Shown here: one piece after another, positions 1 through 8,346 of the stretch
How the letters are laid out: each line of letters begins with the position of its first letter
Numbering within the stretch: the first letter of the stretch is position 1
Source: a virus
Taxonomy: Duplodnaviria > Heunggongvirae > Uroviricota > Caudoviricetes
Length of the DNA: 8,346 nt
Reading direction: 5' to 3' (one strand)
Virus record (IMG/VR): IMGVR_UViG_2602041549_000008
Made by a program: the position numbers and the translations under genes
The notes under the pieces: model-generated
The model's input: only the letters and a program-made list of their open reading frames with translations
Databases searched by the model: none
What the model was told of the DNA's origin: nothing

Positions 1-1
1 T

Positions 2-130
2 GTCCTGATTAGCTTACTGTCATGGGGACTTTTCGGCCAACGGCTGGACCTGCCAGCCATTATAGGCATGATGTTGATTTGTGCCGGTGTGTTGGTTATT
101 AATCTATTGTCACGAAGCACACCACATTAA
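2..130 (+). CDS. emrE: 3' end of a small multidrug resistance (SMR) efflux protein, EmrE-like; gene starts upstream of the window
   Basis: Frame 2 is open from the window edge and reads VLISLLSWGLFGQRLDLPAIIGMMLICAGVLVINLLSRSTPH, ending at TAA 128-130. The hydrophobic helix plus short polar tail matches my memory of the EmrE C-terminus. A hairpin and T-tract follow immediately. Partial gene, identity from recollection only. Confidence 0.75.
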   Translation, partial: VLISLLSWGLFGQRLDLPAIIGMMLICAGVLVINLLSRSTPH

Positions 131-161
131 AAATAATTTGTTTCTAAACTACTAAAATATG

Positions 162-201
162 GAGGCTCTTATATTTATATGAGCCTCGTTTTATGCTTTT
201 T
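162..201 (+). terminator. Rho-independent terminator candidate downstream of the emrE-like gene
   Basis: Inverted repeat GAGGCTC (162-168) / GAGCCTC (181-187) around an AT loop that can pair further, followed by GTTTTATGCTTTTTGTT (T-rich). It sits about 30 nt after the stop codon. Confidence 0.55.
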
Positions 202-386
202 GTTAATGTCTTTATTTTTTTATGTATTCTTTTGTGCTTTCAAGATTATGGCGTAAGAAAATTGCAATACGATTATTGTTGTATATTCAAGATAATGTGA
301 CCTTAATTGTCTTTTTAAATAAAAATTAAACAAAAATTATATCCCACCACTAATGTTTATAAAAGCATACGTTAGCAGGTGTCACC

Positions 387-1913
387 ATGAAAAAAGCCAT
401 AGCATATATGCGATTTTCATCACCAGGTCAGATGTCTGGCGACTCATTAAACCGACAGAGAAGACTTATTGCTGAATGGTTAAAGGTAAATAGTGATTAT
501 TATCTTGATACCATAACATATGAAGATTTAGGATTAAGTGCATTCAAAGGAAAGCATGCACAATCAGGAGCTTTTTCGGAATTTTTAGATGCTATAGAGC
601 ATGGTTATATATTGCCAGGAACTACATTGTTAGTTGAAAGTCTGGACAGACTTTCAAGAGAAAAAGTCGGTGAAGCGATTGAACGTCTGAAATTGATTTT
701 GAATCACGGTATTGATGTTATAACTCTTTGCGACAATACAGTCTATAATATTGACTCTTTGAATGAGCCATATTCATTAATAAAAGCCATACTTATAGCA
801 CAAAGGGCAAATGAAGAAAGCGAGATAAAGTCAAGTCGGGTTAAATTATCATGGAAGAAAAAACGGCAGGATGCACTGGAATCAGGTACGATTATGACGG
901 CGTCTTGTCCGAGATGGCTCTCCTTAGATGACAAAAGAACGGCTTTTGTTCCAGACCCCGACAGGGTGAAAACTATTGAGCTAATTTTTAAACTCAGGAT
1001 GGAAAGGCGCTCATTGAATGCAATAGCCAAGTATTTAAATGATCATGCTGTAAAGAATTTCTCAGGAAAAGAAAGTGCATGGGGACCTTCTGTAATTGAA
1101 AAATTATTAGCGAATAAAGCTCTGATAGGTATATGCGTACCTTCATATCGTGCAAGAGGGAAAGGAATAAGTGAAATCGCGGGCTATTATCCCAGAGTCA
1201 TATCAGATGATTTGTTTTACGCTGTACAGGAAATTCGGTTGGCACCTTTTGGTATTAGCAATAGTAGCAAGAATCCTATGCTAATAAATCTACTTCGAAC
1301 AGTTATGAAGTGTGAGGCTTGTGGTAATACCATGATTGTTCATGCGGTATCTGGAAGTTTGCATGGCTATTATGTTTGTCCGATGAGAAGATTACATCGA
1401 TGTGACAGGCCATCAATAAAAAGAGATTTGGTTGATTATAATATCATTAATGAATTGCTTTTTAATTGTAGCAAAATTCAACCAGTTGAAAACAAGAAAG
1501 ATGCTAATGAAACTTTAGAGTTAAAAATTATTGAGCTTCAGATGAAAATTAATAATTTAATCGTTGCATTGTCTGTCGCGCCTGAAGTTACAGCTATAGC
1601 AGAGAAAATAAGACTATTAGATAAGGAATTACGAAGGGCTTCGGTATCATTGAAAACTTTGAAGAGTAAAGGTGTAAATTCATTCAGTGATTTTTATGCT
1701 ATTGACTTAACCAGTAAAAATGGACGAGAGTTATGCCGTACACTTGCCTATAAAACATTCGAAAAAATCATAATTAATACGGATAATAAAACCTGTGATA
1801 TCTATTTTATGAATGGCATTGTTTTTAAACACTATCCTTTAATGAAAGTAATATCCGCCCAGCAGGCGATAAGTGCTCTCAAATATATGGTTGATGGTGA
1901 GATTTATTTCTAA
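387..1913 (+). CDS. ybcK: Large serine recombinase (resolvase/invertase-type catalytic domain + recombinase domain + zinc ribbon + coiled coil), 508 aa
   Basis: ORF-track ORF with ATG at 387 preceded by AGGTG (377-381). The N-terminus AIAYMRFSSPGQ...R fits the serine-recombinase catalytic motif (Y-x-R-x-S...Q). The C-terminal part has a Cys cluster CEACGNT...YYVCP...HRC typical of the recombinase zinc ribbon, followed by a coiled-coil-like stretch (LELKIIELQMKINNLIVALS). Length is typical of large serine recombinases. Strongly AT-rich codon usage. Confidence 0.9.
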   Translation: MKKAIAYMRFSSPGQMSGDSLNRQRRLIAEWLKVNSDYYLDTITYEDLGLSAFKGKHAQSGAFSEFLDAIEHGYILPGTTLLVESLDRLSREKVGEAIERLKLILNHGIDVITLCDNTVYNIDSLNEPYSLIKAILIAQRANEESEIKSSRVKLSWKKKRQDALESGTIMTASCPRWLSLDDKRTAFVPDPDRVKTIELIFKLRMERRSLNAIAKYLNDHAVKNFSGKESAWGPSVIEKLLANKALIGICVPSYRARGKGISEIAGYYPRVISDDLFYAVQEIRLAPFGISNSSKNPMLINLLRTVMKCEACGNTMIVHAVSGSLHGYYVCPMRRLHRCDRPSIKRDLVDYNIINELLFNCSKIQPVENKKDANETLELKIIELQMKINNLIVALSVAPEVTAIAEKIRLLDKELRRASVSLKTLKSKGVNSFSDFYAIDLTSKNGRELCRTLAYKTFEKIIINTDNKTCDIYFMNGIVFKHYPLMKVISAQQAISALKYMVDGEIYF

Positions 1914-2111
1914 ATAATGATCTTGGATTTTAAGTTATGCTATGATGATAAAGTGCAAGACAGAATTAATTATCTTTAACGAAACTTAATGGGTAATTAC
2001 TTTGTTTGCTCCCACAAGCGAGTTTTGTACGGCTGTATTGGGGTAGTAAATGAGCTATACAATCTTAATCATTTGTTAGGTGAGAACTCTTGGTCGCAGA
2101 TTCAAATACTG

Positions 2112-2161
2112 AAAATACGTGACAAATTATTATGAGCAAAATGGTGTATGTCACGTATTTT
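2112..2161. repeat. Perfect 13-bp inverted repeat AAAATACGTGACA / TGTCACGTATTTT with a 24-bp spacer, in the ybcK-ybcL intergenic region
   Basis: Read directly: left arm 2112-2124 and right arm 2149-2161 are exact reverse complements. A flanking TTCAAA...TTTGAA extends the symmetry imperfectly. No convincing T-tract follows. Confidence 0.7.
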
Positions 2162-2293
2162 GAATGGTAGGTTAAAAAATAACACCGACTTTCGTAGGTA
2201 TTACTAATAATAAAGCAGAGTTTTTAATAGTATCAATGTGCTTTGTGTATATTGTGGCAAATAATTGGGTTGGGGGTACAATTGTGATTGCTT

Positions 2294-2323
2294 TTGCATG
2301 AACATTGCGCCTTTATGCATAAT
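2294..2323 (+). promoter_or_regulatory. Candidate sigma70 promoter for ybcL-ybcM (-35 TTGCAT, 18-bp spacer, -10 CATAAT)
   Basis: Hexamer match by eye, about 55 nt upstream of the ybcL ATG. Not unique in this AT-rich region, so low confidence. Confidence 0.25.
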
Positions 2324-2376
2324 GAGATAAAGGAATATCAAATAAAATAACGATAGGTCATAACAAAGAGGTTTTT

Positions 2377-2928
2377 ATGAAAACACTTATCGTTTCAACT
2401 GTATTGGCATTCATAACATTTTCTGCGCCGGCTGCAGCATTTCAGGTCACTAGTAATGAAATAAAAACAGGAGAGCAACTTACAACGTCTCATGTCTTTT
2501 CTGGATTTGGGTGTGAAGGTGGTAATACATCGCCCTCATTAACCTGGTCTGGTGTTCCTGAAGGTACCAAAAGCTTTGCCGTAACTGTATATGATCCAGA
2601 TGCACCTACAGGCAGTGGTTGGTGGCATTGGACTGTTGTTAATATTCCAGCAACAGTAACATATTTGCCCGTTGATGCAGGAAGACGTGATGGAACAAAA
2701 CTGCCGACTGGTGCTGTTCAAGGCCGAAATGATTTTGGCTATGCTGGGTTTGGTGGCGCATGTCCTCCTAAAGGAGATAAACCACATCATTACCAGTTTA
2801 AAGTATGGGCTCTAAAAACTGAAAAGATTCCTGTAGATTCTAACTCCAGCGGAGCGTTAGTTGGTTATATGCTTAATGCTAATAAAATCGCAACCGCTGA
2901 GATAACACCAGTTTATGAGATAAAGTAG
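2377..2928 (+). CDS. ybcL: Secreted (periplasmic) PEBP/RKIP-family protein, 183 aa, with N-terminal signal peptide
   Basis: ATG 2377 with AGAGG Shine-Dalgarno 5 nt upstream. N-terminus MKTLIVSTVLAFITFSAPAAA is a classic Sec signal peptide. PEBP signature motifs are present: YDPDAPTGSGWWHW and KPHHYQF. Confidence 0.92.
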   Translation: MKTLIVSTVLAFITFSAPAAAFQVTSNEIKTGEQLTTSHVFSGFGCEGGNTSPSLTWSGVPEGTKSFAVTVYDPDAPTGSGWWHWTVVNIPATVTYLPVDAGRRDGTKLPTGAVQGRNDFGYAGFGGACPPKGDKPHHYQFKVWALKTEKIPVDSNSSGALVGYMLNANKIATAEITPVYEIK

Positions 2929-2937
2929 GGTGAGAGT

Positions 2938-3735
2938 ATGCTGGCAAGAGGTAAGACTAACTTAAAGATCGAAGAAATACGGATGCATAAACATCATGAG
3001 ATTCATAGGGTTAAGCCTCTTATGCCAGCTTTGTGTCGTATCCGTCAGGGAAAGAAAGTTATCAATTGGGAGACGCATACTTTAACTGTTGATAATAATC
3101 AAATAATATTATTTCCTTGTAGTTATGAATTTTATATTGAGAATTATCCTGAAGCAGGGCTTTATCTTGCAGAAATGCTTTACTTACCCATTGATTTAAT
3201 TGAGAGGTTCCAAAAACTTTATACGGTAACTGATCAAATACGTAACAAAACAAGTTTCTTTTTACCTCAGAATCCTGAGTTAATATATTGTTGGGAGCAA
3301 CTAAAAACATCTGTTTCCCGAGGCTTCTCAACTAAAATTCAGGAGCACTTAGCAATGGGCGTTCTACTTTCGTTAGGAGTGAATCATGTTAATCATTTAC
3401 TTTTATCATATAGTAAACAATCATTGATAAGTCGTTGTTATAACCTGCTGCTATCCGAACCCGGCACAAAATGGACAGCAAACAAGGTTGCACGATATCT
3501 CTACATTTCTGTTTCTACATTACATCGCCGTCTAGCAAGCGAGGGGGTAAGTTTCCAAAGTATACTGGACGATGTGAGGTTAAATAATGCGTTGTCTGCT
3601 ATACAAACGACGGTAAAACCTATAAGCGAGATTGCCAGAGAAAATGGTTATAAGTGTCCTTCTCGTTTTACTGAAAGATTTCATAATCGTTTTAATATAA
3701 CACCAAGAGAGATAAGAAAAGCTTCCAGAGAGTAA
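2938..3735 (+). CDS. ybcM: AraC/XylS-family transcriptional regulator, 265 aa
   Basis: Starts 10 nt after the ybcL stop, so likely co-transcribed. The C-terminal 100 aa ([45 protein letters not shown]...[20 protein letters not shown]) has the two helix-turn-helix units of AraC-family proteins. The true start could be Met16 (2983); the ORF-track start was kept. Confidence 0.88.
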
Positions 3736-3799
3736 AAGTGTTTTAAGAAGGAGCAATTCTATCGATTTTGATTTTGGGAAATCAACACGGCATAATTAT

Positions 3800-3828
3800 G
3801 TCACCGGAGCCTGAACAACTCCGGTGAC
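3800..3828 (+). terminator. Perfect 10-bp stem / 9-nt loop hairpin (GTCACCGGAG...CTCCGGTGAC) about 65 nt after ybcM; possible terminator or boundary element
   Basis: Arms 3800-3809 and 3819-3828 are exact reverse complements. The downstream TTCTGCGCT is only a weak U-tract. It lies at the transition from AT-rich to GC-richer sequence. Confidence 0.3.
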
Positions 3829-3851
3829 TTCTGCGCTAAACGGGGACGTTT

Positions 3852-3953
3852 ATGCGCACATACAATCCAACCTCTCTTCTCCATTCACAGATGCAGAAAT
3901 GCACCTGCGATATTTTGCATCCAGCGTTTGATCTCTGCGGAGGTGAAGCGTGA
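3852..3953 (+). CDS. ylcH: Small nin-region protein, 33 aa ([33 protein letters not shown])
   Basis: ATG 3852 to TGA 3951-3953, with the stop overlapping the GTG start of the next gene (GTGA). Position between ybcM and ybcN and the 33-aa length match my recollection of ylcH. No strong Shine-Dalgarno. A short ORF, so moderate confidence. Confidence 0.45.
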
Positions 3954-4405
3954 ACCTCCCACAAGATGGTATCAAATTGCATCGCGGTAACTTCACCGCT
4001 ATCGGTCGGCAGATCCAGCCTTATCTGGAGAACGGCAAATGCTTTCGCATGGTGCTTAAACCGTGGCGCGAGAGACGCAGTCTTTCCCAGAATGCACTCA
4101 GCCACATGTGGTACAGCGAAATCAGTGAATACCTCATCAGCAGGGGTAAAACGTTCGCCACTCCAGCTTGGGTAAAAGATGCTCTCAAACACACATATCT
4201 CGGTTATGAAACCAAAGACCTGGTTGATGTCGTAACCGGTGATATCACCACTATCCAGTCGTTACGCCATACCTCCGATCTTGATACCGGAGAGATGTAT
4301 GTCTTCCTGTGTAAGGTTGAAGCCTGGGCGATGAATATTGGTTGCCATCTGACTATTCCGCAGAGCTGCGAGTTCCAGCAGCTCCGCGACAAGCAGGAGG
4401 CGTAA
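3950..4405 (+). CDS. ybcN: NinB/Orf-family protein (lambdoid recombination-associated; YbcN-like DNA-binding protein), 151 aa
   Basis: GTG start at 3950 with GGAGG (3939-3943) upstream. The protein [15 protein letters not shown]...[16 protein letters not shown]... shares the R-S-L-x-Q-N...W core that I recall from lambda NinB. Confidence 0.88.
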
Positions 4406-4575
4406 TGGCTACACCGCTTATTCGTGTCATGAACGGACACATCTACAGAGTACCAAATCGTCGTAAGCGTAAACCTGAGCTGAAGCCATCCGAAATACCA
4501 ACACTGCTCGGGTATACCGCCAGCCTGGTTGATAAAAAATGGTTGCGACTGGCAGCAAGGAGGAGTCATGGCTGA
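4405..4575 (+). CDS. ninE: NinE-family small basic protein, 56 aa
   Basis: ATG 4405 overlaps the ybcN stop (TAATG); AGGAGG at 4395-4400. The product [28 protein letters not shown]...[13 protein letters not shown] resembles lambda NinE (basic RKRKP motif, W-L-R). The ORF-track ORF from 4342 is an upstream extension of the same frame. Confidence 0.8.
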   Translation: MATPLIRVMNGHIYRVPNRRKRKPELKPSEIPTLLGYTASLVDKKWLRLAARRSHG

Positions 4576-4858
4576 TTTGAGAAAAGCAGCGCGTGGTCGG
4601 GAATGCCAGGTAAGAATCCCTGGCGTATGTAATGGCAACCCTGAAACGTCTGTACTGGCACATATCCGGCTGACTGGATTGTGCGGCACCGGTACCAAAC
4701 CGCCAGACCTGATTGCCACCATTGCATGTTCTGCCTGCCACGACGAAATCGACCGCCGCACACATTTTGTCGATGCTGCATATGCAAAAGAATGCGCGCT
4801 GGAAGGTATGGCGAGAACACAGGTTATCTGGCTGAAAGAGGGGATTATTAAGGCGTGA
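4568..4858 (+). CDS. ybcO: YbcO-like Cys/His-rich (zinc-binding, DUF1364-type) protein, putative nuclease, 96 aa
   Basis: ATG 4568 with AGGAG (4561-4565) upstream; overlaps the ninE 3' end by 8 nt. The product [37 protein letters not shown]...[11 protein letters not shown] has a C-x7-C...C-x2-C-H metal-binding pattern. The ORF-track start at 4529 is an upstream extension. Confidence 0.85.
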
Positions 4859-5217
4859 ATACCTACAGCATCACATTACCCTGGCCTCCGAGCAATAATC
4901 GCTATTACCGCCATAATCGCGGGCGCACGCACGTCAGCGCAGAGGGGCAGGCATACCGCGATAACGTCGCCCGAATCATTAAAAACGCAATGCTGGATAT
5001 CGGCCTGGCTATGCCTGTGAAAATCCGCATTGAGTGCCACATGCCGGATCGCCGTCGCCGTGACCTGGATAATCTGCAAAAAGCCGCTTTTGACGCACTC
5101 ACTAAAGCAGGTTTCTGGCTGGATGATGCTCAGGTCGTTGATTACCGCGTTGTGAAGATGCCTGTTACCAAAGGTGGGAGGCTGGAACTGACCATCACCG
5201 AAATGGGGAATGAATGA
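4855..5217 (+). CDS. rusA: RusA-family Holliday junction resolvase (endodeoxyribonuclease), 120 aa
   Basis: GTG start at 4855 overlapping the ybcO stop (GTGA). The product [38 protein letters not shown]...[30 protein letters not shown] matches my memory of E. coli RusA, including the acidic D-x-D-N segment. Confidence 0.93.
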
Positions 5218-5354
5218 TGTTTGAGTTTTATATGGCAGAACTTCTTCGCCACCGCTGGGGGCATCTGCGCTTATATCGTTTCCCCGGTTCTGTTTTGACC
5301 GATTACCGAATACTGAAGAATTACGCCAAAACCCTGACAGGAGCAGGAGTATGA
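5214..5354 (+). CDS. ylcG: Small nin-region protein, 46 aa ([46 protein letters not shown])
   Basis: ATG 5214 overlaps the rusA stop (ATGA); a second in-frame ATG lies at 5217. Size and position between rusA and the Q gene match my recollection of ylcG. Confidence 0.6.
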
Positions 5355-5439
5355 AGTCAGAGATAACAATCAACTAATACTGTTTTGTTGATTTTTGCTT
5401 GTAATTGGCGTTCTGGTCTGATTTTTGTGGAGTAAGTTG

Positions 5440-5823
5440 ATGCGTGATATTCAGATGGTTCTTGAGCGTTGGGGAGCGTGGGCGGCTAATAATCATGAAG
5501 ATGTGACCTGGTCGTCCATTGCCGCCGGTTTTAAGGGATTAATTCCTTCAAAAGTAAAATCTCGCCCGCAATGTTGTGACGATGACGCGATGATCATTTG
5601 CGGGTGCATGGCCCGTCTGAAAAAGAACAACAGCGATTTGCACGATTTATTAGTAGATTATTATGTAGTCGGTATGACATTCATGTCACTGGCAGGTAAG
5701 CATTGCTGCTCTGATGGTTATATCGGGAAAAGGTTACAGAAGGCTGAGGGCATAATTGAAGGGATGTTAATGGCATTAGATATCCGGTTAGAGATGGATA
5801 TCGTTGTTAATAACTCTAATTAA
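5440..5823 (+). CDS. quuD: Q-family late-gene transcription antiterminator (phage 82/21-type Q), 127 aa
   Basis: ATG 5440 with GGAG 8 nt upstream. The product [22 protein letters not shown]...[17 protein letters not shown]...HCCSDGYIG has the Cys-rich zinc-binding pattern of 82-type Q proteins. It sits at the end of the nin block, directly upstream of the late/lysis region. The ORF-track start at 5425 is a TTG extension. Confidence 0.88.
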
Positions 5824-5856
5824 TATGCCAATTGTTTACTAAAAATTATTAAAAAT

Positions 5857-5874
5857 GGGGCGTTGCAACGCCCC
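5857..5874 (-). terminator. GC-rich palindrome GGGGCGTTGCAACGCCCC; candidate terminator for - strand transcription (nmpC) or part of the late-promoter/qut region
   Basis: Perfect 18-bp palindrome (7-bp GC stem, 4-nt loop). On the - strand it is followed by ATTTTTAATAATTTTT (reverse complement of 5841-5856). On the + strand it is followed by A-rich sequence, so it is unlikely to terminate + strand transcripts. Confidence 0.35.
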
Positions 5875-5962
5875 CAAAAATAAAGGGTAATATATAACAG
5901 AAGGTTTATATAGTTAGAAGCAAGGTTGTGCTCCTAAAGGAAGTGGCTTGAGGGAGCCACTT

Positions 5963-6002
5963 ATATGTTGGGGAGGCAAAGCCTCCCGCAACATATCTTT
6001 TT
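5963..6002 (+). terminator. Rho-independent terminator candidate between quuD and the 3' end of nmpC (possible late-leader terminator, tR'-like)
   Basis: Long interrupted hairpin ATATGTTG-GGGAGGC-AAA-GCCTCCC-G-CAACATAT (5963-5996) followed by CTTTTTC (T-run 5998-6002). Preceded by a second perfect 8-bp hairpin AAGTGGCT...AGCCACTT (5941-5962). Confidence 0.5.
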
Positions 6003-6012
6003 CGTAATCAGA

Positions 6013-7110
6013 TTAGAACTGGTAAACCAGACCTACAGCAACGATGTCATCAGTGCTTACACCGAGTGCTTTAGTGAAGTCATTTTTGTCAAGCAGGTTG
6101 ATTTTGTAATCAACGAAAGTAGACATATTTTTGTTGAAGTAATAGGTTGCACCTACATCAACATATTTGACTAAGTCCTGATCGCCCCATACTCCAAGAT
6201 CCTTACCTTTAGATTGCAGGTAAGCAACGGACGGACGCAGACCGAAATCGAACTGATATTGTGCAACAGCTTCGAAGTTTTGAGCTTTATTAGCAACGAA
6301 GTGATCAGCAAATACAGTCATATTCTGGGTTTCAGAATAGGTAGTGGCCAGGTAAATGTTGTTAGCGTCATATTTCAGACCTGCGGCCCAAACTTCTGCA
6401 TTTTTACCGGAAGCAAATACTTCAGGAAGAACTTTCCCTGCATTAACTTGAGTGTCGGTACGATCAGATTTCGCATAAGTTGCACCGATACCGAACCCTT
6501 CGTATTCATAGGTAGCAGAGAAACCGAAGCCATCACCGTTACCTTCGGTGTAGTTATCGAAATCGCTACGATCGTTTTTGCCTTGGTACTGAGCAGCAAA
6601 GTTCAGACCATCAACCAGACCAAAGAAGTCGTTGTTACGATAGGTTGCAACACCAGTGGTGCGACCAGTCATGAACACATCTGTTTGGGTCCAGGTATCG
6701 CCACCGAATTCTGGCAGTACGTCAGTCCACGCACCGATGTCGTATGCTACACCGTAGTTACGGCCGTAATCGATTGAGCCGTAGTCACCGAATTTCAGGC
6801 CTGCAAATGCAAGACGGGTTTTGTCTTTGGAGGAACCTTGAGATTCAGCGCGGTTGCCTTTGAATTCATATTCCCACTGACCGAAACCAGTCAGTTGATC
6901 GTTGATTTGGGTTTCACCTTTGAAGCCAAGACGGGCATAAGTAGTATCACCATCATCTGCATCATTAGAGGAGAAGTAGTGCTTAGCATTAACTTTCCCG
7001 TACAGATCCAGCTTGTTACTGTCTTTATTATAAATTTCAGCTGCCTGAGCAGACATCGCCATCAGTACTGATGCAGCTACAGCAGAAATTGCCACTGTTA
7101 ATTTTTTCAT
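6013..7110 (-). CDS. nmpC: General diffusion outer-membrane porin of the OmpC/OmpF/PhoE/NmpC (Lc) family, 365 aa precursor, apparently intact
   Basis: The - strand ORF has an N-terminal signal peptide [23 protein letters not shown] then the mature start [17 protein letters not shown], typical of enterobacterial porins. It ends in ...VGLVYQF, the conserved C-terminal Phe of beta-barrel outer-membrane proteins. The ORF-track start at 7170 adds 20 residues; the internal ATG at 7110 gives the canonical signal peptide. Confidence 0.9.
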
Positions 7111-7536
7111 CGTGAGCCCTTTTTTTGAACTATTATTAAAAAATGATGTCACTGCGCGATAAATATTCATCTAATCAATGTGATTATTTCAAGATGTAAG
7201 TTTTAGTTTCTCATTTAATTTGTGAAGTAGATCTCTATTTTTATCTGAACTTTTTCTATCGAAACCTATTTATGGCTCTTATTTGAACAAAAATAAACCT
7301 ATTAGCCAATTTATATTAACGGCTGTTATTTATAAGTGCTCTGTAATTTGAAGGTTCAATTTAAATCGGCTAAAAATAACACTGGAAATTATTTGTTGGT
7401 TATTTGTTGAGATTTGCTTATGTATTTGTAGTGGTGTTTTCAATACTCGGTAGCATTCTCGCAAATATCATTTTGTGGTTTACGTACGTAAAAACTTGGT
7501 TATGCTGTTAAGAGTGGTTACTTCGTCACACAGCTT

Positions 7537-7570
7537 AAACCCGCCGTCGAGCGGGTTTTTCCATTTTTTG
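7537..7570 (+). terminator. Strong Rho-independent terminator on the + strand, about 130 nt upstream of the holin gene
   Basis: AAACCCGC-CGTCGA-GCGGGTTT hairpin (stem 7537-7544 / 7551-7558, GC-rich core) immediately followed by TTTTTCCATTTTTT. Confidence 0.6.
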
Positions 7571-7697
7571 AGTCTCGATATTAGCTGATAACCCAATACC
7601 TGAGTTATTCACTGACTCCGAGTCTGTTACGTTTCTGCTTTTTTGCGATACGTTGTATTCCCTCAATTTACACCCGCTTTGTCTGCGAGGTGGGGTT

Positions 7698-7913
7698 ATG
7701 AAATCCATGGATAAGTTAACAACGGGTGTCGCCTATGGCACCTCAGCAGGTAGTGCCGGTTACTGGTTTTTACAGCTGCTCGATAAAGTCACGCCCTCAC
7801 AGTGGGCAGCAATAGGTGTGCTGGGTAGCCTGGTATTTGGCCTGCTGACGTACCTGACAAACCTTTATTTCAAGATTAAAGAAGATAAGCGCAAGGCTGC
7901 GAGAGGTGAATAA
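7698..7913 (+). CDS. essD: Class II holin (phage 21 S-type pinholin), 71 aa, with dual-start motif (Met1/Met4)
   Basis: ATG 7698 preceded by GAGGTGGGG. The product [71 protein letters not shown] has two TM segments (Gly/Ala-rich TMD1, hydrophobic TMD2) and a charged C-tail. Met1 and Met4 (7698/7707) mirror the antiholin/holin dual start of phage 21 S. The stop overlaps the next start (TAATG). The ORF-track start at 7653 is an extension. Confidence 0.88.
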
Positions 7914-8310
7914 TGCCTCCATCATTACGAAAAGCCGTTGCTGCTGCTATTGGTGGCGGAGCAATTGCTATAGCATCAGTGTTAATCACTGGCCCAAGTG
8001 GTAACGATGGTCTGGAAGGTGTCAGCTACATACCATACAAAGATATTGTTGGTGTATGGACTGTATGTCACGGGCATACAGGAAAAGACATCATGCTCGG
8101 TAAAACGTATACCAAAGCAGAATGCAAAGCCCTCCTGAATAAAGACCTTGCCACGGTCGCCAGACAAATTAACCCGTACATCAAAGTCGATATACCGGAA
8201 ACAATGCGCGGCGCTCTTTACTCATTCGTTTACAACGTGGGTGCTGGCAATTTCAGAACATCGACGCTTCTTCGCAAAATAAACCAGGGCGATATCAAAG
8301 GCGCATGTGA
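7913..8310 (+). pseudogene. rrrD: SAR (signal-anchor-release) endolysin, phage 21 R-type lysozyme, interrupted after about codon 132 by an IS2-like end
   Basis: ATG 7913. The N-terminal Gly/Ala-rich SAR segment is [20 protein letters not shown]. Catalytic-triad positions as I recall for R21 are present (E35, D44, T50 in [22 protein letters not shown]). From 8311 the frame runs into an insertion-sequence terminus (...GACD then [11 protein letters not shown]) instead of the expected lysozyme C-terminus. Confidence 0.75.
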
Positions 8311-8346
8311 TGGATTTGCCCCTATATTTCCAGACATCTGTTATCA
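8311..8346 (-). mobile_element. Terminal inverted repeat of an IS2-like (IS3-family) insertion sequence, partial; element body lies beyond the window end
   Basis: TGGATTTGCCCCTATATTTCCAGACATCTGTTATCA matches my recollection of the IS2 right-end inverted repeat read as its reverse complement. The junction falls inside the endolysin reading frame. Confidence 0.7.

Follow-up and report, generated by a model that had tools for sequence, protein, structure and literature searches.

The window, as we call the whole stretch of 8,346 nucleotides analyzed here, matches a DLP12-type lambdoid prophage located at argU (locus L001) with 99.2% identity along 8,311 bp and full synteny. This prophage has intD at tRNA-Arg and a complete lambda-like gene order. 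Its genes (O-P-ren ... ninB-like-ninE-rusA-Q-lysis) and its identity to DLP12 and phage 82 assign it to the DLP12/phage-82 type. Over window positions 3719-3830 there is 100% identity to the phage 82 record X92588. A cargo block formed by emrE, ylcJ, ybcK, ybcL and ybcM occupies the slot from ren to the nin operon, in the same orientation as the early rightward operon. The AT-rich stretch is the previously annotated "moron" (accessory-gene) region of an E. coli lambdoid prophage of the DLP12/phage-82 type. Its features are the following:

1-128, + strand: 3' end of emrE (RefSeq annotation of L001), coding for an SMR multidrug efflux pump, stop codon at 126-128; first cargo module.
162-187, + strand: terminator-like hairpin followed by a U-rich run, 3' of emrE; RNA fold -14.0 kcal/mol, z = -3.4, putative function.
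179-331, + strand: ylcJ, a small ORF, here a pseudogene with three in-frame stops; annotated in L001 as a frameshifted ylcJ.
297-325, + strand: constitutive sigma-70 promoter of ybcK, GTGACC-17-TAAAAA, an exact match to the motif in PMC3946193, lying in an intergenic spacer flagged as H-NS bound.
387-1913, + strand: ybcK, large serine recombinase of 508 amino acids (PF00239, PF07508 and PF13408); with 138-386, the second module.
1923-2234, no strand: ybcK-ybcL spacer, 32% GC, specific to the K-12-type arrangement, between homology breakpoints at 1922 and 2235.
2112-2124/2149-2161, no strand: perfect 13-bp inverted repeat, predicted to resemble a bidirectional terminator; fold -18.9 kcal/mol, z = -5.1.
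2254-2282, + strand: constitutive sigma-70 promoter of ybcLM, GTGGCA-17-TACAAT, found by consensus scan and matching the motif in PMC3946193.
2377-2928, + strand: ybcL, periplasmic PEBP/RKIP-like protein (Pfam PBP, E = 3e-42); with ybcM, the third module.
2938-3735, + strand: ybcM, AraC-family regulator (Pfam HTH_18/HTH_AraC), dN/dS 0.13.
3766-3768, no strand: right edge of the variable slot, from blast breakpoints at 3766-3768 in L002, L005, L006, L007 and L020.
3768-3796, + strand: promoter-like element, -35 TTGATT (3768-3773), 17-nt spacer, -10 CATAAT (3791-3796), from consensus scan and column conservation.
3852-4405, + strand: ylcH/orf33 and ybcN (NinB/Orf family), start of the nin block of about 50% GC, from RefSeq and phage 82 annotations and PMC4118853.

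The gene identities proposed in a preliminary description of this DNA agree with Pfam for ybcK, ybcL and ybcM, and with RefSeq for emrE. It also placed the left boundary of the block outside the window, and we find it about 270-305 bp beyond, at the ren stop (11695-11730 in L001). The emrE start lies about 205 bp to the left of the window, 67 bp past the ren stop. The whole array is about 4.04 kb long, and window positions 1-3765 are its right-hand 3.77 kb. A simple terminator scan did not pick up the hairpins at 162-187 and 2112-2161, both terminators are only predicted. The Pfam NinB match of ybcN (E = 4e-4) is under the gathering score.

The base composition of the block is clearly different from its surroundings, as previously described. 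The earlier spot counts are reproduced exactly (25.0% GC at 481-540, 53.3% at 4561-4620). Positions 1-3765 have 36.0% GC and the nin block (3766-5400) 50.2% (chi-square 94, p = 3e-22). A single maximum-likelihood change-point fit over 2500-5200 places the switch at 3800 (2-lnL support interval 3770-3823, log-likelihood gain of 24 over no change), in agreement with the change proposed within about 100 bp at 3780-3850. GC3 is 25-29% in the cargo (ybcK 28.5%, ybcL 25.0%, ybcM 28.9%) and 49-59% in the nin block (ybcN 59.2%, ybcO 48.5%, rusA 58.7%), a deviation from the backbone of the kind expected of morons. Five host genes in the loci we have fetched have 53-61%. The prophage without the cargo block has 50.7% GC. 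The block is AT-rich relative to the host, as expected of xenogeneic DNA silenced by H-NS, and it may be bound by H-NS, since published SELEX data flag the emrE>ybcK and ybcK>ybcL spacers of K-12 (PMC3946193). The block itself is uneven: emrE has 42% GC (GC3 35%) and ybcL 42%. The window contains a second AT-rich cargo, the nmpC region (5831-7650), with 40.3% GC, down to 29-30% at 7050-7500.

The slot ends at the nin leader. The record of phage 82, from 1996, annotates there a putative -35/-10, followed by a palindrome. The -35 is itself one arm of a TTGATT-N6-AATCAA palindrome. Expression of the nin operon in K-12 requires an inserted promoter (PMC4118853). The perfect 10-bp hairpin reported near the composition switch is present, as an inverted repeat at 3800-3809/3819-3828 on the + strand, with a 9-nt loop (-22.2 kcal/mol as RNA, z = -3.6). 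It was annotated in 1996 as a putative "possible regulator-binding site". Its pair 3804:3824 appears as C:G, as U.G (73 of 121 instances) or as U:A (three contigs). This hairpin is part of the conserved nin-side backbone, not of the cargo.

The right-edge junction is common to all related phages, to the nucleotide. At 3767/3768, 58 mutually unrelated upstream sequences meet, and the information content, about 0.1 bits before this point, reaches 2.0 bits within 3766-3768. Random joining alone would predict a less sharp edge, and we tentatively attribute the convergence to selection and genome compaction. The left and right edges are equally sharp, which fits mosaic junctions limited by selection.

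Related phages and prophages with the same backbone have different genes in this slot: emrE-ybcK alone, emrE-ybcK followed by an alpha/beta hydrolase, emrE-ybcK followed by P22AR-C (a P22AR-like gene) and a hypothetical gene, GNAT/Arc/antirepressor, or DUF4145/HOT. In two loci (L006 and L007) the P/ren and nin flanks are 95-97% identical to ours and the inserts are unrelated, while ybcLM is absent from L002, L005 and L020. In 48 IMG/VR contigs, the distance from ren to the leader is 762-6,425 bp, with 35-54% GC, and none of these contigs has an empty slot. The whole block is also found, with 99.4-99.5% identity, in PhiR34_1, PhiR68_2 and PhiR70_1, which were deposited as complete phage genomes.

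The distribution of these genes in 5,426 E. coli genomes shows that they do not all travel together. A ybcK gene is present in 1,427 genomes, and practically every copy is joined to emrE: There are 1,402 contiguous emrE-ybcK junctions and 1,400 full-length copies of ybcK. On the other hand, ybcLM is found in 3,258 genomes, sharply split between 672 with at least 95% identity (the phage type) and 2,586 with 90-95%. In these 2,586 genomes, an emrE-ybcL-ybcM copy without ybcK is located beside fliE. The preliminary description considered the block either horizontally acquired cargo or a nested integrative element. The first part stands, since the same backbone holds different genes elsewhere and the composition is far from that of backbone and host. 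The second is not supported: emrE-ybcK occurs without ybcLM (in an O157 prophage and phage Turner), and emrE-ybcL-ybcM without ybcK. The alignment across prophages which it suggested gives at least three independently exchangeable modules instead of one unit.

All four cargo genes analyzed are under purifying selection, with dN/dS from 0.02 to 0.13 (0.02-0.08 for emrE, 0.07-0.11 for ybcK). The ybcL gene is 96% identical to the fliE-side allele (dN/dS 0.09). YbcM binds upstream of ybcLM in ChIP-exo experiments and autoregulates it, and deletion of ybcM raises the sensitivity to H2O2 8-fold (PMC8464067). A role of YbcL has been described in UPEC (PMC4810123).

We consider it very probable that the block is a composite moron array: three modules (emrE, ylcJ-ybcK and the ybcL-ybcM operon) reassorted among related phages in a hypervariable ren-nin slot, as cargo for lysogenic conversion. 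Published SELEX data (PMC3946193), with promoters mapping to 297-325 and 2254-2282, would give every module a sigma-70 promoter of its own. The modules would come from AT-rich donors. Recombination between conserved flanking sequences, at the ren end and in the nin leader, and illegitimate joins within the slot would reassort them. Lambdoid phages and DLP12 are known to exchange DNA by relaxed homologous recombination (PMC3945230). Selection would then cut the junctions back as far as the closest functional element, which is the stop codon of ren on the left and the nin-leader -35 on the right. The genes would contribute to lysogenic conversion and not to phage functions, with EmrE for efflux, YbcL as a periplasmic PEBP and YbcM as an oxidative-stress regulator. 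We show here the composition and boundaries of the block, the independent distribution of its modules, the purifying selection on its genes and its carriage by phages deposited as complete genomes; promoters, H-NS binding and YbcM autoregulation are taken from the literature.

The copy beside fliE might suggest the opposite direction, with emrE-ybcL-ybcM captured by a phage from a chromosomal island and the chromosomal copy being the source instead of a remnant. The fliE-side form, without ybcK, is indeed the commoner one (2,586 genomes, compared with 672). Nevertheless, it retains collinear phage scraps: ylcH to the ybcN start (3766-3952 in the window), the last 100 bp or so of quuD (5725-5821) and the nmpC upstream region (7070-7446). 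Such backbone fragments make no sense as chromosomal DNA, and they make this copy look like a decayed prophage which has kept its cargo. Furthermore, the genes are in the middle of the phage genome, and not beside att, where aberrant excision would take up host DNA. We regard such a capture as improbable. At the fliE-side joint where ybcK is absent there are 18 unmatched bases. Either ybcK may have entered an emrE-ybcLM array, or the fliE-side copy may have lost it by deletion. The fliE-side alleles keep their AT-rich composition without drift to the host value, although dS is 0.18-0.39, so low GC may be partly maintained by selection, and need not reflect recent import alone.

The presence of a large serine recombinase in the composite array could also suggest a nested element inserted and excised as a unit by YbcK. 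This protein has the Resolvase, Recombinase and Zn_ribbon_recom domains, each above the gathering score, as expected for the large-serine-recombinase architecture. Residues Y7, R9, S11, Q15, D87, R88, R91 and C309/C312/C331/C339 are invariant in 15 homologs, and the gene is under purifying selection. Homologs with 52-59% identity are found at the integrase position of prophage ends in Atlantibacter, Yersinia and Erwinia. No relative of solved structure was found by sequence. However, the modules vary independently and do not leave an empty site as one unit. Within E. coli, ybcK is not found in varied insertion contexts: It is internal to the block and in essentially all cases joined to emrE, not at an edge. 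Repeats at the ends of the block had been suggested as a test, but with the left flank taken from L001 we find no direct or inverted repeat of at least 9 nt connecting them, as att-derived ends would have. The junction regions on the ren and nin sides have only one 8-mer in common, which is at chance level. Phages without ybcK use the same right junction. In L016, a diverged gene-fragment repeat of 229 bp bounds the recombinase module, which speaks for homologous or illegitimate joining and against site-specific insertion. No flank outside the coding region is conserved among ybcK homologs, and no att candidate is shared with them. We think a nested element is highly unlikely. No att site was identified, and the position of ybcK far from any prophage end makes YbcK unlikely to be the integrase of this prophage.

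YbcK might instead be an active accessory recombinase which only swaps the cassette downstream (1923-3765), as in an integron. At least four contents follow the same ybcK (ybcLM, the alpha/beta hydrolase, P22AR-C with the hypothetical gene, or nothing), the left break is 9 bp past the ybcK stop, and a 50-bp palindrome with perfect arms is found 200 bp further downstream. Homology with O157, E14 and O17 prophages stops at 1922, and homology with the fliE-side copy restarts at 2235. But the break at 1922 is a single divergence between the K-12 type and the rest, while the other three variants have 66-283 bp in common 3' of ybcK, so it is not a recurrent site. The palindrome is missing from these variants, the two junction sequences are not similar, and the right junction is the same in phages without ybcK. 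Such an exchange has very little to recommend it. We find it equally hard to believe that the leader of about 60 bp from 3768 (the palindrome overlapping the -35, the -10 and the hairpin with its variable base pair) goes beyond a promoter and is a dedicated docking site for site-specific cargo insertion, possibly by YbcK-family recombinases. In that case, the ren-nin slot would act as an integron-like cassette platform in 82-type lambdoid phages.

The window contains the same genes as the cryptic DLP12 prophage of K-12, in the same order (emrE-ylcJ-ybcK-ybcL-ybcM-ylcH-ybcN-ninE-ybcO-rusA-ylcG-quuD-nmpC-essD-rrrD), and it is 98.5-99.6% identical to genomes of the K-12 lineage. Unlike DLP12 of K-12, it has an intact nmpC without IS5, a disrupted ylcJ, and an rrrD broken at 8311 by an IS2 end. 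Its closest relative, the prophage of strain A8, seems to be complete, while DLP12 of K-12 is a deleted remnant. YbcK has the same domain architecture and catalytic motif as the large serine recombinases which act as prophage integrases, and its closest homologs outside E. coli are located at prophage-host junctions. In contrast with these integrases, ybcK is found in mid-genome, between replication and nin/Q genes, here and in L015 and L016, and a tyrosine integrase is already present at the end of the prophage which carries it.

Morons of lambdoid phages are independent transcription units between backbone genes, often with a deviant composition (reviewed in PMC3594210). Our block is similar: It is missing from otherwise syntenic relatives and has a deviant GC content. 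It would also have promoters of its own, from published data, and would be dispensable for phage functions, with host-directed products which are probably beneficial or neutral. Unlike a single-gene moron, it is an array of three modules and about 4 kb, and unlike usual moron cargo, one module codes for a recombinase. The slot also agrees with the mosaic boundaries described in lambdoid phages (PMC3945230), with sharp junctions at functional boundaries, exchangeable inserts on the same backbone, and defective prophages as reservoirs. There is no categorical difference: This is ordinary lambdoid mosaicism, already known, and 58 unrelated sequences meeting at one nucleotide are a very clear example of it.

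The AT-rich block (1–3765, containing the emrE tail, ylcJ, ybcK, ybcL and ybcM) is compositionally distinct from the nin block, as the preliminary description had proposed from spot counts, which we have reproduced exactly: 25.0% GC in 481–540 and 53.3% in 4561–4620. Whole segments show the same difference, 36.0% GC for 1–3765 versus 50.2% for 3766–5400 (chi-square 94, p = 3e-22). A single change-point model of 2500–5200 puts the switch at 3800 (2-lnL support interval 3770–3823) and improves the log-likelihood by 24 units relative to a model with no change, so that the sharp change reported beside a hairpin is confirmed. The perfect 10-bp inverted repeat is also present (3800–3809/3819–3828), and the gene calls agree with Pfam and the RefSeq annotation. 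GC3 is low in the cargo (ybcK 28.5%, ybcL 25.0%, ybcM 28.9%) compared with ybcN (59.2%), ybcO (48.5%), rusA (58.7%) and host genes in the fetched loci (53–61%). The block is uneven inside, with 42% GC in both emrE and ybcL. The window contains a second AT-rich insert, the nmpC region, which lies between Q and the lysis genes and has 40% GC overall, falling to 29–30% around 7050–7500, upstream of nmpC. This second cargo slot, from quuD (Q) to the holin gene (5831–7650), encodes an intact porin of the nmpC type on the minus strand. In another locus, L008, it contains a lipocalin, YbgA and an HTH gene, and in an O157 prophage (L002) it has no porin.

The window is 99.2% identical over 8,311 bp to a lambdoid prophage at tRNA-Arg in E. 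coli strain A8 (locus L001). Its last 36 bases (8311–8346) are the end of an IS2 which interrupts the lysozyme gene rrrD, intact at that point in strain A8. The gene order is that of the K-12 DLP12 prophage: emrE-ylcJ-ybcK-ybcL-ybcM-ylcH-ybcN-ninE-ybcO-rusA-ylcG-quuD-nmpC-essD-rrrD. The ybcK and ybcLM segments are 99.6–99.7% identical in K-12-lineage genomes. The whole block is found at 99.4–99.5% identity in PhiR34_1, PhiR68_2 and PhiR70_1, phage records deposited as complete genomes, and part of it in phages Turner, Perceval, 4A7, Lambda_4C10, D2, 1W and 3W. Phage 82 must have at least the 3' end of ybcM, since its record X92588 (1996) is 100% identical to 3719–3830. The small ORF ylcJ (179–331) has three in-frame stops; it is annotated as frameshifted in A8 and is intact in L008, for example.

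With the left flank supplied by L001, the drop in GC is seen to start at the 3' end of ren. Relatives carrying different inserts cease to match at L001 11495–11695, equivalent to window −505 to −305, and homology restarts at 3766–3768 in five prophages whose slots are differently filled. Of the complete insert, about 4.04 kb long, the window contains the right-hand 3.77 kb. The ren-side edge is as sharp as the right one and falls at the ren stop codon, which often overlaps the next gene as ATGA. Equal sharpness at a stop codon speaks for selection at functional limits as what fixes the two edges, and against a site-specific enzyme. Short repeats at the two ends had been suggested as something to look for once the left flank was at hand: neither direct nor inverted repeats of at least 9 nt connect them. 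In 48 IMG/VR contigs that encode a Ren homolog, the interval between ren and the nin leader is 762–6,425 bp long and has a GC content of 35–54%; the arrangement in the window is among the largest and most AT-rich. About 220–255 bp to the left of the window (L001 11747–11781) there is a perfect 10-bp inverted repeat, GTTCAAACTG-N15-CAGTTTGAAC, adjoining the emrE start codon on its upstream side; the copy near fliE, discussed below, has one mismatch in the second arm. Repeats within 1–4100 are limited to short pairs at chance level, except for a perfect 13-bp inverted repeat, AAAATACGTGACA-N24-TGTCACGTATTTT, at 2112–2161 in the ybcK-ybcL spacer (RNA fold z = −5.1). It resembles a bidirectional terminator, a prediction; a serine-integrase att site has this length too (50 bp), and the repeat is absent from the other variants linked to ybcK.

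The reading of the block as one nested element, offered earlier as an alternative, does not hold: breakpoints split the block into at least three modules, and prophages and phages with the same backbone carry different combinations in this slot.

Modules of the block, as defined by breakpoints
Up to 137: emrE module
138–1922: ylcJ-ybcK module
1923–2234: 312-bp spacer, K-12-type arrangement only
2235–3765: ybcL-ybcM module, with its own promoter

Contents of the slot in other prophages and phages with the same backbone
O157:H7 prophage at icd and phage Turner: emrE-ybcK only
Strain E14, phages Perceval, 4A7 and relatives: emrE-ybcK and a reversed alpha/beta hydrolase gene
Strain O17_K12a: emrE-ybcK, a P22AR-like gene and a hypothetical gene
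Strain YA-1: all four cargo genes lacking; GNAT, Arc and antirepressor-like genes instead
Strain FDAARGOS_1251: all four cargo genes lacking; DUF4145 and theta-like (HOT) genes instead

We have counted these modules in 5,426 complete E. coli genomes. The ybcK module is present in 1,427 and the intact emrE-ybcK junction in 1,402, while ybcLM is found in 3,258, in two cleanly separate classes: 672 with at least 95% identity and 2,586 with 90–95%. The block is an array of accessory genes, composite and foreign in composition, whose modules reassort independently within a hypervariable slot.

The 90–95% class corresponds to a locus between fliE and yedK/yedF, which contains emrE-ybcL-ybcM without ybcK (about 2,586 genomes; chromosomal examples are L003 6720–9381 and L004 6720–8971). 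It begins at window −279 and continues in phage order: ylcH to the start of ybcN, the last 100 bp or so of quuD and the region upstream of nmpC. Judging from its sequence, it looks like an old, heavily deleted DLP12-like prophage in which only the cargo has been retained. Its alleles hold a GC3 of 25–40% despite a dS of 0.18–0.39 versus the phage alleles. The joint, from 137/138 to 2234/2235, has 18 unmatched bases of AT-rich sequence, and ybcK may have been either inserted into the phage array or deleted from this copy. Capture of the cargo by a phage from the chromosome has these widespread chromosomal copies in its favor and the phage gene order around them against it; we consider it improbable.

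Two further explanations give YbcK an active role: it would move the block as a nested element, or it would drive the exchange of cassettes. The protein has the complete domain set of a large serine recombinase, and its catalytic residues and zinc-ribbon cysteines are invariant. Homologs with 52–59% identity occupy the integrase position, at prophage-host junctions, in Atlantibacter, Yersinia and Erwinia, and others (42% and 59%) are found in the same replication-nin position of other lambdoid prophages. On the other hand, ybcK in E. coli is tied to emrE, and the prophages which carry it have their own tyrosine integrases. Comparison of its flanking DNA with seven homolog-encoding loci shows similarity limited to the coding region; no att-like site is common to these loci, nor is any palindrome or operator-like motif common to the regions near the genes. 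In the lambdoid contig L016, a recombinase-KGG-DinI module including the 59% homolog lies between 229-bp direct repeats (8623–8851 and 11608–11830) of the 5' end of a DUF1367 gene. These copies are 82.5% identical, and such a diverged gene-fragment repeat points to general rather than site-specific recombination. Movement of the block as a unit by YbcK is very unlikely, and we give equally little credit to cassette exchange. The replication-nin interval of L016 also contains a SIR2-like gene. The family is not confined to phages, as a 50% homolog in Citrobacter koseri (L018, 7145–10530) adjoins a gene with a faint Shufflon_N match, in surroundings resembling a conjugative element (TraD, MobA/MobL). 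A PDB search with YbcK gave no match at E <= 0.001, and a literature search found no paper on ybcK as a large serine recombinase.

The right edge coincides with the start of a conserved nin leader.

Conserved features of the nin leader
3768–3773: TTGATT, conserved, putative −35 in X92588
3791–3796: CATAAT, conserved, 17-nt spacer after TTGATT, putative −10 in X92588
3800–3828: hairpin, "possible regulator-binding site" in the phage 82 record X92588

A scan of IMG/VR detected 121 instances of the 3' half of the palindrome. For 58 representatives of these, unrelated to one another over the 100 nt upstream, the information content per column rises from about 0.1 to about 2 bits between 3766 and 3768. 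The hairpin belongs to the backbone and not to the cargo, since it lies in the conserved part annotated in phage 82. The stem pair 3804:3824 is found as C:G (window), U.G (73 of 121) and U:A (three contigs), a hint of pairing in RNA. The whole window has no Rfam match (E up to 0.1), so the hairpin is not a curated RNA family; nor does it contain any tRNA or tmRNA, and thus no tRNA-type att site. TTGATT is also the first arm of a palindrome, TTGATT-N6-AATCAA, which overlaps the −35. The second arm, inside the promoter spacer, is conserved at 1.5–1.9 bits, more than a sigma-70 spacer needs. FNR (N4 spacing) and IHF consensus readings of this palindrome were considered and rejected on spacing and sequence. 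In K-12 the downstream operon is adequately expressed only with a promoter inserted (PMC4118853), which suggests that the promoter-like element is weak, repressed, or followed by termination in the lysogen. The least ordinary observation is that 58 unrelated sequences join at one exact nucleotide, at an operator-like palindrome. A targeted mechanism for insertion of the cargo has no positive support, and we find it hard to credit.

All four cargo genes, emrE, ybcK, ybcL and ybcM, are under purifying selection (dN/dS 0.02–0.13). Published SELEX data place constitutive RpoD promoters and H-NS flags in the emrE>ybcK and ybcK>ybcL spacers, and both promoter motifs are present in the window (297–325 and 2254–2282). 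The literature assigns every module a promoter of its own and an association with H-NS. YbcM binds upstream of ybcLM, and deletion of ybcM cuts H2O2 survival 8-fold (PMC8464067); UPEC variants of YbcL suppress neutrophil migration (PMC4810123). No PADLOC defence model matches YbcK, YbcL, YbcM or four alternative cargo proteins.

In summary, the window very probably shows an array of morons reassorted in the ren-nin slot of a prophage of the DLP12/phage-82 type. AT-rich donors would provide genes imported by illegitimate joins, junctions would be trimmed back to the nearest functional element, and the result could then spread through recombination in the conserved ren and nin-leader flanks; YbcK would be a captured integrase-type gene. 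Lambdoid phages are known to swap segments with DLP12 through relaxed homologous recombination (PMC3945230). Phage records deposited as complete genomes carry the array, and selection keeps the cargo even after the phage has decayed: the same cargo persists in about half of E. coli genomes, inside the apparent prophage remnant adjoining fliE.

The significance of the block itself is limited: its composition restates the presence, in DLP12-type phages, of lysogenic-conversion genes that are AT-rich and lie between the replication and nin regions, and no new kind of element is indicated. Our analysis adds some context. Phages deposited as complete genomes transport both ybcLM and emrE, the gene of the textbook SMR efflux pump, and the edges of the ren-nin slot are common to the nucleotide among dozens of unrelated inserts. 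As an example for teaching it is clean, showing both the turnover of morons and the selection of cargo over phage genes. Morons and mosaic junctions are textbook phenomena, and for DLP12 and phage 82 the genes, prophage location, promoters and palindrome of the block are all in public annotation or published papers.

Follow-up and report, generated by a model that had tools for sequence, protein, structure and literature searches.

We analysed a stretch of 8,346 nucleotides, referred to throughout as the window, that corresponds to a DLP12-type lambdoid prophage region. The genes in the window are, in order, the 3' end of emrE, ybcK, ybcL, ybcM, ybcN, ninE, ybcO, rusA, ylcG, quuD, a porin gene and essD. 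ybcK belongs to the delayed-early operon, where it follows the replication genes and precedes Q, and is located approximately 10 kb inside the prophage, away from the prophage ends. It is an E. coli gene with a prior annotation (RefSeq names 387..1913 "ybcK: recombinase family protein"), although in K-12 it is an uncharacterised gene listed just as "predicted recombinase". The features relevant to ybcK are listed below by window position.

1 to 130, + strand: 3' end of emrE, which lies upstream of ybcK and always accompanies it in phages.
132 to 137, no strand: AATAAT hexamer, the left copy flanking a 2.1-kb segment, from the junction alignment with locus L002.
138 to 386, + strand: 5' flank of ybcK, which holds the annotated small ORF ylcJ (179-329); the L002 breakpoint is at 137/138.
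162 to 187, + strand: hairpin resembling an intrinsic terminator, GGAGGCUC...GAGCCUC and then UUUU, from RNA folding.
387 to 1913, + strand: ybcK coding sequence, encoding a 508-amino-acid large serine recombinase (LSR), with an ATG start and the Ser11 codon at 417-419 (ORF, Pfam and RefSeq).
396 to 869, + strand: N-terminal resolvase-type catalytic domain, amino acids 4-161, including the long helix after the catalytic part (PF00239, E 5.5e-19).
957 to 1238, + strand: Recombinase domain, amino acids 191-284 (PF07508, E 2.3e-14).
1290 to 1457, + strand: zinc-ribbon domain Zn_ribbon_recom, amino acids 302-357 (PF13408, E 7.9e-08), with four invariant cysteines.
1488 to 1670, + strand: coiled-coil helical hairpin, amino acids 368-428, inserted after the zinc ribbon (AlphaFold helices 368-397 and 401-428).
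1914 to 1985, + strand: 3' flank of ~70 bp that accompanies ybcK in the two E. coli lineages; its sequence has diverged apart from small conserved islands.
1986 to 2234, + strand: tail found only in the window-type lineage and missing from L002 and the lineages with alternative cargos; includes a 48-amino-acid ORF (1989-2135).
2206 to 2211, no strand: AATAAT hexamer, right copy, from the junction alignment with L002.
2235 to 3765, + strand: ybcL (2377-2928) and ybcM (2938-3735), one of several interchangeable cargos 3' of ybcK.
3766 to 3800, + strand: start of the conserved ybcN (nin) module, at which every cargo variant rejoins, with the dyad TTGATT-N6-AATCAA and CATAAT.

An earlier reading of the DNA, made from the sequence only, had called YbcK a large serine recombinase and proposed a profile search for the resolvase, recombinase and zinc-ribbon domains. 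That search matched all three domains, each well over the curated Pfam cut-off. In an alignment of 18 sequences from the YbcK family, the catalytic residues R9, S11, D87, R88 and R91, which we take to be the equivalents of R8, S10, D67, R68 and R71 of gamma-delta resolvase, were invariant, and the zinc-ribbon cysteines C309, C312, C331 and C339 were unchanged. The AlphaFold model of YbcK (mean pLDDT 81.4) contains the catalytic domain, a long helix spanning residues 128-166, the recombinase domain and the zinc ribbon. Foldseek aligned the model over its full length with the SPbeta integrase (9dxd, E 4e-19), and also with the Bxb1 and phiC31 integrases (9iu2 and 9tep), and it matched the fold of the catalytic domain to the catalytic domains of TP901-1, gamma-delta and Sin. 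Sequence identity in the structural alignments of YbcK to known LSRs was 14-19%. A search of the PDB with the single YbcK sequence gave no match at E 1e-3; a search with the family profile recovered the SPbeta integrase (3e-17) and the C-terminal domains of the A118 integrase (4kis, 1e-15). The assignment to the LSRs is thus borne out by the Pfam domains, the full set of catalytic residues, the zinc ribbon, the coiled coil and the full-length fold match, and by its residues and modelled fold YbcK is predicted to be catalytically complete.

ybcK is under strong purifying selection and is selectively maintained. The dN/dS ratio was 0.047-0.06 at a dS of ~0.19, with a mean of 0.088 over 1,000 pairs, and 87 of 88 copies were intact, representing 53 distinct intact alleles. 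Rare variants comprised two deletions (L181 and L050) and one further copy with a premature stop codon. The GC content of ybcK is 35.5%, as compared to 45-47% in the 5 kb on either side (L003, L004 and L007), and most ybcK orthologues show the same AT-rich bias relative to their surroundings.

Prophages and phages that carry ybcK have tyrosine integrases and excisionases at their ends, and their host sites differ, with the integrase gene lying beside tRNA-Arg (L001), icd (L003) or ybhC. Since these prophages have their own tyrosine integrases at their ends, and ybcK is internal, ybcK is not their integrase, in agreement with the sequence-only reading.

We next consider the distribution of ybcK, which in E. 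coli is a fixed passenger in an accessory slot of one lambda-like phage lineage. The gene was present in 1,424 of 5,426 complete E. coli genomes and in 12 phage records; complete records deposited as phages include 4A7, 1W, 3W, D2, Perceval, Turner and the PhiR series. The gene order P-ren-emrE-ybcK was found for 1,393 of 1,398 full-length copies, and the left context was common to all 82 sampled ybcK loci wherever sequence was available. A permuted prophage with ybcK at one end was not found among the 1,398 genomes or the 82 sampled loci. No inversions were observed: every piece had the same orientation in 88 loci, the sole reverse-strand matches being insertion sequences. No empty site was found at ≥95% identity in the 5,426 genomes, and a circle-junction sequence had no match in viral or metagenome collections. 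Strain KFu019 has ybcK together with an unfilled L002-type junction; Nissle 1917 is another L002-type strain. The sequence-only reading had suggested a comparison with alleles lacking ybcK, and had argued that a gene always fixed in place would speak against current mobility; the position was indeed constant, and the comparison yielded no recent empty site. In phage records emrE never occurs without ybcK, and so a nested unit containing ybcK could be larger than the one that we propose below.

The only E. coli allele without such a unit is L002, a locus that lacks window positions 138-2234 (2,097 bp) between emrE and ybcL. L002 is an old, decayed chromosomal remnant that has two further deletions and is 84-90% identical. 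AATAAT is found at both ends of the segment, and the L002 junction alignment scores 147 with this core and 121.5 without it; however, AATAAT occurs five times in 2.4 kb, making the flanking hexamers weak evidence. Moreover, the segment that is absent from L002 includes the apparent emrE terminator, and L002 may therefore be a deletion and not an empty site. The hairpin at 162-187, which is located ~30 nt past the emrE stop codon and overlaps the start of ylcJ, is likely to be emrE's own terminator. With this terminator and a promoter-like dyad, emrE looks like a standard promoter-gene-terminator unit. We also considered whether the chromosomal junction of L002 coincides with the ren/emrE module boundary, but they are separated by ~26 nt, and the emrE promoter region accounts for the match. 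Likewise, an apparent ybcK remnant in an L002-type locus (H110/L181) was a random deletion in a different prophage.

The interval between ren and ybcN is a general swap slot, with L008 holding unrelated genes between the same boundaries. ybcL and ybcM, for which the Pfam matches are PBP and AraC-type HTH, give way to different DNA in L003, L004 and L007, where the right boundary is unchanged; several downstream cargos replace one another up to this boundary, in loci with and without ybcK alike. A promoter-like match is found at 3768-3796. Position 1922/1923 was a candidate for a sharp breakpoint common to three cargos. However, diverged homology runs on for ~70 bp beyond it, and the three downstream cargos share 57-270 bp with one another, indicating that 1922/1923 is a point of module divergence rather than a scar. 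The possibility that recombinase and cargo form a conserved unit was also rejected, since the hydrolases of 4A7 and L113 are only 28% identical over 100 amino acids, and we found no E. coli ybcK cargo that recurs elsewhere. Defence-system models (PADLOC, E 0.01) gave no match for YbcK, YbcL, YbcM or EmrE. Neither ylcJ (179-329) nor the 48-amino-acid ORF (1989-2135) gave a lead as a directionality factor; such factors share no sequence signature.

Searches for the DNA on which YbcK might act gave consistently negative results. Window positions 1-4100 contained neither direct nor inverted repeats in excess of chance, and no att-like repeats or dyads were found around ybcK. Repeats around ybcK orthologues were chance-level matches, apart from duplications that bracket the recombinase in L018, L125, L016 and L127. 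No non-coding motif was common to the flanks of the orthologues, with only the coding 5' end matching, and positions 241-386 of the E. coli 5' flank are as conserved as coding sequence. The literature yielded no published YbcK site or partner, and no paper testing YbcK activity. Hence, the description of YbcK as an orphan, with no cognate site or partner, still applies.

Relatives of ybcK in other enterobacteria, which are 36-61% identical, include canonical integrases of islands and prophages. In a clade represented in six genera, the recombinase gene is 17 bp from a C-terminal fragment of HofB, with a sharp junction ~60 bp upstream of the start codon. In one of these loci (L117, from Serratia fonticola), the N-terminal HofB fragment is found 7.4 kb away, consistent with an island of roughly 7 kb that splits hofB. 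In another clade, the recombinase gene marks the edge of a prophage, where it adjoins a truncated yecE and phage tail genes are found further on; the remaining relatives of this kind occupy the last gene position of a prophage, beside host genes. The relatives positioned against truncated host genes at element edges are 36-39% identical to YbcK, and the element junctions of relatives are 17-300 bp upstream of the recombinase start. Judged by these positions, the relatives of YbcK are evidently genuine site-specific integrases of islands and prophages. By analogy, the element boundary or att site of the E. coli gene would be expected within 138-386. A link between the L107 recombinase and yedK was discarded; the neighbouring SRAP gene adjoins purB, away from the yedK locus.

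Relatives of ybcK are also found inside phage genomes. For a 60% identical orthologue in Atlantibacter-type phages, the left end of the block is at the same base in five loci. The LSR unit, which lies in the nin region of these phages, fills 2,128 bp from the methylase stop codon to the region upstream of DinI, and related phages have 64 bp there, a difference that appears to be a replacement and not a clean single-site insertion. DinI itself was rejected as a member of the unit, since DinI and DUF1367 are contiguous in five contigs without the recombinase. A 42% identical orthologue occupies the same slot as ybcK in a Pantoea lambdoid prophage that itself has a tyrosine integrase. The bracketing duplications of the interrupted gene in L018, L125, L016 and L127 are real. 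Nonetheless, the L127 duplication does not fit insertion with target restoration, and the L018 fragment is missing from four sister loci, so we regard the duplications as only suggestive of insertion.

Tentatively, we prefer the reading that a small unit is nested in the phage and is now inherited along with it, and that ybcK is the integrase of this unit and not of the carrier prophage. The unit would be self-contained and ~2.1 kb long, extending from about position 138 to 2211-2234 and consisting of ybcK and short flanks. In an ancestral lambdoid phage, LSR-mediated insertion would have placed it in the ren-ninB accessory slot, beside the accessory gene emrE, with the recombination sites probably located in its immediate 5' flank. 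LSRs bind two short att sites of ~40-50 bp as dimers, and the catalytic serine cuts both strands, with a stagger, around a 2-bp core; the half-sites are then swapped by rotation of the subunits, and the ends are religated. As judged from the family, Ser11 would be the YbcK residue that makes the breaks. The unit would now pass down with the phage lineage and be swapped among phages by ordinary phage recombination. A nested mobile element had been one of two suggestions in the sequence-only reading. The existence of integrase relatives, the presence or absence of ~2.1 kb in related phages, the L002 locus lacking 138-2234, and the AT-richness of the gene all make the nested element plausible, but no movement was seen in E. 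coli.

An element that never moves would not readily be expected to show purifying selection as strong as this. A broader proposal, which we consider doubtful, is that YbcK-type recombinases form a class of minimal ~2-kb units that contain little beyond the LSR and live as parasites in the genomes of temperate phages, either within the nin region or following tail-fibre genes. Such units would insert just past the stop codons of accessory genes, and would still move between co-resident or co-infecting phages in lytic growth. Continued movement of this kind would explain the strong purifying selection despite the fixed position in chromosomal snapshots.

The same selection, acting over a dS of ~0.2, is also in keeping with a rival reading in which YbcK serves the phage, either as an additional integrase that uses another attachment site or as a recombinase acting on DNA elsewhere (a host site or a competing phage), and is kept because it improves lysogeny or competition. 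The presence of ybcK in complete phage records, its place among the delayed-early genes, and the orthologue in the same slot of the Pantoea prophage with its own tyrosine integrase are all consistent with such a benefit. In addition, both overexpression and knockout of ybcK alter the sabinene tolerance of BL21 (PMC7181518), although this phenotype has no mechanistic link to recombination. On the other side, no permuted prophages with ybcK at an end were seen in the genomes and loci surveyed; there was also no match to a defence-system model and no candidate target sequence, and on balance we judge a service to the phage to be fairly unlikely. We consider it unlikely, too, that ybcK is the former integrase of another phage or island that was taken into the ren-ninB slot by illegitimate or homologous recombination, lost its att sites, and persists as a passenger through linkage or a non-recombination role. 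Capture of this sort fits with the general use of the ren-ybcN interval for swapping, with the exchange of cargos downstream of ybcK at a right boundary that is constant with or without ybcK, with the self-sufficient appearance of emrE, and with the lack of detectable sites; moreover, the many relatives that are terminal prophage genes are possible donors. By contrast, a dN/dS of 0.05-0.09 and the retention of all catalytic and zinc-binding residues would be unexpected for a recombinase without sites, and the left end of the 60% orthologue block is discrete and used repeatedly.

Two further explanations fare considerably worse. The defective state of DLP12 in K-12, the rare deletion variants (L181 and L050) and the copy with a premature stop codon would suit an inert, functionless relic of a defective prophage, but this is very improbable given 87 of 88 copies intact, 53 alleles, a dN/dS of ~0.05-0.09, and carriage of ybcK by complete phage genomes. 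The other suggestion of the sequence-only reading, that YbcK acts on a local invertible or excisable segment, finds some encouragement in the strain-to-strain variability of the DNA from ~70 bp past the ybcK stop codon, and the ybcL-ybcM cargo could in principle be inverted or excised as a genetic switch. However, the window has no inverted or direct repeats above chance in 1-4100, orientation is uniform in the 88 loci with reverse-strand matches limited to insertion sequences, and the 5,426 genomes include no recent precise deletion or empty site. Furthermore, the variants are different genes that share decayed common sequence, and not flipped or excised forms of one segment. We conclude that a local switch is extremely improbable.

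The analysis places ybcK in an enterobacterial clade of large serine integrases, other members of which have readable targets (hofB, yecE and prophage ends), and reveals strong selection on the E. coli gene, which nevertheless stays put. If active sites exist, E. coli and its phages would have a serine integrase of their own, of practical interest in genome engineering, and the ybcK unit would be a concrete case of mobile DNA nested within the genomes of phages. In the absence of such sites, YbcK would be a recombinase retained for some other role. For annotation, a serine recombinase within a lambdoid prophage should not be taken for the prophage integrase.

Among known systems, YbcK most resembles the large serine integrases of phages (SPbeta SprA/YokA, Listeria A118, Bxb1, phiC31 and TP901-1), with which it shares the domain order of catalytic domain, long helix, recombinase domain, and zinc ribbon with an inserted coiled coil. 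As for those integrases, the 36-39% identical relatives of YbcK are positioned at element edges against truncated host genes; however, YbcK is distant from them in sequence, and the E. coli gene is internal to a tyrosine-integrase prophage. TnpX (Tn4451), TndX (Tn5397) and Ccr (SCCmec) mobilise small non-phage units with the recombinase at one end and few passengers, a layout that the 2.1-kb units and the ~7-kb hofB islands would share. Tn4451, Tn5397 and SCCmec are several kb larger, with multiple or well-defined sites and detectable circular forms; by contrast, the E. coli ybcK unit was seen in a single context, and the search for its circle junction gave no match. The small serine invertases Pin, Gin, Cin and Hin, known from phages and cryptic prophages of E. 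coli, with ~190 amino acids and a C-terminal helix-turn-helix, are encoded beside tail-fibre genes, and inverted repeats flank the segment that they invert. Like them, YbcK has a serine-recombinase catalytic domain and is prophage-borne; unlike them, it has 508 amino acids with recombinase and zinc-ribbon domains, is encoded in the early region, and has neither flanking inverted repeats nor inversions. Lastly, ybcK resembles the lambdoid morons of the slot between ren and the nin genes in being located in AT-rich accessory DNA with interchangeable content and fixed module boundaries, and the promoter-like dyad and terminator of emrE are a further point of resemblance. Morons mostly encode host-fitness factors, and a complete site-specific recombinase that is selectively maintained, such as that encoded by ybcK, would be atypical of them.

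The window covered the early-right (nin) region of an E. coli lambdoid prophage of the DLP12 type and ended in an IS2/IS3-family element. GC content was 31-45% in the AT-rich first 3.7 kb versus ~50% beyond. The prophage of this strain was broken inside rrrD or just after the rrrD start.

Features of the window, in gene order
1-130: emrE, 3' end
387-1913: ybcK
next: ybcL, ybcM, ybcN, ninE, ybcO, rusA, ylcG and quuD
6013-7170, minus strand: nmpC/ompD-like prophage porin gene, intact here and IS5-disrupted in K-12-type records
next: essD
8311-8346: final 36 bases, the end of the IS2/IS3-family insertion sequence, present on many plasmids and chromosomes

The 508-aa YbcK contained Pfam Resolvase, Recombinase and zinc-ribbon domains, all far over threshold, and R9, S11, D87, R88, R91 and four zinc-binding cysteines were invariant in an alignment with 17 relatives (28-97% identity). 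A PDB sequence search with the single YbcK sequence gave no match at E 1e-3; a family profile matched the integrases of SPbeta (3e-17) and A118 (1e-15) as well as the catalytic domain of TP901-1. The AlphaFold model (pLDDT 81.4) reproduced the domains expected, with a helical hairpin at residues 368-428, and Foldseek aligned the full-length model with the SPbeta, Bxb1 and phiC31 integrases. Based on the domains, invariant residues, profile matches and model alignments, YbcK is by every structural criterion a large serine recombinase (LSR) with putative recombination activity, upholding the LSR hallmarks described in the sequence-only reading.

We observed an intact ybcK in 87 of 88 E. coli-type copies, with 53 distinct alleles. 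The most divergent pairs (dS ~0.19) gave Nei-Gojobori dN/dS values of 0.047-0.06, and the mean over 1,000 pairs was 0.088. Judged from these sequences, ybcK appears to be a functioning gene; intactness and low dN/dS therefore make an inert relic very improbable.

ybcK was present in 1,424 of 5,426 complete E. coli genomes, in one to three copies each, nearly all chromosomal, and was full-length in 1,398 of the 1,424. A P-ren-emrE-ylcJ-ybcK query was at least 80% covered in 1,393 genomes, and the left context was the same, wherever sequence was available, in all 82 E. coli-type loci from viral-contig and genome collections. Twelve phage records had ren, emrE and ybcK together, and 144 further records had ren alone of these. 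The (pro)phages carrying ybcK had their own tyrosine integrase at the prophage end, in several cases with an excisionase, and sat at varied host sites (tRNA-Arg, icd, ybhC), indicating that ybcK is not the integrase of its carriers.

emrE was followed directly by ybcL in 2,628-2,629 genomes (~2,630), at a site on the chromosome flanked by fliE and yedK. In E. coli ST540 (L002, 7720-10381) this fixed remnant consisted of emrE-ybcL-ybcM and short fragments of quuD and of the porin gene. The remnant was present in about half of complete E. coli genomes, so in most strains emrE resides at the fliE-yedK site rather than in DLP12. Compared with the window, the L002-type locus was missing 138-2234, as well as 3953-5724 and 5822-7069, with an identity of only 84-90%; it is an old, decayed prophage remnant. 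With AATAAT (132-137 and 2206-2211), a hexamer common in this DNA, as common core, the predicted empty site aligned through the L002 junction better than with the BLAST endpoints. The missing segment 138-2234 opens with a terminator-like hairpin 30 nt past emrE, and emrE has its own promoter-like dyad; emrE therefore looks like a complete promoter-gene-terminator unit, and hence the remnant may reflect a deletion instead of an empty site. Outside the window, in comparison locus L001 (11735-11770), a perfect 10-bp inverted repeat, GTTCAAACTG...CAGTTTGAAC, flanks a TACAAT box ~50 bp upstream of emrE; the phage and chromosomal copies both keep this repeat, which may be an emrE promoter or operator. 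The start of ylcJ (179-329) lies within the loop of the hairpin (162-187), and ylcJ, marked as frameshifted in several records, may not be a real gene.

None of the 5,426 genomes had an empty junction at ≥95% identity, strain KFu019 carried both ybcK and an unfilled remnant junction in one genome, and the predicted circle junction was absent from viral and metagenome collections. The sequence-only reading had proposed that a gene always fixed in place would count against current mobility; together with the single left context, these results argue against such mobility.

The DNA downstream of ybcK differed between loci.

Cargo downstream of ybcK
Window type: ybcL-ybcM
Phage 4A7: alpha/beta hydrolase
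L007: P22AR-C protein and a hypothetical protein
L003 (O157 prophage): 310 bp of other DNA

Every cargo variant rejoined the window at 3766-3768. At a further locus, L008, emrE and ybcK were both absent, and unrelated genes filled the stretch from ren to the same right boundary. The ren-to-3766-3768 interval is a general swap slot. The alternative cargos had 57-270 bp in common among themselves. A sharp breakpoint 9 bp past the ybcK stop codon was rejected, with diverged homology extending for ~70 bp more. A conserved dyad, TTGATT-N6-AATCAA followed by CATAAT, lies at the start of the ybcN (nin) module (3768-3800); its stem was kept and its six spacer bases differed in all five variants, including L008. 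The dyad scored as promoter-like and may represent a promoter, an operator or a hairpin. We found no direct or inverted repeats above chance in window 1-4100 and no inverted pieces among 88 loci. The suggestion that YbcK acts as a local switch, inverting or excising a nearby segment, is thus unsupported and extremely improbable.

Full-length ybcK orthologues with 36-61% identity were found throughout Enterobacterales. The nearest relative outside the E. coli lineage was 60-61% identical, indicating that the E. coli lineage is single and shallow. In a clade spanning six genera (Mixta, Serratia, Leclercia, Rahnella, Erwinia, Klebsiella), the LSR gene lay 17 bp from a C-terminal HofB fragment, with the switch from host-specific to conserved element sequence ~60 bp upstream of the LSR start codon. 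In Serratia fonticola (L117) the N-terminal HofB fragment (ending ...TGHLVL) was 7.4 kb away, with AbiTii genes and a small resolvase between and ppdD beyond. The hofB-clade element is a clean site-specific insertion into hofB. Across the six genera (L117 9945-17302, L116, L118, L120, L123, L126) the small island splits hofB at conserved TGHLVLSTLHT codons; that of L117 (LSR, two AbiTii-family genes, small resolvase) resembles a mobile defence islet directed at a defined target. In a second clade, the LSR gene abutted an N-terminal yecE fragment, with a tape-measure gene beyond; in Pantoea and Mixta (L122 9464-9949, L119, L121) yecE (DUF72) is cut short by a prophage whose serine integrase is related. 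The LSR was the last gene, past the tail-fibre genes, in Atlantibacter, Yersinia, Erwinia, Ewingella and one Pantoea, the next host gene being ssrA (Atlantibacter), lepA (Erwinia) or nrfA (Y. rohdei). Further copies were on one mobilisable element and two plasmid records (L111, L113), and internal copies were found in Pantoea, Atlantibacter-type phages and Candidatus Pantoea alvi. These placements mark the ybcK family as true integrases of prophages and of small islands.

In five loci the block containing the 60% orthologue began at the same first base (TCAGTTTAAAATATAC, ~120 bp upstream of the start codon), after a methylase stop codon in four and after a displaced DUF1367 5' fragment in one. 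The recombinase was absent from all 80 phage contigs carrying DUF1367, and DinI and DUF1367 were contiguous in five of these, indicating that the unit comprises only the recombinase and a 59-aa KGG gene. In the Atlantibacter-type phage comparison, the distance from the methylase stop codon to the DinI upstream region was 64 bp in L273 and L291 versus 2,128 bp in L103, a presence/absence polymorphism of a unit sized like the E. coli segment (2,097 bp), and a replacement, not a clean insertion. The tails of this unit and the E. coli unit were unrelated in sequence. Partial duplications of the interrupted gene bracketed the recombinase in L018, L125, L016 and L127; the patterns were not uniform, and they are only suggestive.

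Several of these loci had other features. In a Candidatus Pantoea alvi prophage (L125 9232-9693, 12152-12859) the recombinase block runs antisense to the early operon; on one side of it is replication gene P, intact, and on the other a degenerate copy of P residues 77-222. A Citrobacter koseri mobilisable element (L016 8145-9812, 12651-13573) has its recombinase flanked by a pilV-like (shufflon-type) gene that is intact and by a second, broken copy of that gene's 5' part. Pantoea coffeiphila (L127 11740-12625, 12991-13876) has a perfect ~1.25 kb tandem duplication downstream of the recombinase, and a small phage gene repeated over 248 bp brackets a 6.9-kb block beside a cytosine methyltransferase. 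An Atlantibacter-type lambdoid phage (L018 5755-7695) has an early-region SIR2-domain gene, possibly a defence gene, upstream of the recombinase unit.

A published gene table lists "Predicted recombinase YbcK, DLP12 prophage" (PMC9504249), and in one study sabinene tolerance in BL21 was reported to rise with overexpression of ybcK, termed function-unknown, and to fall with its knockout (PMC7181518). We found nothing specific on serine recombinases in lambdoid nin regions or on hofB-targeting integrases. The gene itself is already known; in the literature searched there appears to be no description of the clade it belongs to, of the targets in other genera or of how the gene behaves in populations.

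From the sequence-only reading, the LSR proved real, the local switch and current mobility were argued against, and a nested small unit became the best-supported account, although we hold it tentatively. On this account a small unit, with ybcK as its integrase, would have entered the accessory slot of an ancestral lambdoid phage and would now be inherited along with that phage lineage. The chief puzzle is strong selection with no visible movement, which keeps two alternatives alive: that YbcK has a phage-beneficial role with its target elsewhere, which we consider rather unlikely, and that it is a captured integrase lacking sites and retained for some other reason, which is unlikely. Under the nested-unit account, any surviving sites would be expected, by analogy with relatives, in the immediate 5' flank. 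ybcK is an uncharacterised LSR in an unusual though not unprecedented position, and would be expected to work by the mechanism usual in large serine recombinases.

Follow-up and report, generated by a model that had tools for sequence, protein, structure and literature searches.

The hairpin cluster between quuD and nmpC of a DLP12 prophage and its identity with the minus-strand small RNA IpeX

IpeX is a small RNA of the Escherichia coli cryptic prophage DLP12 and of phage PA-2, reportedly described by Castillo-Keller, Vuong and Misra in 2006. Several independent papers cite experimental post-transcriptional repression of the host porins OmpC and OmpF by the DLP12/PA-2 ipeX, and its discovery is traced to a multicopy suppressor of an assembly-defective OmpC. 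One review has IpeX transcribed from the phage porin promoter, within the porin transcript, and freed from it by processing. Reviews describe IpeX as acting without base pairing or not solely by base pairing, and on its dependence on Hfq the papers disagree.

Three other kinds of RNA provide useful comparisons. CpxQ and SroC are derived from the 3′ UTRs of mRNAs, with which they share a terminator, and they are released by processing. MicC, a small RNA of the core genome, represses ompC. Lambda 6S RNA and StxS are, like IpeX, short structured phage RNAs encoded beside the antiterminator gene Q, and StxS is also processed into a regulatory small RNA. These last two are plus-strand products that extend from the late promoter PR′ to the terminator tR′, whereas IpeX comes from the other strand and does not depend on Q; in DLP12 the leader equivalent to 6S RNA and StxS would start near position 7513 of the DNA considered here.

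That DNA, which we call the window, is the whole stretch of 8,346 nucleotides that was analysed. A cluster of strong hairpins occupies positions 5824-6012, and a sequence-only reading had taken this interval for the late control region that follows Q in lambdoid phages. We conclude instead, with a probability of roughly 0.93, that it is the ipeX locus of a lambdoid prophage of the DLP12/PA-2 type, and that IpeX consists of the minus-strand tail of nmpC together with its terminator. The feature is therefore already known, as the published IpeX small RNA: in locus, strand, length, sequence and terminator the window copy is the same as that of DLP12 and PA-2, and nothing essential differs. No new account of the interval is needed; it encodes a published prophage RNA that would let a lysogen swap the host porin OmpC, a common phage receptor, for the porin of the phage.

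Strand, ends and folding of the RNA

The window comes from DLP12, a prophage of E. coli, and carries nmpC in intact form. Many E. coli chromosomes, annotated "quuD" and "porin" at this place, match a 701-bp query over the interval with 100% identity, and the gene order ybcK ... rusA, ylcG, quuD, nmpC, essD, rrrD is common to the window and to the MG1655 record. The K-12 locus differs in that its nmpC carries an IS5 insertion, 58 bp upstream of the stop codon, and in four substitutions within the 189-bp gap between quuD and nmpC, which otherwise aligns without gaps (97.9% identity, BLAST, 192 nt). Three of these substitutions fall in hairpin loops and the fourth changes an A-U pair of a stem to G-U. 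K-12 coordinates were converted to those of the window by subtracting 568516. The genes that frame the interval, and the next one downstream on the plus strand, are as follows.

5440-5823, plus strand: quuD, Q-type antiterminator, 127 aa (Pfam PF06530 over its full length, E 8.5e-54; RefSeq name in identical E. coli genomes)
6013-7110, minus strand: nmpC, porin, 365 aa (Pfam Porin_1, E 1e-156; the K-12 and PA-2 lc annotations also give 365 aa)
7698-7913, plus strand: essD, holin, the first late (lysis) gene (Pfam PF04971, E 2e-35; K-12 annotation)

The mechanical open reading frame of nmpC reaches 7170; a Shine-Dalgarno sequence and a signal peptide are found at the 7110 start. The Pfam class of essD is that of the phage-21-type holins.

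In MG1655, ipeX has been catalogued at 574365-574531 on the reverse strand, with a length of 167 nt (supplementary table, PMC8313858). Mapped to the window, this is a segment of the minus strand that begins with the first base of the stop codon of nmpC (6013-6015) and ends just past the GC hairpin, and all five stem-loops of the interval lie inside it. The RefSeq record of MG1655 leaves ipeX unannotated, though micF and micC are annotated, and an Rfam search, at the gathering threshold and with E up to 10, returned nothing meaningful (the best match, TarB, scored 19.6 bits against a threshold of 80). With neither a RefSeq annotation nor an Rfam match, ipeX will keep being rediscovered by automated scans. 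Its elements are listed here.

5849-6015, minus strand: IpeX small RNA, 167 nt, the nmpC 3′ UTR (catalogued coordinates, K-12 identity, fold z -9.3)
5851-5874, minus strand: intrinsic terminator of nmpC/IpeX (stem 5874-5868 with 5863-5857, loop UGCA, U-run 5855-5851)
5878-5910, minus strand: invariant, mostly unpaired core, IpeX nt 106-138, antisense to the ompC leader from -31 to -3
5891-5912, minus strand: weak A-U hairpin, -1.3 kcal/mol, with the anti-Shine-Dalgarno-like loop ACCUUCUG
5914-5937, minus strand: stem-loop of 8-9 bp, stronger on the minus strand (-9.1 kcal/mol) than on the plus strand (-5.2)
5941-5962, minus strand: perfect 8-bp hairpin, arms 5941-5948 and 5955-5962
5963-5996, minus strand: long bulged hairpin at the IpeX 5′ end (repeat finder, folding)

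In a terminator scan the GC hairpin was called on just one strand, the minus strand, where it reads GGGGCGTTGCAACGCCCC with ATTTTTAATA after it; the downstream tract is also given as AUUUUUAAUA. Published Term-seq data agree with this call. Minus-strand 3′ ends at MG1655 574367/574366, with the sequence ...GGGGGCGTCTCAACGCCCCATTTTT (curated table, Adams et al. 2021), correspond to window 5851/5850, directly past GGGGCGUCUCAACGCCCCAUUUUU and no more than two bases from the catalogued end of ipeX. The earlier proposal that the interval has to terminate the convergent nmpC transcript is thus confirmed. A second minus-strand 3′ end, at MG1655 574476 (window 5960), follows the long hairpin and lies just inside the 5′ arm of the 8-bp hairpin, and in the same K-12 table no plus-strand 3′ ends are listed within the interval. 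These data come from K-12, where nmpC is split by IS5 and the origin of the transcript differs from that in the intact allele of the window. The GC palindrome is, as had been described, flanked on both sides by sequence that is A-rich on the plus strand and U-rich on the minus strand. Of the "bidirectional terminator zone" that had been suggested for this region, the half that is shown is termination of the minus strand by the palindrome; with its A-rich plus-strand flanks and a call on the minus strand only, the palindrome does not qualify as a single hairpin that terminates in both directions.

A promoter scan of the minus strand upstream of 6015 found no sigma-70-like promoter for a separate ipeX transcript, which fits the literature view that IpeX is produced from the porin promoter by processing. 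IpeX therefore resembles CpxQ and SroC in its position past a stop codon, in sharing the terminator of the porin mRNA upstream and in having no detectable promoter of its own, as is the case for a small RNA derived from a 3′ UTR. Based on these observations, minus-strand transcription of nmpC would pass the stop codon at 6013-6015, cross four stem-loops and stop at the GC hairpin (5874-5857) and its U-run. The 167-nt tail, from window 6015 to 5849, is IpeX, which would be cut out of the porin transcript by the processing that the literature describes. The hairpins supply a stable 5′ end, the body and the terminator of this molecule, and leave between them the invariant, A/U-rich and largely unpaired core at window 5878-5910.

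The folding of the interval is in keeping with a minus-strand product. The minus strand from 5845 to 6015 folds with -62.4 kcal/mol, compared with -32.0 +/- 3.3 for shuffled sequences (z -9.3), and none of 200 shuffles was as good; for the plus strand from 5824 to 6012 the z-score is -4.7. The expectation that a short structured RNA is encoded here is borne out by ipeX, with the correction that this RNA is transcribed from the minus and not the plus strand. The three structures that had been noticed were all recovered at their coordinates by a repeat finder and by folding, and each, folded alone, has an energy well beyond that of its shuffles. The GC palindrome is perfect, with arms at 5857-5865 and 5866-5874, and in the folded form 7 bp enclose a loop of 4 nt (-12.5 kcal/mol). 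The 8-bp hairpin is somewhat more stable as plus-strand RNA (-12.4 kcal/mol) than as minus-strand RNA (-10.4). The long hairpin, built from the nested arms 5963-5973/5986-5996 and 5971-5977/5981-5987, contains 15 bp and one bulge (-22.2 kcal/mol on either strand, z about -7); on the plus strand it is followed by a C and then by TTTTT at 5998-6002. Between these structures are two stem-loops that had not been reported, at 5914-5937 and 5891-5912, and the former is weaker on the plus strand because one of its pairs is G-U.

Conservation of the element and pairing of its core

The ipeX element is present in 2510 of 5426 complete E. coli genomes, in many IMG/VR contigs and in 36 phage records, all of which are Escherichia phages with a porin gene, including PA-2 and 434. 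Relative to PA-2 the gap of the window shows 97.9% identity over 192 nt. The layout of PA-2 and 434 is also that of the window, with ipeX between the porin gene and the Q gene and directly 3′ of the porin stop codon. A 20-mer scan of species-representative genomes matched E. coli and, apart from it, four MAG contigs, which were discarded as chance matches (5-62% identity over the element). One variant with a different 5′ junction (L125) was likewise set aside, as its junction is the end of an insertion sequence and not an independent ipeX.

For an analysis of variation, 128 copies were reduced to 39 distinct sequences, of which 27, 90-100% identical, were compared. Compensatory double changes were found at none of 46 pairs in these 27 homologues, and this is explained by their low divergence. 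Support for the structure comes, in place of covariation, from its energy and from the distribution of variation between loops and stems. Outside the search 20-mer, 13 of 85 paired positions vary among the 27 homologues as against 18 of 38 unpaired ones (Fisher p 3e-4). In the same set all six of the one-sided changes that preserve a pair produce G-U on the minus strand, and two stem transitions yield A-C there. An A/G polymorphism at IpeX nt 83, in the stem-loop at 5914-5937, preserves the pair on the minus strand only. Variation in the terminator is confined to the 4-nt loop in 11 homologues retrieved by BLAST, and among the 27 variants two of its stem pairs vary, in one sequence each. One lineage carries a C-to-G change in the hairpin at 5963-5996 that shifts the bulge and preserves the helix. 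The depletion of changes in stems, the G-U character of the one-sided changes that preserve a pair and the near-constancy of the terminator are three weaker signals, all of which fit an RNA made from the minus strand.

The longest invariant run of the element, in the homologues retrieved by BLAST, is IpeX nt 109-139. This core is mostly unpaired in the predicted ensemble, and the opening of nt 110-124 would cost about 3.4 kcal/mol. On the plus strand, window 5878-5910 reads AAATAAAGGGTAATATATAACAGAAGGTTTATA, and its counterpart in the alignment is the stretch -31 to -3 of the MG1655 ompC leader, AAATAAAGG----CATATAACAGAGGGTTAATA.

The predicted duplex between the core and the ompC leader consists of helices of 9, 15 and 3 bp (27 bp in all) and has an energy of -26.7 kcal/mol. 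Its 15-bp contiguous helix covers the Shine-Dalgarno sequence of ompC, and a helix of this length was reached in 5 of 1000 mononucleotide shuffles. The local alignment score of IpeX against the ompC leader is 32, compared with 17.4 +/- 2.7 for dinucleotide shuffles, 3 of 2000 of which scored as high. Against the ompF leader the result is marginal (62 of 2000 shuffles), and in the alignment statistics for the leader of nmpC itself there is nothing. This pattern, strong for ompC, marginal for ompF and nil for nmpC, matches the reported genetics. The windowed hybridisation energy of IpeX at the ompC site was not better than that of shuffles (9 of 60). When the full-length IpeX was folded with either leader (ompC or ompF), the resulting duplexes spanned whole molecules and had no meaning; the pairing was assessed in their place by the contiguous helix and the alignment statistics. 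The longest exact Watson-Crick match between IpeX and ompC is 10 nt, so that a BLAST search with a word size of 11 would miss the pairing.

We regard it as an even bet that IpeX represses ompC by direct antisense pairing through its core, a proposal which contradicts the view, expressed in reviews, that no base pairing is involved. By this mechanism the core would pair with the ompC leader from -31 to -3, cover the ribosome-binding site and block translation, as MicC does at an overlapping site, and the lysogen would then exchange OmpC for the phage porin. The comparison with MicC is informative. Its site extends from about -47 to -14, with -26.5 kcal/mol, so that the two sites have the motif AUAUAAC in common, and the IpeX site adds coverage of the Shine-Dalgarno sequence. 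The two RNAs show no sequence relationship: MicC is transcribed from a promoter of its own and uses its 5′ end for pairing, whereas IpeX is a 3′ UTR product that would pair through an internal core. A core antisense to the ribosome-binding region of ompC would, if true, provide a simple and testable mechanism for IpeX.

The late promoter and alternative readings of the interval

The late promoter was placed by homology with the Stx phages. QuuD is 79-82% identical to the Q proteins of Stx1 and Stx2 phages. Three positions were mapped in these phages by Sy et al. (2020): the start of PR′ (dRNA-seq), the 3′ end at tR′, 258 nt further on (Term-seq), and an RNase E cleavage in GU/AUU at +173. In Sakai Sp5 these three mapped positions fit one start only, the A seven bases past TATCAT, and the same holds in Stx2 II. 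With this start, the -35 hexamer of the Sp5 promoter, TTTACG, overlaps the stop codon of Q, +173 falls in GUAUU and +258 is the end of the tR′ U-run. When the Stx Q/PR′ region was aligned locally with the window, the similarity in the Q coding sequence stopped at 5772; no part of the Stx promoter region aligned with 5824-6012, and PR′ together with the first hairpin downstream of it aligned with window 7478-7560, GTTTACGTACGTAAAAACTTGGTTATGCTGTTAAGAGTGGTTAC ... AAACCCGCCGTCGAGCGGGTTTTT. This block precedes essD by about 185 bp, is separated from quuD by nmpC and lies some 1.5 kb from the IpeX hairpin cluster. It comprises two elements.

7479-7513, plus strand: PR′ homologue, with -35 TTTACG at 7479-7484, -10 TATGCT at 7501-7506 and an inferred start near 7513 (alignment with Stx2 II and Sakai Sp5)
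7537-7569, plus strand: terminator-like hairpin with U-runs, candidate tR′ (terminator scan, leader fold; hairpin at 7537-7558)

The candidate tR′ hairpin is conserved with the first hairpin past PR′ in the Stx phages and in SfIV, and three phages with a porin gene, PA-2, 434 and 4A7, have an almost identical PR′ block. Two further phages show a comparable arrangement, in which the block does not adjoin Q and lies beyond cargo in reverse orientation: ev087 has a similar -35 block there, and SfIV has the segment that extends from the -10 end of the promoter through the first hairpin. K-12 Term-seq lists no 3′ end at the candidate tR′; the promoters concerned may be silent in K-12. The alignments suggest that the Q-dependent late promoter of DLP12 is at about 7479-7513, before essD, and that its transcript would start near 7513. 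They also lead us to conclude that nmpC and ipeX probably form a self-contained, reverse-oriented cargo unit inserted between Q and PR′. A cluster of hairpins just past a lambdoid Q is therefore not to be assumed to mark the late leader, since in this phage group reverse-oriented cargo may occupy the space between Q and PR′. A published reporter fragment of the DLP12 lysis promoter, designated "-121 to +650", was also considered for placing the start. Its forward primer is at 7038-7057 and its reverse primer at about 7802-7822, to which "-650 to +121" from the essD start codon is a better fit; the fragment does not fix the start.

These results bear on the reading with which the interval had been approached, namely that 5824-6012 holds PR′, the Q-utilisation site and the first late terminator, and yields a plus-strand leader like lambda 6S RNA or StxS whose transcription is modified by QuuD. 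It draws on the position of PR′ in lambda, 82, 21 and the Stx phages, where the promoter immediately follows Q or overlaps its end, and within the interval the plus strand folds better than chance, T5 follows the hairpin at 5963-5996 and a GTTTAC...TAAAAA string at 5834-5846 resembles the -35 block of PR′. Yet the cognate promoter block is at 7478-7560, distal to the cargo as in ev087 and SfIV, every RNA end mapped in the interval belongs to the minus strand, and it is this strand that the G-U pairs and the tail of the terminator suit. The statement that no convincing -35/-10 hexamers can be placed on the plus strand of 5824-6012 was itself correct: a scan found no promoter-like site (a weak test, as the validated Stx PR′, with 8/12, is also below the scan threshold), and the best manual match, 4/6 and 4/6, puts its -10 within the GC hairpin. 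Late control upstream of essD had been named in advance as the outcome that would count against this reading, and it is what homology, rather than experiment, now indicates. We consider a late leader in the interval very improbable. It is also improbable, if somewhat less so, that the interval contains only face-to-face terminators and stabilising hairpins of the nmpC 3′ UTR, from which an RNA without any regulatory role is released. The minus-strand terminator is demonstrated and a plus-strand one is plausible, and covariation is lacking, all of which such an arrangement would accommodate. It leaves unexplained why a 31-nt unpaired core, needless for a plain terminator, should be the most conserved part, and why this core should be antisense, to a degree equalled by so few shuffles, to the leader of the reported target; and it runs against the experimental repression of OmpC and OmpF by ipeX that several independent papers cite.

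Another proposal is compatible with IpeX and concerns the other strand: the hairpin at 5963-5996, with its T5, may be an additional plus-strand terminator of quuD and early-right transcription that shields nmpC from transcripts converging on it. If transcription were to stop at 5963-6002, the 3′ UTR of quuD would be antisense to the whole of IpeX. A 15-bp stem of -22.2 kcal/mol followed by one base and UUUUU, and the retention of the T-run as T4-T5 in homologues, speak for this role, which on the model we hold to be possible though doubtful, given that the base of the stem, next to a short U-run, is rich in A-U pairs, that the terminator scan made no call there and that K-12 Term-seq has no plus-strand 3′ end near MG1655 574517, where quuD may be silent. 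With IpeX as the preferred reading, a last feature of the plus strand deserves mention. An open reading frame at 5965-6174 (69 aa, "ORF1" of PA-2) is annotated in J02580 and in phage 434 and has a GGGAG motif 8 nt upstream of its ATG, from which it might be argued that the hairpins form the translation-initiation region of a real gene. The chance of this is negligible. The product has no Pfam match, and ORF1 was rejected as a gene on this ground and because 6 of 10 homologues, which retain the RNA elements, have indels or stops that disrupt its frame (5 of them after stops within 14 codons).

The late promoter and the slot after Q

Two features bear on the position of PR', the Q-dependent late promoter.
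7478-7569, plus strand: PR' homologue with its hairpin, the counterpart of the experimentally mapped PR' of Stx phages.
7537-7558, plus strand (2979-3003 and 868-892 in the Stx-phage sequences L004 and L006): conserved intrinsic-terminator-like hairpin, the first after the PR' start.

The homologue has a -35 of TTTACG and a -10 of TATGCT, with a putative start near 7513. Since this homologue lies at 7478-7569, the porin-ipeX unit is placed between Q and PR'. The same slot holds different cargo in reverse orientation in ev087 and SfIV, two further phages with a Q of this family; in ev087 the cargo includes a lipocalin gene. The terminator-like first hairpin downstream of the start is conserved in both DLP12 and the Stx phages, and in the latter the mapped PR' leader reportedly runs on to +258, beyond this hairpin. 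Ten bases past the quuD stop codon, at 5834-5846 on the plus strand, the string GTTTACTAAAAAT resembles the PR' block GTTTAC...CGTAAAAA and, very short as it is, may represent a scar of cargo insertion.

The IpeX core and the ompC leader

IpeX is a 167-nt sRNA from the nmpC 3' UTR (5849-6015, minus strand; nucleotides numbered from 6015 downward), and it contains one invariant segment.
5878-5910, minus strand: invariant IpeX core, nt 106-138, a near-copy in inverted form of the ompC leader.

The part of the ompC mRNA leader that is mirrored in this way extends from -31 to -3, and a match of equal or better score was obtained in 3 of 2000 shuffles. Modeling predicts that core and leader could form 27 bp, among them the Shine-Dalgarno sequence, and the predicted pairing region overlaps the site at which the sRNA MicC acts on the same leader. 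Reviews state that IpeX does not act through base pairing.

Transcript ends, variant loci and annotation

Published Term-seq data contain a second, "orphan" minus-strand 3' end at MG1655 574476, equivalent to 5960 in the window. This end is located 3 bases past the long 5' hairpin of IpeX and has no U-run; it probably marks an intermediate, some 56 nt long, of RNA decay or processing. E. coli Z1323HEC0355 (L008, 2190-2388) lacks quuD and the nin genes through a deletion, and ipeX with the porin gene comes immediately after ybcM; the IpeX sequence is kept as far as its terminator, just past which homology stops. In one variant, the IMG/VR contig L125, an insertion-sequence end replaces the nmpC 3' end together with IpeX nt 1-14, paralleling the loci of K-12 and phage 434, where IS5 has inserted into nmpC 58 bp before its stop codon.

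In the MG1655 RefSeq record (NC_000913.3; ipeX at 4366-4532 of our extract, L001) ipeX is without annotation, whereas micF and micC are annotated, and an Rfam search returned no family matching ipeX, which is therefore missed by annotation-based screens.

One further reading frame overlaps this region.
5965-6174, plus strand: 69-aa ORF antisense to the nmpC 3' end.

The PA-2 annotation names it ORF1, and that of phage 434 gives it as hypothetical; we rejected it as a gene, the frame being disrupted in 6 of 10 homologues. For nmpC itself (minus strand), the mechanically called ORF starts at 7170 and encodes 385 aa; the real start is 7110 (365 aa), as indicated by the K-12 and PA-2 annotations, the Shine-Dalgarno sequence and the signal peptide.

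Follow-up and report, generated by a model that had tools for sequence, protein, structure and literature searches.

The lysis region of the CE516 prophage

The stretch of DNA analyzed here (the window, 8,346 nt at its full length) forms the terminal 8346 nt of scaffold KI543976.1 (15,268 nt) in assembly GCA_000496995.1 of E. coli CE516. This strain is an ETEC isolate of ST1490 from Beijing, whose 101-nt Illumina reads were assembled into 99 scaffolds (PMC4415261). The succession of quuD, a porin gene, essD, and rrrD along the window matches the gene context of the prophage DLP12. An intact 365-aa NmpC/OmpC-type porin is encoded on the minus strand between quuD and essD (positions 6013-7110); the exact protein is extremely widespread, being found in 17,985 blocks of the protein collection. 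Between the porin gene and essD, a GC-rich terminator-like hairpin precedes a T-run (7537-7558, plus strand), in a position that fits a tR' terminator overridden by the QuuD antiterminator, an ordinary feature of lambdoid late operons. Scans of the window with Rfam and for tRNA genes gave no matches.

The first gene of the lysis cassette, essD (7698-7913, plus strand; 14620-14835 in the scaffold coordinates of L012), encodes a class II holin of the phage 21 S type with 71 aa and a PF04971 domain. The exact protein is on record under the name EssD, and the gene is annotated as essD in the matching genomes. The rrrD open reading frame starts at 7913, where it overlaps the essD stop codon (TAATG), and translation and comparison with intact alleles assign the first 398 nt of the gene (codons 1-132 and two bases of codon 133) to positions 7913-8310 on the plus strand. 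Residues 1-133 encoded in the window are 100% identical to the R protein of phage 21. The 3' end of the window reads ...GGCGCATGTGA up to the border between rrrD and the insertion sequence IS2, and TGGATTTGCCCCTATATTTCCAGACATCTGTTATCA beyond it.

Scaffold KI543976.1 terminates at position 8346, with no further CE516 sequence 3' on that scaffold; the CE516 assembly therefore cannot be extended past the window, and IS2 is represented by 36 nt only. Short-read assemblers commonly stop tens of bases into a multicopy insertion sequence or another repeat, and the CE516 assembly would likewise have broken inside the repeat, so that the scaffold and the window both stop 36 nt into IS2. Draft contigs that end tens of bases into an insertion sequence signal an insertion with its far side on another contig.

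The junction between rrrD and IS2

Positions 8311-8346 were identical at 36 of 36 nucleotides to the outer part of the published 41-bp right inverted repeat (IRR) of IS2, the bottom strand of which reads 5'-[TGGATTTGCCCCTATATTTCCAGACATCTGTTATCACTTAA]-3' (PMC3299598). The same 36 nt constitute the beginning of a complete 1331-bp IS2 in E. coli STEC384 (L001 4289-5619), a copy with a 5-bp duplication (ATGGG) on its flanks and the annotation 'IS3-like element IS2 family transposase'. Among the 5,426 complete E. coli genomes, 3,101 contain an identical IS2 end, at 10,715 places in total, with a median of 2 and a maximum of 29 copies per IS2-bearing genome, and the expectation for an exact match of a 36-mer by chance is ~1e-14. 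The IRR starts with 5'-TGG at the element tip, and all of its 41 bp are present in a sister contig (L017, see below). The visible part of the CE516 copy is without differences from the IS2 of E. coli (IS3 family, IS2 group).

The outer 36 nt of the IRR occupy 8311-8346 on the minus strand and IS2 is inverted relative to rrrD; its transposase genes would lie past the end of the window, on the minus strand, as they do in L017. IS2 is a 1331-bp member of the IS3 family that carries a 42-bp left inverted repeat (IRL) at its other end, generates a 5-bp target-site duplication, and encodes in orfA and orfB a transposase with a DDE (rve) domain, which involves a programmed -1 frameshift. On the grounds of sequence identity, the assignment of 8311-8346 to the right end of IS2 is confirmed.

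Uninterrupted rrrD genes from thousands of genomes are 100% identical to the window as far as 8311 and differ from it thereafter; the first mismatch is located at gene nucleotide 400, or window position 8312. The T at 8311 is common to native rrrD (GAT/CAG) and the IS2 tip. The sequence-only reading had placed a reversed IS2 right end from 8311 onward, a coordinate that is right by the definition of the element. It had also proposed that IS2 interrupts the endolysin gene, and this agrees with a break after codon 133 of 165, with 32 codons (134-165) beyond it.

One argument for regarding 8311-8346 as a divergent but native part of the endolysin gene, with no more than a resemblance to IS2, is that the frame stays open through 8346. 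This reading is already refuted by the alignments: besides the complete identity to the IRR, the segment has 26 mismatches to intact rrrD among the 35 positions 8312-8346, the Pfam homology ends at residue 135, and the sister contigs run on into IS2 orfB.

The predicted product of a simple insertion (RrrD residues 1-133 followed by 58 IS2-derived residues, 191 aa) was used as an exact protein query. The identical 191-aa fusion protein is on record from assembly GCA_029362105.1, on contig JAOYGR010000059.1 (L017), which shares the junction and is identical to the window at all but 2 of the 8310 upstream positions. Beyond the junction, this contig runs through IS2 for 1107 nt, over which the STEC384 copy differs at 3 positions, as anticipated by the sequence-only reading, and its minus strand encodes a 301-aa orfB product with HTH_21, rve, and rve_3 domains, with a partial orfA upstream of orfB. 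The junction recurs in a further assembly, GCA_000806275.1 (L018), which is 1 SNP away from the window and enters IS2 for 68 nt. It is common to at least three assemblies, with one further similar place listed by the search, and the idea of a strain-specific event has to be modified accordingly to a lineage-specific one. BLAST searches of the 5,426 complete E. coli genomes did not find the junction and matched only neighboring or unrelated IS2 sites. Scans for the exact rrrD-IRR junction also gave zero matches in the GTDB species representative genomes and in the JGI metagenome contigs.

The location of the junction at the extreme end of a short-read scaffold could raise the suspicion of an assembly artefact, namely a chimeric contig end formed from reads mis-joined at a repeat. 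Such an origin is extremely improbable and already effectively refuted by the presence of the same junction in three separately deposited assemblies that are 1-2 SNPs apart. Moreover, a chimera formed at random would not join precisely at the last nucleotide of IS2, where the break is located here, and a stop tens of bases into a repeat is normal for short-read assemblers. Because the sister assemblies, with 1-2 SNPs over 8310 nt, carry the identical junction, we concluded that it is genuine, supported by reads from independent data sets, and inherited within a lineage. The allele is already contained in public assemblies under the label 'lysozyme RrrD, partial'.

Comparison with the sister contigs also showed differences in neighboring prophage genes. 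A C in place of A at window position 2429 is private to CE516 and results in a Q18P substitution within the predicted signal peptide of YbcL (FSAQAAA to FSAPAAA). Codon 18 of ybcL encodes Q in both L017 and L018, and the Q18P variant was found on a single contig in a collection of 15 billion proteins. Outside the window on the same scaffold (L012 6645-6921), the product of the emrE-like gene upstream of ybcK is predicted to have 92 aa in CE516 and 110 aa in L017 and L018, which may reflect another small lesion or a start-codon difference.

Predicted effects on the lysis cassette

Intact RrrD is identical at 165 of 165 residues to R of phage 21, the SAR endolysin of PDB 3HDE. The truncated product retains the weakly hydrophobic N-terminal signal-anchor-release (SAR) segment (residues 1-133 equal those of phage 21 R; PDB 3HDE/3HDF), and its translation includes the catalytic triad E35-X8-D44-X5-T50, corresponding to the E-X8-D-X5-T motif (PMC9239132). 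The Phage_lysozyme domain (PF00959) was detected in the truncated product with 119.7 bits against a curated cut-off of 22.3; the match covers positions 3-104 of the 125-position profile, compared with 3-125 in the intact protein, and the C-terminal part of the fold (residues 134-165) is absent. After the insertion, the rrrD frame comprises 133 native codons and 58 IS2-derived codons, the latter antisense to IS2 orfB, before it reaches a stop codon. The resulting 191-aa product is without the last 32 residues of RrrD, among them those that correspond to the final 21 positions of the lysozyme profile. Relative to R21 and the DLP12 RrrD of K-12 (GH24; PDB 3HDE, 3HDF, 4ZPU), the CE516-type protein keeps residues 1-133 of R21 with the SAR segment and E35, D44, and T50, whereas the native C-terminal 32 residues of R21 give way to 58 residues derived from IS2.

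Although the catalytic residues are kept, the 191-aa product is likely misfolded or inactive, because about one-fifth of a small single-domain fold is lost. Inactivation of rrrD by the insertion can thus be reasonably inferred from the predicted protein, and the lysis cassette of the prophage appears to be crippled. The DLP12-like prophage of this ETEC lineage is probably unable to lyse the cell with its own endolysin. For annotation, the 144-aa 'lysozyme RrrD, partial' at the scaffold end is best read as a pseudogene disrupted by IS2 and not as a cut-off gene.

The outward-facing -35 element of IS2 is located in the IRR, where it contributes to Pjunc, the promoter of the minicircle, which must have a spacer of 17 bp, as well as to fusion promoters such as that of ampC (PMC9330008, PMC3299598). 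The Pjunc spacer is composed of 16 bp of the IRR and a 1-bp junction spacer, and the known promoter in the IRL points into IS2 (PMC3299598). Given the 17-bp Pjunc spacer and TAGACT of the IRL as the -10 element, the outward -35 of the CE516 copy is predicted to be TGGAAA at 8327-8332 on the minus strand. The creation of a fusion promoter at ampC by IS2 was reportedly described by Jaurin and Normark in 1983, and IS2-created fusion promoters are also known at acrEF and neoR.

The sequence-only reading had raised the possibility that an outward-facing IS2 promoter affects the downstream Rz/Rz1 genes, and this part of it did not hold. The CE516 junction likewise has the outward -35 in the IRR, but IS2 is oriented there opposite to the direction needed for Rz/Rz1 activation, and the flank is without a usable -10. 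Because the IRR adjoins the 5' part of rrrD, its outward direction follows the minus strand, in antisense through rrrD and essD, and leads away from Rz/Rz1. At spacings of 16, 17, and 18 bp from TGGAAA, the rrrD flank offers TCACAT, CACATG, and ACATGC, respectively, which are poor candidates for a -10 element. A consensus scan detected no promoter-like sites in this flank. The end of the element facing Rz/Rz1 would be the IRL, and no consensus promoter reading out of IS2 in that direction was found. A fusion promoter between the IRR and its flank is therefore not predicted, and the idea that IS2 activates Rz/Rz1 through a promoter was rejected on account of the orientation and the absence of promoter-like sites.

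Other effects on the downstream genes can be envisaged. Because rzpD overlaps the rrrD stop codon by 4 nt in intact loci, and no start codon lies in frame into the rrrD 3' fragment after the predicted insertion, the residual rrrD fragment would no longer be translated, nor would its translation be coupled to the overlapping start of rzpD. Polarity across ~1.15 kb of untranslated IS2 antisense RNA is possible, and termination would be less effective in late transcription modified by Q. For Rz/Rz1, the overall outcome is expected to be neutral or polar/negative, not activating.

The far side of the element and IS2 at other rrrD-type genes

The break in rrrD coincides with the terminal nucleotide of IS2, as transposition yields, and the complete IS2 copies analyzed are flanked by the 5-bp duplications ATGGG (L001), GCGCA (PKF8), CAATT, CCAGA, CCTGT, and ACCGT. 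By analogy with these duplications, the 5-bp target site in CE516 is predicted to be TGTGA at window positions 8306-8310. In an ancestor of CE516, IS2 (IS3 family, 1331 bp) would have transposed into rrrD of a DLP12-like lambdoid prophage at this target (gene nucleotides 394-398), in an orientation in which its transposase genes run opposite to the lysis cassette. If the insertion is simple, a second copy of TGTGA is expected at the IRL end, which would join TGTGATCAGCTACG (rrrD nucleotide 394 onward); the IRL would be followed by TGTGA-TCAGCTACGTCGC, that is, by the remaining rrrD and then rzpD, and the far junction would read ...GGAGATTCAGGGGGCCAGTCTA/TGTGA/TCAGCTACGTCGCTGG.

The three contigs with the CE516-type junction all end inside IS2, the longest after 1107 nt, and none of them includes the far side of the element (the IRL, the second TGTGA, the rrrD 3' part, and rzpD/rzoD). 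Exact-pattern scans for the predicted IRL-TGTGA-rrrD junction gave zero matches in the GTDB representative genomes and the JGI metagenomes. The small ORFs predicted across this junction are absent from the protein collection, a look-up that is uninformative.

As all three contigs end in IS2, the element could instead mark a larger rearrangement, in which IS2-IS2 recombination, or a deletion or inversion mediated by IS2 next to itself, eliminated the rrrD 3' end together with the downstream Rz/Rz1 and late genes or moved them elsewhere; the C-terminal codons would then be truly gone and not just displaced. IS2 ends, of which an IS2-bearing genome has a median of 2 and a maximum of 29, are substrates for such recombination, and comparable complexity is found in PSJ-16, where rrrD contains, 8 bp from the CE516 site, a truncated IS2-like element with a second insertion sequence inside. 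Nevertheless, we consider a rearrangement to be quite unlikely: of the eight other IS2 or IS2-like copies in or next to rrrD-type genes that were inspected end to end, seven are complete (1330-1331 bp) with perfect 5-bp duplications, as in simple insertions, and the window itself gives no hint of a deletion. A simple insertion of the 1331-bp IS2 at TGTGA in rrrD, crippling the lysis cassette of the DLP12-like prophage in the ancestor of ETEC CE516, is very probably the correct explanation. The roughly 30 terminal codons that the sequence-only reading described as replaced correspond to the 32 codons beyond the break, and these are most likely displaced by 1.3 kb and not replaced.

Complete E. 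coli genomes were further searched for IS2 within ~570 nt of the site with four chimeric queries, each combining 60 nt of rrrD with 80 nt of an IS2 end and together representing both orientations and both sides. In the window-like orientation, the downstream query matched 4 genomes and the upstream query 15 genomes (two records belong to strains listed twice); in the opposite orientation, the downstream and upstream queries matched 3 and 6 genomes, respectively. The sum of 28 corresponds to ~26 distinct genomes, since PKF8 and PSJ-16 were each found with both window-like queries. Copies of IS2 that hit or neighbor an rrrD-type gene are thus scattered over many positions and face either direction. 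Among the inspected copies, those of the five strains PKF8, 400660, PK8566, PK6, and LD39-1 lie inside the rrrD-type gene. In PKF8, an IS2 isoform with 95.7% identity is flanked by GCGCA (rrrD nucleotides 389-393; L013 2532-2536), 5 bp upstream of the CE516 site and in the same orientation.

The nine strains PKF8, PSJ-16, 400660, PK8566, PK6, LD39-1, CFSAN061772, EPSSH018, and STEC384 share with CE516 the insertion of the same element, or of its 95.7%-identical isoform, at the same gene family, and their complete copies show 5-bp duplications. In contrast, the positions and the prophage context differ (a trkG-adjacent prophage, as opposed to DLP12 in CE516), and the CE516 site at nucleotides 394-398 is shared by no complete genome. 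Truncation of a prophage endolysin gene by IS2 is ordinary, recurrent prophage decay by a well-known insertion sequence, an event of an already known kind that matters little beyond annotation. Our literature search found no paper naming rrrD together with IS2.

It is conceivable, but in our view rather unlikely, that rrrD-type genes are a genuine preferred target of IS2, or that insertions in them are retained by selection for disarming prophage lysis; if so, prophages would be domesticated time and again by IS2 at this one gene. A tight hotspot at 8306-8310 as the sole explanation was rejected, given the many positions and both orientations of IS2 around rrrD. Guidance of the insertion by a resemblance of the rrrD target to the IS2 inverted repeat was likewise discarded: ~10 of 36 positions match by eye when aligned in register from the insertion point, which is the level of chance, and the similarity in a MAFFT alignment is out of register.

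At a finer scale, two sites in the rrrD-type gene were each hit twice. The sequence CAATT (rrrD nucleotides 336-340) is duplicated around IS2 copies of opposite orientations in 400660 and PK8566 (L019 545-549/1881-1885 and L020 546-550/1881-1885), and CCAGA (rrrD nucleotides 248-252) was similarly hit in opposite orientations in PK6 and LD39-1 (545-549/1881-1885 in both L021 and L022). The re-use of CAATT and CCAGA by unrelated strains suggests that these are preferred IS2 target sites within the gene. Non-random insertion of IS2 is known, for example, from hemB and from a hot target in phage P1 (cited in PMC3299598), and the re-use of sites is a side observation, not a new phenomenon.

Three independent insertions of IS2 or IS2-like elements, in PKF8, CE516, and PSJ-16, fall in the same orientation within 13 bp (window 8301-8318), that of PSJ-16 being located after rrrD nucleotide 406 (L014 about 2549). 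The elements of PKF8 and PSJ-16 belong to the diverged IS2 isoform and reside in the different, trkG-adjacent prophage. The PSJ-16 element (L014 2550-4658) represents a nested insertion: within the IS2-like sequence lies a second, complete IS2-type copy of 1331 bp, which is inverted relative to it and flanked by the duplication ATCAG.
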